In this document: positions 1 to 64,000 of the stretch, in pieces | How the letters are laid out: each line of letters starts with the position of its first letter | How positions within the stretch are numbered: position 1 is the first letter of the stretch | NCBI RefSeq assembly: GCF_046105845.1 | Contig: NZ_CP151004.1 | Strand: one strand, 5' to 3' | Origin: Escherichia coli | GTDB taxonomy: Bacteria; Pseudomonadota; Gammaproteobacteria; Enterobacterales; Enterobacteriaceae | Length of the DNA stretch: 64,000 bases | Notes under the pieces: model-generated | The model's database searches: none | Told to the model about the DNA's origin: nothing | Seen by the model: the letters and a program-made list of their open reading frames with translations, nothing else | Program-made: the position numbers and the translations under genes

Positions 1-500
1 TGGTTTACACCACCGGATGCGGTGTTCACGCCTTTACTTACGATCCTTCGCTCGGCGTTTTCTGCCTGTGCCAGGAACGGATGCGCTTCCCGGAGAAAGG
101 CAAAACCTACTCCATCAACGAAGGAAACTACATTAAGTTTCCGAACGGGGTGAAGAAATACATTAAATTCTGCCAGGAAGAAGATAAGTCCACCAATCGC
201 CCGTATACCTCGCGTTATATCGGCTCACTGGTTGCGGATTTCCACCGTAACCTGCTGAAAGGTGGGATTTATCTCTACCCAAGCACCGCCAGCCACCCGG
301 ACGGTAAACTGCGTTTACTGTATGAGTGCAACCCGATGGCATTCCTGGCGGAACAAGCGGGCGGTAAAGCGAGCGATGGCAAAGAGCGTATTCTGGATAT
401 CATCCCGGAAACCCTGCACCAGCGCCGTTCGTTCTTTGTCGGCAACGACCATATGGTTGAAGATGTCGAACGCTTTATCCGTGAGTTCCCGGACGCGTAA
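1..500 (+). CDS. fbp: fructose-1,6-bisphosphatase class 1, C-terminal part (5' end outside window)
   Basis: Track ORF 81..500 translation (…[21 protein letters not shown]…FIREFPDA) matches FBPase C-terminus; frame stays open to window start. Confidence 0.9.
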
Positions 501-532
501 TCCCCTGCGCCTCTCCACACGGAGAGGCGTTT

Positions 533-1528
533 TTATCGCTGCGCAATGTTGACTCTTGTCACTGGCGAACTCTGACGATTCTCCCACAGCACTGTTAATC
601 CACGCTGTAATGCTATAAAAATAAACAACAAAATGCCGATGGCGATTTTCGTCCACCAGGAACTCAGCGTACCGTCAAAGTTGATATATGTCTGAATCAG
701 TCCCTGAATCGCCACACCAAATAGCGTTCCCAGCACCGTTCCTACCCCACCACTTAACAACGTACCGCCAATCACCACCGACGCGATGGCGTCCAGTTCC
801 ACACCTACGCCCGCCAGCGCATATCCGGCCTGGGTATAAATCGAGAAGACAATCCCCGCCAGCGTTGCCAGTCCGGTGGAAAGCATATAAATGCGAATAG
901 TGGTGCTGCGCGTGGAAATCCCCATCAGGTTCGCCGACGTTGTGTTGCCGCCAATGGCGTACACCTGATTACCAAAACGCGTACGATGCGCGAGGAATAT
1001 GCCGATAACCACCACCGCCAGCATCAGCAGCCCCATCGCACTTAAACGACCGCCGCCAGGGATTTTCCATGCAAGGCTTGAGAGCGTGTCATAAACAGGA
1101 TGATTTATCGGGATCGACTCTTCCGAAACGAGATAGCTGACGCCACGCAAAAAGAACATTCCTGCCAGAGTAATGATAAACGCCGGGATCTTCAGGGCGT
1201 CGATCAAAAGCCCCATAAATGCGCCAAAGGCACAGCCCATCACCAGCACCAGTGGAAACGCCAGCAGCGGCGAGAGGCCGAAATCGCCAATCACTTTTGC
1301 CAGAAACACGCCGGTAAAGGCGATCACCGAACCGACGGAGAGATCGATCCCACCGGAGAGGATCACAAAGGTCATGCCAACAGCGATGATCCCCAGAAAA
1401 GCGTTATCGGTCAGGATATTGCAGATCACTCTTGTGGAAGCAAAACCGGGAAACTGGGTCAGGCAGTAGAAATAACCCAGCACAAAGACGCCGATGGTGA
1501 TCATCAGTGGCAAATTACGTTTTATCAC
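533..1528 (-). CDS. yjfF: ABC transporter permease (galactofuranose-type sugar transporter)
   Basis: 331-aa polytopic membrane ORF; adjacent to ytfT/ytfR/ytfQ in conserved order. Confidence 0.85.
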   Translation of the reverse strand: MIKRNLPLMITIGVFVLGYFYCLTQFPGFASTRVICNILTDNAFLGIIAVGMTFVILSGGIDLSVGSVIAFTGVFLAKVIGDFGLSPLLAFPLVLVMGCAFGAFMGLLIDALKIPAFIITLAGMFFLRGVSYLVSEESIPINHPVYDTLSSLAWKIPGGGRLSAMGLLMLAVVVIGIFLAHRTRFGNQVYAIGGNTTSANLMGISTRSTTIRIYMLSTGLATLAGIVFSIYTQAGYALAGVGVELDAIASVVIGGTLLSGGVGTVLGTLFGVAIQGLIQTYINFDGTLSSWWTKIAIGILLFIFIALQRGLTVLWENRQSSPVTRVNIAQR

Positions 1529-2537
1529 GGCTACGCACTCCTTTAATCAGACTGATAAAGCGTTGCGACTGGACAATCAGCACGCAAAGCACCACCACCG
1601 CTTTCACCACCTGGTTCATCTCCGGCGGAAAGCCCGAAAGCAAAATTCCGGTGTTCATCCCCTGAATAATCAGCGCCCCCACCACCGAAAGCAGTAGGTT
1701 AAAACGTCCGCCCATCAGCGAACCACCGCCAATCACCACCGCGAGAATGGCGTCCAGCTCCAGCCATAATCCGGCGTTGTTGGCATCGGCACCGCGAATA
1801 TCCGCCGCCACGATAATGCCCGCAATCGCCGCACACAGCCCGCTCAACACGTAGGTGAGCATGACGATGATTCGCGTGTTGACTCCGGCATTTTTTGCCG
1901 CCCGAATGTTGATACCAACGGCTTCGATAAACATCCCCAGCGCCGTTTTGCGGGTCAACAGCCAGAACAGGAGAAGCGTCAGCACCGCGATAATGACCGG
2001 CGTTGGCAGGAACAATAGCGATCCGCTGCCAAACCATGAGAGATCCGGCGAGTTAAACGTGACGATCTGTCCGGAGGTGATCAGTTGCGCCACGCCGCGC
2101 CCGGCGACCATCAGGATCAGGGTGGCAACAAACGGCTGAATTTTGAGGATCGCTACCAGTATGCCGTTCCACAATCCCGCCAGGATGCCAGTGCCCAGGG
2201 AGCTTAACAAAACAATCGGCAGGCTGAATCCAGCGACCGTCATCGCAGCCGTTGTGGCTCCGGCGATAGCCATCACCGCCCCCACGGAGAGATCAATCCC
2301 ACCAGTGGCGATCACCAGCGTCATACCAATCGCCAACAGCGCAACGGGGGCGGCGCGATTAAGAATGTCGATAGGGCTACCGAACAAACGCCCATCCTGA
2401 AGCACCACCTGCCAGAAATGCGGGGCTACCAGGCTGTCGACCAGCAGCACCAGCAATAGTGCTACCAGCTGCGGCATTCCTGTTGGCCAGCGAAAGCGCC
2501 TTTTCGGCGGCGTAGTGTCCGGGAGAGATTGAGGCAT
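1515..2537 (-). CDS. ytfT: ABC transporter permease
   Basis: Track ORF 1515..2561; start trimmed to internal Met (MPQSLPDTTPP…) to give about 340 aa; overlaps yjfF start. Confidence 0.8.
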   Translation of the reverse strand: MPQSLPDTTPPKRRFRWPTGMPQLVALLLVLLVDSLVAPHFWQVVLQDGRLFGSPIDILNRAAPVALLAIGMTLVIATGGIDLSVGAVMAIAGATTAAMTVAGFSLPIVLLSSLGTGILAGLWNGILVAILKIQPFVATLILMVAGRGVAQLITSGQIVTFNSPDLSWFGSGSLLFLPTPVIIAVLTLLLFWLLTRKTALGMFIEAVGINIRAAKNAGVNTRIIVMLTYVLSGLCAAIAGIIVAADIRGADANNAGLWLELDAILAVVIGGGSLMGGRFNLLLSVVGALIIQGMNTGILLSGFPPEMNQVVKAVVVLCVLIVQSQRFISLIKGVRSRDKT

Positions 2538-2550
2538 CACACTGTTCTCC

Positions 2551-4053
2551 TTACGCCGCAATGGCGTTCATGATCGCCGGAACGGAAAGCTCTGCCAGCG
2601 GGATCTCCGCTACCTGTTTGCGATCGCGCATGATAATCACCCGGTCGGCATAGCCCACCAGCTCTTCCAGCTCGGAGGAGATCACCAGCAGCGCCAGTCC
2701 ATCGGCGCACAGCGTTTCAATCAGGCGGATGATCTCGGCGTGGGCACCAACATCAATTCCGCGCGTTGGCTCGTCGAGGATCAGAAATTGCGGTCGGGTC
2801 AGTAGCCAACGTGAAAGCAACACTTTTTGCTGATTGCCGCCGGAGAGAAATTCAATCGGTTGTTCGGTTGAAGGTGTGCGAATGCCAAGCTGGCGGATAA
2901 AGCGTTGGGCAATCTCTTGCTGTTCTTTGCGGGAAATCGGTCGTAGCCAGCCGCGCTGGGCCTGGAGAGCGAGGATGATATTTTCCCGCACCGAGGCGGC
3001 GGCGATGATGCCATCGGTTTTCCTGTCTTCCGGGCAGAAGCCGATGCCCAGTACCGAAGCCTGATGTGGCGATCGCAGGGTTTGCGGTTTGCCTTTGATC
3101 AACGCCGTGCCGCTATCAGCTGGTTTGATACCGAAGATCACTTCGGCAGTTTCGGTACGTCCTGATCCCAGCAAGCCTGCCAGACCGACGATCTCGCCGG
3201 GGCGTACTTCGAGATCAAACGGTGCGATCGTTCCTTTTTTGCCGTAATTTTTGAACGCGGCAACGGGTTTGTCGCTCAGCAATGTTCGTCCGGCACGCTG
3301 TAGCGCGTGGGTGTCCAGCTCGCGCCCCAGCATCATTTTTACCAGTTCGATCTGCGGTAGCTCGCGGGTTTCCCGACAGCCTACGAAACTGCCGTTGCGT
3401 AAGACGGTGATCCGATCGCTGACCTGATAGACCTGATCGAGAAAGTGAGTAACGAAGATCAGGCTGACGCCGCGATCGCGCAACTGACGCATCAGGCCAA
3501 ACAGTAACTCTACTTCCTGAGTGTCGAGGCTGGCGGTGGGTTCATCGAGGATCAGCACTTTGGCGGAGAGATCGATGGCCCGGCAAATGGCGACGATTTG
3601 CTGCATCGCGACTGAAAAGCGGTTGAGCGGTTCGCGCACGTCGAGGGAGAAACCGTAAGATGCCATCAGTTCGGTGGCGCGCTTTTCCATCTCTTTACGG
3701 CGTAGAAGGCCGAAACGTTTGGGTTCGCGACCTATGAATAGATTATCAGCGACCGACATATTGGGTAGCAGGTTGACTTCCTGATAGACGGTGCCGATGC
3801 CGAGTTGTTGTGCATGGGCGGTATTTTTCGGTGAAATAGTCTGGCCTTCCAGCCAGATGGTGCCACGATCGGCGTGGTAGACACCGGTTAATGCTTTGAT
3901 TAGCGTTGATTTTCCCGCCCCGTTTTCACCGAGCAGCGCCATGATTTCACCACGGCGCAGGCTGAAATCAACGTTGTCTAACGCTTTGACACCGGGGAAA
4001 AATTTACTTAATCCTTCGGTGCGGAGGATTTCCTGGTGTTGGTTAGTATTCAT
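2551..4053 (-). CDS. ytfR: ABC transporter ATP-binding protein with duplicated ATPase domains
   Basis: Two Walker A motifs (GENGAGKS, GLLGSGRT) and LSGG signature; start trimmed to MNTNQHQEILRTEGL giving 500 aa. Confidence 0.88.
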   Translation of the reverse strand: MNTNQHQEILRTEGLSKFFPGVKALDNVDFSLRRGEIMALLGENGAGKSTLIKALTGVYHADRGTIWLEGQTISPKNTAHAQQLGIGTVYQEVNLLPNMSVADNLFIGREPKRFGLLRRKEMEKRATELMASYGFSLDVREPLNRFSVAMQQIVAICRAIDLSAKVLILDEPTASLDTQEVELLFGLMRQLRDRGVSLIFVTHFLDQVYQVSDRITVLRNGSFVGCRETRELPQIELVKMMLGRELDTHALQRAGRTLLSDKPVAAFKNYGKKGTIAPFDLEVRPGEIVGLAGLLGSGRTETAEVIFGIKPADSGTALIKGKPQTLRSPHQASVLGIGFCPEDRKTDGIIAAASVRENIILALQAQRGWLRPISRKEQQEIAQRFIRQLGIRTPSTEQPIEFLSGGNQQKVLLSRWLLTRPQFLILDEPTRGIDVGAHAEIIRLIETLCADGLALLVISSELEELVGYADRVIIMRDRKQVAEIPLAELSVPAIMNAIAA

Positions 4054-4095
4054 AGTTTCCCCCGTTGTAAAGCGTGCGCCAGATAAGACACAACA

Positions 4096-4183
4096 GCGTC
4101 GCATCAGGCATCTCGCACAACCGCCGGATGCGGCGTGAATGCCTTATCCGGCGGCCCACAAGTCGGCATCAGGCATTGATGCC
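4096..4183. repeat. REP/BIME-like palindromic units in ytfR-ytfQ intergenic region
   Basis: GCCGGATGCGGCGTGAATGCCTTATCCGGC-type imperfect palindromes typical of enterobacterial REP. Confidence 0.75.
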
Positions 4184-4185
4184 CC

Positions 4186-5142
4186 TCAATACCCCATGTT
4201 TTTCTTCTTCTCTAACTCTTCTTTTGCGGTATCAGGCAGGTAAAGGGTGGACTTGGTCAGGGTCAGCTTTTCAGGCATGGTGCCGTCTTTTTTATATTTC
4301 TCCAGCGCATCAAAAGCGGGGCCTGCCATGTTCGGCGTCAGTTCAACGCTGGCGTTCGCTTCGCCATCAATCATCGCTTTGTAGATGTCCGGCACGCCGT
4401 CGATAGAGCCTGTCAGGATATCTTTGCCCGGTTTCAGGCCCGCTTCTTTAATTGCCTGAATTGCACCAATCACCATGTCATCGTTATGGGCGTAAACCAT
4501 GCAGATGTTTTTGCCGTTGTTTTCCGCTTTGATAAAGCTCTCCATGACTTCTTTGCCTTTACTGCGGGTGAAGTCACCTGACTGCGAGCGGATAATTTTG
4601 ATATTTGGCGCATTCTTTATGGCTTCGGCAAAGCCTTTCTTACGGTCAATGGCGACGCTGGCCCCAACAGTGCCCTGCAGCTCCACCACGTTGCATGGTT
4701 TGCCATTCACTTCTTTTACCAGCCAGTCACCAATCAACTTGCCTTCGAGGATGTTGTCGGCAGTGACGGTGGTCATATAGAGAGACTTGTCTTTCACATC
4801 GATGGAACGATCGAGCAAGAAGACCGGGATTTCGGCATCTTTCGCCTCTTTTAATACCGGCTCCCAACCGGTCGCTACCACTGGAGCGATAAAGATCGCA
4901 TCCACCCCTTGTGCAACGAAGGAACGTACCGCTTTAATCTGGTTTTCCTGCTTTTGTTGACCATCGGCGATTTTCAGTGTGATACCGCGTTTTTCGGCTT
5001 CACTTTTCGCCACGTTGGTTTCAGCGGCACGCCAGCCGGATTCCGATCCGACCTGCGAAAATCCAACGGTTAATGGAGCGGCCAACGCCATAGACGACAT
5101 GGCTGCCGAGACTGCAGAGACTACAAGTAAGCGTTTCCACAT
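4186..5142 (-). CDS. ytfQ: periplasmic sugar-binding protein of ABC transporter
   Basis: 318-aa ORF with signal peptide (MWKRLLVVSAVSAAMSSMALA) and periplasmic binding-protein fold signature; operon context. Confidence 0.88.
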   Translation of the reverse strand: MWKRLLVVSAVSAAMSSMALAAPLTVGFSQVGSESGWRAAETNVAKSEAEKRGITLKIADGQQKQENQIKAVRSFVAQGVDAIFIAPVVATGWEPVLKEAKDAEIPVFLLDRSIDVKDKSLYMTTVTADNILEGKLIGDWLVKEVNGKPCNVVELQGTVGASVAIDRKKGFAEAIKNAPNIKIIRSQSGDFTRSKGKEVMESFIKAENNGKNICMVYAHNDDMVIGAIQAIKEAGLKPGKDILTGSIDGVPDIYKAMIDGEANASVELTPNMAGPAFDALEKYKKDGTMPEKLTLTKSTLYLPDTAKEELEKKKNMGY

Positions 5143-5384
5143 AGGGTTGTCCTCGTCGGGGTAATTATTATTGGTGAAAAGATGTTCGCGAAAAAACTAT
5201 AGACAATTCGTTATGTAACGGATTGCGTTACATCACACTTCAAAAAAGTAAATAAAACGTTAATCACAAGTTTGTAATCGCTTTCATCTCACTATGAAAA
5301 ATGCGGCTACGGTTATGGATTTTCCTGCTCTTTAAACCACCTTAAAACTGGCTAAAAAGGAAAATGAAGAAGAAAACAAGCGAA

Positions 5385-5410
5385 GACATTCGGCGCGAGT
5401 TGGCTATAAT
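5385..5410 (+). promoter_or_regulatory. putative sigma70 promoter for ppa (-10 TATAAT, weak -35 GACATT)
   Basis: TATAAT hexamer at about 5405..5410, 41 bp upstream of ppa ATG; -35-like hexamer with 14-bp spacer. Confidence 0.35.
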
Positions 5411-5451
5411 ACTCGGCACTTGTTTGCCACATATTTTTAAAGGAAACAGAC

Positions 5452-5982
5452 ATGAGCTTACTCAACGTCCCTGCGGGTAAAGATCTGCCGGAAGACATCT
5501 ACGTTGTTATTGAGATCCCGGCTAACGCAGATCCGATCAAATACGAAATCGACAAAGAGAGCGGCGCACTGTTCGTTGACCGCTTCATGTCCACCGCGAT
5601 GTTCTATCCGTGCAACTACGGTTACATCAACCACACCCTGTCTCTGGACGGTGACCCGGTTGACGTACTGGTCCCGACTCCGTACCCGCTGCAGCCGGGT
5701 TCTGTGATCCGTTGCCGTCCGGTTGGCGTTCTGAAAATGACCGACGAAGCCGGTGAAGATGCGAAACTGGTTGCGGTTCCGCACAGCAAGCTGAGCAAAG
5801 AATACGATCACATTAAAGACGTTAACGATCTGCCTGAACTGCTGAAAGCACAGATCGCTCACTTCTTCGAGCACTACAAAGACCTCGAAAAAGGCAAGTG
5901 GGTGAAAGTTGAAGGCTGGGAAAACGCAGAAGCCGCTAAAGCTGAAATCGTTGCCTCCTTCGAGCGCGCAAAGAATAAATAA
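5452..5982 (+). CDS. ppa: inorganic pyrophosphatase
   Basis: 176-aa ORF; sequence recognisable as E. coli PPase (…[29 protein letters not shown]…). Confidence 0.95.
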
Positions 5983-6000
5983 GTTCTTCTAGCGCAATAA

Positions 6001-6036
6001 CCCTGAACGCCGGGCTTCGGTTAGTAAGGGTTTTTT
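6001..6036 (+). terminator. putative rho-independent terminator downstream of ppa
   Basis: GC-rich stem region CCCTGAACGCCGGGCTTCGG…AAGGG followed by TTTTTT. Confidence 0.5.
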
Positions 6037-6060
6037 ATGCCCGCGATAAATAAACACGCC

Positions 6061-6411
6061 TTATTCCACCACCGCCTGCAAACGTAATAACGCCTCTTCC
6101 ACCACTTCACCCGCAGCCAGACCAATACGCTTTGCCAGCCGGGCGCGTAGATCCATCATCCGCACCTGATTCACCAGCACCACGCCGTGCACATCGCCTT
6201 CTTCGCAATGTAAAGGAACGCTGAATCCTGCATAACGGGCAAAATTTCCGCCCTGCGTAATGGGGGCCACCAGCGTCATTCCCAGTTGATTAAAGGCTTG
6301 AACGGAGAGCACAAGCGCAGGTCGACCAGCACCTTGCTGTTCATGGCCGCTTGCTGGATCAAAGCCAACCAGCACAATGTCTCCCCGTTCAAATTCACTT
6401 TTCTTTACCAT
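6061..6411 (-). CDS. chpB: MazF/PemK-family endoribonuclease toxin ChpBK
   Basis: 116-aa ORF (MVKKSEFERGDIVLVGFDPASGHEQ…); start overlaps stop of upstream antitoxin gene. Confidence 0.9.
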   Translation of the reverse strand: MVKKSEFERGDIVLVGFDPASGHEQQGAGRPALVLSVQAFNQLGMTLVAPITQGGNFARYAGFSVPLHCEEGDVHGVVLVNQVRMMDLRARLAKRIGLAAGEVVEEALLRLQAVVE

Positions 6412-6656
6412 ATTTCGTCACCCGCAGGGGTGGATTTACCCCAGACATCCTGCTCGCTAAGTTCCGTGGCGTTCATGTCACACTGTGCCAGCAGTTCATC
6501 AAGCGAGTAGCGCCTGGAGATGGGTGTCAGAATCAGTTGATTGTTGCTCACTTGCGCCTCCACGCTCTGCCCCGGCCGTAAGTTAAGTTCTTTCATCACA
6601 ACATTAGGAATGACCATACCTGAACTATTCCCCCATCTTTTTATGGTAATACGCAT
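6405..6656 (-). CDS. chpS: MazE/AbrB-type antitoxin ChpBI
   Basis: 83-aa product from internal Met (MRITIKRWGNSSGMVIPN…); SD AAGGAGG upstream; classic antitoxin-toxin gene pair. Confidence 0.88.
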   Translation of the reverse strand: MRITIKRWGNSSGMVIPNVVMKELNLRPGQSVEAQVSNNQLILTPISRRYSLDELLAQCDMNATELSEQDVWGKSTPAGDEIW

Positions 6657-6669
6657 CTGCACCTCCTTA

Positions 6670-6688
6670 AGTTATACAAAGTATAACT
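6670..6688. promoter_or_regulatory. 8-3-8 inverted repeat AGTTATACaaaGTATAACT immediately upstream of chpS; candidate autoregulatory operator
   Basis: Perfect palindrome a few bp upstream of the chpS SD; TA operons are typically autorepressed at such sites. Confidence 0.5.
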
Positions 6689-6815
6689 CACGGTGCTACA
6701 GGAAACGTTTTACCCCTGCGCATTTGTGAACGCCAGCAGAGTTTTTTATGCGTTAACAGATATGGAAAGCGGCTCGGAGAGAAAAGCAAAAGGTGAGGGA
6801 ATTACAAAACAGAAT

Positions 6816-6856
6816 GCGAGTCGTCTCGCAAAAAACAACGCCACCCGAAGGTGGCG
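6816..6856 (-). terminator. rho-independent terminator downstream of ytfP (tandem hairpins)
   Basis: On minus strand GCCACCttcgGGTGGC followed by GTTGTTTTTTG, then GCGAGacgaCTCGC. Confidence 0.75.
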
Positions 6857-6861
6857 TATGG

Positions 6862-7203
6862 TTACTTATCCCTGTCTAACCAGTCGCCGCTTTCAATTAG
6901 CTTTAATCCATCGACGGGTCGTTGATAAACGTACATCCATGCACTCCCGTACGGCGTCTGAATCAACTGGCGCGCGTATTCACCGCCCCTGGTGCGCAAG
7001 GCATCAAGTTCGGCCAGCGTGGCGTTGTCAATACGATAAACTTCACCGTGTACTGTTCCGTTCCCCGGAACTGCGCCTGGATAGTGGCCCAGGCTATACA
7101 ACTGGTAGTTATCGATACTGAAATCGCCCAGTAACTGGGCATTGGTCATCCAGTGACTGTTGCCTTGTTTGTGGCGTAAACTGCCGTAGACAAATATTCG
7201 CAT
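6862..7203 (-). CDS. ytfP: gamma-glutamylcyclotransferase-like (AIG2-like) protein
   Basis: 113-aa ORF (MRIFVYGSLRHKQGNSHWM…) with YGSL motif; directly downstream of tamB. Confidence 0.85.
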   Translation of the reverse strand: MRIFVYGSLRHKQGNSHWMTNAQLLGDFSIDNYQLYSLGHYPGAVPGNGTVHGEVYRIDNATLAELDALRTRGGEYARQLIQTPYGSAWMYVYQRPVDGLKLIESGDWLDRDK

Positions 7204-7205
7204 TG

Positions 7206-12757
<5,552 letters not shown>

Positions 12758-12920
12758 TTAAACGGCTTAACAAAAATCCAGTAATATGGATTAAAAAGCA
12801 GACTAAACCCCAAATATTTCTTATGTTTTACTTTAGACCTATTCACAGCGGTTATTGTGTGCAAATACGCCTCTTGTTACAACCTTAACCCCAATGACCG
12901 ATTTTCGGGAGAGCGACACC

Positions 12921-13559
12921 ATGAGTTTATTTGATAAAAAGCATCTGGTTTCCCCCGCCGATGCCCTGCCTGGACGTAACACCCCGATGCCCGTAGCCAC
13001 GCTGCATGCGGTCAACGGTCACTCAATGACCAATGTACCTGACGGAATGGAGATTGCCATTTTTGCGATGGGTTGTTTCTGGGGTGTGGAGCGTCTGTTC
13101 TGGCAGTTACCCGGCGTTTACAGCACCGCCGCAGGCTATACCGGCGGCTATACGCCAAATCCGACTTATCGGGAAGTGTGTTCCGGTGATACTGGTCATG
13201 CCGAAGCGGTACGCATTGTTTACGATCCTTCCGTCATCAGCTATGAGCAGTTGCTACAGGTATTTTGGGAGAATCACGATCCCGCCCAGGGAATGCGTCA
13301 GGGCAATGACCACGGCACGCAGTATCGTTCAGCGATTTATCCACTGACCCCAGAACAGGATGCTGCTGCTCGCGCCAGTCTGGAACGTTTTCAGGCGGCG
13401 ATGCTTGCCGCCGATGACGATCGTCACATCACCACGGAAATCGCGAACGCCACACCGTTTTATTATGCCGAAGATGACCACCAGCAATATCTGCATAAAA
13501 ACCCGTATGGTTACTGTGGAATTGGCGGAATTGGCGTCTGTCTGCCGCCGGAAGCATAG
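12921..13559 (+). CDS. msrA: peptide methionine sulfoxide reductase A
   Basis: Start trimmed to [12 protein letters not shown]… (212 aa); GCFWG active-site motif present. Confidence 0.93.
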
Positions 13560-13605
13560 CGTTACGGGTACAAATGTAGATTGTTGATAAAGTGCTATTT
13601 GTCTA

Positions 13606-13706
13606 TGCCGGATGCGGCATAAACGCCTTGCCAGGCCTACAAAACCCTCCAAATTCAATATATTGCAGGGACTTCGTAGGCCTGATCGGCATAGCGCATC
13701 AGGCAG
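13606..13706. repeat. REP/BIME-like palindromic units in msrA-ytfL intergenic region
   Basis: GCCGGATGCGGCATAAACGCCTTGCCAGGCCTAC… and TAGGCCTGATCGGCATAGCGCATCAGGC imperfect palindromes. Confidence 0.75.
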
Positions 13707-13881
13707 TTTTTCATTTATCAACAGTCTGAATTTTAACCCTCTGGCGGCTTTACAGTACCTTACGCTATACTAGCCACTGAAAATGCCGGTTCACTTTCTT
13801 CGAATCGGCTTTCAATGTGTATTTCACACAAATTAATCAACTTCCCCTTCCGAGGATCTGGCCTGAAAGGTCGGATAAGAT

Positions 13882-15225
13882 ATGTTAAACAGTATTTTAG
13901 TCATACTCTGTTTGATCGCTGTAAGTGCGTTCTTCTCGATGTCCGAGATCTCGCTTGCCGCCTCACGCAAAATCAAACTTAAACTGCTGGCTGATGAAGG
14001 CAATATAAATGCCCAACGCGTTCTGAATATGCAGGAAAATCCCGGCATGTTCTTTACCGTGGTCCAAATCGGTCTGAACGCAGTGGCGATTCTCGGCGGT
14101 ATCGTCGGTGATGCGGCATTTTCTCCAGCTTTTCACAGCCTGTTCTCCCGCTATATGTCGGCAGAACTCTCTGAGCAACTGAGCTTTATTCTCTCTTTCT
14201 CGTTAGTGACTGGCATGTTTATCCTGTTTGCGGATTTAACCCCGAAACGCATCGGTATGATTGCGCCAGAAGCGGTGGCTTTGCGTATCATCAACCCGAT
14301 GCGCTTCTGCCTGTACGTTTGCACCCCGCTGGTGTGGTTCTTCAACGGACTGGCGAACATAATCTTCCGTATTTTCAAACTGCCAATGGTACGTAAAGAT
14401 GACATCACTTCTGATGACATCTACGCGGTAGTGGAAGCCGGTGCGCTGGCGGGCGTGTTACGTAAACAGGAACACGAGCTGATTGAAAACGTCTTTGAAC
14501 TAGAATCCCGTACCGTTCCGTCTTCAATGACACCGCGTGAAAACGTGATTTGGTTTGATCTCCACGAAGATGAGCAAAGTCTGAAGAATAAGGTGGCGGA
14601 ACATCCGCACTCTAAGTTCCTCGTCTGTAATGAAGATATTGACCACATCATCGGCTATGTCGATTCTAAAGACCTGCTGAACCGCGTGCTGGCTAACCAA
14701 AGCCTGGCACTGAACAGCGGCGTACAAATTCGCAACACGCTGATTGTGCCGGATACGTTAACCCTTTCAGAGGCGTTGGAAAGTTTTAAAACCGCAGGTG
14801 AAGACTTCGCGGTGATCATGAACGAGTACGCGCTGGTAGTGGGGATCATCACCCTCAACGACGTGATGACCACGCTGATGGGCGATCTGGTCGGTCAGGG
14901 GCTGGAAGAGCAGATTGTCGCCCGTGATGAGAACTCATGGCTGATTGACGGCGGCACTCCGATTGACGACGTCATGCGCGTGCTGGATATTGACGAGTTC
15001 CCGCAGTCGGGCAACTACGAAACCATCGGCGGCTTTATGATGTTTATGCTGCGTAAGATCCCGAAACGCACCGATTCGGTGAAATTCGCCGGCTACAAAT
15101 TTGAAGTGGTGGATATCGATAACTACCGCATCGACCAGCTGCTGGTGACCCGAATCGACAGCAAGGCCACCGCCCTTTCGCCAAAACTGCCTGACGCTAA
15201 AGATAAAGAAGAAAGCGTCGCGTAA
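13882..15225 (+). CDS. ytfL: CNNM/TlyC-family inner membrane protein with CBS pair and CorC_HlyC domain
   Basis: 447-aa ORF with N-terminal TM segments; recognisable as E. coli YtfL/PaeA. Confidence 0.88.
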   Translation: MLNSILVILCLIAVSAFFSMSEISLAASRKIKLKLLADEGNINAQRVLNMQENPGMFFTVVQIGLNAVAILGGIVGDAAFSPAFHSLFSRYMSAELSEQLSFILSFSLVTGMFILFADLTPKRIGMIAPEAVALRIINPMRFCLYVCTPLVWFFNGLANIIFRIFKLPMVRKDDITSDDIYAVVEAGALAGVLRKQEHELIENVFELESRTVPSSMTPRENVIWFDLHEDEQSLKNKVAEHPHSKFLVCNEDIDHIIGYVDSKDLLNRVLANQSLALNSGVQIRNTLIVPDTLTLSEALESFKTAGEDFAVIMNEYALVVGIITLNDVMTTLMGDLVGQGLEEQIVARDENSWLIDGGTPIDDVMRVLDIDEFPQSGNYETIGGFMMFMLRKIPKRTDSVKFAGYKFEVVDIDNYRIDQLLVTRIDSKATALSPKLPDAKDKEESVA

Positions 15226-15241
15226 CCCCCAGAAACATCAA

Positions 15242-15270
15242 CGGCTCCTGAATCAGGAGCCGTCTTATTA
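15242..15270 (+). terminator. putative terminator between convergent ytfL and ytfK
   Basis: GGCTCCTGAatcAGGAGCC hairpin followed by GTCTTATTA. Confidence 0.55.
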
Positions 15271-15286
15271 CTGCATAGCACTTTGG

Positions 15287-15493
15287 TTAAGCCATCTCTG
15301 TTTGCAGACGCATAACCTGACGGTTAACTTCGGACATCACTGACAAATGCAGCTTATCCTTCACTTTTGGGATAAGAATCTTACCCTTATCAAATTCAAA
15401 AGCGCCAACGTCCTTGATGTATAACCGTCCACGGAACAGGATCTTTACGTACTTCGCCACCTGAAGTGGGTTGTACCGTTGGAAAATTTTCAT
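15287..15493 (-). CDS. ytfK: small DUF1107-type protein YtfK
   Basis: Track ORF trimmed to [38 protein letters not shown]… (68 aa). Confidence 0.8.
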
Positions 15494-15817
15494 TGTTATC
15501 TCCTGCTGAGTATTACGCCTGTGCGGTGCCACAATCGGCCCAACTATTATGAGGCGCAAATTTTAATGCCTAGTGACTATAGACTATCCGGGCAATGTTT
15601 CCACCGCGTATAACTTTTTTTACCTAAAGGTTACAATTATTCAGAATTATCTTTTTACCGAAGCGCGGTCTTCAGTATAAGCATTCATTTTTCATATGAT
15701 TTGTGCGCTTGACCGCAAACTGGCATCACACTTGCGGGAAATTCGATAAATAGCACATATGATTAAAACTCAGACCCAAGTGGTCGGATCACCTGCATAT
15801 CATAAGAAGGAAACACC

Positions 15818-16372
15818 ATGACCCTACGCAAGATTCTGGCACTCACCTGCCTGCTGTTGCCGATGATGGCTTCCGCACATCAGTTCGAAACCGGTCAGCG
15901 AGTGCCGCCGATTGGCATTACCGATCGTGGCGAGTTGGTGCTTGATAAAGATCAGTTTAGCTACAAAACCTGGAACAGCGCGCAGTTAGTGGGAAAAGTG
16001 CGAGTACTGCAACATATTGCTGGTCGCACCTCTGCAAAAGAGAAAAACGCGACGCTGATTGAAGCGATTAAATCAGCAAAGTTACCGCACGATCGTTACC
16101 AGACCACCACCATTGTTAACACCGACGACGCGATTCCGGGTTCCGGCATGTTTGTGCGCAGCAGTCTGGAGAGTAATAAAAAGCTTTATCCCTGGTCGCA
16201 GTTTATTGTCGATAGCAATGGCGTCGCGCGCGGTGCCTGGCAGCTGGATGAAGAAAGTTCCGCTGTAGTGGTGCTGGATAAAGACGGTCGCGTGCAATGG
16301 GCCAAAGACGGGGCGCTCACACCGGAAGAGGTACAGCAAGTGATGGGCCTGCTGCAAAAGTTGCTCAAATAA
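15818..16372 (+). CDS. ytfJ: periplasmic protein YtfJ
   Basis: 184-aa ORF with signal peptide (MTLRKILALTCLLLPMMASA). Confidence 0.85.
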   Translation: MTLRKILALTCLLLPMMASAHQFETGQRVPPIGITDRGELVLDKDQFSYKTWNSAQLVGKVRVLQHIAGRTSAKEKNATLIEAIKSAKLPHDRYQTTTIVNTDDAIPGSGMFVRSSLESNKKLYPWSQFIVDSNGVARGAWQLDEESSAVVVLDKDGRVQWAKDGALTPEEVQQVMGLLQKLLK

Positions 16373-16401
16373 TGGCAATAACATAAATTCTGCAAAAATA
16401 A

Positions 16402-16432
16402 TTTTCCCCTATCGTTATCTATGGGATAGGGG
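16402..16432 (-). terminator. bidirectional-type terminator hairpin between ytfJ and ytfI
   Basis: CCCCTATC…GATAGGGG stem flanked by T/A runs. Confidence 0.55.
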
Positions 16433-16461
16433 AATTAAGCCTCTGAGTTCTTACGCCGAAC

Positions 16462-17373
16462 TCATACTGGTAACGCTAGTTGCTTTTTTTTAAACGCCTC
16501 AATGGTCGATTTATATTTCTCGCAAATCTTTTCTTCGGTAATATCACTATCTGCGGCCAGATTCGCACTTACTATCGCATCCACTTGTTCGGCTAATTCG
16601 ACTTGTTGGCAACCTGCATTAACCAGAAAATTATAAATAAGAGAGTAATCTTCATCCTCCAAAACAACAGAGGAACCATTACGAAAACGTTCATCCCCTC
16701 CATAGATTTTAAGCGCAAAGCCCAAAGATTCTATGACTATGGCAAAATTATCATCAATTATTTTTTCGTAAATATACCATCCATCGCATTCTTTAATTCC
16801 ACCTCCTGGAATTTGGAGGTCAAATTTACCCCGTTTTAATTTACTTACTATATCATCCAATACAGCATAACCTAAAGACACGTCACCAAACGCCTGGCGA
16901 ATATAACCTTTAATCCTTTCCGGTATGTCAGACTGTTTTTTCTGCAAAATATCCCAGGCATACAATCTTCTGTTTTGTTCTAACGGAAACTCGCGGTTTT
17001 TGAAATCCATGAATGAGTTATACTCATTTATTGTTATGGGAATTTCTTCGTATTCAAATCCACTGCCTCGCAATGTCATTATATATTCGGCACCGTTATC
17101 TTTAAGGCTGAAACTGATAAGAAACTTATCCATGGTGTTAACAGTTTCATTTTTTGATGAAAGTACCTGATAACTATTTTTATCAATCTGAGTTGCGCAA
17201 CGAAAGAACTCCCGCAAAGTTAACAGGCTATCATAATTTGAAATCCAATCTTTTTTATTAAATGCATGCTGGATATTGTTAAAAAAATTGTTTGAATGTG
17301 TTTTTGTATGCGATGATTTTATAAATAACTCCACCGCACCAATAAAATTATTGTGTCTGATCCTGGGTAACAT
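16462..17373 (-). CDS. ytfI: uncharacterised protein, low-GC gene
   Basis: 303-aa ORF in markedly AT-rich DNA between cysQ and ytfJ; no recognisable domain. Confidence 0.7.
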   Translation of the reverse strand: MLPRIRHNNFIGAVELFIKSSHTKTHSNNFFNNIQHAFNKKDWISNYDSLLTLREFFRCATQIDKNSYQVLSSKNETVNTMDKFLISFSLKDNGAEYIMTLRGSGFEYEEIPITINEYNSFMDFKNREFPLEQNRRLYAWDILQKKQSDIPERIKGYIRQAFGDVSLGYAVLDDIVSKLKRGKFDLQIPGGGIKECDGWYIYEKIIDDNFAIVIESLGFALKIYGGDERFRNGSSVVLEDEDYSLIYNFLVNAGCQQVELAEQVDAIVSANLAADSDITEEKICEKYKSTIEAFKKKQLALPV

Positions 17374-17584
17374 ATGGCTACCTTATTTTATTTGGTTATT
17401 TTATGTCGCCATTAAATATCTCATTATAGAAGTAAACTATCAAAAAACGCTCATTATTAAAATGTAACTTATTAGCAATTGAATTTTTGCACTTTAAATA
17501 CAATCTCTTTTTATTTATAACTTTTTAGGTTGGGAGAAATCAGGATGGCAGAATCAGGAAATACACTGTTTCTGCCATCTGAAT

Positions 17585-18325
17585 TTAGTAAATAGACACT
17601 CTGAATCCCGGATTCAGGAACGACTCGCGCGGAGTGTAATCCAGCGGTTTACCCTGCCAGTCGTGAACGTGCGCTCCGGCAGCTGCGGCCACAGCATGTC
17701 CAGCGGCGGTGTCCCAAATATTCGTTGGTCCGAAGCGCGGGTACAGCTGCGCCTGTCCTTCCGCCACCAGGCAGAATTTCAGCGAAGAGCCGATGGACGT
17801 GGTCTGATGTTCGCCAAGCTGTTGCAGATACTCTTTCAGCTCCGCATCTGCATGGGAACGGCTGATAACCACCAGCGGCGGGCGCGCATCGCGGACCTGA
17901 ATCTGCTTGCGCACACCGCACTCTTCTTTCCAGGCTTTGCCTTCTGCCGCGCTGTACATTACGTTCATTACCGGCGCATACACCACACCTAAAATCGGTT
18001 TTCCATGGTCAATGAGCGCAATGTTAACGGTGAATTCGCCATTACGTTTAATAAACTCTTTAGTACCATCCAGTGGGTCTACCAGCCAGTAACGCTGCCA
18101 GTGCTGACGGACTTCCCAACCGGGAGGATCTTCTTCAGAAAGGACCGGAATATCCGGTGTCAGCGTACGTAAACCGTCCATAATAACGGTGTGAGCGGCA
18201 ATATCCGCTGCCGTTACCGGAGAATTGTCCGCTTTGCTGACGACGTCCATCGGTTTCGTCCCGTCGTAGACCTGCATAATGGCATCGCCTGCATTCCGTG
18301 CAAGCTGGCATACTTGATCTAACAT
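17585..18325 (-). CDS. cysQ: 3'(2'),5'-bisphosphate nucleotidase
   Basis: 246-aa ORF ([20 protein letters not shown]…) with inositol-monophosphatase-family motifs. Confidence 0.93.
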
Positions 18326-18514
18326 TTCTCCACCTCGTCTCTGTGAGCGGTGTTAACTTATTGTTTTACTTATACCCTATCGTTAATGAATGCGCCAACT
18401 GTGATAGTGTCATCATTTTCAAAGCGTAAAATTGTGGCATTCTTCACTGTTCTATAAGTAAGACGTTTATTCTCCCTTTTCTTTCGTATTCCCGATGATA
18501 AAAGGATGTCCCTG

Positions 18515-20458
18515 ATGATTAAGTTTAGCGCAACGCTCCTGGCCACGCTGATTGCCGCCAGTGTGAATGCAGCGACGGTCGATCTGCGTATCATGGAAAC
18601 CACTGATCTGCATAGCAACATGATGGATTTCGATTATTACAAAGACACCGCCACGGAAAAATTCGGACTGGTACGTACCGCAAGCCTGATTAACGATGCC
18701 CGCAATGAAGTGAAAAACAGCGTACTGGTCGATAACGGCGATTTGATTCAGGGGAGTCCGCTGGCCGATTACATGTCGGCGAAAGGTTTAAAAGCAGGTG
18801 ATATTCACCCGGTCTATAAGGCATTAAATACGCTGGACTATACCGTCGGCACGCTTGGCAACCACGAGTTTAACTACGGTCTGGATTACCTGAAAAATGC
18901 GCTGGCGGGAGCGAAATTCCCTTATGTAAATGCCAACGTCATTGACGCCAGAACCAAACAGCCAATGTTTACACCGTATTTAATTAAAGACACCGAAGTG
19001 GTCGATAAAGACGGAAAAAAACAGACGCTGAAGATTGGCTATATTGGCGTCGTGCCGCCGCAAATCATGGGCTGGGATAAAGCTAATTTATCCGGGAAAG
19101 TGACGGTGAATGATATTACCGAAACCGTGCGCAAATACGTGCCTGAAATGCGCGAGAAAGGTGCCGATGTTGTTGTCGTTCTGGCGCATTCCGGGCTGTC
19201 TGCCGATCCGTATAAAGTGATGGCGGAAAACTCAGTTTATTACCTCAGTGAAATTCCGGGTGTTAACGCCATTATGTTTGGTCATGCTCACGCCGTTTTC
19301 CCGGGTAAAGATTTTGCTGATATCGAAGGGGCTGATATCGCCAAAGGCACGCTGAATGGTGTTCCGGCGGTAATGCCGGGCATGTGGGGCGATCATCTTG
19401 GTGTGGTCGACTTACAACTCAGTAATGACAGCGGTAAATGGCAGGTGACGCAGGCGAAAGCGGAAGCAAGACCGATTTACGACATCGCTAATAAAAAATC
19501 CCTCGCGGCGGAAGACAGCAAGCTGGTAGAAACACTCAAAGCCGATCACGATGCCACACGCCAGTTCGTCAGCAAGCCAATCGGTAAATCCGCCGACAAT
19601 ATGTATAGCTATCTGGCGCTAGTGCAAGACGATCCGACCGTGCAGGTGGTGAACAACGCGCAAAAAGCGTATGTCGAGCATTACATTCAGGGCGATCCGG
19701 ATCTGGCAAAACTGCCGGTGCTTTCAGCTGCCGCACCGTTTAAAGTTGGTGGTCGCAAAAATGACCCGGCAAGCTATGTGGAGGTGGAAAAAGGCCAGTT
19801 GACCTTCCGTAATGCCGCCGATCTTTATCTCTACCCCAATACGCTGATTGTGGTGAAAGCCAGCGGTAAAGAGGTGAAAGAGTGGCTGGAGTGCTCTGCC
19901 GGACAGTTTAACCAGATTGATCCTAACAGCACGAAACCACAGTCACTCATTAACTGGGATGGTTTCCGCACTTATAACTTTGATGTGATTGATGGTGTGA
20001 ATTATCAGATTGATGTTACCCAGCCCGCCCGTTATGACGGCGAGTGCCAGATGATTAATGCCAATGCGGAAAGGATTAAGAACCTGACCTTTAACGGCAA
20101 GCCGATTGATCCGAACGCCATGTTCCTCGTTGCCACCAATAACTATCGCGCTTACGGCGGCAAATTTGCCGGTACGGGCGACAGCCATATCGCTTTTGCT
20201 TCACCGGATGAGAACCGCTCGGTGCTGGCAGCGTGGATTGCTGATGAGTCGAAACGTGCGGGGGAAATTCACCCGGCGGCAGATAACAACTGGCGTTTAG
20301 CACCGATTGCTGGCGATAAGAAACTGGATATCCGTTTCGAAACCTCTCCGTCAGATAAAGCCGCAGCGTTTATTAAAGAGAAAGGGCAATACCCGATGAA
20401 TAAAGTCGCGACCGATGATATCGGGTTTGCGATTTATCAGGTGGATTTGAGTAAGTAA
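18515..20458 (+). CDS. cpdB: 2',3'-cyclic-nucleotide 2'-phosphodiesterase / 3'-nucleotidase (periplasmic)
   Basis: Start trimmed to [19 protein letters not shown] (signal peptide); metallophosphatase motifs GNHEF. Confidence 0.92.
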
Positions 20459-20471
20459 TACACTTCTTTTT

Positions 20472-20586
20472 CGGCCTATAAATCATCAACCGCATCCGGC
20501 ACTTTTGTCGGATGCGATGCTGGCGCATCTTATCCGTTCTACAAGCCATGCACCGTTGGCCGGATAAGCGCAGCGCATCCGGCAGT
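20472..20586. repeat. REP/BIME-like palindromic units between cpdB and ytfH
   Basis: Repeated GCATCCGGCA / CCGGATAAGCGCAGCGCATCCGGC units. Confidence 0.75.
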
Positions 20587-20966
20587 TATGCCGCACGTTC
20601 ATCCCGCACCGCTAACACCTCGGGCAAATTCAGCTCAATCCAGTCCGCCAGTGCAGCAACCTTTTCGCTCACCTGCTCGCCCAGCGGCGTGAGGCTATAT
20701 TCCACATGCGGCGGCACCACCGGATACGCGATACGGTTAAGAAAACCATCCTGCTCTAGCGCCTGTAACGACTGCGCAAGCATCTTTTCACTTACCCCGC
20801 CGATTTTGCGCCGCAGGTCGCTAAAGCGATGAGTACCTTCGCGTAGCGCCACCAGAATCAACACCCCCCAACGGCTGGTGACGTGTTTCAAAACCTCGCG
20901 CGACGGACACTGTTCAGCGAAGAGATTTCCCTCTTTCAGTTGTTGCGACAGGCTAACCTGACTCAT
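20586..20966 (-). CDS. ytfH: HxlR-family transcriptional regulator
   Basis: Start trimmed to MSQVSLSQQLKEGNLFAEQCPSREVLKHVTSRWGVLILVAL… (126 aa); winged-helix HxlR signature. Confidence 0.85.
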   Translation of the reverse strand: MSQVSLSQQLKEGNLFAEQCPSREVLKHVTSRWGVLILVALREGTHRFSDLRRKIGGVSEKMLAQSLQALEQDGFLNRIAYPVVPPHVEYSLTPLGEQVSEKVAALADWIELNLPEVLAVRDERAA

Positions 20967-20989
20967 CTCATACTTACCTTTTTGTACGT

Positions 20990-21006
20990 ACTTACTAAAA
21001 GTAAGT
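20990..21006. promoter_or_regulatory. inverted repeat ACTTACTaaaAGTAAGT in ytfH-qorB divergent promoter region
   Basis: Perfect 7-3-7 palindrome between divergent start codons; candidate HxlR-type operator. Confidence 0.45.
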
Positions 21007-21054
21007 TTAGGTGTTAGCGTATTTAAACACAAGACAAAACGATGGAGACTTCCT

Positions 21055-21915
21055 ATGATCGCAATTACTGGTGCCACTGGCCAACTTGGTCACTATGTTA
21101 TTGAATCCTTGATGAAAACGGTTCCTGCCAGCCAAATAGTGGCTATCGTTCGTAATCCGGCAAAAGCCCAGGCCCTGGCAGCACAAGGCATTACCGTGCG
21201 TCAGGCTGACTACGGCGATGAAGCCGCACTGACATCTGCACTACAGGGAGTGGAAAAACTACTGCTGATCTCTTCCAGCGAAGTGGGTCAACGTGCCCCG
21301 CAGCATCGTAATGTTATTAATGCCGCAAAGGCGGCTGGCGTGAAATTTATCGCTTATACCAGCCTGCTACATGCAGATACCTCCCCGCTCGGCCTCGCCG
21401 ATGAGCACATCGAGACGGAGAAAATGCTGGCTGATTCTGGCATCGTTTACACCCTGCTGCGCAACGGCTGGTACAGCGAAAACTACCTCGCCAGCGCCCC
21501 GGCAGCACTGGAACACGGCGTATTTATCGGTGCCGCGGGCGATGGCAAAATTGCCTCGGCAACGCGGGCAGATTATGCGGCAGCTGCGGCGCTCGTGATT
21601 AGCGAAGCCGGTCACGAAGGCAAGGTTTACGAGCTGGCGGGCGATAGTGCCTGGACGCTGACACAGTTAGTGGCAGAGCTGACCAAACAGAGCGGAAAAT
21701 CGGTTACCTATCAAAATCTGAGCGAAACCGATTTCGCTGCGGCGCTGAAAAGCGTTGGCCTGCCTGACGGACTGGCGGATATGCTGGCGGATTCTGACGT
21801 TGGCGCATCGAAAGGCGGTCTGTTTGATGACAGCAAAACGCTGAGCAAATTGATTGGCCGCCCAACGACAACGTTAGCCGAAAGCGTAAGCCATCTTTTT
21901 AATGTTAATAACTAG
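21055..21915 (+). CDS. qorB: NAD(P)H:quinone oxidoreductase (NmrA-like)
   Basis: 286-aa ORF with N-terminal Rossmann motif ITGATGQLG. Confidence 0.9.
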   Translation: MIAITGATGQLGHYVIESLMKTVPASQIVAIVRNPAKAQALAAQGITVRQADYGDEAALTSALQGVEKLLLISSSEVGQRAPQHRNVINAAKAAGVKFIAYTSLLHADTSPLGLADEHIETEKMLADSGIVYTLLRNGWYSENYLASAPAALEHGVFIGAAGDGKIASATRADYAAAAALVISEAGHEGKVYELAGDSAWTLTQLVAELTKQSGKSVTYQNLSETDFAAALKSVGLPDGLADMLADSDVGASKGGLFDDSKTLSKLIGRPTTTLAESVSHLFNVNN

Positions 21916-22013
21916 TTAATTAAAGTGGCATCCTCCCGTATCCTCTCTGATAATGACGGGATGCGGGGAGCAATCATGTCTGCTTCCTGAACTTTCTTCT
22001 GACAGACCAATGG

Positions 22014-22988
22014 ATGCCAGTAATGATTAGCGGCGTGCTGTACGCCCTGTTAGCAGGGTTGATGTGGGGGCTTATTTTTGTCGGGCCGTTGATCGTGCCG
22101 GAATACCCGGCGATGTTGCAGTCGATGGGGCGTTATCTGGCGTTAGGGTTAATTGCGCTGCCCATTGCCTGGCTGGGACGCGTGCGTCTGCGTCAGTTGG
22201 CGCGTCGCGACTGGCTTACCGCCTTGATGCTCACCATGATGGGCAACCTCATCTATTACTTCTGCCTTGCCAGTGCCATTCAACGTACTGGCGCGCCTGT
22301 TTCCACGATGATTATTGGCACCCTGCCGGTGGTGATTCCCGTTTTTGCCAATCTGCTTTATAGCCAGCGCGACGGCAAACTCGCGTGGGGAAAACTCGCC
22401 CCGGCACTGATTTGTATTGGCATCGGCCTGGCGAGTGTGAATATTGCTGAGTTAAACCACGGACTCCCCGATTTTGACTGGGCACGTTATACCTCTGGCA
22501 TCGTGCTGGCGTTAGTTTCCGTGGTCTGCTGGGCATGGTATGCCCTGCGCAACGCCCGCTGGCTGCGGGAAAATCCCGACAAACATCCGATGATGTGGGC
22601 GACGGCGCAGGCGCTGGTCACGCTGCCGGTTTCGCTTATCGGCTATCTCGTCGCTTGTTACTGGCTGAATACGCAAACGCCGGACTTCTCCCTACCTTTT
22701 GGCCCCCGTCCGCTTGTATTTGTTAGCCTGATGATTGCGATAGCTGTGCTTTGCTCATGGGTCGGCGCACTTTGCTGGAACGTCGCCAGCCAGCGATTAC
22801 CAACGGTGATTCTCGGGCCACTGATTGTCTTCGAAACGCTGGCAGGTTTGCTGTACACCTTTTTGTTACGCCAGCAAATGCCGCCACTAATGACGCTGAG
22901 CGGTATCGCACTGTTAGTGGTTGGCGTGGTCATTGCGGTCAGAGCAAAACCAGAAAAACCTTTAACTGAATCTGTTTCAGAAAGTTGA
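22014..22988 (+). CDS. ytfF: DMT-superfamily (EamA-like) inner membrane transporter
   Basis: 324-aa polytopic membrane ORF; true start may be the internal Met at 22023. Confidence 0.82.
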   Translation: MPVMISGVLYALLAGLMWGLIFVGPLIVPEYPAMLQSMGRYLALGLIALPIAWLGRVRLRQLARRDWLTALMLTMMGNLIYYFCLASAIQRTGAPVSTMIIGTLPVVIPVFANLLYSQRDGKLAWGKLAPALICIGIGLASVNIAELNHGLPDFDWARYTSGIVLALVSVVCWAWYALRNARWLRENPDKHPMMWATAQALVTLPVSLIGYLVACYWLNTQTPDFSLPFGPRPLVFVSLMIAIAVLCSWVGALCWNVASQRLPTVILGPLIVFETLAGLLYTFLLRQQMPPLMTLSGIALLVVGVVIAVRAKPEKPLTESVSES

Positions 22989-23046
22989 CACGCTGGCAGT
23001 GAGTTAAATAAGCCTCTGCTACGTAAGGGTTATAGCTTTTGCCTTA

Positions 23047-23069
23047 AAGGTGCATTTAAAATGAATCTT
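23047..23069. promoter_or_regulatory. NsrR-type operator (11-1-11 inverted repeat) upstream of ytfE
   Basis: AAGGTGCATTTaAAATGAATCTT about 27 bp upstream of the ytfE ATG, matching the NsrR AAGATGCATTT-n-AAATGCATCTT pattern. Confidence 0.7.
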
Positions 23070-23095
23070 ATCTTATTAAGAATGAGGTATCAGCT

Positions 23096-23758
23096 ATGGC
23101 TTATCGCGACCAACCTTTAGGTGAACTGGCGCTCTCTATTCCTCGCGCTTCGGCTCTGTTTCGTAAATATGATATGGATTACTGCTGCGGCGGTAAGCAA
23201 ACGCTGGCGCGTGCGGCGGCACGTAAAGAACTGGATGTTGAGGTCATTGAAGCTGAGCTGGCAAAGCTTGCTGAACAACCGATTGAGAAAGACTGGCGTA
23301 GCGCCCCGCTGGCAGAAATCATCGACCATATCATCGTGCGCTACCACGATCGTCACCGCGAGCAACTGCCGGAGCTGATCCTGCAAGCGACTAAAGTCGA
23401 ACGCGTTCACGCCGACAAACCGAGCGTTCCAAAAGGGCTGACAAAATACCTGACTATGCTGCATGAAGAGCTTTCCAGCCACATGATGAAAGAAGAGCAG
23501 ATCCTCTTCCCGATGATCAAACAAGGCATGGGCAGCCAGGCAATGGGGCCAATCAGCGTAATGGAAAGCGAGCACGATGAAGCGGGTGAACTGCTGGAAG
23601 TAATCAAACACACTACCAATAACGTCACACCGCCGCCGGAAGCCTGCACCACCTGGAAAGCGATGTATAACGGCATTAATGAACTGATTGATGACCTGAT
23701 GGAGCACATCAGTCTGGAAAACAATGTGCTGTTTCCGCGCGCACTGGCGGGTGAGTGA
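23096..23758 (+). CDS. ytfE: iron-sulfur cluster repair di-iron protein (RIC)
   Basis: 220-aa ORF ([35 protein letters not shown]…) with hemerythrin-like repeats. Confidence 0.93.
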
Positions 23759-23760
23759 TC

Positions 23761-23790
23761 TAAAAGCTGGATGGCATTGCGCCATCCAGC
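23761..23790 (-). terminator. terminator hairpin between convergent ytfE and cycA
   Basis: GCTGGATGGCattgcGCCATCCAGC 10-bp stem; T-run on the cycA side. Confidence 0.65.
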
Positions 23791-23802
23791 ATGATAATGC
23801 GG

Positions 23803-25215
23803 TTATTTCCGCAGTTCAGCAGCCCGCTTCTTACCAATAAACAACCAGCCCAGCCCCAGAGCGATAAACCACAGCGGGGTAACCAGCAGCGCCTGGCGGG
23901 TATCATCTTCCAGTGTCAGCAGCACGACCACGAACACAAAGAATGCCATACATACCCAGCACATCAGCTTGCCGAGCGGCATCTTGTAGATTGATTTCTC
24001 ATGCAGGTGCGGACGCTGTTTGCGATACACCAGGTACGAGCAAAGGATAATCGTCCAGACGAACATAAACAGAATCGCGGAAACGGTTGTAATCATCGTG
24101 AACGCGCCAATCACGCTGGGATTCACATACAACATCACCACGCCGCCGAGCAGGCAGATGCAGGAGAAGGTCAGCCCTTTCGCGGGTACTGCGCGCTTAG
24201 AGAGTTTAGCGAACGCTTTCGGTGCCACACCTTCCTGCGCCAGACCAAACAGCATACGACTGGTAGAGAAGACGCCGCTGTTAGCGGAAGACGCCGCAGA
24301 GGTCAGCACCACAAAGTTGATCACGCTGGCAGCCGCAGGCAAACCTACCAACACAAACAGCTCAACGAACGGGCTTTTCTCCGGGACTACCGAACTCCAC
24401 GGCGTCACGGACATAATCACAATCAGCGCGAAGACGTAGAACATAATGATACGGATCGGAATGGAGTTAATCGCGCGTGGCAGTGATTTCTCTGGATCTT
24501 TGGTTTCCGCAGCTGTTGTACCTACCAGCTCAATCCCTACGAAAGCGAAAACCGCTATCTGGAATCCGGCAAAGAAGCCACTTAAACCTTTCGGGAACCA
24601 GCCGCCATCATTCCACAAATGCGCGAATGACGCTTCCACACCGGTCGGTGACTGAAAGTGCATCGCCACCATGACCAGGCCGACGACAATCAGCGACACA
24701 ATGGCGACGATTTTGATCATCGCAAACCAGAACTCCATCTCACCGAACATTTTCACGGTGGCGAGGTTGAGCGTCAGCAGCAGCACTATCACCGCCAGCG
24801 AGGCGACCCAGTCGGAGAGCTCGGGGAACCAGAACTGAGCATAAGCCGTGATCGCCACCACGTCTGCCATACCGGTTACAACCCAGCAGAACCAGTAAGT
24901 CCAGCCGGTGAAATATCCTGCCCACGGCCCGAGTAAATCGGAAGCGAAGTCACTAAAAGATTTGTATTCCAGATTCGAAAGCAGCAATTCCCCCATTGCC
25001 CGCATCACGAAAAAGAGCATAAAACCGATGATCATATAAACGAAAATGATCGACGGCCCGGCAAGGCTAATCGTTTTGCCGGACCCCATAAACAACCCCG
25101 TACCAATGGCACCGCCAATGGCAATAAGCTGAATATGTCGGTTTGTGAGATTGCGCCGTAGCGACTGTTCAGCCGGAGCCTGATCATCGGCAACGACTTT
25201 TACCTGATCTACCAT
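23803..25215 (-). CDS. cycA: D-serine/D-alanine/glycine APC-family transporter
   Basis: 470-aa 12-TM ORF (MVDQVKVVADDQAPAEQSLRRNLTNRHIQLIAIGG…). Confidence 0.93.
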   Translation of the reverse strand: MVDQVKVVADDQAPAEQSLRRNLTNRHIQLIAIGGAIGTGLFMGSGKTISLAGPSIIFVYMIIGFMLFFVMRAMGELLLSNLEYKSFSDFASDLLGPWAGYFTGWTYWFCWVVTGMADVVAITAYAQFWFPELSDWVASLAVIVLLLTLNLATVKMFGEMEFWFAMIKIVAIVSLIVVGLVMVAMHFQSPTGVEASFAHLWNDGGWFPKGLSGFFAGFQIAVFAFVGIELVGTTAAETKDPEKSLPRAINSIPIRIIMFYVFALIVIMSVTPWSSVVPEKSPFVELFVLVGLPAAASVINFVVLTSAASSANSGVFSTSRMLFGLAQEGVAPKAFAKLSKRAVPAKGLTFSCICLLGGVVMLYVNPSVIGAFTMITTVSAILFMFVWTIILCSYLVYRKQRPHLHEKSIYKMPLGKLMCWVCMAFFVFVVVLLTLEDDTRQALLVTPLWFIALGLGWLFIGKKRAAELRK

Positions 25216-25523
25216 GTTTTTTTCTTCCTGTACCTGTCTGTGTTGTTCAGGCTCTACGGCCTTTAGTCAGTCTATGATACGACGAATCTGTATCGGGACT
25301 CATCGATATTAGGTAACAATACGCGGGATGAATACTAAGATTTAGATCTAATGTTAATTTTATGTTTAAAGTGAGTGTCATATCACGGTGATAACGCGAA
25401 ACAGCTCACAAAAATACACGCTTACGCGGTCTTTGCAACACAAAATAGCGCCGTTTGGCAAACTGAAGGGGTTATTGCTGAATGCCTGCTCCCCTCTGGC
25501 TCGAGGGGAACAGAATGCGCTGC

Positions 25524-26144
25524 TTAGAGGATTTCCAGCAGTTCGACTTCAAACACCAGGGTGCTGAACGGAGGGATGGACGCGCCTGCGCCACGCTCGC
25601 CATATGCCAGTTCCTGCGGGATAGTCAGTTCCCATTTAGAACCTACCGGCATCAGAGTCAGTGCTTCAATCCAGCCAGGGATCACGCCGTTAACCGGGAA
25701 TTCAGCTGGCTCGCCGCGAGCAACGGAGCTGTCAAACACGGTGCCGTCGATCAGTTTTCCGGTGTAATGAACACGAACGCGGTCGGTACGTGCCGGAATT
25801 GCGCCTTCGCCCTGGTTGATCACGCGGAATTGCAGGCCAGATTCGGTGCTATTTACACCTTCTTTTTTGGCGTTTTCTTCCAGGTATTTCACACCTTCAG
25901 CAGCCATCGCCTGGAAACGCTGACGACGAACGGCATCGGCGCGTTCGTGGATTTCACGCAGCGCGCGGTGCACCACATCAACCGGAACAGCCGGATGTTT
26001 GCCTTCCAGCGCATCAGCAATGCCTGCAACCAGTGCTTCTGGCAGCAGCCCTTCCAGGCCAGATTCACTTAGTTGTTGCCCTACCTGCAAACCAATGCCG
26101 TAGCTTGCTTGCGCTTCGATGGTGTCAAAAGTTGGGGTGGTCAT
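25524..26144 (-). CDS. fklB: FKBP-type peptidyl-prolyl cis-trans isomerase (FKBP22)
   Basis: Start trimmed to [20 protein letters not shown]… (206 aa); FKBP domain at C-terminus. Confidence 0.9.
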
Positions 26145-26361
26145 CGTATTTCCTTTCTTAGGGTATAAAGTAGCGGGCAGCATATCAGCCACACTTCTTT
26201 GGGTAAAACTTTGTCGCGGGAATGATGACAAATCCCGGGGAAAAAGAAACAATAGCAATATCCCGTATGAATATAATAAAGGCGGGTTTACCACGGACAT
26301 CATAGCGTTAGCTTATTCATAGGCTATGATTGAGGAACAAGACGCGGAGCAGGAGGAAACC

Positions 26362-27000
26362 ATGCCCGGGCGCTTTGAACTAAAACCAACCCTGGAGAAA
26401 GTCTGGCACGCGCCGGACAATTTTCTCTTCATGGACCCGCTGCCGCCGATGCATCGTCGGGGGATCATTATTGCCGCCATTGTATTGGTGGTCGGATTTC
26501 TGCTTCCATCTGATGATACGCCCAACGCGCCGGTGGTGACGCGTGAAGCGCAGTTAGATATTCAGTCGCAATCACAACCACCGACAGAAGAACAGCTGCG
26601 GGCGCAATTAGTCACGCCACAAAATGATCCTGATCAGGTGGCTCCGGTCGCTCCAGAACCAATACAGGAAGGCCAGCCAGAAGAGCAGCCGCACCCCCCC
26701 CAAACGCAACCATTCCAGCCAGATAGCGGAATTGATAATCAATGGCGCTCTTACCGTGTCGAACCCGGTAAAACGATGGCACAGCTGTTCCGCGACCACG
26801 GGCTGCCCGCTACCGATGTCTATGCAATGGCGCAGGTAGAAGGCGCGGGTAAGCCGCTGAGTAATTTGCAAAACGGGCAGATGGTGAAAATCCGCCAGAA
26901 CGCCAGCGGCGTGGTGACGGGCTTAACCATTGATACGGGGAATAATCAACAGGTCCTGTTTACCCGTCAGCCGGATGGCAGTTTTATTCGCGCGCGGTAG
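26362..27000 (+). CDS. ytfB: OapA/LysM-like cell-division-associated protein
   Basis: Start trimmed to [21 protein letters not shown]… (212 aa); single TM then periplasmic domain. Confidence 0.85.
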
Positions 27001-27134
27001 ATGAAGGGTCAACCAGAAGCCAGCTAAGGAGCGTCTCTTTGATGACCTTACGTCTGGCTTCCAGTGCCTGGGGTGAAACCATACTGATATGTTGACATCC
27101 TCCACGCCCTGAAGGACGTGGATCCCTGCTACGT

Positions 27135-28343
27135 TCAGGCTGTCGCCTGAATCATTTCGGTGGGTTCCTGCTTCAACGAGCGGCCTGACTGCACCATCTC
27201 TCCACAGGCAAGAACGGCGTGCCCCGCCGCTAAAATGTTACGAGCGCCGTTTACATCGGCGTTCGCTGTATATCCACATGCCTGGCATCTGAATTGACTT
27301 TGTGACAGGCGATTTTCTTTCGCTGTATGACCACAGCACGCGCAACGCTGGCTTGTGTACGCTGGCGGAACAGCAAGCACCTGACCGCCACGCCAGAGCT
27401 GCTTGTACTCAAGCTGGCGGCGCATTTCATACCAGCCCTGATCCTGTATCGAACGGTTTAAACCTGATTTTGCCCGGACATTGCGCCCCGGCTGGCTGAC
27501 CGTACCCGCTGCTGACTTTGACATGTTGCTGACCTTCAAATCCTCAATGACTATCATTGCGTGGTTTTTGCTGACGGTCGTTGTGACTTTGTGAAGGTAG
27601 TCCCTGCGGATATTTGCGATACAGGAATGCAGTCGCTGTATTTTGCGTTTCTGCTTCTGCCAGTTGTTGCTGAATTTGACCTTGCGGCTTAACTGTCGCT
27701 GAAGTCTCGCCAGCGTCTTCTGGTTTTTCTGAAAACTGTTTACAGGCCCAAAGACTGTGCCATCTGACAGCGTGGCGAGTTTAGCCACGCCAGCATCCAG
27801 CCCGACCATTGATGCTGAAGGGTGAACCGGAGTTGATACTTCATTTTCAGTCTGAATACTGATGTACCACTTACCGCAGGACTGGCTGACAGTGACATTT
27901 TTCACAACACCCGTGACCTGACGGCTATTCCGGTAGCGCATACAGCCAAGTTTCGGCAGAAAAATACGGCTGTTTTCCTGATCGAGCTTAACGCCCTGCG
28001 GGTAGCGGAATGCATCATTCTGTCCCCGCTTTTTGAATCGGGGAAAAGCAGCCCGCTTCTGGAAGAAGTTTTTGTAAGCCCGCTCAAGGTCTTTCAGTGA
28101 CTGTTGCAATGGCTGTGACGGGGCATCTTTAAGCCATTGCGTTTCAGTGGCATTTTTCCACTCAACCAGCCAGGAAGCCATTTTCCCGTAAGGGATGTAT
28201 TTATTACCGGCCTCATGATTCTCATTCTGAAGCGCCAGAGCACGATTGAAAACGAAACGACATGCGCCTGCGAAGCGCCTCATTTCACACTCCTGTTGAC
28301 CACCTGGTCTTAACTGGAATTTAAATGCCTGTAATCGTTTCAC
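27135..28343 (-). CDS. tnpB: TnpB (OrfB_IS605) RuvC-like RNA-guided endonuclease
   Basis: 402-aa ORF with RuvC-I (GLDAGV), RuvC-II (IVIEDL), zinc finger (CACCGH…CQACG) and RuvC-III ([10 protein letters not shown]) motifs. Confidence 0.9.
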
Positions 28344-28350
28344 AGGTCAA

Positions 28351-28782
28351 ATGATACTTTGGTCTATGAAAAAAGAAACCGATATCCGGCGTGGAAAGCA
28401 TTGTGTTTTCCTGATGCATGTTCACCTGGTCTTTGTCACCAAATACCGACGCCAGATTTTTGACCATGACGCGAAAGAAAAACTACGCACTTACTTTTCA
28501 AAGGTATGTGCTGATTTTGAAGCTGAACTGGTTGAAATGGATGGCGAACCAGATCACGTCCATTTGTTAATTAACTATCCTCCCAAACTGGCGATATCCA
28601 GTCTGGTAAACAGCCTCAAAGGCGTATCGAGTAGGTGACTGCGACGAGATCGACCAGATATTGCAGTCAGGTATTACTACAAAGGCGTTTTGTGGAGTCC
28701 TGGCTATTTTGCCAGTAGCTGCGGAGGTGCGCCAATATCCGCCATCCGTCAATACATTGAACAACAGCAAACACCTGGTTAG
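28351..28782 (+). pseudogene. tnpA: IS200-like Y1 HUH transposase TnpA interrupted by in-frame TGA
   Basis: HUH motif (PDHVHLLINYPPK) before a TGA at 28636..28638; the same frame continues (LRRDRPDIAVRYYYKGVLWSPGYFASSCGGAPISAIRQYIEQQQTPG) to TAG at 28780..28782. Confidence 0.75.
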
Positions 28783-28797
28783 GTGGAAAACCGCGCC

Positions 28798-29055
28798 TTA
28801 TATCCCCGCCCTGAAGGACGGGGTTTTACGGCGCACTGGATAAACCAGGCCAAGCGTATGCTGGTTGATCAAATAATATCCCCCAAGCGCAGCAATATTA
28901 ATATTCACCTGCAATGGGTCGCTATCTGCCTTAAAAATATTGTGTTTCTTCCCTTCATCCAATAATTCCATTAAATGCAAGTGCGCATGATTAATTTCTA
29001 AGAGACGCTGTGATTTTGCATAATGCACACCTTTACTTTGGTTTTCACTATGCAC
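28798..29055 (-). pseudogene. ytfA: ytfA-like remnant ORF; 3' end reads into the IS left-end hairpin
   Basis: 85-aa GTG-start ORF; last 7-8 codons (…TPSFRAGI) are encoded by the IS terminal hairpin; upstream in-frame TAA near 29182. Confidence 0.4.
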
Positions 29056-29405
29056 AATTTTTAAAAACCTGGGATTAGCAATATAATAACCCCAGGTAAA
29101 ATCGATGATTTTTTCAATGGATTTTTGTGGCTGGTTAACCTGCTGATTAACGAACGCACCGATACCGACAGCGTAGAATAATTACATACCGCACAACAAG
29201 AATGTATGGTGTAAGGCGTTGTCAGTCATCTCCCTCCCTGGATGCATCGTTATATCCGTGATGAGCGATTTTTGATATTAATATCTTTCACCATCCGCTA
29301 TCTTCACTACTTCAGAAAACAAACTTATTTTTATTAATATCGATTATTTATTCTGTGCACATTCAGCTGCGATATTTATAAAAAAATTAAACAGGCAAAA
29401 ATACA

Positions 29406-30200
29406 ATGACATTACCAACCACTATTTATTCATTTCCTGCATATTCACCCCGTTTTTCGTCCACCGACAAACCAGTAAAATTAAAATTTCATCAATACGC
29501 ACGCGCTACATTACTTTCAAATCGTGGAAGAGATCATAATTGCGATGGCAGACATACTGTTGAGATCCACAAACTAGATCTCTCAGACTGGCAAGCATTC
29601 AATAAGTTAGCGACGAGGTGTAATGCTTACGATGGAATAACAATGAATGGTGATAATTCTTTTGGATGGAACCATGAAGCTACATTAGATAATATTCACG
29701 CCCAGAAATACAATAAAGCTTACGCGGGTGCGAGGTTAACCGCAGAACTGAAATATTTATTGCAAGATGTCGAATCCTTCGAACCCAACAGTAAATACAC
29801 AATACACGAGGTTGTTTTGGGACCTGGTTATACTACTCCAGACTATACCGGCCAATCGATAGGATACGTTGTAACCCTTCCTGCCCAAATGCCTAATTGC
29901 TGGTCATCTGAACTACCAACAATCGATCTTTATATCGACCAACTTCGCACTGTTACAGGCGTTTCTAATTCCCTCGGATTCATCATTGCTGCATTGCTAA
30001 ACGCGTATTCTGATTTACCCCATGATTTGAAAATTGGTCTGCATTCCTTATCAAGTTCAGCAGCAATCTACTCGGGTTTGGGTTTCGAGCGAGTGCCGCA
30101 GGAGCGAGACATCAGTTGCGCTCGTATGTATCTAACGCCAGCAAACCATCCTGACTTATGGACACAAGAGAATGGTGAATGGATCTACTTGCGAAACTAA
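29406..30200 (+). CDS. yjfZ: uncharacterised protein YjfZ
   Basis: 264-aa ORF in AT-rich DNA; no recognisable domain. Confidence 0.75.
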   Translation: MTLPTTIYSFPAYSPRFSSTDKPVKLKFHQYARATLLSNRGRDHNCDGRHTVEIHKLDLSDWQAFNKLATRCNAYDGITMNGDNSFGWNHEATLDNIHAQKYNKAYAGARLTAELKYLLQDVESFEPNSKYTIHEVVLGPGYTTPDYTGQSIGYVVTLPAQMPNCWSSELPTIDLYIDQLRTVTGVSNSLGFIIAALLNAYSDLPHDLKIGLHSLSSSAAIYSGLGFERVPQERDISCARMYLTPANHPDLWTQENGEWIYLRN

Positions 30201-30222
30201 TACCTGACGAAAAATAGAAAGC

Positions 30223-30250
30223 AAAACGCCGACCACTGGTCGGCGTTTTT
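30223..30250. terminator. bidirectional rho-independent terminator between yjfZ and rplI
   Basis: AAAACGCCGACCactGGTCGGCGTTTTT: 10-bp GC-rich stem flanked by A-run and T-run. Confidence 0.85.
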
Positions 30251-30270
30251 ACGTCTCGTTGAATAACGAA

Positions 30271-30732
<462 letters not shown>

Positions 30733-30761
30733 TCAAAGTCGTATTAATGGACCGTGACCGA

Positions 30762-31308
<547 letters not shown>

Positions 31309-31314
31309 CAGAAA

Positions 31315-31728
<414 letters not shown>

Positions 31729-32036
31729 TTATTCAGCCTCCTGTCTGGGTCAGCCGAATCCCGGGGAGGCAAGGAACGTGTTAAAGGTCGGCTGAAAAAT
31801 GACGCGTTATAGTACTGACATACCCCGCTAAACTCAAGGCCAGCCGACAAATAAATCTCATCTTTCACCAAATCGTACTAACACGCTGATTTGAAGTTCA
31901 TCACACTTCATCATGGTGTTTTTTTGAACAACTGCATCAGAAATGGTCACCATCAACTTCTTTATCATTGATTAAAATTAAATCAGAAGATCATCACAGA
32001 GGAGAGCACACAAAGTCAGCCGTCGAGGAGGTATCT

Positions 32037-32312
32037 ATGTTCAGTCGTGTTTTAGCCCTTCTGGCTGTGCTTTTGCTAAGTGCAAATACATGGGCAGCCA
32101 TTGAAATTAATAACCACCAGGCCAGAAATATGGACGATGTGCAAAGCTTAGGCGTGATTTATATCAACCATAACTTCGCCACTGAAAGTGAAGCACGTCA
32201 GGCATTAAATGAAGAGACAGATGCGCAGGGCGCAACGTACTACCACGTGATTCTAATGCGGGAACCGGGGAGTAACGGCAATATGCACGCCAGCGCGGAT
32301 ATTTATCGCTAG
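32037..32312 (+). CDS. yjfY: DUF1471 (YdgH/BhsA/McbA-like) periplasmic protein
   Basis: Start trimmed to MFSRVLALLAVLLLSANTWA… (91 aa). Confidence 0.82.
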   Translation: MFSRVLALLAVLLLSANTWAAIEINNHQARNMDDVQSLGVIYINHNFATESEARQALNEETDAQGATYYHVILMREPGSNGNMHASADIYR

Positions 32313-32352
32313 CACCAGGTATAACCAACGAAACATTGCCATAGTTTGCTTT

Positions 32353-32377
32353 GCCCCCTTCGCAGGGGGCTTTTTTT
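32353..32377 (+). terminator. rho-independent terminator downstream of yjfY
   Basis: GCCCCCTtcgcAGGGGGC followed by TTTTTTT. Confidence 0.85.
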
Positions 32378-32440
32378 GAAAAACGGCTGCGGAATTAGAC
32401 CAGTTATCTCCCGAAGAAGGAAATTTCCGCAGCGCGTGTT

Positions 32441-33127
32441 TTACTTCTGCCCGTAATAAGCGTTAGGACCGTGCTTACGCATGAAGTGTTTATTCATGAG
32501 GTAGCTGTCGATATGATTCAGTTGTGGGTTAATGCCGCGGGCAATCCACGCCATTTTCGCCACTTCTTCCATCACTACCGCGTTATGCACCGCATCGTGG
32601 GCATCTTTCCCCCAGGCGAACGGCCCGTGCTGGTACACCACAATCCCCGGTGTATGCAGAGGCTCGGCGTTGCCCAGCGTTTCGATAATCACTTTGCCGG
32701 TGTTCAGTTCGTACTCGCCCTGCACCTCTTCTTCGCTTAATCCGCGCGTGCACGGGATGTCGCCAAAGAAGTAATCGGCGTGCGTAGTGCCTAACGCCGG
32801 GATCGCCAGCCCCGCTTGCGCCCATGCGGTAGCATGAGTTGAGTGGGTATGGACAATACCACCAAGCGACGGATAACGACGGTAGAGTTCGAGATGCGTG
32901 GCGGTGTCGGAAGACGGGCGATATTCCCCTTCCACCACCTTGCCGCTCATATCGACCACTACCATATCGTCTGCTTTCATGGTTTCGTAGGCGACACCGC
33001 TGGGCTTGATCACCACCAGCCTGCGTTCGCGGTCAATGGCACTGACGTTGCCCCAGGTAAAGGTCACCAGCCCGTAGCGCGGCAGATCCATGTTGGCTTC
33101 AAACACCTGCTGTTTTAGCTTTTGCAT
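32441..33127 (-). CDS. ulaF: L-ribulose-5-phosphate 4-epimerase
   Basis: 228-aa class II aldolase-fold ORF; last gene of ula operon. Confidence 0.92.
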
Positions 33128-33981
33128 TATGCCGCCTCCACCATGCCTGCTTTAGCCATACGCGCTTTCACCCAATCACGCGCTTTCGCCACTTCTGCCG
33201 CCGGGTCTTCCGCCGTTTCGCTCCACATCTCAATCAGGTACGGCCCGCAATAGCCACTCTGTTTGAGCGTTTCGAAGCAACGTTCGAAATCCACTACGCC
33301 TTCGCCAAATGGCACATTTTTGAAGACGCCTGGTTTGGTGTCTTTCACATGTACCGCGACGATATGCCCGATTCCGGCCTGCAACTCCATCTGCACATCG
33401 TTGTCCCACGCCGACAGGTTGCCGATATCCGGGTAGAGCTGGAACCACGGGTTGTTGAGATAGTGCGCGTAGCCCAGCGCCTTGCTGATGGAGTTCATCA
33501 ATGGGTAATCCATGATCTCCATCGCCAGCGTCACCTGCGCGCGGCTTGCCATCTCAACGCTCTCTTTCAGGCCGTCACGGAAACGACGACGCGTTTCGTT
33601 ATTGGCTTCCTGATAATAAACGTCATAGCCCGCCAGCTGGATCACACGGATACCGACATCCTGGGCGAACTGGATAGCTTTGCGCATAATCTCCAGCCCC
33701 TGCGCCCGCACCGCGTCATCTTCGCTACCCAGCGGGAAACGACGATGAGCAGAAAGGCACATAGACGGTACACGCACGCCGGTTTCAACAATCGCATTCA
33801 CCAGCGCCAGACGCTGCTCGCGGCTCCAGTCGAGGCGCGACAGGCGATCGTCCGTTTCATCTACCGACATCTCGACAAAATCGAAGCCTAACGTTTTTGC
33901 AAGTTGCAGCCGTTCCAGCCAGCACTCCCCGGCGGGGAGCGCTTTTTCATAGATGCCAAGCGGGATTTGTTTGGACAACAT
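33127..33981 (-). CDS. ulaE: L-ribulose/xylulose-5-phosphate 3-epimerase
   Basis: 284-aa TIM-barrel ORF; stop overlaps ulaF start. Confidence 0.92.
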
Positions 33982-33990
33982 ATCCGCTCC

Positions 33991-34641
33991 TTAGCCCCAC
34001 AGTTCGGCGATGGAACGTTTGAACTGACGCGCGGCTTCAACCGGAGAAGCGGCATCACGGATGCTGCGACCAGCGATAAACACGTGAATCGGAATGCCTT
34101 TGAACAGCGGCAGATCTTCCAGCGCCAGGCCACCGGTGACGGTCACTTTGAAGCCCATATCGGAAAGACGTTTGATCGCGGTAATGTCCGCTTCGCCCCA
34201 CGCCACGCCTGCGGCCTGTGCGTCACGGCTGCGGTGATAAACCACCTGCTGAATGCCTGCATCGCGCCACTGTTGCGCCTGTTCCCAGGTCCAGTAACCG
34301 GTCAGTTCGATCTGCACGTCGCCGTTAAACTCTTTTGCCACGTCCAGCGCACCTTTGGCGGTGTTGATATCCGCACAGCAAATCACGGTCACCCAGTCAG
34401 CGTTGGCTTCAAAGCACATACGAGAAAGGATTTTGCCCGCATCGGCAATTTTGGCGTCTGCCAGTACGATTTTGTGCGGGTAAAGCGCTTTCAGATCGCG
34501 AACCGCACGCACGCCTTCGCCCACGCACAGAATGGTGCCCACTTCGATAATGTCGACTTCTTCGGCAATCAGGCGAGTGGTTTCGTAGGCGCTATCCATA
34601 GTCTGGTTGTCCAGCGCGACTTGCAACATCGGTAATGACAT
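33991..34641 (-). CDS. ulaD: 3-keto-L-gulonate-6-phosphate decarboxylase
   Basis: Start trimmed to [36 protein letters not shown]… (216 aa). Confidence 0.92.
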
Positions 34642-34654
34642 TTTCAATTCCTTC

Positions 34655-35119
34655 TTAAGCTGCCGCGTTGGTGCGGTCAATGAGATCCAGTACTTCCTGC
34701 TCGGTACGGCAGGCGCGTAAACGGTCGAAATTCTCTTCATCTTCAAACAGGTTAACGATCTGCATGATGCCCACTTCCTGATGAGTGTTGGCATCGACCG
34801 CCGCCATGGTGATGAGGATATCCACCGGATCGTTATCTTCGTGGTTGAACTCCAGCGGCTTTTTCAGCGTCACTAGCGCAAAACCGGTTTTCTTAACGCC
34901 CTCTTCCGGGCGACCGTGCGGCATTGCCAGGCCTGGTGCGAGCACAAAGTACGGACCGTGCTGTTCAACCGCATCCAGAATCGCCTGGTAGTAACGCGGC
35001 TCGACAACATCCGCCGCCACCAGCAGGTCAACGCCGATTTTTACTGCGTCCTGCCATGTCTCAGCTTCAGCCTGCAGGCGGATGGATTTATTCTCCGCCA
35101 GCGAATCACGTAATTTCAT
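34655..35119 (-). CDS. ulaC: ascorbate PTS enzyme IIA
   Basis: 154-aa ORF ([29 protein letters not shown]…). Confidence 0.92.
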
Positions 35120-35128
35120 GGCGCGTCC

Positions 35129-35434
35129 TTACTTCACATCCTGCGGGAAATGCTCTTTGATCACTTCCAGCAGTTTCGGGCCAAAGTCGGCAGGAGAGAG
35201 CATGTTGCGCACACCAACCACGTATTTGTTGCCGGTCACGGTGATTTCGCCCGCAATGTGCGTAGAAGCGATGATGATATCCGCGCCGCTCAACTCGCTT
35301 TTGTATTCGCCAACCGCGCAGCTGTTTACCGTGTGGTCAATGTTTGATTGGGTTAAAAACTGGTCCACTTTCATCTTCATGATCATGGAACTGCCTTGTC
35401 CGTTGCCACACACAGCCAGAATACGTACGGTCAT
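35129..35434 (-). CDS. ulaB: ascorbate PTS enzyme IIB
   Basis: Start trimmed to [25 protein letters not shown]… (101 aa). Confidence 0.9.
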
Positions 35435-35449
35435 AATCAAAACTCCTTA

Positions 35450-36904
<1,455 letters not shown>

Positions 36905-37024
36905 TCACTCTAATTTTCAAAAGTAATCACAACAAGATTATTTATGATTAAATGTGACGCGACCCGCAAATAATTCCACATGGATAGAGTGGGATTCACA
37001 CAACGAAATAATTATTCATTTAAA

Positions 37025-37042
37025 TTCATTTAGTTAAATGAA
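37025..37042. promoter_or_regulatory. inverted repeat TTCATTTAgtTAAATGAA in ulaA-ulaG divergent control region; candidate UlaR (DeoR-type) operator
   Basis: Perfect 8-2-8 palindrome in the AT-rich intergenic region between the divergent ula transcription units. Confidence 0.5.
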
Positions 37043-37201
37043 TTACACATTCCATTAAATCTTTCCACACTCAAAATCAACAACAACTTCCCTGGCAAAA
37101 AGTCAAAAAATGGTCATTGCCTTCCTGAAAAAATAGTGTCAGGATTAATCAAAACCAATCACATGTTGATTCGAATTGAACTATCATGAAGGTAAATGGC
37201 G

Positions 37202-38266
37202 ATGAGTAAAGTGAAAAGTATCACCCGAGAATCCTGGATCCTGAGCACTTTCCCGGAGTGGGGTAGCTGGCTGAATGAAGAAATTGAACAAGAGCAGGTC
37301 GCCCCTGGCACATTTGCGATGTGGTGGCTAGGCTGCACCGGGATCTGGCTGAAATCAGAAGGTGGCACCAACGTTTGCGTTGATTTCTGGTGCGGCACTG
37401 GCAAACAAAGTCACGGTAACCCGTTAATGAAACAGGGTCACCAGATGCAGCGCATGGCTGGCGTGAAAAAACTGCAGCCAAACCTGCGCACCACCCCGTT
37501 TGTTCTTGATCCGTTTGCGATTCGCCAGATCGACGCGGTACTGGCGACTCACGATCACAACGATCATATCGACGTTAACGTCGCTGCTGCCGTGATGCAG
37601 AACTGTGCTGATGACGTACCGTTCATTGGACCGAAAACCTGCGTTGATTTGTGGATTGGCTGGGGCGTACCGAAAGAGCGTTGCATCGTGGTCAAACCGG
37701 GCGATGTTGTAAAAGTGAAAGACATTGAAATTCATGCGCTTGACGCTTTCGACCGTACTGCACTGATCACCCTACCTGCCGATCAAAAAGCGGCTGGCGT
37801 ACTGCCAGATGGCATGGACGATCGCGCAGTAAACTACCTGTTCAAAACCCCTGGCGGTTCCCTGTATCACAGTGGCGATTCCCACTACTCTAACTATTAT
37901 GCGAAGCACGGTAACGAACATCAGATCGACGTGGCTTTAGGTTCATACGGCGAAAACCCGCGCGGTATTACCGACAAAATGACCAGCGCCGATATGCTGC
38001 GTATGGGTGAAGCCCTGAATGCGAAAGTGGTTATCCCGTTCCACCACGACATCTGGTCAAACTTCCAGGCCGATCCGCAAGAAATCCGCGTGCTGTGGGA
38101 GATGAAAAAAGATCGTCTGAAGTATGGCTTCAAGCCGTTTATCTGGCAGGTGGGCGGCAAATTTACCTGGCCGTTGGATAAAGACAACTTCGAATACCAC
38201 TATCCGCGTGGTTTCGATGATTGCTTCACTATTGAACCGGATCTGCCGTTCAAGTCATTCCTGTAA
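37202..38266 (+). CDS. ulaG: L-ascorbate-6-phosphate lactonase (metallo-beta-lactamase fold)
   Basis: Start trimmed to [24 protein letters not shown]… (354 aa); HDHNDH metal-binding motif. Confidence 0.92.
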
Positions 38267-38278
38267 TCTGTCGTTTAT

Positions 38279-38312
38279 ACCGGATAGCGTGGAGTAGTTC
38301 GCGCTATCCGGC
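38279..38312 (+). terminator. stem-loop downstream of ulaG (putative terminator or REP-like hairpin)
   Basis: CCGGATAGCG…CGCTATCCGG 10-bp inverted repeat; no clear T-run. Confidence 0.4.
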
Positions 38313-38373
38313 GTAGTATTTCCTGGCTATTTCAAATATCATCTAAAAAAATCAAATTTTATCGGAATAGCTC

Positions 38374-39129
38374 ATGACTGAAGCACAAAGACATCAAATC
38401 CTCCTGGAAATGCTCGCACAATTGGGCTTTGTGACCGTTGAGAAAGTCGTTGAGCGTCTGGGAATTTCGCCTGCCACTGCGCGACGCGATATCAATAAAC
38501 TTGACGAAAGCGGCAAACTGAAAAAAGTGCGCAATGGCGCAGAAGCTATTACCCAGCAGCGCCCACGCTGGACGCCGATGAATCTGCATCAGGCGCAGAA
38601 TCACGATGAAAAAGTACGTATTGCTAAAGCGGCCTCGCAGCTGGTTAATCCGGGCGAAAGCGTAGTCATCAACTGCGGCTCCACCGCGTTTCTGCTTGGG
38701 CGGGAAATGTGTGGCAAGCCAGTGCAAATCATCACTAATTATCTACCGCTGGCAAATTACCTGATCGATCAGGAGCATGACAGCGTGATCATTATGGGCG
38801 GACAGTACAACAAAAGTCAGTCCATCACTTTAAGCCCGCAAGGCAGCGAAAACAGTCTCTATGCCGGGCACTGGATGTTTACCAGCGGCAAAGGGCTGAC
38901 AGCAGAAGGGTTGTATAAAACCGATATGCTGACGGCAATGGCAGAGCAGAAGATGCTAAGCGTGGTAGGGAAACTGGTGGTACTGGTTGATAGCAGTAAG
39001 ATCGGCGAACGCGCGGGAATGCTTTTTAGCCGTGCCGATCAAATCGATATGCTGATCACCGGCAAAAATGCTAACCCGGAAATCCTGCAACAACTGGAAG
39101 CGCAAGGGGTCAGCATTCTGCGTGTTTAA
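38374..39129 (+). CDS. ulaR: DeoR-family transcriptional repressor of the ula regulon
   Basis: 251-aa ORF with N-terminal HTH (…[27 protein letters not shown]…). Confidence 0.92.
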
Positions 39130-39875
39130 AGATGCTGGCGGAAAAATGTCACGGCAGCATCTAACGCCTCAGGCGTAATGCGGTGACGCACGCCTGGCTG
39201 CCATGAACAGGTTAGCAGTTTATCCCGTCCCGTCTCGCTTAAGGCCTGCTGCAAACGTAGTGATTCGTCGGCAGGCACGACGTCATCGTCAAGGCCATGC
39301 CACAGCAGTAGAGGTCTGTCACCAAGTTGTTCCAGGTGGTTTGTCGCTTCCCACTCTGCCAGCGGCGCGACAATGTTATTGAATTCATTCTGCTGTGCTG
39401 CCGTTTCAGGTATCAGCGGTGGAAACAGTGAACGGGCGAGCGATGTAAAATAGCCCGATCCCATCATGCTGGCGGTACATTTCACCGTGGGGTGGCGAGC
39501 GGTAATTCCCAGTGCCGTCATCGCGCCCATCGACGCGCCACCGACTGCCAGACGGTCAGCAAGCAGCCAGTTTTCTTCGGCTATTGCCGCACGTAACGTA
39601 GTGAATTCCTGCATACTTTGTAGCAAAATTTGCCAAAATTGATTTAACCGCCGCGCTGCGTCGCCCCTAAAACGGCTACCGTGATCGGGCGCATCCGGCA
39701 TGATCACTCGCAAACCAGCCTGCGCCAGCGCAACGGCAAAATAGCTATACACCAGACTGGACGAAGTAAAGCCGTGATAAAAAATCACGCACGGTAATGG
39801 GGTATCTTTTTGCCCGACAGGATAAGCATGAAGAACGGGAATATCTGCCAGCTCGCGTGATTCTATTTCAATCAT
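39126..39875 (-). CDS. yjfP: alpha/beta-hydrolase esterase
   Basis: 249-aa ORF with GASMG nucleophile-elbow motif; 4-bp overlap with ulaR stop (convergent). Confidence 0.88.
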
Positions 39876-40056
39876 CTGTCTCTCCTTTTTGTCTGGTATG
39901 ACATGAAGAAATCCTTAGCACAAGTTTCTGCTGGCGGTATTAGTTCATAATGTTGAGATGTGGGTTACGCTTTCATCACGTTTTCATTCGAAAATCGCGT
40001 ACCAGGTAACAATTCGGGAACATTCCCCCAAAGTTAAATTAATAAGGCACTACACT

Positions 40057-40386
40057 ATGGTTAGCAGGAAACGTAATAGCGTTATTTACCGGTTTGCCAG
40101 TTTATTATTGGTGTTGATGTTAAGTGCCTGTAGCGCACTGCAAGGTACGCCACAGCCAGCACCGCCAGTAACCGACCATCCGCAAGAGATTCGCCGCGAC
40201 CAGACGCAAGGGTTACAGCGAATAGGTAGCGTAAGCACGATGGTTCGGGGTTCTCCGGATGACGCATTAGCAGAAATCAGAGCGAAAGCTGTCGCTGCAA
40301 AAGCTGATTATTACGTTGTCGTCATGGTGGACGAAACCATCGTCACAGGACAGTGGTATTCACAAGCCATTTTGTACCGTAAATAA
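40057..40386 (+). CDS. bsmA: biofilm stress and motility lipoprotein BsmA
   Basis: Start trimmed to MVSRKRNSVIYRFASLLLVLMLSACSALQG… (109 aa); lipobox LSAC. Confidence 0.85.
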   Translation: MVSRKRNSVIYRFASLLLVLMLSACSALQGTPQPAPPVTDHPQEIRRDQTQGLQRIGSVSTMVRGSPDDALAEIRAKAVAAKADYYVVVMVDETIVTGQWYSQAILYRK

Positions 40387-40534
40387 ATCAGACAACTTAC
40401 ATAGTCAGCTTTACATTGCTTTGCGTCCCTATGCGTTTACCTGTGCACAATAAATTACCGGCTGGAAGCTCGGGCGTTTATTACCGCGATGGAATGCCCT
40501 GCAACATGTGGGGAAACGAAAAATGGAGCTGACG

Positions 40535-40810
40535 ATGAAACAATTACTTGCCTCACCCTCGCTGCAATTAGTGACTTATCCTGCGAGCGCCACGGCACAG
40601 TCTGCAGAATTCGCCAGTGCTGACTGCGTGACGGGCCTGAATGAAATAGGTCAGATCTCAGTTAGCAATATTTCAGGGGATCCGCAGGACGTGGAACGTA
40701 TCGTGGCGTTAAAGGCCGATGAACAAGGTGCGTCATGGTACCGCATTATTACCATGTACGAAGACCAGCAGCCTGATAACTGGCGCGTACAGGCGATACT
40801 GTATGCATGA
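40535..40810 (+). CDS. yjfN: DUF1471 periplasmic protein
   Basis: Start trimmed to MKQLLASPSLQLVTYPASATAQSAEFA… (91 aa). Confidence 0.8.
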   Translation: MKQLLASPSLQLVTYPASATAQSAEFASADCVTGLNEIGQISVSNISGDPQDVERIVALKADEQGASWYRIITMYEDQQPDNWRVQAILYA

Positions 40811-40835
40811 GTGTCATCTACAGCAAATGAACAAT

Positions 40836-40868
40836 GCCGGATGCGGCGCGAGCGCCTTGTCCGGCCTA
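40836..40868. repeat. REP element between yjfN and aidB
   Basis: GCCGGATGCGGCGCGAGCGCCTTGTCCGGCCTA palindromic unit. Confidence 0.75.
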
Positions 40869-40926
40869 TAATTTTCACATATTTCATTGAGTTAATTGAA
40901 ACCAGCGTTGCATCAGTCGTATACGC

Positions 40927-42552
40927 TTACACACACACTCCCCCCGTCGCCCGCAGCAATAAATCATTCTGGATCTGCTCTGACAACCGTACGCCGCCGC
41001 GCGTATCTAACATCACCTGACACCACGCCTGCGCCATTGGCGGAGAGGCATATTTCAACATTTGCGCACCGCAGCCCAGCAGGAATAGCTTATGAGTAAT
41101 CTCTCGCCCCAGTTCTTCAGCTGGCTTACGCAGCTGCTGCTGTAAACGACGAACCGCGCGATCAAAATAGCGATCCTGCCCTTTCACTTCCACAAATGCT
41201 TCCGACAATAAGTCGTATACACCCGCTTGCTTATTGAGAACACGCAGTACATCCAGGCACATAATATTACCGGAACCTTCCCAAATACTGTTTACCGGCA
41301 TCTCCCGGTAAAGCCGCGGCAGCTCGCTCTCCTCGCAATAACCAATGCCGCCCAGCACCTCCATCGCTTCGGCCACAAACGGCATACCTCGTTTGCAGAT
41401 CACAAATTTCACCGCAGGCGTAAATAAACGCGCCCACAGGGCTTCTTTAGCATCGGCACGCCGGTCCCACGCTCGCGCAAGACGAAACAGCAACGCCGTT
41501 TGCCCTTCAAGCTGAAGTGCCATGCGACTTAAGACATGACGCATAAGGGGCTGTTGGATCAATGGATTACCAAAAACATGGCGTTGATGGGCATGATAAA
41601 TCGCCAGCGAAAATGCACGGCGCATCATGGCATGGCTACCCAGGGCGCAATCAAAACGCGTCATCCCTCCCATTTTCAGGATCAGACGAGTTCCTTCCCC
41701 TTCCTGCCCTAACAACCAGCCAATGGCATCCTGAAACTCCACTTCGCAGCTGGCGTTAGAGCGATTACCCAGCTTATCTTTCAGCCGCTCGAGGCGAATC
41801 GCGTTGCGTTGCCCGTCAGGCAAAAAGCGCGGCACAAAAAAGCAGGACAAACCGCCCGTAGTCTGCGCCAGCACCAGATGCGCATCGCTTTGCGGCACCG
41901 AGAAAAACCATTTATGCCCCACCAGCCGATAAGAGCCATCTTCCAGGCGCTCTGCGCGGGTGGTGTTGCTCATGACATCGGAACCGCCCTGCTTTTCCGT
42001 CATTCCCATGCCAATCAACAAACCGCGTTTTTGCCCACCTGGCAATAAGTGAGAATCGTAGCGATCGCTCAACAGCGGCGTGGTCCAGTCCTGAAACGGC
42101 GTGGGTAACATCTGTAACAACAATGGCGTGGCGGCAAAGGTCATCGTTATCGGACATAACGACCCTGCCTCAACCTGTGCGTGCAACATAAAACGCGCCG
42201 CGCGCGCCACAAATGCGCCGGAGCGAGCGTCTTCTTCCCAGGCAAGATTGTGCACCCGATTGGTACATAGCGCCTGCATCAGCAAGTGCCAGGCGGGGTG
42301 AAAACGCACATCGTCCAGATGGCGTCCTTGCGCATCGTAGCGCAATAATTCAGGCGGATTCACATTCGCCAGCCGCCCCAGTTCAAGAGATTCAGCCGTT
42401 CCTAACTGCTGACCAATACTGGCTAGAAAATCGCTATCCCAGCCAGCACCTTCACGCGTTACCGCTTCACAGAGCGCGCCATCAGACAGGTATAAGTTAC
42501 TGTTATTTAATGGTATAGGTTGATTAAAAACGGTGTGAGTTTGCCAGTGCAC
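40927..42552 (-). CDS. aidB: acyl-CoA dehydrogenase-family adaptive-response protein AidB
   Basis: 541 aa from GTG start (VHWQTHTVFNQPIPLNNSNLY…); acyl-CoA dehydrogenase fold. Confidence 0.9.
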   Translation of the reverse strand: MHWQTHTVFNQPIPLNNSNLYLSDGALCEAVTREGAGWDSDFLASIGQQLGTAESLELGRLANVNPPELLRYDAQGRHLDDVRFHPAWHLLMQALCTNRVHNLAWEEDARSGAFVARAARFMLHAQVEAGSLCPITMTFAATPLLLQMLPTPFQDWTTPLLSDRYDSHLLPGGQKRGLLIGMGMTEKQGGSDVMSNTTRAERLEDGSYRLVGHKWFFSVPQSDAHLVLAQTTGGLSCFFVPRFLPDGQRNAIRLERLKDKLGNRSNASCEVEFQDAIGWLLGQEGEGTRLILKMGGMTRFDCALGSHAMMRRAFSLAIYHAHQRHVFGNPLIQQPLMRHVLSRMALQLEGQTALLFRLARAWDRRADAKEALWARLFTPAVKFVICKRGMPFVAEAMEVLGGIGYCEESELPRLYREMPVNSIWEGSGNIMCLDVLRVLNKQAGVYDLLSEAFVEVKGQDRYFDRAVRRLQQQLRKPAEELGREITHKLFLLGCGAQMLKYASPPMAQAWCQVMLDTRGGVRLSEQIQNDLLLRATGGVCV

Positions 42553-42571
42553 TGTGTCTCCCTCCATCAAT

Positions 42572-42599
42572 GGCAGTCACCATTAGTATGGTCACTGCC
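42572..42599. promoter_or_regulatory. inverted repeat GGCAGTCACCAT-tagt-ATGGTCACTGCC just upstream of aidB start
   Basis: 12-bp near-perfect palindrome (1 mismatch) about 20 bp upstream of aidB; could equally be the yjfC terminator. Confidence 0.4.
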
Positions 42600-42635
42600 A
42601 TGGATTCATGACAGAAAGAGATTGCTAAAACATTC

Positions 42636-43799
42636 TTATCCAGCAATGTAATGCGGAACGAAACGTGAGGTGTCTTTGGTGATCAGCGTGTTATCTTCAC
42701 GGATCCCCATTCCGCACGCTTCATCATCGACAATCCAGCTACCGATGAGTGTGTAGCTATCGCCAAATCGCGGCAGAGGTTGAAACGCCTGGTAGATCAT
42801 CGGTTCATCGGCGTAATCACCATCAGCGTGGTCAACGACGTTATTCTGACCGTCGAAAATGGTGACATTGCCGCCTTCGCGCGAGTAGATCGGTTTACGC
42901 ACATAGCTTTCGCCAGCGGCAATCTGCGGTTTTTCGCCCTCAAACCAGGATGCAAGAAGGTTAGGATGACCAGGGAAGAAGCGCCAAAGCAGTGGCATTA
43001 GCCCTTTATTACTCAAGATACTTTTCCATAACGGCTCCACCCATTGCTCGCGACGCTTGCGCAGCAGCGGACCGTTATCGTCACGCATCATCCACTCTAG
43101 CGGATACAGCTTAAATGCACGCTGGATGACATTATCATCAAGATCGGTCAGTACACCGCCGACGCCCAAACCGAGATCTTCAATGTAGATAAACCGCGAC
43201 TCCTGCCCTGCCTGCTGGGCGCAGTCCTGCAAATACAGCACGGTAGTCCTGTCTTCATCGGTGTCCTGACAGCAGCAAAAATAAAACGGTTCCCGACTGT
43301 AAAGCTCGCTAAAGCGTGAAATCAGGCGTTCCTGAATAGCATTGTACTGATCGGCATCACGCGGAATAATGCCGCTGCGCCGGGCATCCTCCAGCCACAG
43401 CCACTGGAAATAAGCCGACTCGTACAATGAAGTTGGCGTATCGGCGTTGTACTCCAGTAGCTTCACCGGCGCATTGCCACACCAGGCAAAATCCATCCGG
43501 CCATACAGCGAAGGATCTCGTGCGCGCCAGCTTTCGGCGATCACATCCCAGTACAATGGCGGGATCGCCAGTTGCGTCAGGATCTCTTCGTCTTTAACCG
43601 CGCGATCCACCACCTCAAGGCACATCTGATGCAGTTCCGCAGTCGGTTTTTCGATCTGCTCTTCAATCTGACGCAGGGTAAAGCGGTAAGCCCGACTCTC
43701 ATCCCAATAGATTTCATTGTCGATGATATGAAAGTCGAAACCGTTGTCAGCGGCGATCTGGTCCAGATCCCACCGTACAGGAACGTTGTGTCTCAGCAT
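42636..43799 (-). CDS. yjfC: glutathionylspermidine-synthase-like ATP-grasp protein
   Basis: Start trimmed to MLRHNVPVRWDLDQIAADNGFDF… (387 aa); overlaps yjfM stop. Confidence 0.85.
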   Translation of the reverse strand: MLRHNVPVRWDLDQIAADNGFDFHIIDNEIYWDESRAYRFTLRQIEEQIEKPTAELHQMCLEVVDRAVKDEEILTQLAIPPLYWDVIAESWRARDPSLYGRMDFAWCGNAPVKLLEYNADTPTSLYESAYFQWLWLEDARRSGIIPRDADQYNAIQERLISRFSELYSREPFYFCCCQDTDEDRTTVLYLQDCAQQAGQESRFIYIEDLGLGVGGVLTDLDDNVIQRAFKLYPLEWMMRDDNGPLLRKRREQWVEPLWKSILSNKGLMPLLWRFFPGHPNLLASWFEGEKPQIAAGESYVRKPIYSREGGNVTIFDGQNNVVDHADGDYADEPMIYQAFQPLPRFGDSYTLIGSWIVDDEACGMGIREDNTLITKDTSRFVPHYIAG

Positions 43800-43801
43800 G
43801 A

Positions 43802-44440
43802 TTAGCCTCCCCAATGCCCACGGGCGCTGGAAGAACGACCATAGCCGCCGCGAGAAACGGTTGACGCTTTTTTGGTGGTAAAGCCGCCCGAAGAGTAAGA
43901 CTCTTTTTTGCCAGAACCGGAGCGCCAGGAGTAATCACCAGAAGTGTTGCGCCAGACAGGGCGCGAAGCAAAAGAGGAACCGCCGCTGTTATAAACAAAC
44001 TGCTCATCACGATCTTTACGTATAACCCGGCTTAACAAAAATCCAGAAACGACCGGGATCCAACTCTGTTCAACGTTGTCGTAGTAACAATTTTCATACT
44101 TAGACTGACAATTCTGCTGAGTCATATTCTTCGGAACATCGGCATAAAACGCCGCTTTGGCGTTGTTCCAGCCATGAGCACAGATATCTGAATTATTTCC
44201 GTCATCAATACAATCCTGCACAGTCGAGTAAAACGTTCCGTCGCCGTCGTTATCGACATCGCCACTATCGCCACAACCTTTCAATACGAAAAAAGCGGCA
44301 CCGCCCATTAGCGCCAACGTTAAGTATTTTTGTGCGTAACGATTGCGACGCGGTTCAAAAGGATTATTCGGTCTACCAATGCGACTGATCGCTCCGTGAC
44401 CAATTTTACTGTTATTTCTTGATTTGCGTTTTCTGGCCAT
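43802..44440 (-). CDS. yjfM: DUF1190-type protein with basic N-terminus, Cys-rich middle and Gly/Ser/Arg/Tyr-rich C-terminal tail
   Basis: 212-aa ORF; possible lipobox (FVLKGC); low-complexity C-terminus. Confidence 0.8.
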   Translation of the reverse strand: MARKRKSRNNSKIGHGAISRIGRPNNPFEPRRNRYAQKYLTLALMGGAAFFVLKGCGDSGDVDNDGDGTFYSTVQDCIDDGNNSDICAHGWNNAKAAFYADVPKNMTQQNCQSKYENCYYDNVEQSWIPVVSGFLLSRVIRKDRDEQFVYNSGGSSFASRPVWRNTSGDYSWRSGSGKKESYSSGGFTTKKASTVSRGGYGRSSSARGHWGG

Positions 44441-44449
44441 GATCGTCCA

Positions 44450-44848
44450 TTACCATGTCATACAAGCTGCGTTAAAAATACCGCCAGCCAGTGCGGCGGT
44501 TCCCATAAACATTCCTGCTGCGGTATTGTGATTAATAATTTTTTCGCTTAATGCGGGCATATAAAGTCTGACGCCAGCAAAAACGAGTAACTGAATCACC
44601 AGTGCGATCCCGCCCCAGGCGAAATAGTCTGGAATACTCACCGCATTGATTGCCGCACTGGATAACGGGATCACGTAACCCAACAATGTACCGCTGAACG
44701 CCAGTGACGCCGCGGTATTATTGTTTTTGATTAACTGCCATTCGTTGTGCGGTGTAATTTTAGAATAGATAAACAGAAAAATAATCACCATAGCCACGCC
44801 AATAAAAAAATAGGCACTAAAGGCAAGAAGAGAATCCAGTATATGCAT
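44450..44848 (-). CDS. yjfL: DUF350-type inner membrane protein
   Basis: Start trimmed to MHILDSLLAFSAYFFIGVAMVIIFLF… (132 aa); 4 predicted TM segments. Confidence 0.8.
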   Translation of the reverse strand: MHILDSLLAFSAYFFIGVAMVIIFLFIYSKITPHNEWQLIKNNNTAASLAFSGTLLGYVIPLSSAAINAVSIPDYFAWGGIALVIQLLVFAGVRLYMPALSEKIINHNTAAGMFMGTAALAGGIFNAACMTW

Positions 44849-44865
44849 TGTAAACGTCCTTGTAA

Positions 44866-45525
44866 TTAACCAATAATATGAAGTGATGTCAGCGGGATAT
44901 CGACACCCAACGCGCGCGAAAATAACCACTCTGGCTCGCCGAGATCGTTAAAAGATTCCTCACCATTTAGCAGCAAATATTCGTAAGTATCTTCGGTTAC
45001 TTGCCGTTGGTAGCCCATGGTAAAATTATGGACCTCCCATTTGGCATGGTTTTGATTTTCTACTTTTTCCAGCATGTAGACGGGTTCGATATTTCCCGGT
45101 TCTTCGCTGTTAAAAAATCGCTGCCAGCGTTTTTCCTGCCAGTTTAAGGTCATTGCCCCCATCGCTTTGGCATTGATCGTCTCGCGCCAGTGACTCTCTT
45201 TACTGATACCGTAGCTCTCTTCATAGACAAAGAGCTTGATATCATCAATGTCATCAATATTTTCGCCGCCGGTGGTATTGATTTGCAGAAATTCATCGCC
45301 CGAAGTGTAGTAGCGGAAAATCTGGCTACCGCCGCCCAGATCGATGCGGCTGACGGCGGCTACCGTAAATTCCTCACCCGGCAGCGCAATCAGCAATTCA
45401 TCTTCCAGCAAACGAAACGCTAACGTGTCGAGCGTAAAACCACTATTGAGATGCAGACCCAGCGGACCGCGAGCGATAGCAGGCTTATTATCCTTGCCAA
45501 ACAGACGCTGGAAAAAACCAGACAT
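44866..45525 (-). CDS. yjfK: DUF2491-type protein
   Basis: 219-aa soluble ORF in conserved yjfI-yjfC cluster. Confidence 0.8.
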   Translation of the reverse strand: MSGFFQRLFGKDNKPAIARGPLGLHLNSGFTLDTLAFRLLEDELLIALPGEEFTVAAVSRIDLGGGSQIFRYYTSGDEFLQINTTGGENIDDIDDIKLFVYEESYGISKESHWRETINAKAMGAMTLNWQEKRWQRFFNSEEPGNIEPVYMLEKVENQNHAKWEVHNFTMGYQRQVTEDTYEYLLLNGEESFNDLGEPEWLFSRALGVDIPLTSLHIIG

Positions 45526-45575
45526 ATTTTATCCTTAAAATAGTTGCCAGCCTTGCAGTGAGGCTGGCAAAAAAA

Positions 45576-46274
45576 TTACTCGCCCTGTTGGCGTTGCAGT
45601 CTTGCTAATACATCCTGGGCGCTACTTTTATTGCTACCGCCTATTCCGGCTTCCGCCAGCTTTTCATCAAGATCGCGACCGTCTGCGACTTTTTCCAACT
45701 GTGCAGCAGCATCCAGACGAGCCTGACGTTCGGCCTGACGCGTTTGCAGGCGTTTTAAGGATTCTGCCGCTGTCGAAACGCTGGAAGATGCGCCAACGGT
45801 AGAGGTCGTTACAGCCTGTTGTGCACGCTGCATGGCTTCAGTGGCTTTAACGACTTCCATTTGCTGCTCAAACTGAGCGATACGCTGCGCTGTCGCTGTA
45901 ACTGCTTTTTCCACGCCATCACGGGAGACTTCCAGATTCGACAACACTTGCTCTTCAGCGGTAATGAGATTCTCAAGGCGCGCGATTTCTTCAGCAACTT
46001 CGTTAATCAACGACGGATTAACGTTCTTGCTTAACGCTTCCAGCGCACGAGCTTCCAGACTGGCTTTGCGCTCACGTAAATCTTTCAGCTTATCGTGACT
46101 TAATTTCACCCGCGCCAGCAGATCAACGCGAGATTTTCCGGCTTTATCGAGTTCAGCTTTAGCGTCACGAATATGCTGTTCCAGCATGCGCACGCCCTGG
46201 GTTTCTTCAATGGATTCTTCCGCTTGGGAGATAAACGATTTCCCCAGCGTAAATAAACTTTTTAAAATTCCCAT
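45576..46274 (-). CDS. yjfJ: PspA/IM30-family coiled-coil protein
   Basis: 232-aa ORF with extended heptad-repeat coiled coil typical of PspA/Vipp1. Confidence 0.85.
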   Translation of the reverse strand: MGILKSLFTLGKSFISQAEESIEETQGVRMLEQHIRDAKAELDKAGKSRVDLLARVKLSHDKLKDLRERKASLEARALEALSKNVNPSLINEVAEEIARLENLITAEEQVLSNLEVSRDGVEKAVTATAQRIAQFEQQMEVVKATEAMQRAQQAVTTSTVGASSSVSTAAESLKRLQTRQAERQARLDAAAQLEKVADGRDLDEKLAEAGIGGSNKSSAQDVLARLQRQQGE

Positions 46275-46292
46275 AAATACCCGTCCTTGTAA

Positions 46293-46694
46293 TTAGTGTG
46301 AATATTCTTCTGTAATTTCAGCCAGATCCAATGCGTTATCTACCAGCGAGGTTATCTCAAGCAGGATATCTTCAAGAGAAGATTTAAGCGATAACGCCCC
46401 GAAAACAATGTAATACTCTTCCTGTTGTACGCTGGAGATCCCTACCGATGACAACGGCATCATCTTCTGATTTCTTAATAAGAAGGTATTAAATTCATCT
46501 GGATTGCTGATACTACTCACCGGACAAATAAAGGTTTCGATAATCATTTGGCGGGAAGTAAAAAGAATATTGATTTGCAAATCGCCATAATCATTCATTT
46601 TAATAATTAATGCGTTCTCGCTATTTGTTACATCAATATTTTGTTCAGGTACAGTTTGCAGCGCCGTCGCCAGCGCCAACGGATTCCATGTCAT
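46293..46694 (-). CDS. yjfI: DUF2170-type protein
   Basis: 133-aa ORF; first gene of the yjfI-yjfC cluster. Confidence 0.8.
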   Translation of the reverse strand: MTWNPLALATALQTVPEQNIDVTNSENALIIKMNDYGDLQINILFTSRQMIIETFICPVSSISNPDEFNTFLLRNQKMMPLSSVGISSVQQEEYYIVFGALSLKSSLEDILLEITSLVDNALDLAEITEEYSH

Positions 46695-46773
46695 ATATTA
46701 TTCCATATAGATTTAGTTTAAATATTAACAAAATGAATATTTGCAGTACGTAATTATCTTACCAGCTAAACAC

Positions 46774-46806
46774 AAAAAAAAACCATCCAAATCTGGATGG
46801 CTTTTC
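46774..46806 (-). terminator. rho-independent terminator downstream of rlmB
   Basis: On minus strand CCATCCAgattTGGATGG followed by TTTTTTTTT. Confidence 0.85.
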
Positions 46807-46820
46807 ATAATTCAGAGGAA

Positions 46821-47552
46821 CTAGCTGCGCTGTCGCACCGCTTCAAATAAGCAAATCCCTGTCGCAACCGAAACGTTCAGGGAAGAAACGCTTCCTGCCA
46901 TTGGGATGCTGATCAACTCGTCGCAATGTTCACGAGTCAGGCGACGCATACCTTCACCTTCCGCGCCCATCACCAGCGCCAGGCGTCCGGTCATTTTGCT
47001 CTGATAGAGTGTATGATCCGCCTCGCCTGCCGTACCGACGATCCAGATATTCTCTTCCTGCAACATACGCATGGTGCGCGCCAGATTAGTCACCCGAATC
47101 AGCGGAACGCTTTCTGCCGCGCCGCAGGCTACTTTTTTCGCCGTGGCGTTGAGCTGTGCGGAGCGATCTTTCGGCACAATCACCGCATGAACACCTGCGG
47201 CGTCCGCGCTACGCAGGCACGCGCCGAGGTTATGCGGATCGGTTACACCGTCGAGGATCAGCAGGAACGGTTGATCGAGCGAAGCGATCAGATCCGGCAG
47301 ATCGTTTTCCTGATACTGACGTCCTGGCTTCACACGGGCAATAATGCCCTGATGCACGGCACCGTCGCTTTTCTCGTCGAGATACTGACGGTTCGCCAAC
47401 TGAATAACCACGCCCTGGGACTCAAGGGCGTGAATCAGCGGTAACAGACGTTTATCTTCACGGCCTTTTAAAATAAAGACTTCCTGAAAACGTTCAGGGG
47501 CGCGCTCCAGCAGGGCCTGCACTGCGTGGATGCCGTAAATCATTTCGCTCAT
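46821..47552 (-). CDS. rlmB: 23S rRNA (guanosine-2'-O)-methyltransferase (SpoU family)
   Basis: 243-aa ORF ([28 protein letters not shown]…). Confidence 0.93.
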
Positions 47553-47565
47553 TAATGTACTCGTT

Positions 47566-47636
47566 GTTTACGTTTTGCCGGGAGCGCCACGCTTGCCCGG
47601 CCTACGGATAATTCACCCTCTTCTGTTTGAAGAGGG
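47566..47636. repeat. REP-like unit plus hairpin in rnr-rlmB intergenic region
   Basis: GCCGGGAGCGCCACGCTTGCCCGGCCTAC followed by CCCTCTTCtgtttgGAAGAGGG. Confidence 0.5.
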
Positions 47637-47642
47637 TTGTGA

Positions 47643-50084
47643 TCACTCTGCCACTTTTTTCTTCGCCGCACGCTTCGCTTTGGTCGCTGCGGCTATTTTC
47701 TGCGTTTTAGCCGATGGCTTTTTCGCTTTTCTCGCGTCTTTCTTCGCCGCTTTCGGCTTCGGTTTTTTCTCGCCGCGGAAGGCACTGTCTGGCTCAAAGT
47801 TTACCTTTTTACCGACCTGACGACGCTTGCCGCCTTTTTTGCCAGCATCGCCTTTTTTCACTTTCTCGCGCGCCGTTTTACCGACGTTGCGCGGTGCGCG
47901 TTCGCTGGAGATCAGGCTAAAGTCGATTTTGCGCTCGTCCATATTAACCGCTTCGACGCGAACTTCCACGCGATCGCCCAAGCGATAAGTCTGGCCGCTG
48001 GATTCACCCATCAGGCGTTGCCCTACCTGGTCAAAGCGATAGTAGTCATTGTCCAGCGAAGAGACATGGACCAGACCATCAATGAACAAGTCGTCCAGAC
48101 GGACGAAGAAGCCAAAGCCAGTGACGCTGGAAATTACGCCTTTAAAGACGTTACCTACCTGGTCGAGCATGAAGTCACACTTCAGCCAGTCAGCTACATC
48201 GCGTGTTGCTTCGTCGGCACGACGTTCCGCCATCGAACAGTGCTGACCCAGTTGCAGCATCTCTTCCATCGAATAATGGTAACCACCGGTTTCAGTGGTA
48301 TTGCCCTGATGCCCCTGCTCTTTCGCCAGCAGATACTTAATGGCGCGGTGCAGCGTCAGGTCAGGATAACGACGAATCGGCGAAGTAAAGTGCGCATAGG
48401 ACTGCAATGCCAGACCGAAGTGACCACGGTTTTCCGGATCGTAAATCGCCTGTTTCATCGAGCGCAGCAGCATGGTTTGCAGCATTTCTGCGTCAGGACG
48501 ATCGGCAACCGACTCTAGCAACTCCGCGTAATCACGCGGTTCCGGCTTGTTACCGCCCGGCAATTCCAGCCCCAGCTCCGCCAGCACTGAACGGAAAGAG
48601 GTAATCGCTTCGGTGCTCGGCTTATCGTGAATACGGAATAGTGCTGGTTCTTTGGCTTTCTCAACGAAACGCGCCGCCGAGATATTCGCCAGAATCATGC
48701 ACTCTTCAATTAACTTGTGTGCGTCGTTACGCTGAGTCTGTTCGATACGCTCAATACGGCGTTCGGCGTTGAAAATGAACTTCGCTTCTTCGCTCTCAAA
48801 TGAGATCCCGCCACGTTCTTCACGGGCTTTATCCAGCACTTTATAGAGGTTATGCAACTCTTCGAGATGCTTAACCAGTGGGGCGTACTGCTCGCGCAGA
48901 TCCTGATCGCCCTGCAGAATATGCCAGACTTTGGTGTAGGTCAGACGTGCGTGAGAGCTCATTACCGCTTCATAGAATTTGTAGCCAGTCAGGCGGCCTT
49001 TCGACGAAACCGTCATCTCGCACACCATACACAGGCGGTCTACCTGCGGGTTGAGCGAACACAGACCGTTAGAGAGCACTTCCGGCAGCATCGGGATAAC
49101 CTGCGAAGGGAAGTACACCGACGTACCACGGTTACGCGCTTCTCTGTCCAGCGGTGTTGGCGGACGCACATAGTAGCTAACGTCGGCAATCGCGACCCAT
49201 AAACGCCAGCCGCCGCCGCGTTTTTTCTCGCAGTAAACTGCATCGTCAAAGTCACGGGCGTCTTCGCCATCAATGGTGACCAGCGGTAAATCGCGCAGAT
49301 CGACACGGCCCGCTTTTGCTTCTTCCGGCACTTCTTCTTTCAGCCCGGCAACCTGTTGCTCAACGGCCTGCGGCCAGATATACGGAATTTCATGGGTACG
49401 CAGAGCGATATCAACCGCCATGCCGGTGCCCATATTGTCGCCAAGTACTTCGACGATTTTACCCACCGCTTTGGTACGGCGAGTCGGGCGTTGGGTCAGT
49501 TCAACCACCACCACAAAGCCCATCCGCGCGCCCATGATCTGATCGGGCGGGATTAAGATATCGAAGCTCAAACGACTGTCGTCAGGAACCACAAAGCCGA
49601 CGCCCGCTTCGGTAAAGTAGCGACCAACAATCTGGCTGGTTTTTGGCACCAGTACGCGGACAATACGCGCTTCACGACGACCTTTACGGTCAGCACCCAG
49701 CGGCTGCGCCAGCACCTGATCGCCATGAATGCAGGTTTTCATCTGCTCGCTGGAGAGATACAAATCATCTTTACGCCCTTCAACCCGCAGAAAGCCGTAG
49801 CCATCACGGTGGCCAATAACGGTACCTTTCACCAGGTCGAGGCGTTCCGGCAGCGCATAGCACTGACGACGAGTGAAGACCAGTTGACCATCGCGCTCCA
49901 TCGCGCGCAGGCGGCGACGCAGGCCTTCAAGCTGCTCTTCGCCTTCAATGTGCAGTTCTACCGCCAGCTCATCACGGCTGGCCGGTTTTTCACGTTTGGT
50001 TAAATGTTCGAGGATAAATTCCCGACTAGGGATGGGATTCGCGTATTTTTCAGCTTCGCGTTCCTGGAAAGGATCTTGTGACAT
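47643..50084 (-). CDS. rnr: ribonuclease R
   Basis: Start trimmed to [28 protein letters not shown]… (813 aa); Lys-rich C-terminal tail. Confidence 0.93.
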
Positions 50085-50122
50085 CTCGGTTCCTCCGTTG
50101 TCATCTCTGATGAAGATTTTCG

Positions 50123-50548
50123 TCACTCCACCAGCAATAATTTATAAAGCGGTTGATTCTCTTCAACCAAATCGGCAAGCGTGTAGTTATCCAGTTCCGT
50201 AAGAAAACTTTGCACGGCCTTAGAAAGCGCCTGTTTCAACCGACAGGCAGGTGTAATGTGGCAAAACTCACTGCTGCAATTCACCAGCGATAAGGGCTCC
50301 AGCTCGCGCACCACATCACCAATACGTATCGCACTCGCCGGTTTACCCAGACGAATGCCGCCATTTTTTCCACGAACAGCAGTCACGTAGCCGGCACGAC
50401 TAAGTTGATTGATTATTTTGACCATATGATTACGGGAGACGCCGTAGACGTCAGTCACTTCAGAAATACTGGTCATCCGCCCTTCTGGCAATGACGCCAT
50501 GTAGATCAGCGCACGTAATCCGTAATCAGTGAAACTCGTTAACTGCAC
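50123..50548 (-). CDS. nsrR: NO-sensing Rrf2-family transcriptional repressor
   Basis: 141-aa ORF ([31 protein letters not shown]…); stop overlaps rnr upstream region. Confidence 0.93.
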
Positions 50549-50752
50549 ATCAACCTCAAAAGGGAAAACGGGAAAAAATACATTTATATTGATGATAAAC
50601 CAGCCACAAGCTGTGTCGCTAATTTATTTCAGTTCGGGGAAGGAAAAAAGCGAGGATTTAACACTGTGTCGGATAGCGTAATGGCTTACCCGACACAGCA
50701 ATGTATCACACTGTTAGCCCGGCAGGCAAAATATCTGCCAGGCGTACCAGAA

Positions 50753-52054
<1,302 letters not shown>

Positions 52055-52154
52055 TCAAAATCACCGTTTGCTTAAAAATGGATTCTACCATCGCTTTTTC
52101 AGAGTTACAGCACTTTTTGCACTCAAAAATGACCTCGATCAGTCTGTTTTTTGT

Positions 52155-52352
52155 TCAGCCAATCGTTTTCCTCAACATGTAGTAGACCACAACGCCCGCA
52201 ACCACAAGTCCACCGCCAAAACGACGTAAAATATTATCAGGCAAATTGGTCATCGCAGAGATCATCTTCTTCCATGCCTTCGGGTAAAGCATCGGCCCTA
52301 AACCTTCGAGCACCAAAACCAGGGCAAGCGCCAGCCAGATTGTCGAATTCAT
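52155..52352 (-). CDS. yjeT: DUF2065 small membrane protein
   Basis: 65-aa ORF with two hydrophobic segments. Confidence 0.75.
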   Translation of the reverse strand: MNSTIWLALALVLVLEGLGPMLYPKAWKKMISAMTNLPDNILRRFGGGLVVAGVVVYYMLRKTIG

Positions 52353-52365
52353 TGATTATCCTTAT

Positions 52366-52404
52366 AGAAAAAGAAAACCACCGACATCCCTGAGGATGCG
52401 GTGG
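52366..52404 (-). terminator. rho-independent terminator downstream of hflC
   Basis: On minus strand GCCACCGCATCCtcagGGATGTCGGTGG followed by TTTTCTTTTTCT. Confidence 0.8.
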
Positions 52405-52433
52405 CTTTATTGACCTGTACCGCAGTCGTTATA

Positions 52434-53438
52434 TTAACGCGTTGCGGAAGTCGGCGTCTTCATGTAGCGGAAGAAATCGCTATCCGGGCTCATGACCATC
52501 ACGTCCTGATTGCCAGAGAAGCTGTTCTCATAAGCACGCAGGCTACGGATAAATGCGTAGAAGTCCGGATCTTTACTGAATGCATCAGCAAACAGTTTGG
52601 CTGCTTCTGCATCGCCTTCACCACGCATGATGCGGCCCTGACGCTCAGCTTCTGCCAGCGTTCTGGTCACTTCATAGTCGGCAGTCGCACGCAGTTTTTC
52701 CGCTTCTTCCTGACCTTGTGAACGGTGACGACGCGCTACCGCTTCACGCTCGGCGCGCATACGGTTGTAGATCGCTTCAGACACTTCGGTCGGCAGGTTG
52801 ATCTGCTTAATTCGCACATCGACAACTTCAATACCCAGCGCCGCCATACTGTTCGGGTTGATGACCGGAACTTTACCCTTCGTCTCAGCCGTTACGCGCT
52901 CTGCCGCTTCGGCAATGGCGTTATCTGCTGCCGGGGTAGTAACTTCATCTTCTGTACCCGCAGAACCGGAGTTCAGCGCGTCACGTACTTCGAGGGTCAG
53001 ACGACCACGGGAATCGGTGACGATGTCTTTCACGTCCAGGCGACCAATTTCAGAACGCAGACGGTCAGAGAACTTACGTTTCAACAGCACTTCCGCTTGC
53101 GAAATGTCGCCACCACCCGTTGCCAGGTAGTAACGGCTGAAATCGCTGATGCGCCATTTGATGTAAGAGTCGACGATCAGGTCTTTCTTCTCTTTGGTCA
53201 CAAAGCGGTCGGCCTGGTTGTCCATTGTCTGAATACGTGCGTCGAGCATTTTCACCGTTTCAATGAACGGTATCTTGAAATGCAGACCCGGCTCATAAAC
53301 CAGAGGTTTGTTGTCATCGTCACGCAGTACCTTACCAAAACGCAGCGTAATACCGCGCTCACCTTCTTTGACGACAAAGACAGACATGTAAAGCACTACC
53401 AGCACGATGATGATAATCGCGATAACTGACTTACGCAT
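52434..53438 (-). CDS. hflC: FtsH protease modulator HflC (SPFH/band-7)
   Basis: 334-aa ORF with N-terminal TM anchor (MRKSVIAIIIIVLVVLYMSVFVV…). Confidence 0.95.
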   Translation of the reverse strand: MRKSVIAIIIIVLVVLYMSVFVVKEGERGITLRFGKVLRDDDNKPLVYEPGLHFKIPFIETVKMLDARIQTMDNQADRFVTKEKKDLIVDSYIKWRISDFSRYYLATGGGDISQAEVLLKRKFSDRLRSEIGRLDVKDIVTDSRGRLTLEVRDALNSGSAGTEDEVTTPAADNAIAEAAERVTAETKGKVPVINPNSMAALGIEVVDVRIKQINLPTEVSEAIYNRMRAEREAVARRHRSQGQEEAEKLRATADYEVTRTLAEAERQGRIMRGEGDAEAAKLFADAFSKDPDFYAFIRSLRAYENSFSGNQDVMVMSPDSDFFRYMKTPTSATR

Positions 53439-53440
53439 CG

Positions 53441-54700
53441 TTATTCCCCCTGACGCTGGTAGTCGTTACGCTGCGCGTTGGCGCGGCGTTGGTCCATAAT
53501 ATCGCCCTGACTGGTGGACGACGTGTTGCTTGCTCCACTGGTTGTGGAGGAAGAGGCTGGCGGCAGACGCAGCAGATTGCTGGCACCGTTATCGCTCTTC
53601 GCCGCAGGGGCGTTACCACCTTTCAGCATCTGGTCTAACGGCAGAACCATCAGGTTGCCACCTTTATCGTTAACCAGCACTTTGCGGGTGTTGCCCAACA
53701 CTTTTTCCATCGTCTCGATATACAGACGCTCGCGAGTAATTTCCGGCGCAGCTTTATATTCCGGCAGAAGTTTAGCAAAGCGCGCCACTTCACCCTGAGC
53801 TTCCAGGATGGTCTGGGCCTTGTACGCACGCGCCTCTTCGAGGATACGTTGCGCCTGACCGTTCGCACGCGGCTGAACTTCGTTGGTATACGCTTCTGCT
53901 TCACGAATGTATTGCTGTTCGTTTTCACGCGCGGCAATCGCATCGTCAAACGCCGCTTTTACTTCTTCCGGCGGACGAGCTGCCTGGAAGTTGACGTCCA
54001 GCAGAGTGATGCCCATGTCATACGGACGAATCGTCTCTTCCAGTTCGCGCTGAGTATCGCTACGAATCACGGTACGACCTTCCGTCAGAATGCGGTCCAT
54101 GGTGTATTTACCGATAACCCCACGCAGGGCACTGTCGGTAGCCTGACGCAGGCTGTCATCCGGGCTGGTCACGCTATACAGATATTTTTCCGGATTGGTG
54201 ACGCGGTACTGCACGTTCATCTCAACGCGCACTACGTTCTCGTCCGACGTCAGCATCACACCAGAAGCGGCCAGTTCACGCACGGCTTCCACGTTCACCG
54301 GTTTGACTTCGTCGATAAACGTCGGTTTCCAGTTCAGACCCGGCTCAACCAGATGGCTGAATTTACCAAAGCGTGTTACCACGCCACGTTCGGCTTCTTT
54401 AATGGTATAGAAACCACTGGCCGCCCAGATAATGACAATCGCTGCCGCTGCGATGGTAACGACACGACCGCCAAGCTGCGGGCGCGGGCCTTGCGATGAA
54501 CTGCCACCGCCAGATCCGGTGCCTTTACCGCCGCCCAGACCACCGAGCTTTTTGCTCAGTTTGCGGAAGATATCATCTAAATCAGGTGGCCCTTGATCGC
54601 GACCGCCTTTGTTTCCATTTCCCTCAGAGTTGCCGCCAGGTTTGCTGCTTCCCCACGGGTCGCGGTCTTGTCCGTTATTACCGGGCTGATTCCACGCCAT
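53441..54700 (-). CDS. hflK: FtsH protease modulator HflK (SPFH/band-7)
   Basis: 419-aa ORF with Gly-rich N-terminus and band-7 domain. Confidence 0.95.
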   Translation of the reverse strand: MAWNQPGNNGQDRDPWGSSKPGGNSEGNGNKGGRDQGPPDLDDIFRKLSKKLGGLGGGKGTGSGGGSSSQGPRPQLGGRVVTIAAAAIVIIWAASGFYTIKEAERGVVTRFGKFSHLVEPGLNWKPTFIDEVKPVNVEAVRELAASGVMLTSDENVVRVEMNVQYRVTNPEKYLYSVTSPDDSLRQATDSALRGVIGKYTMDRILTEGRTVIRSDTQRELEETIRPYDMGITLLDVNFQAARPPEEVKAAFDDAIAARENEQQYIREAEAYTNEVQPRANGQAQRILEEARAYKAQTILEAQGEVARFAKLLPEYKAAPEITRERLYIETMEKVLGNTRKVLVNDKGGNLMVLPLDQMLKGGNAPAAKSDNGASNLLRLPPASSSTTSGASNTSSTSQGDIMDQRRANAQRNDYQRQGE

Positions 54701-54785
54701 GTTTGTGCTCCATATTTGTTATGCGGTGATCCCTGTTGTCTTTCGACGCCAGAGGATATGACTCCACGCTTCAGACGCTACGCCG

Positions 54786-56066
54786 TTAGATCAGGTAATC
54801 GATCAACGCCGGTTCTTGTTTACAGAGGCGACGCCAGTCAACGATCGGCATACGAACTTGCAGACTTACGCTGCCGTCCTCCTCCATCCACTCTTTTTCT
54901 ATTGCCTGAAGCTGATAAAAACGACTTCTCAGACGCCCTTCCTGCGGTGGCAGACGCAATGTATGCTGCGCCACCTCGCCGGAAAGCCGCTCCGTCAAAG
55001 CCTGAAAAAGCTGTGGTATCCCCGCTCCGGTCTGTGCGGAAAGCCAGACACGGATCGGTTTGTTCTCTTCGTCCCGATCAATACGCGGTTCGAAATCTTC
55101 CAGCATATCGATCTTGTTCATCACCAGCAGGGTTGGGATCTCGTGAGCGTCGATCTCTTCAAGAACCGTATTCACCGCTTCGATGTTTTCTTGTACACGT
55201 ACATCCGCCGCATCAATGACGTGCAGCAGCAATGTGGCTTGCCGCGTCTCTTGTAACGTGGCTTTAAATGCCGCCACCAGATCGTGCGGCAGGTGGCGAA
55301 TAAACCCTACGGTATCTGCCAACACGGTTTCACCGACATCCGCGACGTCAATACGCCGCAACGTCGGGTCGAGGGTGGCAAACAACTGGTCTGCCGCGTA
55401 GACCCGCGCTTCGGTGATGCGATTGAAAAGGGTAGATTTACCGGCGTTGGTATATCCCACCAGCGAAACAGTAGGAACGTCGGCTTTGATACGCGATTGC
55501 CGCCCCTGCTCACGCTGCTTTTCAACTCTTTCCAGGCGCGACTGTATCTGCACGATGCGATTACGCAACAAACGACGGTCGGTTTCGAGCTGGGTTTCAC
55601 CCGGACCACGCAAACCTATCCCGCCTTTCTGTCTTTCAAGGTGGGTCCAGCCACGCACCAGGCGCGTAGCCAGATGGCGCAGCTGCGCCAGCTCAACCTG
55701 CAACTTACCCTCATGGGTACGCGCACGTTGGGCGAAAATATCTAAAATAAGGCCGGTGCGGTCGATGACACGACACTCGCACAAACGCTCCAGGTTACGC
55801 TCTTGCGCCGGGCTCAGGGCATGGTCAAAAAGAACGACCGAAGCACCCGTCGCTTTGACAGCTTCCGCAATTTCAACTGCTTTACCTTCACCTACAAAAT
55901 ACTTTGGGTGCGGCGCTTTACGGCTACCGGTAATCACCTGCAATGCTTCGACACCGGCGGAAGAGACCAGAGATTCAAACTCCTGGAGGTCTTCCATATC
56001 TTTGTCTTGCGTAAAATAGATGTGTACCAGTACCGCCTGCTCACCAGCATCATAACGGTCAAACAA
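54786..56066 (-). CDS. hflX: ribosome-associated GTPase HflX
   Basis: 426-aa ORF with G-domain motifs ([17 protein letters not shown]). Confidence 0.95.
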
Positions 56067-56141
56067 GCGTATAACCCTCTAAATAGATCAGCGGGGAACG
56101 CAGGATCGCTGGCTCCCCGTGTAAAAAAACAGCCCGAAACC

Positions 56142-56462
<321 letters not shown>

Positions 56463-56535
56463 TTATATGCTTATTTGTACTTTGAACCTTTCGATTCTGA
56501 AAAAATTGCGCACGATACGTCTCAATTGTACACAT

Positions 56536-57486
56536 TCAGCCTGCGATAGCACCAACAACCTGTAATACTTCGTCACGCGCCTGTTCTGGTTTTTCACTAT
56601 CAAGCCAGTGAACCCCTTCCCAACCACGCAGCCAGGTTATCTGCCGCTTCGCCAACTGTCTCGTGGCGCAAACACCTCGATAAACCATCTCATCGTATGA
56701 GATTTCGCCTTCAAGGTAAGACCACATCTGGCGATAACCCACACAACGAATGGAAGGCAAATCCGTATGCAAATCTCCTCGGGCAAAAAGAGCCCGGACT
56801 TCTGCTTCAAAACCTGAAGCCAACATCTGATGAAAACGCTGCTCAATTCGTTGATGGAGCAGTTCACGGCTCGCCGGGGCGATGGCGAACTGATGCACCT
56901 GATACGGTAGAGCGTCTCCTGACGTTTGCGTCAGTTCCGTTAAAGTTTTACCCGAAATGAAAAAAACTTCCAGTGCCCGGGAAAGCCTTTGTGGATCATT
57001 TGGATGAATCCTTGCTGCCGCAACCGGATCTACCTCCTGAAGTTGACGATGCAATGACTCCCAACCTTGCTCTGCCGCCTGTTGCTCAATTCTGGCCCGC
57101 ACTTCCGGGTCTGCCGACGGTAGCGGCGACAACCCTTCCAGCAATGCCTTGAAATACAACATCGTACCGCCCACTAACAGTGGGATCCGCCCCGCTGCGG
57201 TGATATCGGCCATTTCCGCCAGCGCATCGCGGCGAAAATCAGCAGCCGAGTAAGCCTGCGACGGATCGCGAATATCCAGCAATCGGTGCGGCGCGGCGAG
57301 TAACTCTTCAGCGTTCGGCTTCGCCGTCCCGATATCCATCCCTTTGTAAATAAGGGCAGAATCAACGCTTATCAACTCTACTGGTAAAATTTTACGCAGC
57401 TCAATGGCTAACGCCGTTTTACCGGAGGCCGTCGGCCCCATCAAAAAAATCGCCTTAGGCAGGCTCGCCTTACTGATATCACTCAT
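56536..57486 (-). CDS. miaA: tRNA dimethylallyltransferase
   Basis: 316-aa ORF with P-loop (GPTASGKT). Confidence 0.95.
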
Positions 57487-59326
57487 CTTTCAGGGCTTTT
57501 ATCGCCGGATGTAAATCAACAGATTGTAACAGACCACCCGGCGGCGTTTTCACAAGTTGCGGACATAACCGTTCCACGTCCGCCAGCAGGGTTATGGCCT
57601 GTGCCATTGACCACTGCGCATGTTCGCTCATCAGATTTCGTGCAATCCACTGCGCAATATTGCCAGGTTCGAATACGGACTGCTTCGCCAGGTAGCCTAT
57701 CAGTTCAGGAATCAAGATTTGTAAATTTTGTTGGCGTAAGGGTAAAGGCACGGCCCTGATGGTCACATGCTGCGCATCGGACTGGAAATCAATACCCAAT
57801 TCCGCCAGGGCAGACTGCGCTTTTTCTAATGCCGATTTTTCTTCACCAGAAACTTTTAGCCGCAGCGGAATCAGCAACGGCTGGGCGCAAACTGGCGCTT
57901 CACCCGGCGTCAGTTGCGCCTGACGCAGCCAACGTTCTGCCACTGGCAAGGCTAAAAGTGAAATGTTGCCGTCGCGCTCCAGCAACGCACAGTCGGAATG
58001 GACGATAGTCAGTACCCGACCAAAACTCTGACTGTTCGCCGCAAGTGCAGGTTCCTGCGGTTCTGGCGCTTTTGGTTTTTGCATCGGCGCGGGCGTTTGC
58101 AAAAGCTGGCGATACACTTCACCTTGCTGTTTCTGGTAACCTGGCTGCGCATTCGGCCAGGGGGCAGCCGGACGACTGCCTGAGGCGGGCGCAGGAGTGT
58201 AACGCGGAGCTACTGGCTCACGAACTGCCGGTTCAGCAAAATGATTGCGCCCCGCCGCCACGCGGTTTTCCGGGATGGCGCGCGGTGCAGGTTGTGGTTC
58301 ATCGTCCAGCGGTAGCGGCGTTTCCAGTTGCTGTTGTAGCACGCTCAGCACGCCCTGATAGATAAAATCATGCACCAGACGCGACTGATGGAAACGCACT
58401 TCGTGTTTGGCAGGGTGCACGTTGACGTCCACCTGATGTGGGTCGATCTCCAGATACAACACAAATGCCGGTTGCTGATCGGCCCCCAGTTTGTCTTCGC
58501 AGGCCTGGCGGATCGCGTGATTGATCAGACGATCGCGCATCATGCGACCATTCACATAGCAATACTGAATTTCCGCCAGTGCGGGCGTGGTGTGATTCGG
58601 ATCTGCCACCCAGCCGCGCAGCGTGAGATCGCCGTGTTGCCATTCAATCGCCAGCGCTTGTTCGAGAAAAGCGGTGCCGCAAATCGCCCCTAAACGGCGC
58701 TCTTTTTGTCCACCTTCCGGCACGGCGCGGTACTGGCGGACCATTTTCCCGTTATGCGACAGGTTGATCGTGACGTCGAAACGCGCCAGCGCAATGCGGC
58801 GGATGATCTCATCAATGTGGTTAAATTCGGTTTTCTCGGTGCGCAGGAATTTGCGCCGCGCCGGGGTGTTGTAGAACAGGTCCAGCACCTCCAGCGTAGT
58901 CCCCACCGGATGCGCCGCCGGTTTTACCGTCACGTCCATATCGCGCCCTTCGGCATAGGCCTGCCAGGCTTCCTGCTGTTCTGCGGTACGTGAAGTGAGC
59001 GTCAGGCGGGAAACCGAACTGATACTCGCCAGCGCCTCACCGCGAAAGCCCAGGCTGATAATGGCTTCGAGATCGTCCAGAGAGGCGATTTTACTGGTGG
59101 CATGACGAGCCAGCGCCAGCGCCAGCTCATCTTTTTTGATACCGCAGCCGTTATCACGAATGCGGATAAGTTTCGCCCCACCGCGTTCGATATCAATATC
59201 GATACGCGTCGCACCTGCATCGAGGCTGTTTTCCACCAGTTCTTTGACTACCGACGCAGGTCGCTCGACCACCTCACCTGCGGCAATCTGGTTCGCCAGT
59301 TGTGGCGGTAAGACCTGAATTGGCAT
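57479..59326 (-). CDS. mutL: DNA mismatch repair protein MutL
   Basis: Start trimmed to [39 protein letters not shown]… (615 aa); stop overlaps miaA start. Confidence 0.95.
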
Positions 59327-59335
59327 CAATAATCC

Positions 59336-60673
59336 TTAGTTTGGCAGCGTGCGATCTGGCGTCGTCACCGTACTGGCCGTTTGTGCCGCTGCACCCTGCG
59401 GCGCAGATTGCATCGGATGCGCAAGGAAATAATTGCGCAGGCCTTTGTAAATGGCTTCTGCCAGCTGTTGTTGGTAATCGTCGCTCGCCAGCAAACGTTC
59501 TTCGCTGTTGTTGCTGATAAAACCGGTTTCGACCAGTACTGATGGGATATCCGGCGAACGCAGAACGCCAAGGCTGGCGTGTTCTGGTCGACGTTTATGT
59601 ATTTCGCCAATGCGTTGCAACTGACTGATCATACTGGTCGCTACATCATACCCTACCCGCTGGGAATGACCGAACTGTAAATCCAGCACCGCCTGGCTTA
59701 AATAGGGGTCAGACTGACTGTTCGCCAGCACATCGCCCGCTCCGCCCAATAGCTCCGACTGTTTCTCATGCTGTTCCAGCCAGCTTGCCATCTCGCTGTT
59801 TGCACGACGGTTTGAGAGCACCCATACGGAAGCGCCAGTCGCACTGCGGTTCGGTGCGGCATCAGCGTGAATCGACACGAGGAAATTGGCGTTTTGCTTA
59901 CGTGCCACATCGCTGCGCCCCATCACCGAGATAAAGTAATCCCCGTCACGGGTTAAAACGCCTTTAAACATTGGATCGTCATTGAGCAAAGTACGCAATT
60001 TACGTGCGATGGCGATGGTGACATTTTTCTCCCGCGTACCGCCGGGGCCGATAGCGCCAGGGTCCTGACCGCCGTGTCCTGCATCAATAGCGATGATAAT
60101 TTTATCGCCAGTGTTAGCCGTCGCACGCGCTGCCGGACGCGTTACCGTATTACTGCTGATAACACCTGTAGTGCGGTTACTTTCCGTTTTAAACGGATTG
60201 CGCGCCGGTTCGCTGACGCGCGGTGCGACAACCGCAGGCGTTTCAACGCGTTTCGCAACCACAGGCGGCGGAGGAGGCGGTGGCGGCACATCGGCGTTAA
60301 TCGTAAAGACGACAGTGTAATTGCTGCCATTCTGCCGCTTCACCGCTTCGGTTTTACCGTTTTCGGTAAGATCGACCACCAGCCGTAGCGTTTGTGCATC
60401 TTTAGGCGTTCCGGAGCGAATCGCCTTCACCAGATTATTGCCGCTAAACAACAACGGCAGCCCCTGAATTACCCCCGTTTGTTTGATATCGAGCGCCACG
60501 GTGCGTTTGCTTTGATGGCTAAACGCATAATCAGGATCGCCAATAAAACTCAACGTTATCCGCGCCTGTTGGTTGCCGTTAGAAACCTGAATATCAGAGA
60601 GCGTCGCGGCACCCACCTGCGCGCACAGCAGCAGCAACGTCGCTACCAACCAATTTCTGATGCGATACATCAT
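59336..60673 (-). CDS. amiB: N-acetylmuramoyl-L-alanine amidase AmiB
   Basis: Start trimmed to [23 protein letters not shown]… (445 aa); polyproline linker and amidase_3 domain. Confidence 0.92.
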
Positions 60674-60691
60674 CCCGCCACCTTTCAAAGG

Positions 60692-62670
<1,979 letters not shown>

Positions 62671-62672
<2 letters not shown>

Positions 62673-63810
62673 GTCAGAGCCCCTCGATCTCAATCAGTTA
62701 GCGCAAAAAATTAAACAGTGGGGGCTGGAACTGGGCTTTCAGCAGGTAGGTATTACCGATACCGATCTCAGCGCGTCCGAGCCCAAACTGCAAGCATGGC
62801 TGGACAAACAATACCACGGCGAAATGGACTGGATGGCGCGTCACGGTATGCTGCGTGCTCGTCCTCACGAATTATTGCCCGGTACGCTGCGCGTGATCAG
62901 CGTGCGGATGAATTACCTTCCTGCTAACGCCGCATTTGCCAGCACGCTGAAAAATCCCAAACTCGGCTATGTTAGCCGTTATGCGCTGGGCCGTGACTAT
63001 CACAAGCTTCTGCGCAACCGACTCAAAAAGCTGGGCGAGATGATTCAGCAACATTGTGTTTCGCTGAATTTTAGACCGTTTGTCGATTCTGCGCCTATTC
63101 TCGAGCGCCCGTTAGCTGAAAAAGCAGGACTTGGCTGGACAGGTAAGCACTCACTTATCCTCAATCGCGAAGCCGGTTCGTTCTTCTTTTTAGGCGAATT
63201 GCTGGTCGATATTCCGCTGCCCGTGGATCAACCAGTCGAGGAAAGATGCGGTAAATGCGTGGCCTGTATGACGATTTGCCCGACCGGTGCCATCGTCGAG
63301 CCATATACCGTAGATGCTCGCCGCTGCATTTCTTATCTGACGATAGAACTGGAAGGGGCAATCCCGGAAGAGTTGCGACCGTTAATGGGAAATCGTATTT
63401 ATGGTTGCGATGACTGCCAGCTTATCTGCCCGTGGAATCGCTATTCGCAACTCACTACAGAAGACGATTTCAGCCCGCGTAAGCCGCTACACGCTCCGGA
63501 ACTCATTGAGTTATTCGCCTGGAGCGAAGAGCAGTTTTTAAAAGTCACGGAAGGTTCGGCGATTCGCCGTATAGGTCACCTGCGTTGGCTGCGTAATATC
63601 GCCGTAGCATTAGGCAATGCCCCCTGGGATGAAACGATTTTGACAGCGCTGGAAAGTCGTAAAGGTGAGCACCCACTTCTCGATGAGCACATAGCGTGGG
63701 CGATTGCGCAGCAAATCGAGAGGCGAAATGCGTGCGTGGTCGAAGTGCAATTACCGAAAAAACAGCGTCTGGTTCGGGTGATTGAAAAAGGGTTACCGCG
63801 TGACGCCTGA
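62671..63810 (+). CDS. queG: epoxyqueuosine reductase
   Basis: Start trimmed to MSEPLDLNQLAQKIKQWGLELGFQQ… (379 aa); 4Fe-4S ferredoxin Cys motifs (CGKCVACMTICPTGA, CDDCQLICPWN). Confidence 0.9.
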
Positions 63811-64000
63811 TTCATCCACAGCTTGTGAATAAAAATAAAAACGCATTGCAATTCAAGCCGGAAAAAATCGTCAAGTGATCGATACGACAAAACGAAATCT
63901 TAATTTTTAACTTATCTATCAATAGGTTAAAAAAATACTATTCACCGTGCGAAGTTTCTTTGAAATTAAGATTACAGCCTGAGACTGTGGATAACTCTGT

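What the first reader, a model, noticed from the sequence alone, without database searches (positions are those of the whole stretch)
28351..28782. tnpA carries a single in-frame TGA upstream of the catalytic tyrosine region
The TnpA frame is open from 28351, contains the HUH motif (DHVHLL), hits TGA at 28636..28638, then continues in the same frame for 47 more codons (…RYYYKGVLWSPGYFASSCGGAPISAIRQYIEQQQTPG) to TAG at 28780. The post-TGA segment holds the conserved Tyr-containing region, so a truncated product would lack the nucleophile. This is either recent nonsense inactivation (for example TGG to TGA), leaving a TnpB-only domesticated element, or a low-level read-through arrangement limiting transposase dosage.
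Basis: seen in the sequence. Interest (0 to 1): 0.5.

Follow-up and report, generated by a model that had tools for sequence, protein, structure and literature searches.

The report
Stop-codon-broken IS609 transposase gene
The transposase gene of an IS609 insertion sequence in this E. coli chromosome is cut short by a TTA-to-TGA change that removes its catalytic tyrosine; the same broken allele sits in about a third of IS609 copies across E. coli, including K-12, so this is an ordinary, already annotated decaying transposase beside an intact TnpB nuclease gene.

Summary
tnpA (28351-28782, +) has one in-frame TGA at 28636-28638. Homology to IS200/IS605 transposases runs across it, and the catalytic tyrosine (Y135, 28753-28755) lies downstream. 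The element is an IS609 copy (27092-28839) inserted without a scar in a TetR/AcrR pseudogene between ytfB and yjfZ, with an intact tnpB/insQ.

The TGA replaces TTA (Leu96), not TGG. It is not private to this copy. Exact-match counts in 5,426 complete E. coli genomes give 3,369 TGA and 6,301 TTA copies. TGA is polymorphic at this locus (246 vs 1,494 genomes) and at the K-12 ydcO-ydcL locus (1,690 vs 1,554). It also occurs at two further loci. RefSeq flags these copies as "internal stop" pseudogenes.

A programmed read-through arrangement is not supported:
- The sense codon is the majority and outgroup state.
- TGA copies show pN/pS near 1.
- The K-12 TGA copy never transposed in mutation-accumulation lines.
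- Other copies are broken by unrelated lesions.

Many other SNPs are shared across loci in the same way, so allele shuffling among copies explains the spread. The window's copy is itself a mosaic of two alleles.

Verdict: an ordinary nonsense pseudogene in a non-autonomous IS; low interest.

The parts
27092..28839 (-). Complete IS609-like IS200/IS605 element (1,748 bp). Strand is given in the tnpB sense: LE at the high-coordinate end, RE at the low-coordinate end.
   Evidence: Joining window 27020-27091 to 28840-28910 gives one contiguous 143-nt match (the empty site) in 3,240 complete E. coli genomes. Sequence shared between copies at different loci starts and ends at these positions.
28351..28782 (+). 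tnpA (Y1 HUH transposase) pseudogene: 143 codons with one internal stop.
   Evidence: RefSeq annotates intact tnpA at the same coordinates in strains 1190 and 88-3493.
28636..28638 (+). Premature TGA at codon 96, replacing TTA (Leu96). The T-to-G change is at 28637 and the next base is C.
   Evidence: Alignment A1. Allele counts.
28555..28563 (+). HUH motif (H69-V70-H71), upstream of the stop.
   Evidence: It aligns to DHIHIL of IS608 TnpA.
28753..28755 (+). Codon of the catalytic tyrosine Y135 (RQYIEQQ), downstream of the stop and therefore absent from the 95-aa product.
   Evidence: It aligns to KQYIENQ of IS608 TnpA chains 2vhg and 2a6m. That this Tyr is the nucleophile (Y127 of IS608) is established knowledge.
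27135..28343 (-). tnpB/insQ: intact 402-aa RNA-guided endonuclease gene, divergent from tnpA. The two start codons are 7 nt apart.
   Evidence: ORF. NCBIfam NF040570 at 385.4 bits (cut-off 100), matching over nearly the whole profile.
28804..28823 (+). LE subterminal hairpin CCCCG-CCCTGAAGGA-CGGGG.
   Evidence: Read from the sequence. It has the same loop as the RE hairpin.
27102..27121 (+). RE subterminal hairpin CCACG-CCCTGAAGGA-CGTGG.
   Evidence: Read from the sequence.
27079..27262 (-). Probable omega-RNA region overlapping the tnpB 3' end and RE and running into the flank. The inferred guide is the complement of about 27072-27091.
   Evidence: Sub-threshold Rfam hits to families linked to TnpB 3' ends: HgcC 24.6 bits, sot0042 19 bits, RAGATH-18 29.5 bits. 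This is inference, not shown.
28840..28843 (-). Target/TAM tetranucleotide TTAT (ATAA on the + strand), immediately 5' of LE. It belongs to the host site, not to the IS.
   Evidence: It is conserved next to LE at four different loci and is retained in the empty site.
26984..27091 (-). 3' fragment of the TetR/AcrR-family gene interrupted by the IS.
   Evidence: RefSeq annotation of the orthologous locus, mapped from L001.
28819..29130 (-). Middle fragment of the same TetR/AcrR pseudogene, as RefSeq draws it. Only 28840 onward is host DNA.
   Evidence: RefSeq annotation. Boundary.

Best explanation
This is a loss-of-function nonsense allele (TTA Leu96 to TGA) of the transposase gene of an IS609 copy. 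Translation stops after residue 95. The product keeps the HUH motif but lacks the C-terminal third, which carries conserved core sequence and the helix with the nucleophile Tyr135. This copy therefore makes no active transposase, apart from the trace of full-length L96W protein that incidental UGA read-through would give. The element is non-autonomous. Its LE/RE hairpins and its tnpB gene with the probable omega-RNA are intact. It could move only if an intact TnpA is supplied from another copy. TnpB could still cut an emptied site (inferred from the IS605-family model). The TGA is not a fresh private mutation. It is a common allele that segregates among IS609 copies at several chromosomal loci in E. 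coli. It most likely reached this copy by recombination or gene conversion with a TGA-bearing allele. A recurrent de novo T-to-G change is the less likely alternative.
For: Shown:
- The stop is at codon 96, with family homology on both sides of it.
- Tyr135 aligns to the catalytic Tyr of IS608 TnpA.
- TTA is the state in the nearest allele at the same locus, in the annotated IS609 copy and in three outgroup copies.
- Exact 30-mer counts give 3,369 TGA places in 2,725 genomes and 6,301 TTA places in 3,879 genomes.
- Allele-plus-flank queries give TGA 246 / TTA 1,494 genomes at this locus and TGA 1,690 / TTA 1,554 at ydcO-ydcL.
- TGA also occurs at yedK-ybcM and yeaQ-yeaR.
- RefSeq flags every TGA copy fetched as an 'internal stop' pseudogene, with an intact 1,209-nt tnpB beside it.

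Signs of decay:
- The K-12 copy also lost its natural stop and differs from IS609 by 7 non-synonymous and 1 synonymous change.
- pN/pS is about 1.0 in TGA copies, 0.6 in TTA copies and 0.5 in tnpB, on small counts.
- Other copies are broken by a 5-bp deletion, a 14-bp deletion or frameshifts.
- IS609 in K-12 gave 0 of 758 new insertions in mutation-accumulation lines (PMC5009759).

Origin by allele exchange:
- The window's IS matches the TGA-class allele of strain 7/2 over 27748-28366 and the TTA allele of strain 1190 over 28397-29600, except at 28637.
- Both differences from strain 1190 in tnpA (28366, 28637) are alleles common elsewhere.
- Many other SNPs are polymorphic at 3-5 loci.

Literature: most IS605-family elements carry tnpB without a working tnpA.
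Against: - The TGA is followed by C, and TGA is the leakiest stop codon in E. coli reporters. Some full-length protein is therefore probably made, and its activity is untested.
- The marker 7 nt upstream (A at 28630) is of the TTA-class haplotype. A conversion tract would need one end inside a 6-nt interval.
- The A280+G287 combination occurs in only 1 of 5,426 genomes, and there at another locus. This fits an independent mutation as well as it fits a short repair patch.
- The selection statistics rest on few sites and partly on metagenome contigs, which can be chimeric between copies.
- No reads are available to verify the base call.
Confidence: 0.85

Rival explanations
1. Programmed or selected low-level read-through: the UGA-C is kept as a throttle, so that only a few percent of ribosomes make full-length TnpA (Trp at position 96). 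This would limit transposase dosage.
For: TGA followed by C is a weak termination context (own knowledge: Poole, Brown and Tate 1995). Premature TGA codons in E. coli reporters were read through more than TAG or TAA, up to a few percent at 37 C (PMC11126739). The allele is frequent (about 35% of copies) and found at several loci. No second in-frame stop lies between codons 97 and 143 in the TGA copies sampled.
Against: The sense codon TTA is the majority state, the outgroup state, and the state in the copies annotated as intact IS609. TGA copies show pN/pS near 1 on both sides of the stop, and the K-12 copy has further damage. The K-12 TGA copy never transposed in mutation-accumulation lines. 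The multi-locus spread is shared by many neutral SNPs. Rfam found no recoding or SECIS-like element in the region at E up to 1.
Confidence: 0.05
2. Recurrent de novo mutation at a hot spot: T-to-G at 28637 turns an imperfect inverted repeat into a perfect one (TGACTGC 28636-42 and GCAGTCA 28663-69). Template switching at this quasi-palindrome would then create the same stop repeatedly in different copies, including this one.
For: The substitution lengthens the perfect arm from 4 to 7 bp. It stabilises the DNA hairpin from -4.2 to -6.9 kcal/mol. The window carries TGA on a haplotype (A at 28630) otherwise almost never linked to it.
Against: 4.3% of all possible substitutions in tnpA, and 3 of the 60 possible nonsense substitutions, would create an equally good repeat, so the coincidence is weak. 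A 7-bp arm with a 20-nt spacer is short for known quasi-palindrome hot spots (own knowledge). General mosaicism of the copies explains the multi-locus sharing without a hot spot.
Confidence: 0.12
3. Base-call or assembly error: the true sequence is TTA and the gene is intact.
For: The nearest allele (strain 1190) has T here. No complete genome carries exactly this haplotype at this locus. Reads cannot be inspected.
Against: The G is the one alternative allele that already segregates in thousands of copies at this exact position, including 246 genomes at this locus. A random error would rarely reproduce it. The only other difference from strain 1190 in tnpA (28366) is also a common allele.
Confidence: 0.02
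4. The truncated 95-residue TnpA fragment is itself useful, for example as a dominant-negative partner or end-binding repressor of full-length TnpA made by other copies. That would explain why this null allele is so common.
For: TnpA works as a dimer whose active sites are assembled in trans (established for IS608, own knowledge). The fragment keeps the HUH motif. The allele reaches 52% at the ydcL locus.
Against: The truncation removes conserved core sequence (VLWSPGYFASS) that aligns within the solved folds, so a stable fragment is doubtful. pN/pS in codons 1-95 of TGA copies is about 1.0, against 0.6 in TTA copies, so there is no sign of constraint on the fragment. Frequency alone is explained by age plus allele shuffling.
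Confidence: 0.03

Closest known systems
IS609 of E. coli (IS200/IS605 family), as in strain 88-3493 and O157:H7, where RefSeq names the product 'IS200/IS605-like element IS609 family transposase'
   Same: Same element at the same chromosomal site (between ytfB and yjfZ, inside the TetR/AcrR pseudogene). Same divergent tnpA/tnpB layout. 98.2% identity over the 551-nt tnpA region.
   Different: The reference copy has TTA (Leu96) and an intact 143-aa TnpA. The window copy has TGA.
The IS609 copy of E. coli K-12 (ydcO-ydcL locus; insQ plus a tnpA pseudogene)
   Same: Identical TGA at the same codon. RefSeq annotates it 'internal stop'. tnpB/insQ is intact. It did not transpose in mutation-accumulation lines.
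   Different: It sits at a different locus on a different haplotype. It also lost the natural stop (TAG to CAG) and carries six amino-acid changes. The window copy keeps TAG and differs from an intact allele by only two bases.
IS608 (H. pylori) and ISDra2 (D. radiodurans) TnpA, the structurally and mechanistically characterised Y1 HUH transposases
   Same: Significant sequence matches over the whole protein (E 5e-20 and 2e-17). The HUH motif and the C-terminal Y-I-E-x-Q tyrosine align. The element has subterminal hairpins, inserts 3' of a fixed tetranucleotide and makes no target duplication.
   Different: These are distant relatives. The gene order differs: IS608 has tnpA and tnpB in the same direction, whereas here they are divergent as in IS605. 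The target here is TTAT.
Non-autonomous tnpB-only IS605-family elements (Meers et al. 2023, bioRxiv 10.1101/2023.03.14.532601)
   Same: Intact tnpB, probable omega-RNA and intact ends with no working cis transposase. Such elements are expected to be mobilised in trans and retained by TnpB homing.
   Different: Here tnpA is still present, one base away from intact, rather than deleted. TnpB activity and the guide were not tested.
Programmed recoding in mobile-element and translation genes (-1 frameshifting in IS1/IS3 transposases; the UGA-C site of prfB)
   Same: An in-frame UGA followed by C lies inside a transposase gene, and the catalytic part is encoded downstream.
   Different: In those systems the recoding site is conserved across the family and has stimulatory signals. 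Here the stop is a minority allele absent from intact and outgroup copies, with no sign of selection on the downstream part.

Membership tests
IS200/IS605 family TnpA (Y1 HUH transposase) | Profile match above the curated cut-off | tested here: met
   NF033573: 149.9 bits against a cut-off of 55, profile positions 2-126 of 126, spanning the stop.
IS200/IS605 family TnpA (Y1 HUH transposase) | HUH metal-binding motif and a single C-terminal catalytic tyrosine | tested here: met
   H69-V70-H71 and Y135 align to the corresponding residues of IS608, ISDra2 and Sulfolobus TnpA. In this copy the two are separated by the stop.
IS200/IS605 family TnpA (Y1 HUH transposase) | Uninterrupted reading frame giving an active enzyme | tested here: not met
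   TGA at codon 96. RefSeq calls copies with the same allele pseudogenes.
IS200/IS605 family insertion sequence | Subterminal hairpins instead of terminal inverted repeats; insertion 3' of a fixed short sequence; no target-site duplication; scarless empty site | tested here: met
   Hairpins at 27102-27121 and 28804-28823. TTAT is conserved 5' of LE at four loci. The predicted empty site is found as one contiguous match in 3,240 genomes.
IS200/IS605 family insertion sequence | Accessory tnpB with RuvC/zinc-finger domains and a 3' omega-RNA | tested here: inconclusive
   tnpB matches NF040570 at 385.4 bits over nearly the whole profile. The RNA is supported only by sub-threshold Rfam hits to HgcC, sot0042 and RAGATH-18.
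IS609 (named element) | High nucleotide identity to annotated IS609 copies over the element | tested here: met
   98.0-98.2% identity over 551 nt to copies that RefSeq labels IS609, at the same locus. The ISfinder reference sequence itself was not available.
Programmed stop-codon read-through gene | Stop codon conserved at the site across functional homologues | tested here: not met
   About 65% of E. coli copies, the intact annotated copies and three outgroup copies have TTA.
Programmed stop-codon read-through gene | Purifying selection on the region downstream of the stop in stop-bearing copies | tested here: inconclusive
   pN/pS is 1.08 (7 non-synonymous, 2 synonymous) for codons 97-143 in TGA copies. 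The counts are too small to be decisive, but there is no sign of constraint.
Programmed stop-codon read-through gene | Leaky stop context or stimulatory RNA element | tested here: inconclusive
   UGA followed by C is present. Rfam found no recoding element. A modest hairpin includes the stop itself.
Programmed stop-codon read-through gene | Full-length product demonstrated | not testable with these tools
   This needs a reporter fusion or mass spectrometry.

The most novel reading that the evidence does not exclude
The Leu96 TGA allele is not just a decaying null. It may be favoured, either because biased repair or gene conversion (T:A to G:C) drives it through the IS609 copies of a genome, or because it silences transposition while keeping TnpB and the ends. 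Residual UGA-C read-through or the 95-aa fragment would then tune IS609 activity. That would make it a population-wide, recombination-spread off or low switch of an IS.
Probability: 0.06. Interest if true: 0.5.

Novelty: already known. Interest (0 to 1): 0.15.

Why it matters
For annotation, this tnpA should be called a pseudogene and the IS609 copy non-autonomous, while tnpB/insQ stays a candidate active RNA-guided nuclease. More broadly, it is a clean example of how IS605-family elements lose the transposase while keeping TnpB. It also shows a single null allele shared by IS copies at different chromosomal sites, which is evidence of sequence exchange among dispersed copies. Neither point is new in kind.

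Tried and rejected
- TGG-to-TGA origin: rejected. The codon is TTA in all sense copies.
- Private recent mutation or sequencing error: unlikely, because the same base change is present in 3,369 copies.
- Selenocysteine or another recoding signal: Rfam found nothing at E up to 1 in 26800-29100, and the ancestral residue is Leu, not Cys.
- Quasi-palindrome hot spot: the repeat is real but only weakly unusual. 4.3% of substitutions would do the same.
- A second IS609 copy in the window as conversion donor: none found.
- Simple two-parent recombinant origin: the window is a mosaic of 7/2-like and 1190-like alleles, but the TGA sits as an isolated marker inside the 1190-like part, so one crossover does not explain it.
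- Cross-species dating of the allele: the exact-pattern scan of species representatives found only one other Escherichia species (three TTA copies), which is too little to date it.
- Promoter and terminator scan of the element: nothing informative.
- Literature on insQ/TnpB in E. coli: no relevant study in the held library.

Full report
**Observation.** The region 28351-28782 on the + strand translates to 95 codons, a TGA at 28636-28638, 47 further sense codons and a TAG at 28780-28782. The HUH motif (H69-V70-H71, 28555-28563) lies before the stop. With X at codon 96, the protein matches the NCBIfam IS200/IS605 transposase model NF033573 at 149.9 bits (cut-off 55). The match covers residues 13-138 and the whole profile, so the homology runs through the stop and the downstream frame is real coding sequence. 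Alignment to solved TnpA structures (IS608 2vhg/2a6m, ISDra2 2xm3, Sulfolobus 2ec2/2f4f) places the nucleophile at Y135 in RQYIEQQ (28753-28755). It also shows a hydrophobic residue (Ile or Leu) at the position of codon 96. The catalytic Tyr is not in the RYYYKG run, but both lie after the stop.

**What the element is.** The window is E. coli chromosome, with gene order fklB, ytfB, the IS, yjfZ, rplI, rpsR, priB, rpsF.
- tnpA is divergent from an intact 402-aa tnpB/insQ (27135-28343, minus strand; NF040570 at 385.4 bits). The two start codons are only 7 nt apart.
- RefSeq annotates the same arrangement at the same site in other strains. In strain 88-3493 the transposase is named IS609.
- The boundaries were inferred from copies at different loci and then tested. 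Window 27020-27091 joined directly to 28840-28910 is one contiguous 143-nt match in 3,240 of 5,426 complete E. coli genomes.
- The IS is therefore 27092-28839 (1,748 bp). It was inserted without target duplication 3' of TTAT (minus strand, 28840-28843) inside a TetR/AcrR-family pseudogene.
- Both ends carry a subterminal hairpin with the same loop, at 27102-27121 and 28804-28823.
- Sub-threshold Rfam hits to HgcC, sot0042 and RAGATH-18 at the tnpB 3' end fit an omega-RNA but do not prove one.

**Which codon the TGA replaces.** The nearest sequence is strain 1190, at the same locus and with an intact annotated tnpA. It differs from the window's tnpA at two bases only: 28366 (V6M) and 28637. It has TTA (Leu96), as does the IS609 copy of strain 88-3493. 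Three copies in another Escherichia species (MOD1-EC7003) all have TTA as well. The change is TTA to TGA, a T-to-G transversion, not TGG to TGA.

**The allele is common and multi-locus.** The K-12 copy (C600 derivative, ydcO-ydcL locus) has the identical TGA on a different haplotype. RefSeq annotates it as a pseudogene with an internal stop. I counted alleles with 30-nt queries that megablast can only match exactly:

| Where | TGA | TTA |
|---|---|---|
| All copies (places / genomes) | 3,369 / 2,725 | 6,301 / 3,879 |
| ytfB locus (genomes) | 246 | 1,494 |
| ydcL locus (genomes) | 1,690 | 1,554 |
| Other loci, by subtraction (places) | about 1,430 | about 3,250 |

The per-locus counts came from queries made of the allele 30-mer plus 81 nt of locus-specific flank. 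Fetched examples add two more loci with TGA: yedK-ybcM (E2863) and yeaQ-yeaR (JL05). Of the 123 loci then held (120 metagenome contigs matching the pattern plus three RefSeq copies), 48 had TGA and 75 TTA. The G at 28637 is therefore not a plausible random base-call error, although the reads cannot be checked.

**Is the stop functional or just damage?** Several lines point to damage.
- The sense codon is the majority, the outgroup state, and the state in the copies annotated as intact.
- The K-12 TGA copy has also lost its natural stop. It differs from IS609 by seven non-synonymous changes and one synonymous change.
- Across 83 gap-free copies, pN/pS is about 1.0 on both sides of the stop in TGA copies. 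It is about 0.6 in codons 1-95 of TTA copies and about 0.5 in tnpB. Counts are small, for example 7 non-synonymous to 2 synonymous downstream.
- tnpA is broken in other copies by unrelated lesions: a 5-bp deletion at 28462-28466, a 14-bp deletion after 28722, and single-base frameshifts.
- In mutation-accumulation lines of K-12, whose single IS609 copy carries this allele, IS609 gave 0 of 758 new insertions (PMC5009759).
- tnpB is a full 402-aa ORF next to 23 of 33 TGA copies and 30 of 41 TTA copies, so its integrity does not depend on the neighbouring tnpA. It is annotated intact in all 12 RefSeq copies fetched. That sample was chosen partly by allele.
- This is the usual state of IS605-family elements, most of which carry tnpB without a working tnpA and depend on TnpA in trans (Meers et al.).

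Some incidental read-through is expected. [quoted passage not shown] UGA followed by C is a weak context (own knowledge). Nothing indicates that this leakage is a selected arrangement.

**How the allele came to be in this copy.** Over 6.5 kb the window differs from strain 1190 at 75 positions, but at only two between 28170 and 29214. A six-way comparison shows that the window's IS is a mosaic.
- Over 27748-28366 it follows the allele of strain 7/2, a TGA-class allele at this locus, at 12 informative sites.
- Over 28397 to about 29600 it follows the strain 1190 allele, except at 28637.

Both differences from strain 1190 in tnpA are alleles that are common in other copies. Many other common SNPs are polymorphic at 3-5 of the 5 best-sampled loci. 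The same patchwork is seen in complete genomes, for example a block at 28389-28452 shared by copies at ytfB, ydcL and yeaQ. Exchange of sequence among IS609 copies and alleles is therefore general, and the TGA is not exceptional in being shared across loci. Recombination or gene conversion is the most likely source.

There are two caveats. The 1190-type marker at 28630 lies only 7 nt from the stop. The A280+G287 combination occurs in just one of 5,426 genomes, and there at another locus. An independent T-to-G mutation therefore cannot be excluded. The change does perfect a 7-bp inverted repeat (28636-42 and 28663-69; hairpin -6.9 against -4.2 kcal/mol). However, 4.3% of all substitutions in the gene would do as much, so the hot-spot idea has weak support.

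**Mechanism.**
- *Shown:* the sequence encodes a TnpA truncated after residue 95, lacking Tyr135 and conserved core sequence. The ends and tnpB are intact. The site is a scarless IS200/IS605-type insertion.
- *Inferred from the IS608/ISDra2 and TnpB literature:* the copy cannot excise or insert by itself and could be mobilised by TnpA from another copy. Its TnpB/omega-RNA would recognise TTAT plus the flank CATATCAGTATGG... in an emptied site.

**Comparison and novelty.** This is IS609 with the same internal stop that RefSeq already flags in thousands of E. coli genomes, including K-12. It meets the family criteria for an IS200/IS605 element, but it fails the criterion of an intact transposase. 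It fails the main criterion for programmed read-through, conservation of the stop. It is already known in kind and in detail. The only mildly notable point is the population picture: one null allele at about 35% frequency, spread over several loci by sequence exchange.

**Verdict.** Interest is low.

Noticed in passing
window 28780-28782; related loci L003, L125-L132 and metagenome loci: The natural tnpA stop is itself polymorphic. The window, strain 1190 and the annotated IS609 have TAG. Most E. coli copies have CAG, so the frame runs through the LE hairpin into host DNA (about 25 extra codons at ydcL, about 60 at the ytfB locus). TAG/CAG is polymorphic at three or more loci, and two of three outgroup copies have TAG.
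   Followed up: partly
window 28344-28350: The divergent tnpB (GTG at 28343) and tnpA (ATG at 28351) start codons are only 7 nt apart, so each gene's promoter must lie inside the other's coding sequence. The consensus scan found no convincing promoter.
   Followed up: partly
window 27092-28839 and the empty site: This IS609 insertion is a presence/absence polymorphism in E. coli. About 3,240 complete genomes have the uninterrupted TetR/AcrR-family sequence and about 1,740 have the IS at exactly this TTAT. This could reflect scarless excision or TnpB-assisted homing.
   Followed up: partly
window 27079-27262 (minus strand): Sub-threshold Rfam hits to HgcC, sot0042 and RAGATH-18 stack at the tnpB 3' end and RE, as expected for an omega-RNA. 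A weaker sot0042 hit also lies over the LE (28803-28907).
   Followed up: no
window 28636-28669: With TGA the sequence forms a perfect 7-bp inverted repeat (TGACTGC ... GCAGTCA, 20-nt spacer). With TTA the repeat is imperfect. This could be a template-switch signature, but it is statistically weak.
   Followed up: yes
window 27748-29600 compared with L001 and L132: The window's IS and right flank are a mosaic of two alleles found at this locus in other strains: 7/2-like over 27748-28366 and 1190-like over 28397 to about 29600. There are only 2 differences from strain 1190 in about 1 kb, against about 1.3% divergence outside.
   Followed up: yes
window 26694-26698 (ytfB): Three clustered C-for-A differences (26694, 26695, 26698) in the Pro/Gln-rich part of ytfB separate the window from all five compared strains.
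   Followed up: no
L126 and L130 (ydcL locus, strains E2865 and E2863); metagenome loci L060, L075, L081, L105, L108: A different tnpA lesion, a 5-bp deletion at window-equivalent 28462-28466, occurs on TTA copies. In the sample it is confined to the ydcO-ydcL locus, unlike the multi-locus TGA.
   Followed up: partly
metagenome loci L051, L054, L057, L078, L107, L109, L110, L114: A divergent subgroup of copies has a 14-bp deletion after 28722 and a rearranged LE with a 37-nt insertion. It probably corresponds to the hits of about 94.6% identity and 77% coverage next to a helix-turn-helix gene.
   Followed up: no

Follow-up and report, generated by a model that had tools for sequence, protein, structure and literature searches.

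Insertion sequences of the IS200/IS605 family are known to prefer the lagging-strand template, and their excision is precise. The target of IS608 of Helicobacter pylori is the tetranucleotide TTAC, its right end reads ...TCAA, and its hairpins lie 19 nt (left) and 10 nt (right) from the cleavage sites. This element has become the mechanistic paradigm of the family (Barabas et al. 2008, Ton-Hoang et al. 2010). One published report describes the TnpB proteins of the IS200/IS605 family as RNA-guided nucleases that cut the vacated site and thereby favour retention of the element (PMC8612924). A second described system, found at the very site considered here, is IS609 of E. coli O157:H7, whose transposase is named 'IS200/IS605-like element IS609 family' by PGAP.

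The gene interrupted at this site is ytfA, which in E. coli K-12 (b4205; UniProt YTFA_ECOLI, 108 aa) is listed as a 'putative pseudogene'. According to a survey of TetR-family regulators, no more than a part of the E. coli strains have ytfA, and every E. fergusonii and E. albertii strain that was searched has it (PMC6790063). The full-length TetR/AcrR regulator is a protein of 215 aa (WP_001299246.1) that occurs in 3139 (58%) of the 5426 complete E. coli genomes covered by the population counts given below, and also in Shigella and Escherichia whittamii. It contains a TetR_N domain at residues 19-61 (E=1.9e-14) and a TetR_C_29 domain at residues 83-201. The intact gene is convergent with ytfB and divergent from an operon of eight genes that runs to rplI and encodes a 3-ketoacyl-ACP reductase, a sugar-phosphate isomerase, an enoyl-CoA hydratase, a CoA-transferase, an FAD protein and a three-gene TRAP transporter. 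Presumably, this operon is controlled by the TetR regulator. The operon, which is absent from the DNA analysed here, is an uncharacterised cluster found in about 58% of E. coli genomes, for example at positions 1693..10615 of the locus retrieved from strain WCHEC050613 (L006).

The window, that is, the whole stretch of 64,000 nucleotides of E. coli DNA that was analysed and to which all positions refer unless another locus is named, corresponds to the ytfB-to-rplI region in reverse complement relative to K-12. Its features around ytfA, in locus order, are the following.

ytfB, plus strand, 3' end at 27000: the first gene in locus order, followed by the IS, the short minus-strand ORF and yjfZ
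27092..28839, minus strand: IS609-like IS200/IS605 element of 1748 bp, which on this strand begins CCAGTGCGCC and ends GGATGTCAA
28798..29055, minus strand: chimeric ORF of 85 aa with a GTG start, consisting of 72 ytfA/tetR codons, 13 IS codons and a TAA stop
29241..30217, plus strand: yjfZ islet, with yjfZ itself (DUF2686) at 29406..30200, in place of 8.8 kb of the operon of full-length strains
rplI, rpsR, priB and rpsF, minus strand, in this order after yjfZ

The 85-aa ORF is very probably a non-functional chimera that arose through two successive and ordinary events in a TetR/AcrR gene (ytfA of E. coli), a deletion followed by the insertion of an IS609-type element. What is left of the gene in the window lies in two pieces, the first of which is continued by sequence of the IS.

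28840..29131, minus strand: middle fragment of the TetR/AcrR regulator, about residues 83-180, including part of the TetR_C_29 ligand-binding domain
28798..28839, minus strand: IS left-end sequence acting as tail and stop of the ORF, the first base of its Pro codon being the first base of the IS
26984..27091, minus strand: displaced native 3' end of tetR/ytfA, H181..E215 and the stop codon, a pseudogene fragment in the PGAP annotation

Nucleotide identity is 94.6% between the middle fragment and positions 2501..2796 of a full-length allele (L002) and 95.4% between the displaced 3' fragment and the intact gene adjoining ytfB. Over residues 83-215 the remnant is thus orthologous to WP_001299246.1 (94-95% nucleotide identity, with the same convergent overlap with ytfB), but the intact regulator has a TetR_N domain, its own promoter region and a divergent eight-gene operon, all three of which are missing from the window. 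The ancestral part of the ORF corresponds to V108..Y180 of the 215-aa protein with one codon deleted, and the GTG that serves as its 'start' encoded an internal Val in the ancestral gene. The ORF matches the Pfam profile TetR_C_29 (PF17938) with E=6.9e-14, which argues against a chance ORF, although the match covers only profile positions 27-109 of 119; the domain is incomplete and its last 35 native residues lie beyond the IS. A Pfam search returned no TetR_N match (PF00440) in either the 85-aa ORF or the K-12 remnant, whereas the full-length ortholog has one. By these alignments, the ORF is a descendant of the TetR/AcrR family, orthologous to the intact member at the same locus, but it is not a working member.

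The closest described relative of the ORF, ytfA of K-12, shares with it the locus, the N-terminal truncation, the deletion junction and the internal Val/GTG start, so that codons 1-72 of the window ORF are the counterpart of K-12 codons 1-73. In contrast to the window allele, K-12 ytfA carries no IS and its ORF continues through the 35 native C-terminal codons. The two alleles differ by 8 amino-acid changes, one codon deletion and the 13 IS-encoded residues at the end. At the other side of the element, the 3' ends of ytfB (plus strand) and of the tetR/ytfA gene (minus strand) overlap by 17 nt (26984..27000), which means that any change there in the displaced C-terminal fragment alters ytfB too.

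The exact place where the gene ends and the element begins could be fixed by comparison with empty sites and with other copies of the IS. Three features of the element are needed here.

28840..28843, minus strand: TTAT target tetranucleotide, directly adjoining the IS left end on its 5' side, with TAT as codon Y180
28804..28823, minus strand: left-end subterminal hairpin, CCCCGTCC-TTCA-GGGCGGGG, -14.1 kcal/mol (z=-2.9), 16 nt from the cleavage site
27101..27122, minus strand: right-end subterminal hairpin, followed by 9 nt that end in TCAA

In alignments with K-12 (L001) and with a full-length strain (L002), collinearity extends up to 27088/27091 and picks up again at 28839. Read on the minus strand, the empty site is CCTGGTTTAT/CATATCAGTATGG and the occupied site consists of CCTGGTTTAT, the element (CCAGTGCGCC...GGAGGATGTCAA) and CATATCAGTATGG, with a one-base G/C ambiguity. 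The IS-free alleles of K-12 and the full-length strains read GGTTTAT/CATATCAG with no duplication, and the element has neither terminal inverted repeats nor a target duplication. The copies located at unrelated loci, between yeaQ and yoaG (L007) and by yedK (L008), also have a TTAT flank at the left-end side. In the first of them the terminus GGATGTCAA is followed by unrelated flanking sequence; the second aligns only from 27195 owing to an internal deletion, and GGATGTCAA is visible there as well. The pattern common to the three independent copies is TTAT/CC(A/G)GTGCG...GGATGTCAA/. Together, the alignments with K-12 and the full-length strain and the two additional copies fix the IS at 27092..28839, with its left boundary at 28839/28840, 3' of TTAT.

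Both hairpins are imperfect, have the same orientation and fold on the minus strand, where they contain a G-T wobble that becomes a C-A mismatch on the plus strand. The GC skew of the window is -0.053, which identifies the minus strand as the G-rich leading-strand sequence and hence as the lagging-strand template; on the evidence of the skew, the active (minus) strand of the IS is on the lagging-strand template. By analogy with IS608, the end that abuts TTAT is the mechanistic left end of the element, and the label 'left end' given to this hairpin-bearing end by the first-pass annotation was correct, since it adjoins the TTAT target on the active strand. The likeness to IS608 extends to the subterminal imperfect hairpins, the insertion 3' of a tetranucleotide without duplication, the TCAA right end about 10 nt past the hairpin, the left hairpin at 16-19 nt from the cleavage site and the location of the active strand on the lagging-strand template. 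Unlike IS608, the element of the window has TTAT and not TTAC as its target, and its tnpA is inverted relative to tnpB. Seen on the plus strand, the left-end hairpin, with TTTT after it (28804..28829), is situated 22 nt past the stop codon of tnpA and could have a second role as its terminator, although it does not pass the T-run criterion of the scan.

The element carries two divergent genes.

27135..28343, minus strand: tnpB, 402 aa, intact (PF01385, E=5.9e-34; PF07282, E=9.8e-25; PF12323, E=4e-13)
28351..28782, plus strand: tnpA, Y1 HUH transposase, divergent from tnpB, with a TGA at 28636..28638

The domains of TnpB are OrfB_IS605, Cas12f1-like TNB (zinc-ribbon) and HTH_OrfB_IS605, and the homologous TnpA of 143 aa matches PF01797 (E=2e-43). 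Taken together, TnpA, TnpB, the hairpins and the insertion at TTAT without duplication make the element an IS609-like member of the IS200/IS605 insertion sequences. The copy of O157:H7 at the ytfA site has an identical insertion point, orientation and divergent tnpA/tnpB organisation, and its DNA is 98.5% identical to that of the window copy (with 394 matching aligned positions in TnpB and 138 in TnpA). In contrast to the O157:H7 element, the window copy has a nonsense codon in tnpA, where codon 96 is TGA; in three other copies (L003, L005 and L007) this codon is TTA (Leu96). The TGA shortens TnpA from 143 to 95 aa, so that the C-terminal part, which contains the conserved SPGYF tyrosine motif, is missing, and because this motif is lost the copy is probably unable to move on its own.

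An Rfam scan of 26800..29500 gave nothing at gathering thresholds. Matches below threshold were seen on the minus strand at 27079..27262, which corresponds to the 3' end of tnpB and the IS right end, with HgcC (24.6 bits, gathering threshold 50), sot0042 and RAGATH-18. HgcC and sot0042 are RNAs associated with the 3' ends of tnpB genes. The 3' end of tnpB and the IS right end may therefore encode an omega-RNA, whose putative guide would be the ytfA flank CATATCAGTATGG... adjoining the TTAT motif. The candidate target of TnpB and this RNA at the empty site would be TTAT-CATATCAGTATGGTTTCACC.

The consequence of the insertion for the interrupted gene is that its reading frame runs into the left end of the element. 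The hairpin region of the tail encodes T-P-S-F-R-A-G, directly followed by an Ile codon and the TAA stop (28800..28798). The first-pass annotation had described an 85-aa minus-strand ORF ending in ...TPSFRAGI, with these residues coming from the left-end hairpin of an IS, and both the sequence and the hairpin at 28823..28804 bear this out. The IS does supply the 3' end of the ORF, as proposed, but its contribution amounts to 13 codons and a stop (28839..28798) and not only to the eight residues that were named. The further claim that transposon sequence had replaced the native C-terminus holds in so far as the ORF ends in IS sequence; the native end, however, was not lost but displaced, and it is intact at 26984..27091, the last 35 codons having been moved 1.75 kb off by the IS. 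A comparison with IS-free strains had been suggested as a check on the origin of these last residues: after the Tyr codon, K-12 and the full-length alleles continue into 35 native codons and do not encode the PVRRK... tail of the IS. A chimera of the same type exists in another gene. In yoaG::IS609, which encodes a DUF1869 protein (WP_000513743.1) in strain CI5 and many others, an identical 13-residue tail follows a TAT codon in the same frame, which indicates that the tail is a generic by-product of the IS609 left end in that frame. The differences are that the host gene is another one, that only its last residues are replaced, and that PGAP accepts the chimera as an ordinary protein. The yoaG chimera with the IS609 tail (2599..2787 of L007, strain CI5) is recorded on at least 1000 contigs.

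The other end of the gene had been damaged in a different way. Homology to the full-length gene ends at 29131 (residue 83), and after three bases it gives way to sequence of another gene.

29135..29240, plus strand: reductase remnant, nucleotides 89-193 of the 3-ketoacyl-ACP reductase gene (80% identity over 106 nt, E=2e-21)
29127..29134, no strand assigned: deletion junction, which fuses tetR codon ~83 to reductase nucleotide ~89

The end of the homology and the presence of the reductase remnant imply that a deletion of 545 bp took away codons 1-82 of the regulator, the promoter region between the two genes and the reductase gene up to its nucleotide 88. Each of the six truncated alleles examined has the sequence GTGGCTGG at the junction, an argument for a deletion that originated once. 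In full-length strains, an 8-bp repeat, GTGGCGGA, is found at both parental endpoints and suggests a microhomology-mediated deletion between the two repeats; a mechanism of this kind is no more than suggested because the simple product expected of the 8-bp repeat departs by 2-3 bases from what is seen at the junction, GTGGCTGG-TTAACC.

An earlier reading of this region was that ytfA had decayed by point mutation before the IS arrived, with a TAA at about 29182 that interrupted a gene starting at an ATG near 29229. Both signals are present in the sequence: an in-frame TAA occupies 29184..29182, and the 15 codons before it, MTDNALHHTFLLCGM, start with the ATG at 29229, within an ORF of 21 codons (29182..29247). 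Both signals share the reading frame of the 85-aa ORF, and K-12 and the closely related allele L011 have the TAA as well. Nevertheless, the full-length gene is collinear only to 29131, and from 29135 onwards the sequence is antisense to the reductase gene, with 80% identity, so that the stub is the complementary strand of the reductase remnant and not a decayed part of ytfA. In addition, K-12 does not conserve the stub, its sequence there being WI*RCTRGENDFHALHRTF..., and the real N-terminus of the regulator (MYLDTSNVQSLKEK..., with its HTH at 19-61) is wholly absent. Alignment to full-length loci therefore rules out the TAA/ATG stub as part of ytfA, and decay by point mutation is scarcely credible as an account of this locus. 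The older damage consisted in the loss of the N-terminal DNA-binding domain and of the promoter, and not in a nonsense mutation. The broader idea of an older, already decayed gene that was then cut by the IS survives, in that the gene was broken beforehand by a deletion with one shared junction, no full-length genome carrying the IS; the part that does not survive is the kind of damage.

The neighbours of the gene changed as well. The yjfZ islet (29241..30217) stands where full-length strains have 8.8 kb of DNA with the rest of the eight-gene operon. The GC content of the ytfA fragment and of the DNA up to yjfZ is 33-40%, against 51.6% for the window, and this AT-rich context had been taken as the mark of an ancient horizontally acquired islet. 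This proposal is right for yjfZ, which forms the replacement islet of the operon, but the tetR gene is AT-rich even when it is intact (39.5% GC; the facing operon genes mostly have 49-55%, and the three TRAP-transporter genes 41-45%). Low GC is thus shared by a regulator gene that is AT-rich by nature and by the yjfZ islet that replaced the operon. Among complete E. coli RefSeq genomes, the best match to the 4 kb from 26300 to 30300 is only 98.6% identical. Strain WP4-S18-ESBL-07 matches the 720 bp around ytfA with 100% identity, and the mismatches over the 4 kb concentrate in ytfB and the IS.

The order of the two events can be approached through the distribution of the alleles in the 5426 complete genomes. 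The full-length junction is intact in 3139 of them and the locus is of the truncated, yjfZ type in 2224. In 1744 genomes, every one of which has the truncated gene, the IS is found at exactly the ytfA junction, and 483 genomes are truncated and free of the IS like K-12; these two groups together account for the truncated class. A search with a chimeric query found the IS at the ytfA site of a full-length tetR in none of the 5426 genomes (0/5426), and the intact gene carries the same TTAT-CATATCAG site. The figures of 1744 truncated and 0 full-length genomes with the IS indicate that the element is present only in an already truncated background, which supports the view that truncation came first and the IS second, an order that is inferred from co-occurrence and not from a rooted phylogeny. 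Because IS200/IS605 elements excise precisely, the 483 IS-free truncated genomes may be ancestral or excision products. This leaves some room for a rival reading that concerns the history only, namely that the IS-bearing state is ancestral to all truncated alleles and that the remnants of the K-12 type arose by precise excision. The excision behaviour of the family, the fact that 78% of truncated genomes carry the IS, and the seamless junction of K-12 all speak for it, but an IS that never inserted would leave the junction just as seamless, and parsimony on the genome counts favours neither history. Furthermore, IS609 has been described as inactive in K-12 mutation-accumulation lines (PMC5009759), which weighs against excision. 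An ancestral IS is accordingly rather unlikely, though it deserves to be kept in mind.

Further evidence on the fate of the remnant came from the comparison of alleles. Compared with L011, its closest relative, the allele of the window shows 3 synonymous and 9 nonsynonymous changes and one codon deletion, with an omega of 0.78 and changes scattered across all codon positions; between intact alleles, omega is about 0.06. On these values, the remnant has apparently drifted neutrally in the lineage of the window. The dN/dS outcome is nonetheless mixed across truncated alleles, about 0.8 in the window lineage and 0.02-0.06 in the remnants of K-12, O157 and L011 when they are compared with intact alleles. 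These three remnants differ from intact alleles mostly by synonymous changes, and the K-12 remnant differs from the full-length L002 allele at only 3 sites, whereas the fragment of L004 contains an internal stop. A haplotype block at 28991..29114 (nucleotides 18-141 of the remnant), in the junction-proximal part, comprises six synonymous differences at third codon positions that separate the window, L003 and L011 from the K-12 and O157 remnants. No full-length allele with this six-site block was found: the best full-length matches are of the L002 type (98.0%), and the divergent L009 allele is also without the block. Differences confined to third positions point to coding constraint in the past or to import from an intact allele outside the sample, and exchange with such an allele would be the likeliest source of the block.

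Low omega values and third-position differences raise the question of whether the truncated or chimeric product is a small protein maintained by selection, for example a ligand-binding or dominant-negative fragment of the TetR C-terminal domain. An open frame of 85-133 codons is kept in most truncated alleles examined, the K-12, O157 and L011 remnants have the mostly synonymous pattern just described, the six-site block affects third positions only, and some records list the ORF as a protein. These observations have to be set against the structure of the locus. The product would have no HTH domain, its original promoter was deleted, and the IS takes off the last 35 residues of the remaining domain. 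A consensus scan found no promoter-like site upstream of the 85-aa ORF on the minus strand; it gave 3 sites versus 2.8 expected, that is, no enrichment, and the promoter and terminator counts for 28700..29450 equalled the shuffled expectation. The GTG originally encoded a Val inside the longer protein, and direct reading revealed no Shine-Dalgarno-like sequence upstream of it. The omega of about 0.8 and the codon deletion in the window lineage, together with the internal stop of L004, also speak against selection, and the low omega found elsewhere is explained if the remnants were recently exchanged with intact alleles, as the three differing sites between K-12 and L002 illustrate. A selected functional fragment is therefore very unlikely. 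A more elaborate version, for which the retained open frame and the third-position block provide hints, would have the fragment partly alive, with read-through from the AT-rich DNA on the yjfZ side or from the IS yielding a small ligand-binding-domain peptide under some selection, and the IS609 left end acting as a generic donor of a 13-codon tail and stop, as for yoaG. Such a scenario must be regarded as extremely improbable.

The preferred reading, a gene inactivated by deletion and subsequently split by an IS, agrees with how the locus is annotated. Compared with its intact orthologs the gene is truncated and interrupted and has lost essential parts, as expected of a pseudogene, and in every IS-bearing genome examined PGAP describes both fragments as incomplete TetR/AcrR pseudogenes, with 28840..29131 labelled as missing its N- and C-terminus. 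Some records annotate the 85-aa ORF, or a longer version of 122 aa, as a hypothetical protein or TetR-family regulator, and the exact 85-aa protein is found on at least 1000 contigs in public databases, for instance in E. coli PCN033. Judged from its sequence, the 85-aa ORF is best regarded as a pseudogene, a known, ordinary and already annotated case of a gene split by an IS.

The history that emerges begins with the intact 215-aa regulator, with TetR_N HTH and TetR_C_29 domains, in the convergent and divergent arrangement that is preserved in full-length strains. In a first step, whose structure is visible in the present sequence, a single deletion of 545 bp, probably between the two GTGGCGGA repeats, removed the 5' part of the gene, and the AT-rich yjfZ islet replaced the rest of the operon. 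A promoterless fragment encoding the C-terminal domain was left behind, which is the ytfA of K-12. In a second step, again legible in the structure and with a mechanism taken from what is known of the family, an IS609-like element entered immediately 3' of TTAT, presumably by single-strand 'peel-and-paste', on the lagging-strand-template strand, and no target duplication was made. As a result, the frame of the remnant runs 13 codons into the IS left end, across the hairpin, and stops at TAA.

In conclusion, the case is of little importance in itself and its value is mainly practical and concerns annotation, in which both the 85-aa ORF and the 122-aa 'hypothetical protein' are to be handled as fragments of a pseudogene, and the upstream TAA/ATG stub is not to be read as part of the gene. 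Among E. coli genomes the ytfA locus varies, being intact in 58%, truncated in 9% and truncated with the IS in 32%, and it could serve as a lineage marker. It also illustrates stepwise gene decay, in which a DNA-binding domain and promoter are deleted, the regulated operon is replaced and an IS is then inserted, and it indicates that the left end of an IS200/IS605 element is able to lend a short in-frame tail and a stop codon to the gene that it interrupts.

Follow-up and report, generated by a model that had tools for sequence, protein, structure and literature searches.

The window, by which we mean the whole stretch of 64,000 nucleotides of Escherichia coli DNA analyzed here, carries cycA(-), fklB(-), ytfB(+), a piece of ytfA(-), IS609, a second piece of ytfA(-), yjfZ(+), the ribosomal genes rplI-rpsR-priB-rpsF(-), yjfY, ulaF and onward. 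The closest complete-genome matches to its two 25-kb flanks share 97-99% identity (best 98.7% and 99.0%), which marks the strain as an ordinary E. coli with no close match among the complete genomes of the collection. The segment under study, 29056-30200, lies between ytfB and rplI and had been described as an AT-rich islet of foreign appearance, composed of yjfZ and some 350 bp of upstream DNA. Its G+C content is indeed low, at 0.398 (39.8%) against a window mean of ~0.516-0.517; only 1.6% of 1145-bp windows (mean 0.517, sd 0.04) are as low, and among stretches of this length it ranks second lowest. The predicted gene of 264 aa is present as an intact ORF (Table 1), with a third-position G+C of 0.36 compared to 0.43-0.67 in neighboring genes, while the 350 bp upstream of it are AT-rich on average and uneven along their length. 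The single stretch of lower G+C, 16381-17525 (0.339, the lowest of the window), holds a 303-aa ORF (16462-17373, minus strand) that we take from the K-12 map to be possibly ytfI. A second variable spot is found ~5 kb from the yjfZ segment at the cycA-ytfE junction (23758-23803), which is empty in the window (44 bp) and elsewhere (L021 16909-19023, L022, L026) contains one or two extra genes, encoding either a 355-aa protein that has no Pfam match or two DKNYY-domain proteins.

Table 1. Features of the ytfB-rplI interval in the window.
Feature	Position	Strand	Description	G+C
ytfA (TetR/AcrR-family) pseudogene, 3' piece	26984-27091	(-)	C-terminal ~35 codons and stop; overlaps the end of ytfB	
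IS609 copy (IS200/IS605 family)	27092-28838		splits the ytfA pseudogene	
tnpB	27135-28343	(-)	intact, 402 aa	
tnpA	28351-28638	(+)	95 of 143 aa	
ytfA pseudogene, middle piece	28839-29130	(-)	aa 83-180 of the intact regulator	
ytfA part of the segment	29056-29130			0.293
3-ketoacyl reductase gene relic	29135-29240	(+)	first operon gene; 106 bp, ~aa 31-58, two in-frame stops	0.462
Native yjfZ 5' region	29241-29405	(+)	presumed promoter	0.291
yjfZ	29406-30200	(+)	intact ATG ORF, 264 aa, 795 bp	
Bidirectional intrinsic terminator	30223-30249		common to rplI (-) and yjfZ (+)	

Both pieces of ytfA can be traced to the intact gene of E. coli B. The 3' piece aligns at 96.4% identity by blastn to L005 633-824, in agreement with tblastn using the 215-aa regulator, and RefSeq annotates the same piece in L001 as a partial TetR/AcrR gene. 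The middle piece aligns at 94.3% by blastn to L005 824-1119 and at 92% identity by tblastn over aa 83-180, and an 85-aa ORF overlapping it (28801-29055) is matched by the Pfam domain TetR_C_29. A TetR/AcrR regulator would have a TetR_N helix-turn-helix and a C-terminal domain in an intact frame; here the N-terminal 82 aa, including the DNA-binding domain, have been deleted and only the TetR_C_29 part is left. Judging by these alignments, ytfA of the window is a pseudogene that has lost residues 1-82 and whose remainder is split by IS609. The ytfA pseudogene of K-12 (b4205) has the same N-terminal truncation, but K-12 has no IS at the site where IS609 splits the copy in the window. The presence of a ytfA remnant had been recognized correctly and its end had been misplaced at 29055, as homology to intact ytfA reaches 29130, and the first 75 bp of the segment (29056-29130) are still ytfA pseudogene. 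Intact ytfA is itself AT-rich (G+C 0.394), and the low G+C of these 75 bp is therefore no mark of import.

Members of the IS200/IS605 family encode a Y1 transposase, TnpA, together with TnpB, and insert without target duplication. The copy in the window carries both genes, as seen from Pfam matches to OrfB_IS605, Cas12f1-like_TNB, HTH_OrfB_IS605 and Y1_Tnp, and it has inserted precisely when K-12 is taken as reference (L003 position 3001). It is a standard IS609 with tnpA and tnpB; its tnpA frame (28351-28782) bears a nonsense mutation, TTA to TGA at 28636-28638 (Leu96 to stop), that cuts the Y1 transposase. Because of this nonsense codon, the element is probably non-autonomous and unable to move alone. 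Rfam gives two matches below threshold, HgcC (24.6 bits) and RAGATH-18 (29.5 bits), at 27079-27208 (minus strand), at the tnpB 3' end and the end of the IS, where a TnpB guide (omega/re) RNA would be expected. The original prediction of gene decay and an IS beside yjfZ holds in that the ytfA pseudogene and IS609 are both there; the IS, however, is not part of the yjfZ cassette, from which it is separated by 375 bp of pseudogene and relic.

The origin of the DNA between ytfA and yjfZ is revealed when K-12 (L003), E. coli B (L005) and L006, a genome in which everything is present, are aligned with the window. In the intact locus ytfA, encoding the 215-aa TetR-family protein, is divergent from a six-gene operon for a ketoacyl reductase, a sugar-phosphate isomerase/epimerase, an enoyl-CoA hydratase, a CoA transferase, a 690-aa FAD oxidoreductase and a transporter. 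The operon (L005 717-8996; L008 27-8950; L006 5373-13652) has two versions, told apart solely by the transporter, which is either MFS or a three-gene TRAP system. Intact ytfA and the six-gene operon are found in ~3170 of 5426 genomes and have been lost in K-12 and the window. What is left of the reductase gene in the window aligns by blastn at 80% to L005 1665-1769 and at 79% to L006 6321-6425 (tblastn E = 3e-8), and it is flanked by two deletion junctions (alignment A4). The upstream stretch of 350 bp is composed of three unrelated pieces, namely ytfA, the reductase relic and the native 5' region of yjfZ, and by these alignments the first ~185 bp of 29056-30200 are relics of resident genes left behind by an operon deletion of ~7.9 kb. 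A published survey reports that none of the E. fergusonii and E. albertii strains it examined lacks ytfA (PMC6790063), which supports an intact ancestral regulator and a K-12 type derived by deletion. Identity to intact alleles is only ~80% for the reductase relic, compared to 94% for the adjoining ytfA relic and 98% for yjfZ, and exactly where relic and cassette meet, the window departs from K-12 for ~25 nt (alignment A4). This divergence may stem from gene conversion at a later time, or from a deletion haplotype that is old or introgressed.

A census of the ytfB-rplI interval in 5426 complete E. coli genomes distinguished five haplotypes, and the main states together cover 5416 genomes. The arrangement of the window, yjfZ with the K-12-type deletion junction, is found in 2225 genomes; IS609 occupies the same site as in the window in 1742 of them, and ~480 K-12-type genomes are free of it. 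Intact ytfA, the MFS-type operon and yjfZ occur together in 289 genomes, the TRAP-type operon directly abuts rplI in 1478, the MFS-type operon precedes genes for a HipA-family toxin and an HTH protein in 1041, and the MFS gene directly abuts rplI, as in E. coli B, in 359. All told, yjfZ is present as a single copy with 95-99.4% identity in 2538 of the 5426 genomes. The same set of haplotypes is seen in an independent sample of draft assemblies. The flanks are collinear in nearly every genome (30250-55000 in 5412 and 1-25000 in 5349 of 5426). The expectation of high plasticity is borne out by this comparison: far from being invariant within E. coli, the interval takes several forms, and the arrangement in the window has four others beside it. 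The interval may likewise be the most plastic part of the window, the flanks compared reaching as far as 55000. Comparison of these haplotypes shows the segment to be a composite within a hypervariable ytfB-rplI interval of E. coli. What the locus displays is the ordinary plasticity of a pan-genome next to an orphan gene that is poorly understood, and no new kind of system.

The borders of the yjfZ cassette coincide with transcription terminators. A strong bidirectional terminator had been predicted at the end of the ribosomal operon, and the hairpin found there is a perfect palindrome of 13+13 nt with T-runs following the stem on both strands; the 71 nt from 30195 to 30265 fold with -22.1 kcal/mol, giving z = -4.4 against shuffles. 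The variable slot ends at ~30215, which is the foot of the rplI terminator hairpin with its A/T tract, and all haplotypes are identical from 'AAAGCAAAACGCCGACC' onward, the sequence being the A-tract and stem of this terminator. At the other border, yjfZ- and hipA-bearing haplotypes share the stop codon of the MFS gene and part of its terminator hairpin (L006 13663-13696) and then diverge. The cassette in the window extends from ~29213/29241 to 30214 and is a single-gene, AT-rich unit of ~1.0 kb (~1.04 kb in L006). In operon-bearing genomes it sits exactly between the convergent terminators of the operon and of rplI, a slot that is empty in some strains and filled by the unrelated hipA/HTH cassette in others. 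The latter is seen in an ST131 genome (L009 4330-6560), in which hipA is frameshifted, and at L029 10852-12614. No terminal direct or inverted repeats surround the cassette in the window or in L006, and no tRNA was found in 25000-32500. The features of a genomic island or integrative element (integrase, tRNA/att target, direct repeats) are absent, and the sole mobility genes near the cassette are those of IS609, which is separate from it.

YjfZ matches a single Pfam family, DUF2686 (PF10887), of which it is a clear member (509.2 bits against a cutoff of 25, residues 5-264) and which NCBI names 'YjfZ/YjiC family protein'. Searches of YjfZ against NCBIfam, PDB sequences, PADLOC and PHROGs gave no match, nor did tblastn against phage genomes, in keeping with the earlier statement that the protein has no recognizable characterized family at the sequence level. 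HMMER, run exhaustively over 1.84 billion representative proteins, returned only fragments of E. coli YjfZ and YjiC, a word-indexed homolog search returned E. coli clusters only and missed YjiC, and a pattern scan of 100,044 species genomes, one each, returned only the yjiC of E. albertii and a 1.3-kb contig; this last scan was non-exhaustive, as the E. coli representative genome itself was not reported. Several apparent homologs were rejected on inspection: plasmid tblastn matches were mislabeled pieces of chromosome and left no true plasmid homolog; P0012 and P0027 from the HMMER scan were spurious repeat proteins; P0004 (169 aa, 80% identity) was an artefact of a frameshift-ridden E. coli assembly (L007, GCA_025847655.1); and the 'Collinsella sp.' MAG contig L017 (JAIJJM010000835.1; 1283 bp, 95% identity to E. 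coli YjfZ) was probably mis-binned. The YjfZ/YjiC family is restricted to Escherichia and yjfZ was found only in E. coli; an ortholog was found neither in E. albertii nor in any other species genome of the non-exhaustive scan. Restriction of YjfZ to Escherichia has been published previously (PMC11057252). All five 'YjfZ' marker oligonucleotides of that study (three for qPCR, namely forward, reverse and probe, and a forward and a reverse one for Sanger sequencing) lie within yjiC (L014 4862-5633), where they yield the published amplicon sizes of 114 and 772 bp, and with up to 2-3 mismatches allowed none matches yjfZ in the window (29406-30200) or at any other locus that bears the gene. By these matches, the published assay is one that targets yjiC, present in 90% of genomes, rather than yjfZ. 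Since yjfZ itself is found in only 47% of complete genomes, it is unfit as a universal E. coli marker.

In no collection searched was a foreign donor of yjfZ found, the sole relative being the Escherichia paralog yjiC, and this bears directly on the reading with which the locus was first presented, in which horizontal transfer brought all of 29056-30200 into the space between ytfA and rplI as one AT-rich islet. Low overall and third-position G+C, the presence of yjfZ in only 47% of genomes, the adjoining IS and the binding of H-NS to the corresponding K-12 spacer are what such an islet would display. Against it, 29056-29130 is ytfA and 29135-29240 a relic of the resident operon, intact ytfA is itself AT-rich, no homolog was found in phages, true plasmids, the non-exhaustive scan of 100,044 species genomes or the 1.84 billion proteins, and IS609 stands 375 bp from the cassette and is missing in the ~480 K-12-type genomes noted above. 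We consider the single-islet reading quite unlikely; of the foreign-looking DNA, the atypical composition of yjfZ stands, and a single foreign islet does not, given its first ~185 bp of resident relics and the lack of a donor.

The paralog offers another account of the gene, namely that yjfZ is an old within-genus duplicate of yjiC that has been patchily retained and is AT-rich like the rest of its family. YjiC (b4325) is the only relative of YjfZ anywhere; the two are of the same length class and 41% identical over residues 40-262, and differ in their N-terminal ~40 residues, which are unrelated. Both genes are solitary, each in an AT-rich islet with its own AT-rich upstream region, that of yjiC being at the iraD-uxuR locus with G+C of 0.26-0.44. 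The two differ in distribution, with yjiC present in 4895 of 5426 genomes (90%) compared to 47% for yjfZ, and yjiC having a syntenic ortholog in E. albertii that is 62% identical to the E. coli protein. As YjfZ and YjiC are only ~40% identical, their split would therefore predate the separation of those species, and the lack of a yjfZ ortholog in E. albertii and the other species genomes scanned would then need multiple losses or accelerated divergence. Duplication within the genus is a credible origin for yjfZ, though one to which we assign somewhat below an even chance.

Our analysis suggests that YjfZ is under weak but real purifying selection as a folded protein. Pairwise dN/dS among seven intact alleles ranges from 0.19 to 0.65 and is below 1 in all 21 pairs, and the eighth allele examined is frameshifted (L010). 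A gene on its way to being lost could also show such values, near 0.4, and a frameshifted allele. If yjfZ were a functionless, decaying ORF persisting by chance in a neutral slot, a constraint far below that of typical core genes, a broken allele, absence from 53% of genomes at no obvious cost and a probable location in an H-NS-bound region would all be expected. Yet 2524 of the 2538 carriers have the 795-bp frame at its full length, 7 of 8 alleles examined are intact, and the family alignment, which includes E. albertii, retains 61 invariant columns between paralogs of ~40% identity, arguing for a folded and selected protein; a decaying ORF is unlikely in light of these data, if not negligible. 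No functional study of yjfZ or DUF2686 was found in the literature, where matches for 'yjiC' refer almost entirely to an unrelated Bacillus glycosyltransferase. One yjiC transposon mutant of an atypical EPEC strain is reported to be biofilm-deficient (PMC4100040).

Expression of yjfZ presumably depends on its own 5' region, which is 98% identical to L006 from 13728 onward, downstream of the MFS gene, with homology starting at 29213 (alignments A1 and A4). A promoter consensus scan upstream of yjfZ gave sites no more frequent than in shuffled sequence, and therefore no sequence-based promoter is proposed, and an Rfam scan of 26900-30400 gave no match in the yjfZ region. Genomic SELEX has shown RpoD holoenzyme and H-NS to bind the yjfZ-ytfA spacer of K-12 in vitro (PMC3946193), and a weak FlhDC peak lies near it (PMC9962212). 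The window is 97% identical to K-12 across the yjfZ region and has the AT-rich composition of H-NS-silenced DNA, H-NS binding being known for the K-12 spacer in vitro only. From this binding and identity, silencing by H-NS would be the likely default state of the AT-rich yjfZ promoter in the window strain.

Structure prediction and remote-homology search, which had been put forward as a check on YjfZ, matched no well-characterized family by sequence and pointed tentatively to the GNAT fold. The C-terminal half of YjfZ reads like a GNAT core, 'IDLYIDQ..TVTGVSNSLGFIIAALLNA....IGL....AAIYSGLGFERV'. An AlphaFold2 model built from a 14-sequence family alignment (pLDDT 46, pTM 0.47; pLDDT 57-77 in the C-terminal 75 aa) has, with the low confidence of such a model, the element order b1-a1-a2-b2-b3-(b4)-a3-b5-a4-b6-b7, which is that of GNAT proteins; the single-sequence model (pLDDT 35) is too poor alone to interpret. 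Foldseek with the YjfZ model lists GNAT proteins first, at a non-significant best E-value of 0.048. None of the 14 family members matches a GNAT family of Pfam or NCBIfam (PF00583, PF13508, PF13673 and others) at E <= 10, a PDB profile search with the family returned no GNAT chain, and hhalign of the family against a profile of the GNAT protein ElaA gave a probability of 0.1, a result that counts for little in either direction, as both profiles are shallow (Neff ~1.9 and 1.6). Motif A of GNATs (Q/R-x-x-G-x-G/A, at the b4-a3 junction) binds the pyrophosphate of CoA. It is absent from YjfZ, whose equivalent segment, D-Q-L-R-T-V-T-G-V-S-N-S-L-G-F, is glycine-rich and contains the family-invariant residues T182, V183, G185, V186, N188, G191 and F192. 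On the model, we put the odds that the fold of YjfZ is GNAT-like at about even or slightly better; YjfZ would then possibly be an acetyltransferase-like protein, and acyltransferase activity of YjfZ and YjiC is putative. The Ser/Thr/Pro-rich N-terminus of YjfZ also suggested, from its composition, a T3SS effector.

Bringing these observations together, we favor an account in which a deletion scar adjoins a yjfZ cassette held in a variable slot, with silencing and a GNAT-type fold as its inferred parts, and we regard this account as probable taken as a whole. In the K-12-type lineage to which the window belongs, deletions took the N-terminus of ytfA, the promoter region it shared with the operon and almost all of the operon itself, leaving the ytfA relic (to 29130) and the 106-bp reductase relic (29135-29240), and IS609 entered the ytfA relic later. 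The remaining ~29213-30214 is the single-gene AT-rich cassette. The empty-slot haplotypes may reflect either loss of the cassette or a state before its gain. The slot would tolerate insertions, as a 'safe harbour', because it lies between convergent terminators, and selection for retaining the two of them would fix its borders. Alleles may spread by homologous recombination through the conserved flanks, in keeping with the lack of integrase, tRNA and terminal repeats. yjfZ would be transcribed from its own AT-rich promoter, normally silenced by H-NS, and its product would be a highly diverged domain of the GNAT type (acyl-CoA N-acyltransferase-like), preceded by a disordered N-terminus of ~40 aa, as the model suggests. 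Such a protein most likely acylates or binds a small molecule or protein, and may serve as an accessory protein under weak purifying selection. A more ambitious proposal, that YjfZ/YjiC is a genus-restricted divergent GNAT family with a new role (for example, an H-NS-silenced modifying enzyme affecting surface or biofilm behavior) and that hairpins, through an undescribed mechanism, direct recurrent insertion of unrelated cassettes (yjfZ, hipA/HTH) at the same nucleotide of the terminator slot, is in our judgment very unlikely to hold in full.

Much of this locus was already annotated or published, including yjfZ, IS609, ytfA as a pseudogene and the limitation of YjfZ to Escherichia (PMC11057252). 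New here are the breakdown of the upstream region into remnants of a deletion, the census of five haplotypes, the inter-terminator position shared with hipA/HTH and the GNAT hypothesis for DUF2686. The practical value of these findings is modest. They correct the anatomy of the K-12 locus, in which most of the 'yjfZ upstream region' is the scar of a deletion, made up of ytfA and reductase relics, and they provide DUF2686, with its two members in E. coli K-12, with a testable hypothesis at the level of the fold. If the GNAT-like fold is true, acyl-CoA binding becomes the obvious first question for two long-standing y-genes.

Comparison with known systems places these proposals in perspective. 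YjfZ has no sequence or profile similarity to the GNATs BH2621 (2qml), PA3270 (1yre), AAC(6')-Ib (1v0c) or PA0115/ElaA (1xeb, 5z6n), and differs from the GNAT superfamily in having ~100 extra residues (the disordered N-terminus and a long a1-a2 region) and no canonical motif A. The GNAT toxins of type II toxin-antitoxin systems (TacT/AtaT/KacT) are ~160-180 aa in length with an adjacent antitoxin, whereas YjfZ is 264 aa, ~90 aa longer, and has no conserved neighboring ORF. Alternation of yjfZ with a hipA/HTH pair in the same slot could suggest that it is toxin-like or defense cargo, such as a GNAT toxin; however, no adjoining partner ORF exceeds 31 aa and that one is not conserved in K-12, PADLOC and PHROG give no match, and GNAT toxins are not the top fold matches, making this highly improbable. 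Another comparison is with the AT-rich accessory islets of enterobacteria subject to xenogeneic silencing by H-NS. Unlike these, the yjfZ segment has no identifiable donor and no mobility genes and consists of a single gene, and the islet of the original prediction includes relics of resident genes. What the segment does share with H-NS-silenced islets is a promoter G+C of 0.29, a patchy distribution among strains and, in K-12, binding of H-NS in vitro.

What the first reader, a model, noticed from the sequence alone, without database searches (positions are those of the whole stretch)
37025..37042. Palindrome in the ulaG / ulaABCDEF divergent control region
TTCATTTAgtTAAATGAA (perfect 8-2-8) lies in the AT-rich region between the divergent ula promoters and is a candidate UlaR (DeoR-type) or CRP/IHF-associated operator.
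Basis: partly seen in the sequence, partly recalled or inferred. Interest (0 to 1): 0.25.

Follow-up and report, generated by a model that had tools for sequence, protein, structure and literature searches.

The report
Chance palindrome over the ula IHF site
The palindrome is real, but its symmetry comes from a single base change seen only in this strain; what evolution keeps there is an IHF-type DNA-bending site between the two ascorbate-operon promoters, part of an already described repression loop, so the finding is ordinary.

Summary
The palindrome exists and is longer than reported. It is a perfect 10-2-10, AATTCATTTAgtTAAATGAATT, at 37023-37044, in the AT-richest part and near the middle of the 354-bp ulaA/ulaG intergenic region.

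Its perfection is private to this sequence. Base 37038 is A here and T in the closest genome. None of 5,426 complete E. coli genomes carries the exact 40-mer; K-12 pairs at 9 of 10 positions.

Across 79 other species only the left arm plus GT-TA is conserved. That profile, AAWTCAW..A.WTA, falls in the register of the IHF consensus WATCAANNNNTTR. The rest of the right arm is as free as neutral spacer, and no symmetry survives outside Escherichia.

The UlaR-type boxes (TCA-N5-AATCA-N5-WGATT-N5-TGA) lie about 100 bp to the left and about 130 bp to the right, in the two promoter blocks. A CRP-like site sits by the ulaA promoter.

Distances between the central core and the two boxes change only in steps of about 10 bp, as a phased loop requires.

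Best reading: this is the IHF bending site of the known UlaR/IHF repression loop (Campos 2004), and the palindromy is incidental. It is not a UlaR or CRP operator. I could not retrieve the published IHF site coordinates.

The parts
37023..37044 (.). Perfect 10-2-10 palindrome AATTCATTTA gt TAAATGAATT. It contains the reported 8-2-8 at 37025-37042.
   Evidence: (I5)
37038..37038 (.). Private base (A here, T in other E. coli) that makes the palindrome perfect.
37014..37023 (+). Third, direct copy ATTCATTTAA, in tandem with the left arm.
   Evidence: (I4)
37024..37036 (+). IHF-type 13-bp core ATTCATTTAGTTA, with 2 mismatches to WATCAANNNNTTR. The aligned site is a perfect consensus in 8 species and has one mismatch in 22. 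The majority consensus of 76 sequences is AATCAATAAATTA.
37009..37022 (+). Moderately conserved A/T tract 5' of the core (aaattaa..catta), in the position where strong IHF sites carry a dA+dT element.
   Evidence: the rule for IHF sites is from established knowledge
36917..36947 (.). Composite dyad TCA-N5-AATCA-N5-AGATT-N5-TGA over the inferred ulaA -35/spacer. Inferred to be the UlaR operator pair of the ulaA promoter.
   Evidence: 82% identity across genera
37149..37179 (.). Composite dyad TCA-N5-AATCA-N5-TGATT-N5-TGA just downstream of the inferred ulaG -10. Inferred to be the UlaR operator pair of the ulaG promoter.
36953..36968 (.). CRP-like site TGTGAcgcgacCCGCA (2 mismatches) in the conserved ulaA block.
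37117..37145 (+). Inferred ulaG promoter: -35 TTGCCT (37117-37122), 17-bp spacer, extended -10 TGtCAGGAT (37137-37145). Read from conserved columns only; no transcription start data.
   Evidence: inference
36908..36935 (-). Inferred ulaA promoter on the minus strand: -35 TTGTTG (36935-36930), -10 TAGAGT (36913-36908). Read from conserved columns only.
   Evidence: inference
35450..36847 (-). ulaA coding sequence (PTS ascorbate IIC).
37202..38266 (+). ulaG coding sequence (L-ascorbate-6-phosphate lactonase).
38374..39129 (+). ulaR coding sequence (DeoR-type repressor).

Best explanation
The left arm of the palindrome, its 2-nt centre and the first two bases of the right arm (37024-37036) form the 13-bp core of an IHF binding site. 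An A/T tract lies on its 5' side. IHF bound there would bend the DNA sharply between two UlaR operator sets, centred near 36932 at the ulaA promoter and near 37164 at the ulaG promoter, about 232 bp apart. A UlaR tetramer could then bridge the two sets and repress both divergent promoters at once. L-ascorbate-6-phosphate dissociates the tetramer and opens the loop. The dyad symmetry plays no part: the rest of the right arm drifts freely, and the perfect palindrome arose from one private T-to-A change at 37038. What is shown here is the sequence, the conservation pattern and the spacing rules. What is taken from the literature is that IHF and UlaR co-repress through a loop with four operators. 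What is inferred is that this particular site is the IHF site, and that the AATCA-N5-WGATT dyads are the UlaR operators.
For: (1) Alignment of the intergenic region from 79 other species shows only three conserved islands: the two promoter blocks and a central core at 37023-37036. (2) The central profile is W at 37024 (75/75 non-gap), T at 37026 (61/75 non-gap), C at 37027 (68/76), A at 37028 (74/76), T at 37035 (75/76) and R at 37036 (75/76). This is exactly the register of WATCAANNNNTTR, and the majority consensus AATCAATAAATTA matches it perfectly. A review notes that CA and TT are the core elements of IHF sites (PMC10380432). (3) The aligned 13-mer is a perfect consensus in 8 species and has one mismatch in 22. 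In those species it is usually the single best match in their intergenic region. (4) Mean identity to the window outside Escherichia is 0.69 for the left arm and 0.66 for gt+TA. It is 0.36 for the remaining right arm, the same as neutral spacer at 0.33-0.36. (5) Within Escherichia, CATTTAAATTCAT and GTTAA are invariant and the three bases between them nearly so (90% or more), while the right arm varies in K-12, O111, B2 strains and E. albertii. (6) Core-to-operator distances take values of 98/107-108/118 on the ulaA side and 133-136/144-145 on the ulaG side in 78 of 80 sequences (outliers 126 and 139). A 10-bp loss on one side is compensated by a 10-bp gain on the other in 3 species, keeping the total at 242. 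This is the behaviour expected of a helically phased loop with a fixed bend. (7) Literature: UlaR binds as a tetramer to four operators, and L-ascorbate-6-P converts it to dimers (PMC3219644). IHF and UlaR are co-repressors (bioRxiv 10.1101/2020.09.08.288738). A delta-ihf mutant derepresses ulaADEFG (PMC8546960).
Against: The E. coli core itself has 2 mismatches of 9 specified positions (ATTCAT instead of WATCAA). Ten equally good or better matches exist in the same 354 bp, including a 1-mismatch match at 37159-37171. On the E. coli sequence alone the assignment would therefore not be significant. The primary paper that mapped the IHF site (Campos et al. 2004, PMC355983) is not held, so I could not compare coordinates. 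No genome-wide IHF binding table I could open lists the ula genes. The core is about 26 bp off the geometric midpoint between the operator sets. In many genera the core contains AATCA, which is also the inferred UlaR half-site.
Confidence: 0.7

Rival explanations
1. The palindrome is a fifth, central UlaR contact that anchors a higher-order UlaR complex.
For: UlaR is a DeoR-type oligomer that binds several operators. In many genera the central core contains AATCA, identical to the half-site inferred in the promoter blocks.
Against: The partner WGATT at N5 is absent. The conserved downstream bases are TTR, which no promoter box has. In Escherichia the half-site reads AATTCA, not AATCA. AATCA-N5-WGATT occurs only in the two promoter blocks. 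The literature counts four operators, two per promoter (Campos 2004 abstract, from memory). The right arm is unconstrained.
Confidence: 0.07
2. The conserved central core binds another protein that prefers AT-rich DNA (H-NS, Fis, Lrp or an unknown factor), not IHF.
For: This is the AT-richest 60-90 bp of the region, at 23% GC. The E. coli core departs from the IHF consensus at two positions.
Against: The conserved positions reproduce the degenerate W and R of the IHF consensus as well as its TCA and TT. IHF is the factor with a documented role at this locus. I made no PWM scan for the other proteins.
Confidence: 0.12
3. Nothing functional is there: a chance palindrome in AT-rich spacer DNA, possibly formed by slippage of the ATTCATTTA 10-mer.
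For: The perfect form is private to this sequence. There is no symmetry outside Escherichia: 3.65 of 10 pairs at the same centre, and the best nearby value is 5.7 against a control of 5.1. Three copies of one 9-mer lie in 30 bp.
Against: The left arm and TTA are conserved across about 30 genera, while flanking spacer is at 33-36% identity. The position of the core relative to both operator sets is fixed in 10-bp quanta.
Confidence: 0.08
4. The palindrome acts as a cruciform or as an RNA hairpin.
For: Folded as single-stranded DNA it gives -5.8 kcal/mol, z = -3.96 against shuffles.
Against: The stem is almost pure A-T with a 2-4 nt loop and is weak. The site lies upstream of both inferred promoters, so neither mRNA should contain it (inference). 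The complementarity is lost in other E. coli lineages and other genera. There is no credible Rfam match.
Confidence: 0.02

Closest known systems
IHF-assisted UlaR repression loop of the E. coli ulaG / ulaABCDEF divergent promoters (Campos et al. 2004, J Bacteriol 186:1720; Garces et al. 2008, Biochemistry 47:11424)
   Same: Same locus and genes. Two operator sets, one per promoter, with an IHF-type core between them. A delta-ihf mutant derepresses ula genes. UlaR switches between tetramer and dimer.
   Different: Nothing differs in kind. I could not verify that the published IHF site has these coordinates. The window differs from K-12 by the private A at 37038, which completes the palindrome.
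Canonical IHF sites such as lambda attP H' (A-tract followed by WATCAANNNNTTR in a footprint of about 35 bp)
   Same: An asymmetric 13-bp core with conserved TCA and TT, R at the last position, and an A/T-rich tract 9-15 bp upstream.
   Different: The E. coli core reads ATTCAT instead of WATCAA. Binding was not measured here.
Other looped repression systems with an architectural bend between operators (for example the DeoR, GalR/HU and NagC loops)
   Same: Operators far apart on one face of the helix, with spacing preserved in whole helical turns.
   Different: The proteins differ. This comparison comes from general knowledge and was not tested here.

Membership tests
IHF binding site | 13-bp core matching WATCAANNNNTTR | tested here: inconclusive
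   The window core ATTCATTTAGTTA has 2 mismatches, and 10 matches as good or better occur in the 354 bp. The orthologous position is a perfect consensus in 8 species and has 1 mismatch in 22. The majority consensus is a perfect match.
IHF binding site | A/T-rich element 5' of the core | tested here: met
   A-rich columns at 37009-37011 and 37014 are conserved at 0.5-1.3 bits, 10-15 bp upstream of the core.
IHF binding site | Asymmetric recognition (no dyad needed) | tested here: met
   Only one arm plus TTA is conserved. The remaining right arm is at 36% identity, equal to spacer. There is no symmetry outside Escherichia.
IHF binding site | Protection or bending by purified IHF | not testable with these tools
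   This needs a footprint or EMSA. The paper with the mapped site is not held.
IHF binding site | Architectural position between interacting sites, with helical phase kept | tested here: met
   Distances from the core to the operator sets cluster at 98/107-108/118 and 133-136/144-145 bp in 78 of 80 sequences. Compensating 10-bp changes occur in 3 species.
UlaR operator | Carries the sequence shared by the four operators | tested here: not met
   The shared box inferred here, AATCA-N5-WGATT within TCA-N5-...-N5-TGA, is found only at 36917-36947 and 37149-37179. The palindrome has AATTCA and no WGATT. The published box itself could not be read.
UlaR operator | Lies within one of the two promoters (two operators per promoter) | tested here: not met
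   The palindrome centre is about 133 and 119 bp upstream of the inferred ulaA and ulaG starts, outside both conserved promoter blocks. The starts are inferred, not measured.
UlaR operator | Bound by purified UlaR | not testable with these tools
   SELEX places UlaR in this intergenic region, but only at probe resolution.
CRP site | TGTGA-N6-TCACA with conserved half-sites at a class I or class II distance | tested here: not met
   The overlapping match at 37032-37047 has 3 of 10 mismatches and its bases are not conserved. The conserved candidate is at 36953-36968, by the ulaA promoter.
Palindromic operator of a dimeric regulator | Both half-sites conserved, symmetry maintained | tested here: not met
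   Symmetric pairs at the same centre: window 10/10, other Escherichia 8, 8, 8 and 6, and a mean of 3.65 of 10 in 75 other species. Variation in the right arm is shown.

The most novel reading that the evidence does not exclude
In Escherichia only, the near-palindrome (9 of 10 pairs in most strains) has been recruited as a site for a second, symmetric dimeric regulator that overlaps and competes with IHF. This would add a lineage-specific input to ascorbate-operon control, and the private A at 37038 would strengthen that site.
Probability: 0.03. Interest if true: 0.3.

Novelty: already known. Interest (0 to 1): 0.1.

Why it matters
It matters little beyond annotation. The ula control region is a textbook-level example of a repressor loop helped by IHF, and the palindrome adds nothing to that model. 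The useful outcome is negative. The eye-catching symmetry is a one-base accident in this strain and should not be scored as an operator.

A modest positive by-product is a comparative map of the region across about 80 species. It pins a conserved IHF-type core and two composite dyads. It also shows that spacer length changes only in steps of about 10 bp, which is independent evolutionary support for the looping model.

Tried and rejected
1. I tried to read Campos et al. 2004 by PubMed id, PMC id and DOI. It is not held.

2. I searched the library for UlaR operator or IHF site coordinates and for the sequence itself. No paper gives positions. The SELEX papers only place UlaR in the spacer and upstream of ulaR.

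3. I looked for ula genes in supplements of genome-wide IHF studies. Nothing is held or listed.

4. By eye I first took TCAAAATCAACAACAAC (37071) and GATTCACACAACG (36993) for the inner UlaR operators. I rejected this because those stretches are not conserved across genera.

5. The generic sigma-70 scan gave one weak hit, no more than in shuffles. The promoters were read from conserved columns instead and remain inferences.

6. CRP reading of the palindrome: rejected.

7. Hairpin or cruciform reading: weak, and not conserved.

8. The Rfam scan gave only a spurious eukaryotic lncRNA hit far below threshold.

Full report
**Observation**

The 18-mer TTCATTTAgtTAAATGAA is at 37025-37042 as reported. 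The perfect inverted repeat is longer: AATTCATTTA gt TAAATGAATT, a 10-2-10 at 37023-37044 (pair I5). A third, direct copy, ATTCATTTAA, lies at 37014-37023 (pair I4). The 9-mer ATTCATTTA occurs three times within 30 bp and nowhere else in the 64 kb.

A perfect arm of 10 or more with a spacer of 4 or less arose in 0.54% of 5,000 Markov shuffles of the intergenic region. About 0.32 such hits are expected per 64-kb shuffle. The observation therefore holds and is not trivially expected.

**Context**

The flanking genes are ulaA (minus strand, start codon at 36845-36847), ulaG (plus strand, start at 37202) and ulaR (38374-39129). These are annotated in near-identical E. coli chromosomes.

The intergenic region is 36848-37201, 354 bp and 35% GC. 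The palindrome sits in its AT-richest stretch, 23% GC. Its centre is 186 bp from the ulaA start codon and 168 bp from the ulaG start codon.

**The perfect symmetry is private to this sequence**

- The closest genome, strain N3, differs from the window at two bases in 901. One of them is 37038, A here and T there.
- A 40-mer centred on the palindrome finds no full-length exact match in 5,426 complete E. coli genomes. The best is 97.5%, and the four records scored at 99% or more are short partial hits.
- K-12 MG1655 reads AATTCATTTAgtTAATTGAATT, which pairs at 9 of 10 positions.
- O111, B2-type strains and E. albertii carry further changes, all in the right arm. CATTTAAATTCAT and GTTAA are invariant in all ten Escherichia sequences aligned, and the three bases between them vary in one sequence each.

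**Comparative footprint**

A scan of one genome per species with UlaG returned 80 loci from about 30 enterobacterial genera. In 79 of them ulaA lies divergently, 351-440 bp away. Together with the window this gave an 80-sequence alignment. It shows three conserved islands and otherwise unconserved spacer.

- **Island A, 36903-36976.** It holds a composite dyad TCA-N5-AATCA-N5-AGATT-N5-TGA at 36917-36947. It also holds a CRP-like TGTGAcgcgacCCGCA at 36953-36968.
- **Island G, 37115-37180.** It holds TTGCCT, then 17 bp, then TGtCAGGAT. This is followed by the same composite dyad with TGATT, at 37149-37179.
- **Central island, 37023-37036**, described below.

AATCA-N5-WGATT occurs only at the two dyad places in the whole window, against 0.37 expected. 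The full 31-bp pattern matches without mismatch only there. I infer that these dyads are the two operator pairs described for UlaR. That description (four operators, tetramer binding) is given in PMC3219644; 'two per promoter' comes from my memory of the Campos 2004 abstract.

**The central island fits IHF, not a symmetric operator**

The column counts over 76 sequences (Escherichia reduced to the window) are given:

| Position | Conserved base | Sequences |
|---|---|---|
| 37024 | W | 75 of 75 (one gap) |
| 37026 | T | 61 of 75 (one gap) |
| 37027 | C | 68 of 76 |
| 37028 | A | 74 of 76 |
| 37035 | T | 75 of 76 |
| 37036 | R | 75 of 76 |

The majority consensus is AATCAATAAATTA. That is a perfect instance of the IHF consensus WATCAANNNNTTR, including its degenerate W and R. 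A review notes that CA and TT are the core of IHF sites and that flanking A/T elements set affinity (PMC10380432).

- A moderately conserved A-rich tract lies 10-15 bp upstream of the core, at 37009-37014.
- The aligned 13-mer is a perfect consensus in 8 species and has one mismatch in 22. In those species it is usually the single best match in the whole intergenic region.
- The window's own core, ATTCATTTAGTTA, has two mismatches, and there are ten equally good matches in the 354 bp. The case therefore rests on conservation, not on the E. coli sequence alone.

**Asymmetry of constraint**

Mean identity to the window outside Escherichia:

| Segment | Mean identity |
|---|---|
| Left arm | 0.69 |
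| gt + TA | 0.66 |
| Remaining right arm, 37037-37044 | 0.36 |
| Unconserved spacers | 0.33-0.36 |

Counting complementary pairs about the same centre gives 10 of 10 in the window. The other Escherichia species give 8, 8, 8 and 6. The mean over 75 other species is 3.65. The best symmetry found nearby in those species (5.7) is no better than at control positions (5.1). Dyad symmetry is therefore not selected.

**Spacing**

- The two inferred operator centres are 241-243 bp apart in 65 of 80 sequences. They are 231-232 bp apart in 8 sequences (Escherichia and three other species) and 251 bp apart in one.
- On the ulaA side, the distance from the central core to the operator set is 98, 107-108 or 118 bp.
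- On the ulaG side, the distance is 133-136 or 144-145 bp in 78 of 80 sequences; two outliers give 126 and 139.
- Three species combine 98 with 144 and so restore the 242 total.

Length changes in whole helical turns on each side of a fixed central element are what a phased protein-bridged loop with a directed bend requires.

**Mechanism**

IHF bound at about 37005-37040 would bend the DNA so that a UlaR tetramer can hold the ulaA and ulaG operator sets together. This would repress both promoters. L-ascorbate-6-phosphate converts UlaR to dimers and releases the loop.

- The roles of UlaR, IHF and CRP at this locus come from the literature as cited in papers I could read. One search includes derepression of ulaADEFG in a delta-ihf mutant.
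- The assignment of IHF to this exact site, and of the dyads to UlaR, is my inference.
- The promoter hexamers and transcription starts are read from conserved columns only.

**Comparison with what is known, and verdict**

This is the already described IHF-assisted UlaR loop. The palindrome is not a UlaR operator and not a CRP site. It overlaps the probable IHF core by accident of sequence, and it became perfect through one strain-specific base. I could not retrieve the primary paper to confirm the published IHF coordinates. This is the main residual uncertainty, and I put confidence in the IHF assignment at about 0.7. Novelty: already known. Interest: low.

Noticed in passing
window 36932-37164; loci L002-L081: Spacer lengths between the central core and the two operator dyads change mostly in steps of about 10 bp across about 80 species. 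The combinations seen are mainly 98/107-108/118 with 133-136/144-145, and three species show compensating changes that keep the total at 242 bp.
   Followed up: partly
L086 (E. coli E138, NZ_AP022351.1), breakpoint at about window 36986: An IS1X4 element replaces the ulaA side of the intergenic region, and homology to the window begins at query base 139. This separates the ulaG promoter and central core from the ulaA operators. About 200 of 5,426 E. coli genomes gave no match to the intergenic region at all.
   Followed up: no
L053 (CACSKA010000007.1): A contig labelled Chryseobacterium sp. 18061 carries an enterobacterial ula locus whose UlaG is 94% identical to the E. coli protein. This is probably contamination or mislabelling of that assembly.
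   Followed up: no
window 38280-38311: A 10-nt G+C-rich inverted repeat, CCGGATAGCG ... CGCTATCCGG, lies just after the ulaG stop codon. Several ATCA motifs lie at 38332-38354, upstream of ulaR, where SELEX reported a weak second UlaR peak.
   Followed up: no
window 30223-30249 and 15241-15263: These are the only other perfect inverted repeats in the window with arms of 10 or more: AAAACGCCGACCACTGGTCGGCGTTTT and ACGGCTCCTGAATCAGGAGCCGT. Both are G+C-rich, and the first looks like a bidirectional terminator.
   Followed up: no
window 36878-36886, 36973-36980, 37063-37070: The 8-mers ATTCCACA and TTCCACAC recur three times in the ula intergenic region (D5 and D6). They are only weakly conserved across genera, and no explanation was sought.
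   Followed up: no

What the first reader, a model, noticed from the sequence alone, without database searches (positions are those of the whole stretch)
42572..42599. Near-perfect 12-bp inverted repeat immediately upstream of aidB
GGCAGTCACCAT-tagt-ATGGTCACTGCC lies about 20 bp upstream of the aidB GTG start and just downstream of the yjfC stop. It could be the yjfC terminator (no T-run, though) or a protein-binding site in the aidB leader.
Basis: seen in the sequence. Interest (0 to 1): 0.3.

Follow-up and report, generated by a model that had tools for sequence, protein, structure and literature searches.

The report
Hairpin enclosing the aidB promoter
The inverted repeat is real and lies over the E. 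coli aidB promoter; it probably forms, only in RNA read through from the upstream gene yjfC, the tip of a long hairpin that hides the aidB ribosome-binding site, so AidB is made only from its own regulated promoter.

Summary
The repeat is confirmed and is longer than reported: 18-nt arms, 16/18 complementary, 4-nt loop, at 42566-42605. About 0.01 such repeats are expected per window. The genes are on the minus strand of an E. coli chromosome.

The repeat is not a leader element. The aidB -10 hexamer CATACT straddles the left arm and the loop, and the published 5' UTR starts inside the right arm. aidB's own mRNA therefore cannot form the hairpin. It is also not an intrinsic terminator, because there is no U tract.

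In RNA entering from yjfC, the repeat caps a 65-nt hairpin (42557-42621). Its lower stem pairs UCUCUUUCUGUCA with the aidB Shine-Dalgarno region UGAUGGAGGGAGA. Predicted SD accessibility falls from 0.83 to 0.003, the lowest of 64 genes in the region.

Every lineage with yjfC 83-84 nt upstream and no terminator (Escherichia, Salmonella, two Citrobacter groups, Phytobacter) shows such occlusion, weaker in the S. enterica locus L089. Most loci with a terminator or a divergent neighbour do not.

Best reading: a fold-back insulator of the IS10/IS50 type, probably coupled to Rho termination. This is inferred from computation only. An operator, a 3'-end stabiliser alone and a functionless quasi-palindrome remain possible.

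The parts
42636..42638 (-). yjfC stop codon TAA
   Evidence: ORF list and sequence; RefSeq annotation of identical DNA.
42622..42634 (-). Ada box AATgttttaGCAA (A box AAT, B box GCAA) of the aidB promoter
   Evidence: Sequence. The A and B boxes of the ada, alkA and aidB promoters are described in PMC4437013. Position is about -42 to -56 from the start site. Found only in Escherichia; other genera have TTTGTGAyC there.
42609..42621 (-). Anti-Shine-Dalgarno tract UCUCUUUCUGUCA (5' strand of the lower stem, helix A); overlaps the -35 region of PaidB
   Evidence: Minimum-energy and centroid folds. RNAalifold consensus, columns 10-22 paired with 63-75. 88.9% of cells paired against 35-57% in slid controls.
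42602..42608 (-). 7-nt internal loop UGAAUCC between the lower stem and the inverted repeat
   Evidence: Folds. These alignment columns overlap the columns of the Salmonella left arm UCAAUGG.
42588..42605 (-). Left (5') arm of the inverted repeat, ATCCATGGCAGTGACCAT (reported core 42588-42599)
   Evidence: the repeat finder; own scan.
42585..42590 (-). aidB -10 hexamer CATACT, spanning the end of the left arm and the loop
   Evidence: Invariant in 13 aligned sequences and conserved as CCATACTTA across most Enterobacterales orthologues. PMC3141248 states that the first base of the aidB -10 element is C.
42566..42583 (-). Right (3') arm of the inverted repeat, ATGGTGACTGCCATTGAT (reported core 42572-42583)
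   Evidence: the repeat finder.
42578..42580 (-). aidB transcription start: G42580 from the published 28-nt 5' UTR, or G42578 if the C of CATACT is -12
   Evidence: 5' UTR sequence in the supplement of PMC6028588; -12C statement in PMC3141248. Not mapped here.
42557..42569 (-). 3' strand of the lower stem, UGAUGGAGGGAGA, containing the aidB Shine-Dalgarno GGAGGG (42560-42565)
   Evidence: Folds; SD-accessibility tests.
42550..42552 (-). aidB GTG start codon
   Evidence: Translation gives the 541-aa AidB; RefSeq annotation.
42477..42556 (-). C-rich, G-poor stretch immediately after the hairpin (candidate Rho-loading region on untranslated read-through RNA)
   Evidence: C/G ratio 1.91, the maximum of all 80-nt windows in aidB (median 0.71, 95th percentile 1.38). 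The function is an inference.

Best explanation
The inverted repeat is the upper part of a roughly 65-nt RNA hairpin (42621-42557, minus strand) that encloses the whole aidB core promoter. The hairpin can form only on transcripts that enter from yjfC. Its lower stem pairs a C/U tract upstream of the -10 element (UCUCUUUCUGUCA) with the aidB ribosome-binding region (UGAUGGAGGGAGA), and the repeat clamps these two strands together. Read-through RNA therefore carries an aidB cistron whose Shine-Dalgarno sequence is buried. Transcripts started at PaidB begin inside the 3' arm, lack the 5' half, and have a free Shine-Dalgarno sequence. AidB would thus be made only when its own Ada/sigma-S/Lrp-controlled promoter fires.

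Two consequences are inferred but not shown. First, the untranslated aidB RNA exposes the C-rich, G-poor first 80 nt of the gene, Rho terminates there, and exonucleases trim back to the hairpin, which then serves as the stable 3' end of the yjf operon mRNA. Second, this would make the hairpin both a translation block and a 3'-end protector.

Shown here: the sequence anatomy, the predicted folds, their statistical rarity and their phylogenetic distribution. Taken from the literature: the start site, the -10 element and the Ada box. Inferred: that read-through occurs, that the hairpin forms in vivo, that translation is blocked, and that Rho is involved.
For: (1) The 101-nt yjfC-aidB junction RNA folds at -38.2 kcal/mol, z = -4.5, 0 of 200 shuffles as stable. 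It shows the repeat stacked on a 13-bp stem that covers the SD.
(2) The SD unpaired probability is 0.83 in the native 5' UTR and 0.003 when 75 nt of upstream sequence are added (1 of 200 shuffles of the upstream part as low). The energy needed to open the SD is 10.0 kcal/mol against 2.2-2.8. Complementing the C/U tract in silico lowers it to 3.3.
(3) Among 64 annotated genes in the same 64 kb, aidB has the lowest SD accessibility in its upstream context and one of the largest drops, 0.83 to 0.003.
(4) In the 13 sequences (about 5 lineages: Escherichia, Salmonella, C. amalonaticus group, a second Citrobacter-like group, Phytobacter) where yjfC ends 83-84 nt upstream with no terminator, the median SD accessibility is 0.003. 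It is 0.119 in 14 loci preceded by an intrinsic terminator and 0.31 in 20 other loci, some of which have a divergent upstream gene. Mann-Whitney p = 1.8e-4, not corrected for phylogeny.
(5) RNAalifold independently recovers both stems. For the lower stem, 88.9% of cells are paired against 35-57% in slid controls.
(6) The E. coli lower stem uses 4 G.U pairs, so the sense strand folds 7-14 kcal/mol better than the antisense strand in Escherichia. That fits an RNA structure rather than a DNA palindrome.
(7) Salmonella has an equally strong repeat around the -10 element (-22.7 kcal/mol, 0 of 500). Its left arm lies 5 nt further upstream in a nearly gap-free alignment and has a different sequence (ATGGCGC/GCGCCAT against ATGGCAG/CUGCCAU).
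(8) Natural variant ECCHD184 changes an SD G to A, which turns a U.G pair into U-A, and changes a C to A, which repairs a mismatch in the repeat.
(9) No terminator-like site lies between yjfC and aidB.
(10) The 80 nt after the hairpin have the highest C/G ratio in aidB. This matches the arrangement reported for Rho-dependent 3' ends (PMC6061677).
Against: Nothing here shows that yjfC transcription reaches aidB, that the hairpin forms in cells, or that translation is blocked.

Covariation is weak. Only 2 pairs of the lower stem have a double change, each in one sequence, and 16-24 of 500 shuffles reach the observed values. The RNAalifold covariation term is only -0.65 kcal/mol. The SD side is nearly invariant, so most support comes from C/U changes opposite G, which are also the commonest mutations.

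The C/U tract coincides with the -35 region and the neighbourhood of the Ada box, so it is also constrained as promoter DNA. Any pyrimidine tract will pair with a purine-rich SD.

The lineages are few and related. Salmonella enterica itself is only modestly occluded (0.168; 27 of 200). Some terminator-preceded Citrobacter loci are strongly occluded (C. youngae 0.004; L108 0.007).

The repeat itself is significant only in Escherichia, Salmonella and one Enterobacter-like lineage.

The Term-seq and start-site tables of Adams 2021 list nothing at this junction, and the supplements of Yan 2018 that are held have no entry for it. This is uninformative for poorly expressed genes.
Confidence: 0.45

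Rival explanations
1. The hairpin is only the 3'-end structure of the yjfIJKLMC transcript: a U-less stem-loop that pauses RNA polymerase or blocks 3'-5' exonucleases after Rho-dependent termination. Its pairing with the aidB SD is incidental.
For: It is a stable stem-loop 14-36 nt after the yjfC stop with no U tract. The C-rich, G-poor stretch immediately downstream fits the architecture described by Dar and Sorek (PMC6061677).
Against: A protective stem-loop could lie anywhere in the 83-nt spacer and would not need to include the SD. Yet the SD-pairing stem is the part best conserved across genera, while the repeat itself turns over. No 3' end is listed at this junction in Adams 2021. This reading is largely compatible with the best explanation rather than exclusive of it.
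Confidence: 0.2
2. The repeat is a DNA operator. A dimeric (or paired-dimer) repressor binds the dyad centred on the -10 element and start site and blocks RNA polymerase at PaidB. Candidates are an unknown Escherichia-specific factor, Lrp or AidB itself.
For: There is near-perfect dyad symmetry centred on -10/+1, the classic position for repressors. The repeat core is invariant in the Escherichia sequences sampled. aidB is known to be repressed by Lrp and by AidB (reference titles and the statement that AidB represses its own gene; RefSeq product name).
Against: Neither half-site sequence nor spacing is kept in Salmonella or Citrobacter, even though the promoter aligns almost without gaps; the left arm is shifted 5 nt, which is half a helical turn. 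A 32-40-bp palindrome is long for one operator. The lower stem exists only with G.U pairs, that is, only in RNA. The repeat does not match the Lrp consensus, which I recalled from memory. From my recollection of Rippa 2010, which could not be read here, AidB binds the upstream A/T-rich UP-element region and not the -10 region. The arm motif is not enriched in the window (9 matches against 4.7 expected).
Confidence: 0.12
3. There is no function. The repeat is a quasi-palindrome produced and kept alike by template-switch mutation or drift within a promoter that is conserved for other reasons, and the anti-SD match is a coincidence between a pyrimidine-rich -35 region and a purine-rich SD.
For: Covariation statistics are weak. 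Promoter function alone would conserve this spacer. From general knowledge, template switching in quasi-palindromes can create apparent compensatory changes without selection. 12-nt repeats with one mismatch are common in this window (9 sites).
Against: The full repeat is expected 0.01 times per window. aidB is the extreme outlier of 64 genes for upstream-dependent SD burial. SD burial tracks genomic context, being strong where yjfC is adjacent without a terminator and at background elsewhere. Two genera carry strong but non-homologous repeats at the same place.
Confidence: 0.2

Closest known systems
Fold-back inhibition of read-through transcripts in IS10 and IS50 transposase genes (Davis, Simons and Kleckner 1985; Krebs and Reznikoff 1986; Schulz and Reznikoff 1991; recalled from memory, not read here)
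   Same: An inverted repeat whose 5' arm lies upstream of the gene's own start site and whose 3' arm covers the ribosome-binding site. Transcripts from outside are folded and not translated, while transcripts from the gene's own promoter lack the 5' arm.
   Different: Here the gene is an ordinary chromosomal stress gene placed directly after a co-directional operon, not a mobile element. The hairpin is longer and encloses the whole core promoter. Nothing has been tested experimentally.
IS200 left end: a terminator against impinging transcription plus an SD-sequestering stem-loop (PMC4513863)
   Same: It protects a gene from outside transcription and represses translation through an inverted repeat that buries the SD.
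   Different: In IS200 the SD-burying stem-loop is inside the gene's own 5' UTR and acts on the native mRNA, and a true bidirectional intrinsic terminator is present. At aidB the native mRNA is predicted to be open and no intrinsic terminator exists.
pyrC / pyrD control by start-site switching (Turnbough and co-workers; recalled from memory)
   Same: Whether a hairpin that blocks the ribosome-binding site can form depends on where the transcript starts.
   Different: In pyrC the alternative starts are 2-3 nt apart at one promoter and respond to CTP/GTP. Here the alternatives are the gene's promoter and an upstream operon.
[quoted passage not shown]
   Same: A stable stem-loop just after a stop codon, with no U tract and a C-rich, G-poor stretch immediately downstream.
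   Different: No 3' end has been mapped here. This stem-loop also contains the next gene's promoter and SD, which is not part of that description.
Intrinsic (Rho-independent) terminator
   Same: A G+C-containing stem-loop downstream of a gene.
   Different: No U tract follows it (AUUGAUGGAGGG), and the scan finds no terminator-like site.

Membership tests
Intrinsic terminator | Stable G+C-rich stem-loop just downstream of a stop codon | tested here: met
   A 14-bp core stem with a 4-nt loop, 36 nt after the yjfC TAA.
Intrinsic terminator | Run of U (at least 5 of 8) directly after the stem | tested here: not met
   The tail is UUGAUGGAGGG. There were 0 terminator-like sites in 42300-42900 on either strand.
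Rho-dependent 3'-end protective stem-loop (Dar and Sorek) | Energetically stable stem-loop without a U tract at the end of a transcription unit | tested here: met
   -38.2 kcal/mol for the junction RNA, z = -4.5; no U tract.
Rho-dependent 3'-end protective stem-loop (Dar and Sorek) | C-rich, G-poor (rut-like) sequence immediately downstream | tested here: met
   C/G = 1.91 in the first 80 nt after the hairpin, the maximum within aidB.
Rho-dependent 3'-end protective stem-loop (Dar and Sorek) | Mapped steady-state 3' end at the base of the stem, with read-through increased by bicyclomycin | tested here: inconclusive
   No 3' end for yjfC or 44142xx is listed in the Adams 2021 tables. The Dar and Sorek supplement is not held. 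The genes are poorly expressed, so absence says little.
Fold-back translational insulation (IS10/IS50 type) | The 5' arm lies upstream of the gene's own transcription start and the 3' arm covers the ribosome-binding site | tested here: met
   The start is at 42580 or 42578, from the literature. The 5' strands are at 42588-42621 and the 3' strands at 42557-42583, including SD 42560-42565.
Fold-back translational insulation (IS10/IS50 type) | SD buried in read-through RNA but free in the native mRNA | tested here: met
   In silico only: 0.003 against 0.83 unpaired; opening cost 10.0 against 2.2-2.8 kcal/mol; the extreme of 64 genes.
Fold-back translational insulation (IS10/IS50 type) | Outside transcription actually enters, and its translation is lower than that of native mRNA | not testable with these tools
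   This needs reporter fusions, toeprinting and RNA mapping. The only support here is the absence of a terminator.
Palindromic operator of a dimeric transcription factor | Dyad symmetry overlapping core promoter elements | tested here: met
   The dyad is centred between -10 and +1.
Palindromic operator of a dimeric transcription factor | Half-site sequence and spacing conserved in orthologous promoters | tested here: not met
   The Salmonella left arm is shifted 5 nt and differs in sequence. The Citrobacter groups have no significant repeat.
Palindromic operator of a dimeric transcription factor | A cognate factor and further sites of the same motif in the genome | not testable with these tools
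   Only the 64-kb window could be scanned. The arm motif gave 9 matches against 4.7 expected, and the repeat shows no Lrp-consensus match.
Dispersed repetitive palindromes (REP/BIME-like) | Many copies per genome | tested here: not met
   One place per genome (median 1, highest 2) in 5424 E. coli genomes.
Any curated RNA family (Rfam 15) | Match at or near the gathering score | tested here: not met
   Only chance-level hits, best 15.6 bits against a gathering score of 45.

The most novel reading that the evidence does not exclude
aidB carries a conserved insulator embedded in its promoter. The hairpin has its 5' half upstream of the start site, so RNA arriving from the yjf operon is untranslatable for aidB, is terminated by Rho in the first 80 nt of the gene, and is trimmed back to the same hairpin. 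One structure would thus serve as translation block, polarity trigger and 3'-end protector. This design may be general for tightly regulated genes that sit directly behind co-directional operons without an intrinsic terminator.
Probability: 0.35. Interest if true: 0.55.

Novelty: new member of a known kind. Interest (0 to 1): 0.4.

Why it matters
aidB is a classic model promoter for Ada, sigma-S, Lrp and AidB autoregulation, and all of that work concerns transcription initiation. If the hairpin works as proposed, a second, post-transcriptional layer keeps AidB off whenever the neighbouring yjf (PspA-like envelope-stress) operon is transcribed.

It would also explain three observations: why no terminator separates the two units, why the 83-84-nt spacer is length-invariant across four genera, and why the repeat turns over in sequence but persists in place.

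More generally, it would move the fold-back trick of insertion sequences into ordinary chromosomal gene organisation. It would also give a simple, testable rule for finding such insulators: SD accessibility that collapses only when sequence upstream of the start site is included.

If the hairpin has no such role, the finding is just a palindrome inside a well-studied promoter.

Tried and rejected
- Primary aidB promoter papers (Landini 1994 PMC197013; Landini and Volkert 1995; Lacour 2003; Rippa 2010 PMC2981221; Hamill 2011) are not held. Start site, -10 element and Ada site therefore rest on secondary sources and on my memory of the abstracts.
- Full-text searches for the promoter sequence, for 'aidB promoter' with 'inverted repeat', and for aidB with 'hairpin' found nothing relevant.
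- Experimental 5' and 3' end tables gave nothing at this junction. Adams 2021 has no entry. The Yan 2018 SMRT-Cappable-seq supplements have no entry. The supplements of Altuvia 2018 (RNase III) and Dar and Sorek 2018 are not held. So read-through, RNase III cleavage and 3' ends could not be checked.
- The sigma-70 and terminator scan found nothing, as expected for a weak sigma-S/Ada promoter.
- Rfam gave chance hits only.
- Lrp-consensus scan: no match in the repeat.
- Arm motif elsewhere in the window: not enriched.
- A mini-ORF ATGAATCCATGGCAGTGA overlapping the left arm was rejected. It has no SD, and its ATG is AGG in most E. coli and in E. albertii.
- My in-silico 'left arm complemented' mutant created new pairings and is not a clean test of the repeat's contribution.
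- Formal covariation for the repeat itself was not attempted across genera, because the arms are not positionally homologous.

Full report
**Observation.** The window is E. coli chromosome. Over the 601 bases 42300-42900 it is 99.7% identical to strain 7/2, and the yjfC-aidB spacer and flanks read back from MG1655 are identical to the window. yjfC (43814-42636) and aidB (42552-40927) lie on the minus strand. The reported repeat is present exactly as described, with 11/12 complementary. It extends to 18-nt arms at 42566-42605, 16/18 complementary with a 4-nt loop. On the coding strand it reads ATCCATGGCAGTGACCAT-ACTA-ATGGTGACTGCCATTGAT. In 200 dinucleotide shuffles of the window, a repeat of this quality is expected 0.01 times. 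The 14-nt version with one mismatch is expected 0.07 times. The bare 12-nt version is expected 1.1 times, and 9 are observed. The sequence is single-copy and almost invariant in 5424 complete E. coli genomes.

**Position relative to known aidB elements.** The hexamer CATACT (42590-42585) spans the end of the left arm and the loop. It is invariant in the 13-sequence alignment and is conserved as CCATACTTA in most Enterobacterales orthologues. PMC3141248 states that the aidB -10 element begins with C. The aidB 5' UTR used by Leistra et al. is GTGACTGCCATTGATGGAGGGAGACACA (28 nt), so the start is at G42580. Numbering the C as -12 gives G42578 instead. The Ada A and B boxes (AAT...GCAA; PMC4437013) are at 42634-42622, which is about -42 to -56. 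This agrees with my recollection of Landini and Volkert 1995, which placed the Ada footprint at -40 to -60. The repeat therefore sits on the core promoter, and the native aidB mRNA contains at most 9 nt of it. The native 5' UTR shows no significant structure (z = 0.06).

**What the repeat is part of.** RNA running from yjfC into aidB folds into one long hairpin: -38.2 kcal/mol for 101 nt, z = -4.5, with no shuffle as stable. In this hairpin the repeat is stacked, across a 7-nt internal loop, on a 13-bp stem. That stem pairs UCUCUUUCUGUCA (42621-42609) with UGAUGGAGGGAGA (42569-42557), which includes the aidB Shine-Dalgarno sequence. The mean unpaired probability of the SD is 0.83 in the native transcript and 0.003 once the 75 nt upstream of the start site are added. 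Only 1 of 200 shuffles of that upstream part is as low. The cost of opening the SD rises from 2.2-2.8 to 10.0 kcal/mol. Complementing the C/U tract in silico brings it back to 3.3. The same test on all 64 annotated genes of the homologous 64 kb of strain 7/2 puts aidB first. It has the lowest accessibility in upstream context and one of the largest drops.

**Comparative evidence.** I collected 48 distinct aidB upstream regions. They came from a genome scan, from E. coli variants, from contigs encoding Salmonella and Citrobacter AidB, and from a metagenome pattern scan.
- In Escherichia, Salmonella, two Citrobacter-like groups and Phytobacter, yjfC ends 83-84 nt upstream of aidB with no terminator, and the spacers align almost without gaps.
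- All of these fold into the same kind of hairpin. In the second Citrobacter-like group the outer stem is nearly perfect: UGUGA.UCUCCCUCCGUC pairs with GACGGAGGGAGA.CACA.
- Median SD accessibility is 0.003 in these 13 sequences. It is 0.119 in 14 loci where an intrinsic terminator precedes aidB, and 0.31 in 20 others, several of which have a divergently transcribed neighbour. Mann-Whitney p = 1.8e-4. The sequences are related, so this p-value overstates the evidence.
- There are exceptions in both directions: S. enterica at 0.168, C. youngae at 0.004.

**Structure and covariation.** RNAalifold recovers both stems without guidance. In the lower stem, 88.9% of cells are paired, against 35-57% when partners are slid by one to three columns. 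True double changes are few: 2 pairs, each in one sequence, with 16-24 of 500 shuffles reaching the observed values. In Escherichia the stem contains four G.U pairs, so the sense strand folds 7-14 kcal/mol better than the antisense strand. Relative to a perfect complement of the E. coli SD region, all four differences in the C/U tract are of the wobble-preserving kind. My rough estimate of the chance of this is 0.003-0.014, which is an inference and assumes a perfectly paired ancestor.

**The repeat itself turns over.** It is significantly strong only in three places: Escherichia (-22 to -28 kcal/mol, 0-1 of 500 shuffles), Salmonella (-22.7, 0 of 500; a second Salmonella-like sequence 18 of 500), and one Enterobacter-like lineage. 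Salmonella's left arm is 5 nt further from the -10 element and reads ATGGCGC/GCGCCAT where E. coli has ATGGCAG/CUGCCAU. Two genera thus keep a strong hairpin at the same place using different bases and different spacing. That is hard to reconcile with a conserved dimeric operator and easy to reconcile with a structural clamp. It is also what template-switch mutation in a quasi-palindrome could produce without selection.

**Mechanism proposed.** The architecture has the 5' half upstream of the gene's own start site and the 3' half covering the ribosome-binding site. As I recall them, this is the arrangement of the fold-back systems that protect the IS10 and IS50 transposase genes from outside transcription. 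IS200 uses related devices (PMC4513863). I therefore propose that the hairpin insulates aidB from yjf-operon transcription.

**A further inferred step.** No intrinsic terminator is present. The 80 nt after the hairpin have the highest C/G ratio of the whole gene, 1.91 against a median of 0.71. Dar and Sorek found that Rho-dependent 3' ends lie just after stable U-less stem-loops, with rut sites immediately downstream (PMC6061677). Untranslated read-through RNA would therefore be expected to load Rho and be trimmed back to the hairpin.

**What remains open.** No experiment or dataset available here shows read-through, the fold, or its effect. The C/U tract overlaps the -35 region, so promoter constraints confound the conservation argument. 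An Escherichia-specific operator cannot be excluded. The repeat does not resemble the Lrp consensus, which I recalled from memory, and the arm motif is not enriched locally, but no genome-wide regulon scan was possible. No Rfam family matches, and no paper in the held library mentions a hairpin at this promoter.

**Verdict.**
- The most likely function is a fold-back insulator, with confidence about 0.45. It would be a new member of a known kind.
- Interest is moderate. The case is well defined, cheap to test and sits in a classic promoter, but it rests on prediction alone.

Noticed in passing
window 42622-42634 (minus strand), compared with L002-L011, L089, L091 and L095-L116 at the same alignment columns: Outside Escherichia, nearly all orthologous promoters carry a conserved TTTGTGAyC motif about 30 nt upstream of the -10 element. 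E. coli and E. albertii have TTTAGCAAT there instead, which is the Ada B box. Ada control of aidB may therefore be an Escherichia innovation. TGTGA resembles a CRP half-site, and it also pairs with the CACA just before the start codon in the predicted hairpin.
   Followed up: partly
window 42622-42650 (minus strand): A second small inverted repeat, ATTGCT-N15-AGCAAT, spans the yjfC stop codon and the Ada box and appears as a separate hairpin in the folds. It may be the 'inverted repeat structure' that Landini and Volkert 1995 mentioned for the Ada-binding region (recalled from their abstract).
   Followed up: no
A2 alignment; The yjfC-aidB spacer is 83-84 nt in Escherichia, Salmonella, two Citrobacter-like groups and Phytobacter, and it aligns with a single 1-nt gap despite extensive substitution. 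This indicates a strong constraint on length.
   Followed up: partly
L004, L009, L101, L111, L112 (Enterobacter-like loci), leader between -10 and SD: These loci have a local leader hairpin, CCTTCA...TGAAGG, that would cover part of the SD in the native mRNA itself. They have a divergent upstream gene and no upstream-dependent SD burial. This looks like a different solution at the same gene.
   Followed up: no
strain 7/2 loci L117/L118 (homologous to the window): ulaG and ytfH starts: In the 64-gene control, ulaG (SD accessibility 0.78 falling to 0.19, 0 of 100 shuffles) and ytfH (0.46 falling to 0.135, 1 of 100) also show upstream-dependent SD burial, far weaker than at aidB.
   Followed up: no
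L090 (GCA_900450065.1, UGED01000005.1), positions about 1360-1500: An E. coli assembly has a 1-nt deletion in the right arm (GGTGATGCC instead of GGTGACTGCC). Its yjfC is split into four ORFs and its aidB is called as 557 aa. This is probably assembly indel error rather than biology.
   Followed up: no
window 42607-42609 (minus strand): The window strain and K-12 read TCATGAA, which creates a 5-codon mini-ORF ATG AAT CCA TGG CAG TGA over the left arm. Seven of the 11 aligned Escherichia sequences read TCAGGAA or TCGGGAA and so lack the ATG. No SD precedes it.
   Followed up: partly
MG1655 coordinate 4415796, minus strand (near the aidB 3' end; about window 41031): The Adams 2021 supplement lists an RNA 3' end antisense to aidB, in the file I took to be the bicyclomycin comparison. 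It is unrelated to the repeat.
   Followed up: no
aidB 5' UTR, window 42553-42580: According to the literature, CsrA represses an aidB 5' UTR-GFP reporter, with a predicted site in the SD region (AUGGAGGGAGA) (PMC6028588). The native leader is therefore itself a post-transcriptional target.
   Followed up: no

What the first reader, a model, noticed from the sequence alone, without database searches (positions are those of the whole stretch)
42636..44440. ATP-grasp ligase translationally coupled to a protein with a Gly/Ser/Arg/Tyr-rich tail
yjfM ends in a low-complexity tail (…SGGSSFASRPVW…SGSGKKESYSSGGFTTKKASTVSRGGYGRSSSARGHWGG) and its stop overlaps the start of the ATP-grasp gene yjfC by 13 bp, implying coupled expression. 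This resembles enzyme-substrate pairs in which an ATP-grasp enzyme modifies a partner protein or peptide. It is speculative but testable.
Basis: inference. Interest (0 to 1): 0.45.

Follow-up and report, generated by a model that had tools for sequence, protein, structure and literature searches.

The report
Spermidine ligase beside likely protein substrate
In E. coli, an enzyme known to attach the polyamine spermidine to peptides is encoded directly after an envelope protein whose conserved Gly-Gly end and nearby motif make it the best candidate for the enzyme's still-unknown natural target, though this is unproven.

Summary
The window is the E. coli yjfIJKLMC-aidB region. Both ORFs are real. 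The 13-bp overlap is an artefact of a longest-ORF TTG start. The ATG supported by annotation, homologs and PDB lies 2 nt after yjfM's TAA, and yjfM's last two Gly codons form a GGAGG Shine-Dalgarno. YjfC is already known (PDB 7UK6; 'peptide--spermidine ligase', natural substrate unknown). YjfM is a DUF1190 protein. Its Gly/Ser/Arg tail is predicted disordered but carries conserved motifs. Across 125 divergent family members a T-x-S-R-G-G-F/Y-G motif is nearly invariant, and 86% end exactly in Gly-Gly (about 5% expected), usually after W/F/M. DUF1190 lies directly upstream of the ligase in 78 of 80 genomes (median gap 5 nt) and in 10 of 11 metagenomic representatives. The paralogous pairs ygiBC and yjfMC diverged together. 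In an AlphaFold fusion model the conserved motif reaches pLDDT 81 next to the ligase, against about 40 alone. Best reading (about 0.45): YjfC docks on the motif and amidates YjfM's terminal glycine with spermidine. The main objection is that DUF1190 looks like an exported lipoprotein, so modification would have to precede export. Nothing has been tested biochemically.

The parts
42636..43799 (-). yjfC, 387 aa: stand-alone GSP_synth/ATP-grasp amide ligase ('peptide--spermidine ligase YjfC')
   Evidence: ORF. RefSeq coordinates and product names. Pfam PF03738, E 2.5e-149, full length. PDB 7UK6/7UK7 are this protein.
43802..44440 (-). yjfM, 212 aa: DUF1190 protein
   Evidence: ORF. RefSeq annotation. 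Pfam PF06693 covers residues 69-211 and model positions 5-159 of 159, so the tail belongs to the family domain.
43806..43810 (-). GGAGG Shine-Dalgarno for yjfC, formed by the Gly211-Gly212 codons of yjfM. It lies 6 nt before the ATG (43797-43799); the yjfM stop TAA is at 43802-43804.
   Evidence: Read directly from the sequence.
43805..43813 (-). Codons for the C-terminal Trp-Gly-Gly of YjfM, the proposed acyl donor (Gly212 alpha-carboxylate)
   Evidence: Translation checked. The last two residues are GG in 107 of 125 family representatives (about 5% expected) and in 77 of 78 ligase-linked genes. The residue before them is mostly W, F or M.
43838..43861 (-). Codons for T-V-S-R-G-G-Y-G (residues 194-201), the most conserved tail motif and proposed ligase-docking element
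   Evidence: R197, G199 and G201 are 97-100% conserved; T194, S196, G198 and F/Y200 are 77-94% conserved. Overlapping residues 189-198 reach pLDDT 81 with a beta strand in the ligase-tail fusion model, against 39-46 in YjfM alone.
43805..44020 (-). Basic Gly/Ser/Arg-rich tail (residues 141-212, net charge +8); residues 177-212 are the part predicted disordered
   Evidence: Composition and charge. pLDDT is below 50 over residues 141-153 and 177-203, with a weak beta-hairpin at 158-172.
44030..44242 (-). Folded acidic core of DUF1190 (residues 67-137) with four invariant cysteines (C77, C87, C111, C118)
44273..44326 (-). Hydrophobic signal-anchor helix (residues 39-53, YLTLALMGGAAFFVL) followed by an atypical lipobox L-K-G-C56. 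It is preceded by a 38-residue N-terminal segment of net charge +11.
   Evidence: Hydropathy and charge; helix 38-51; lipobox-like pattern in 104 of 125 family members.
44450..46694 (-). Upstream genes of the same cluster: yjfL (DUF350, 44450-44848), yjfK (DUF2491, 44866-45525), yjfJ (PspA/IM30, 45576-46274), yjfI (DUF2170, 46293-46694)
   Evidence: RefSeq annotation. The same gene order recurs in distant metagenomic contigs. Described by Ravi et al. 2024, PMC11237479.

Best explanation
YjfM is the physiological acyl-donor substrate of YjfC.

Shown:
- YjfC is a cytoplasmic ATP-grasp amide ligase of the glutathionylspermidine-synthetase fold.
- The two genes are co-translated from a 2-nt junction.
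- The YjfM tail carries a conserved internal motif, T-x-S-R-G-G-F/Y-G.
- The tail ends in a strictly terminal, conserved [W/F/M]-Gly-Gly, at least 11 residues after the invariant Arg of that motif.

Inferred:
- The ligase binds the internal motif by beta-strand addition.
- It activates the free alpha-carboxylate of the last glycine as an acyl phosphate. This is the chemistry that glutathionylspermidine synthetase applies to the glycine of glutathione.
- It transfers the activated glycine to an amine of spermidine or a related polyamine, giving a C-terminally polyaminated protein (+127.147 Da for spermidine).
- The rest of YjfM looks exported, so the modification would be made on the precursor in the cytoplasm before or during Sec translocation.
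- The polycationic end would then act in the envelope, in a cluster that also encodes PspA-type membrane-stress proteins.
For: 1. Enzyme chemistry. Pfam GSP_synth matches full length and solved structures 7UK6/7UK7 are this protein. RefSeq K-12 names both YjfC and YgiC 'peptide--spermidine ligase'. A 2025 review states that peptide-spermidine ligase activity was shown (Pederick 2023) and that the physiological substrate remains unknown.

2. Terminal Gly-Gly. It is present in 107 of 125 representatives clustered at 50% identity, against about 5% expected from tail composition; another 12 end in Gly-Ser. It is present in 77 of 78 genes next to a ligase. The motif is almost never followed by further residues, which suggests that the free carboxylate matters.

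3. The Gly-Gly is not a by-product of the overlapping ribosome-binding site. The penultimate Gly codon is GGC in 53% and GGA in only 18%. All 7 loci with gaps above 50 nt still end in [W/F]GG.

4. Conserved internal motif. R197, G199 and G201 are near-invariant across the family. At least 11 residues (mode 15) always separate the invariant Arg from the C-terminus.

5. Gene linkage. DUF1190 lies directly upstream on the same strand in 78 of 80 ligase loci from different species, and in the same operon in a 79th. The ligase lies directly downstream in 10 of 11 divergent DUF1190 representatives. Median gap is 5 nt. The minimal conserved unit is this pair: ygiB-ygiC has none of the other yjf genes.

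6. Co-divergence. Pairwise distances of the two proteins correlate with r = 0.94. YjfM-type proteins always sit with YjfC-type ligases and YgiB-type with YgiC-type, including in three genomes that hold both pairs.

7. AlphaFold2 fusion of YjfC, a (GGS)9 linker and YjfM residues 183-212, with 22 paired rows. The linker has pLDDT 28-40. Tail residues 189-198 have pLDDT 81 with a beta strand at T-V-S-R. The same residues score 39-46 in YjfM alone.

8. Control. The true glutathione-using paralog gss has no DUF1190 neighbour.

9. The modification could have been missed. The C-terminal tryptic peptides are GHWGG and SMGG.
Against: 1. Topology. YjfM has a strongly basic N-terminus (+11) and a hydrophobic anchor followed by an acidic domain with four invariant Cys. 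104 of 125 relatives have a lipobox. The second hydrophobic stretch is not a membrane helix: Kyte-Doolittle 19-residue score is 0.84 for YjfM and 0.77 at the family median, and AlphaFold folds it as beta strands inside the core at pLDDT about 90. The tail is therefore expected in the periplasm and the ligase in the cytoplasm. Modification before export is an assumption.

2. In the fusion model the last five residues (GHWGG) stay below pLDDT 50, so the glycine is not confidently placed in an active site. I could not see coordinates or run a scrambled control.

3. Linkage and co-divergence show a specific functional tie, not catalysis, and both are confounded by species phylogeny.

4. Variants ending in Gly-Ser also keep the ligase. 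One DUF1190 gene lacks a ligase neighbour and one ligase lacks DUF1190.

5. I could not read Pederick 2023. I do not know which peptides were tested, or whether the authors already considered YjfM and YgiB.

6. A transcriptome study groups yjfIJKL without yjfM and yjfC.
Confidence: 0.45

Rival explanations
1. YjfM and YjfC are functional partners but not enzyme and substrate. YjfC makes a small peptide-polyamine conjugate, or modifies some other cytoplasmic protein. YjfM is an envelope lipoprotein or anchored periplasmic protein working in the same polyamine and membrane-stress pathway. Its conserved tail and free Gly-Gly end serve a periplasmic interaction, for example with a PDZ-type protease, peptidoglycan, LPS or the DUF350 membrane protein.
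For: Predicted export signals, the acidic core with four invariant cysteines, and the absence of a second membrane helix place the tail outside the cytoplasm. YgiB was detected in vesicle proteomes. Published comparative genomics calls DUF1190 a 'metal-chelating lipoprotein' within a polyamine/PspA operon and does not propose it as a substrate. Reviews state that the substrate is unknown. The terminal residues are not confidently docked in the model.
Against: It does not explain why the one universally conserved neighbour of a carboxylate-amine ligase ends in a strictly terminal Gly-Gly. It does not explain why the pair, rather than the larger operon, is the conserved unit. It does not explain why the tail motif gains confidence next to the ligase.
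Confidence: 0.3
2. The tail binds the ligase without being modified. The T-x-S-R-G-G-F/Y-G motif would act as a docking or regulatory element. It would hold the newly made ligase at the membrane or translocon, or inhibit or activate it, while the true acyl donor is something else.
For: The fusion model gives confidence to the internal motif but not to the terminal Gly-Gly. YgiC, annotated as cytoplasmic, was recovered in inner-membrane fractions. The pair co-diverges.
Against: It needs the tail and the ligase in the same compartment as much as the substrate model does. It leaves the strictly terminal Gly-Gly and the minimum spacer of 11 residues unexplained.
Confidence: 0.1
3. YjfM is the acyl donor but the acceptor in the cell is not a free polyamine. 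The activated terminal glycine would be joined to another amine, such as the head group of phosphatidylethanolamine, a lysine of another protein or a peptidoglycan amine. This would be a ubiquitin- or Atg8-like tagging reaction in an operon that also encodes an ESCRT-III relative (PspA).
For: The terminal Gly-Gly resembles ubiquitin-like modifiers. The cluster is built around the PspA/IM30 protein YjfJ. Ravi et al. suggest that such operons covalently modify membrane components.
Against: The only activity reported for the enzyme uses spermidine. The GSP_synth fold is known for polyamine acceptors. There is no evidence here for any other acceptor.
Confidence: 0.07
4. There is no specific relationship. 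The two genes simply share an operon, the tail is a compositionally biased linker, and the terminal Gly-Gly reflects the need for a G-rich ribosome-binding site in front of the next gene.
For: The Gly-Gly codons overlap the Shine-Dalgarno in E. coli. GGA is enriched about threefold at the penultimate codon (18% against 7%, p = 0.0015).
Against: Most terminal codons are GGC-GGN, which does not form GGAGG. Loci with 54-522 nt gaps still end in [W/F]GG. The residue before the Gly-Gly and the internal motif are conserved at the protein level across 50%-identity clusters. Adjacency holds in 78 of 80 and 10 of 11 cases.
Confidence: 0.05

Closest known systems
E. coli glutathionylspermidine synthetase/amidase (Gss/GspSA) and trypanothione synthetase
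   Same: Same fold and family: PF03738, with PDB hits 2IO7 and 2VOB at E 1e-32 to 1e-38. These enzymes activate the carboxylate of a C-terminal glycine (the Gly of gamma-Glu-Cys-Gly) with ATP and join it to spermidine (established knowledge of the family).
   Different: YjfC lacks the amidase domain (387 against 619 aa). It falls far below the NCBIfam equivalog cut-off (163.5 against 882 bits). It is reported not to make glutathionylspermidine (Sui 2012, as cited). gss has no DUF1190 neighbour. The proposed acyl donor here is a 212-residue protein, not a tripeptide.
ygiB-ygiC pair of the E. coli tolC-ygiBC cluster
   Same: A paralogous pair with the same order and spacing (5-nt gap). YgiB is a DUF1190 protein ending in ...SRSMGG with the T-R-G-G-F-G motif. 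YgiC is 51% identical to YjfC and carries the same RefSeq product name. The two pairs are reported as redundant in a tolC-mutant growth phenotype.
   Different: YgiB has a canonical lipobox (LAGC) and a longer spacer. The pair stands without the PspA, DUF350 and DUF2491 genes. YjfM scores below the YgiB equivalog cut-off (45.7 against 223 bits).
RimK and ribosomal protein S6; tubulin tyrosine ligase
   Same: ATP-grasp enzymes that extend or modify the extreme C-terminal carboxylate of a folded, ribosomally made protein (established knowledge).
   Different: They add amino acids, not polyamines. Their substrates are cytoplasmic. RimK and its substrate are not encoded as a coupled gene pair.
Graspetide/microviridin ATP-grasp ligases with adjacent precursor peptides
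   Same: The substrate gene lies next to the ATP-grasp gene. The enzyme recognises a conserved motif at a distance from the modified site, and the products are modified in the cytoplasm before export (established knowledge). This matches the layout of docking motif, spacer and reactive end seen here.
   Different: Those enzymes make intramolecular side-chain lactones and lactams in short peptides. Here the partner is a folded 20-kDa protein and the reaction would be intermolecular, at the alpha-carboxylate.
SUMO- and ubiquitin-spermidine conjugates in eukaryotes (PMC12270671)
   Same: The same proposed product: spermidine amide-linked to the carboxylate of a protein's C-terminal Gly-Gly, formed with ATP.
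   Different: They are made by E1/E2 thioester chemistry, not by an ATP-grasp acyl phosphate. There is no sequence or fold relationship.

Membership tests
GSP_synth (PF03738) ATP-grasp amide ligases | Full-length match to the family profile and fold | tested here: met
   E 2.5e-149 over residues 14-385, model positions 3-371 of 371. PDB 7UK6/7UK7 are YjfC itself.
Bifunctional glutathionylspermidine synthetase/amidase (NCBIfam NF007801 equivalog) | Score above the curated cut-off, an amidase domain, and use of glutathione | tested here: not met
   163.5 bits against a cut-off of 882, and only the C-terminal half matches. The protein is 387 aa with no CHAP amidase domain. The literature reports no Gsp synthetase activity.
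Peptide--spermidine ligase (YgiC/YjfC) | Identity with the characterised E. coli protein | tested here: met
   The region is 99% identical in DNA to E. coli genomes. The same gene in K-12 is named 'peptide--spermidine ligase YjfC'. The activity itself comes from the literature and was not tested here.
DUF1190 (PF06693) | Profile match plus the family's invariant residues (4 Cys, P129, G133, the R-G-G-F/Y-G motif, terminal GG) | tested here: met
   E 9.3e-18, reaching the end of the model. All invariant columns are present in YjfM.
YgiB equivalog (NCBIfam NF008655) | Score above the curated cut-off | tested here: not met
   YjfM scores 45.7 bits against a cut-off of 223; YgiB scores 404. YjfM is a paralog and forms a distinct subfamily.
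Bacterial lipoprotein | Signal peptide ending in a lipobox [LVI][ASTVI][GAS]C | tested here: inconclusive
   YjfM has L-K-G-C, with Lys at position -2, after a 38-residue basic N-terminus. Some members of its subfamily lack the Cys. 104 of 125 family members fit a relaxed lipobox pattern. Acylation cannot be tested here.
Translationally coupled gene pair | Stop and start within a few nucleotides, with the ribosome-binding site inside the upstream gene | tested here: met
   TAA-TC-ATG with GGAGG in the last two codons. The median gap across 78 loci is 5 nt. Actual coupling of translation was not measured.
ATP-grasp enzyme with an adjacent ribosomally made substrate (RimK/S6-like, graspetide-like) | Substrate gene conserved next to the ligase gene | tested here: met
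   78 of 80 genome loci and 10 of 11 DUF1190 representatives.
ATP-grasp enzyme with an adjacent ribosomally made substrate (RimK/S6-like, graspetide-like) | Conserved recognition element and reactive site in the substrate | tested here: inconclusive
   The conserved motif and terminal Gly-Gly exist. The motif is modelled against the ligase at pLDDT 81 but the terminus is not, and no control model was possible.
ATP-grasp enzyme with an adjacent ribosomally made substrate (RimK/S6-like, graspetide-like) | Enzyme and substrate meet in one compartment | tested here: inconclusive
   The ligase has no signal peptide. The YjfM tail is predicted to be exported and there is no second membrane helix. 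Contact would be possible only before export.
ATP-grasp enzyme with an adjacent ribosomally made substrate (RimK/S6-like, graspetide-like) | Covalent modification of the partner by the enzyme | not testable with these tools
   This needs mass spectrometry or an in vitro assay. No report was found in the searchable literature.

The most novel reading that the evidence does not exclude
Bacteria carry a dedicated protein C-terminal polyamination system. A GspS-like ATP-grasp ligase docks on a conserved motif in the tail of a DUF1190 envelope protein and amidates its terminal Gly-Gly carboxylate with spermidine before export. This would give a polycation-tipped lipoprotein that works with PspA-type membrane-stress machinery (yjfIJKLMC) or with TolC (tolC-ygiBC). 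It would be a new bacterial post-translational modification. It would also be the bacterial counterpart, by different chemistry, of the SUMO- and ubiquitin-spermidine conjugates recently found in eukaryotes.
Probability: 0.4. Interest if true: 0.8.

Novelty: new variant of a known kind. Interest (0 to 1): 0.6.

Why it matters
YgiC and YjfC are E. coli enzymes with solved structures and a demonstrated chemistry. Reviews as late as 2025 still call their physiological substrate unknown, and YgiB and YjfM are still annotated only as 'DUF1190'.

If the tail is the substrate, four proteins of unknown function gain a role at once and a new protein modification is defined. Polyamine metabolism would also be linked mechanistically to envelope stress (PspA-like YjfJ) and to the growth defect reported for tolC mutants lacking both pairs.

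The analysis reduces a vague idea to a specific residue (Gly212), a specific mass shift (+127.147 Da) and specific mutants. It also explains why routine tryptic proteomics would never have seen the modification.

Tried and rejected
1. A second transmembrane helix. I asked whether the stretch SWIPVVSGFLLSRVI returns the tail to the cytoplasm. The charge pattern (basic N-terminus, acidic loop, basic tail in 98-99% of members) was suggestive. I rejected the idea because the hydropathy is too low and the stretch too short, and because AlphaFold folds it as beta strands of the core domain at pLDDT about 90.

2. Terminal Gly-Gly as a side effect of the Shine-Dalgarno. Rejected as a sufficient explanation.

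3. Natural DUF1190-ligase fusions as a clue to topology. The only database proteins with both Pfam domains are short singleton chimeras 80-99% identical to E. coli, which I take to be frameshift artefacts.

4. Correlation between the terminal residue and presence of the ligase. One ligase-less DUF1190 ends in WGS, but three members ending in Gly-Ser keep the ligase. No correlation.

5. Genome scans seeded with DUF1190 alignments failed because no stretch was conserved enough. I used the ligase as the seed instead.

7. Key papers could not be opened: Pederick 2023, Dhamdhere & Zgurskaya 2010 and Sui 2012.

8. The hairpin at the 3' end of yjfL is no more stable than shuffled sequence (z = -0.3).
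Full report
**Identity of the region.** The stretch 42400-46800 matches 5425 of 5426 complete E. coli genomes at 95-99% identity. On the minus strand it encodes yjfI, yjfJ, yjfK, yjfL, yjfM and yjfC, followed by aidB. The finding's coordinates, 42636-44440, cover yjfC and yjfM.

**Check of the observation.**
- The tail (residues 141-212) is 57% Gly+Ser+Arg+Tyr, against 28% elsewhere in the protein.
- The 13-bp overlap is not real. It follows from taking the first possible start, the TTG at 43814, of the longest ORF.
- RefSeq, including curated K-12, starts yjfC at the ATG at 43799 and gives 387 aa.
- The crystallised protein covers residues 1-387.
- In 78 homologous loci the ligase begins at the aligned Met, which is ATG in 77 of them.
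- The junction reads TGG GGA GGC TAA TC ATG. The gap is 2 nt. A perfect GGAGG lies inside the last two Gly codons of yjfM, 6 nt before the ATG.
- Close coupling is therefore real and conserved: the median gap is 5 nt, 63 of 78 loci have 10 nt or less, and 3 overlap by one base.

**What the two proteins are.**
- YjfC is a full-length GSP_synth/ATP-grasp protein with solved structures 7UK6 and 7UK7. It is far below the curated cut-off for true glutathionylspermidine synthetase/amidase.
- The literature says it does not make glutathionylspermidine but has peptide-spermidine ligase activity, and that the physiological substrate is unknown. K-12 RefSeq now names YjfC and YgiC 'peptide--spermidine ligase'.
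- YjfM is a DUF1190 protein. The Pfam model runs to its second-last residue, so the tail is part of the family.
- E. coli has a paralogous pair, ygiB-ygiC, with a 5-nt gap. YgiB ends ...TVTRGGFGES...SRSMGG.
- Ravi et al. [quoted passage not shown] They did not propose DUF1190 as the substrate.

**The tail is conserved, not junk.**
- Enterobacterial orthologs as low as 43% identical keep T-[VL]-S-R-G-G-[YF]-G-R-S-S-S-A-R-G-[HS]-W-G-G.
- A profile search of 1.84 billion representatives found 1142 clusters at E of 0.001 or better. I analysed 125 full-length members.
- Invariant or nearly invariant positions are four cysteines, P129, G133, P161, R197, G199, F/Y200 and G201.
- The last two residues are Gly-Gly in 107 of 125 (86%) and Gly-Ser in 12. 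About 5% Gly-Gly is expected from tail composition.
- The residue before the Gly-Gly is W in 54%, F in 16% and M in 6%.
- The number of residues from the invariant Arg to the C-terminus is never below 11, is most often 15, and reaches 50. The layout is a conserved motif, a flexible spacer of minimum length, and a strictly terminal Gly-Gly.

**Is the Gly-Gly only a ribosome-binding site?** In E. coli the two Gly codons form the Shine-Dalgarno. Across 77 loci GGA is enriched at the penultimate codon (18% against 7% background, p = 0.0015). However, 53% use GGC, which does not give GGAGG. All seven loci with gaps of 54-522 nt still end in [W/F]GG. The conservation is therefore at the protein level, and E. 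coli exploits it for a second purpose.

**Gene linkage.**
- I looked up eleven divergent DUF1190 representatives in metagenome assemblies. Ten have the ligase immediately downstream. Two of these were confirmed by tblastn on truncated contigs, and three end in Gly-Ser. One has no ligase.
- A genome scan seeded with the ligase returned 80 loci from different species, mostly Gammaproteobacteria with some Alphaproteobacteria and a Desulfurivibrionaceae genome.
- 78 of the 80 have a DUF1190 ORF directly upstream on the same strand. One (Vibrio ruber) has a rearranged operon that still contains it. One (Photobacterium) has none.
- Pairwise distances of the two proteins correlate with r = 0.94 (Mantel p = 0.001). 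This is confounded by species phylogeny.
- YjfM-type proteins always accompany YjfC-type ligases and YgiB-type proteins accompany YgiC-type ligases. This includes three genomes that hold both pairs, so the pair duplicated and stayed together as a unit.
- As a control, gss, which uses the small molecule glutathione, stands alone.

**Structure predictions.**
- With a 48-sequence family alignment, AlphaFold2 gives YjfM a helix at residues 38-51, a confident alpha/beta core at 67-137 (pLDDT about 90) and a disordered tail (pLDDT 39-57 from residue 177).
- The core has no detectable relative among solved structures.
- I then modelled a single chain of YjfC, a (GGS)9 linker and YjfM residues 183-212, using 22 rows in which each ligase was joined to its own neighbour's tail.
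- The ligase folded at pLDDT about 90 and the linker stayed at 28-40. Tail residues 189-198 (TKKASTVSRG) rose to a mean of 81, with a four-residue beta strand at T-V-S-R that has no partner strand within the tail.
- Residues 199-208 averaged 58, and the final GHWGG stayed below 50.
- This points to beta-strand docking of the conserved motif on the ligase.

**The main difficulty: compartment.**
- YjfM has 12 Lys/Arg in its first 38 residues, then a hydrophobic helix, then an acidic domain (net -10) with four invariant cysteines.
- 104 of 125 relatives carry a lipobox-like pattern, and the typical N-terminus is MKRS+, a hydrophobic stretch and then ...AC. These features predict export.
- I tested whether the second hydrophobic stretch could bring the tail back into the cytoplasm. 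Family-wide the loop is acidic (98%) and the tail basic (99%), as the positive-inside rule would predict. But the stretch is only 13-15 residues with a Kyte-Doolittle score of 0.77, and AlphaFold builds it into the core as beta strands. I rejected this idea.
- A cytoplasmic ligase could therefore act only on the precursor before or during translocation. Cytoplasmic modification before export is known for HMW1-type and AIDA-type adhesins and for ribosomal peptide natural products (established knowledge). Here it is an assumption.
- The YjfM subfamily is unusual. It has a long basic N-terminus, a conserved anchor LTLAIMGGAA and an atypical lipobox (L-K-G-C) that is sometimes missing.

**Conclusion.**
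- The best-supported mechanism, at about 0.45, is that YjfC docks on the T-x-S-R-G-G-F/Y-G motif and joins spermidine to the alpha-carboxylate of YjfM's terminal glycine.
- The principal rival, at about 0.3, is a functional partnership without catalysis, in which the tail serves a periplasmic role.
- Lesser rivals are non-covalent docking or regulation, a non-polyamine acceptor, and mere operon sharing.
- I found no paper proposing or testing the YjfM or YgiB tail as substrate. I could not read the 2023 biochemical paper, so priority is uncertain.
- The closest analogue of the proposed product is the SUMO- and ubiquitin-spermidine conjugate, formed on a C-terminal Gly-Gly by E1/E2 enzymes.
- The C-terminal tryptic peptides, GHWGG and SMGG, are too short for routine proteomics. 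That would explain why such a modification has gone unnoticed.

Noticed in passing
window 42566-42605: An 18-nt inverted repeat (89% complementary, 4-nt loop) lies between the yjfC stop and the aidB start. The yjfC-strand RNA folds at -35.3 kcal/mol (z = -5.0). No U-run follows it, so it is not a canonical intrinsic terminator. It may be an aidB operator or a REP-like element.
   Followed up: partly
window 45544-45570 (minus strand): A 10-bp GC-rich hairpin followed by a U-rich stretch lies between yjfJ and yjfK (z = -2.9). It may be an internal attenuator. A published transcriptome study defines a 'YjfJ iModulon' of yjfIJKL only, without yjfM and yjfC. The ligase pair may therefore be expressed differently from the upstream genes despite the 9-nt gap between yjfL and yjfM.
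   Followed up: partly
proteins P0052, P0061, P0072, P0107: Database gene calls carrying both DUF1190 and GSP_synth domains are short singletons 80-99% identical to E. coli. They look like frameshift chimeras across the 2-nt junction rather than genuine fusions.
   Followed up: no
L021 3568-4000 and L036 3479-4000: In Lacimicrobium and Bowmanella a 430-520 nt insert with a small ORF separates DUF1190 from the ligase, yet the DUF1190 proteins still end in WGG.
   Followed up: no
L043 (Vibrio ruber) 3947-9157; L044 (Photobacterium) 3956-5164: In Vibrio ruber the ligase has moved to the front of the operon: ligase, DUF2170, PspA, K+ channel, DUF2491, DUF350, DUF1190. The Photobacterium ligase is an orphan with no DUF1190 within 4 kb.
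   Followed up: partly
L003 2815-3849 and other loci: Outside Enterobacteriaceae the cluster usually includes a potassium-channel gene (Ion_trans_2, with a weak TrkA_N hit in L003-L005) between PspA and DUF2491, which E. coli lacks. The triad DUF350, DUF1190 and ligase also occurs without PspA.
   Followed up: no
window 44273-44440 (YjfM residues 1-56): The YjfM subfamily has a 38-residue, highly basic N-terminal extension and a sequence-conserved membrane anchor (LTLAIMGGAA) with an atypical or missing lipobox cysteine. Most DUF1190 proteins instead have a short MKRS+ lipoprotein signal. The anchor may have a role beyond export.
   Followed up: partly
literature (PMC4858940): YgiC, annotated as cytoplasmic, was among proteins recovered in inner-membrane fractions whose membrane association changed in a min mutant. 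This fits some tethering of the ligase at the membrane.
   Followed up: no
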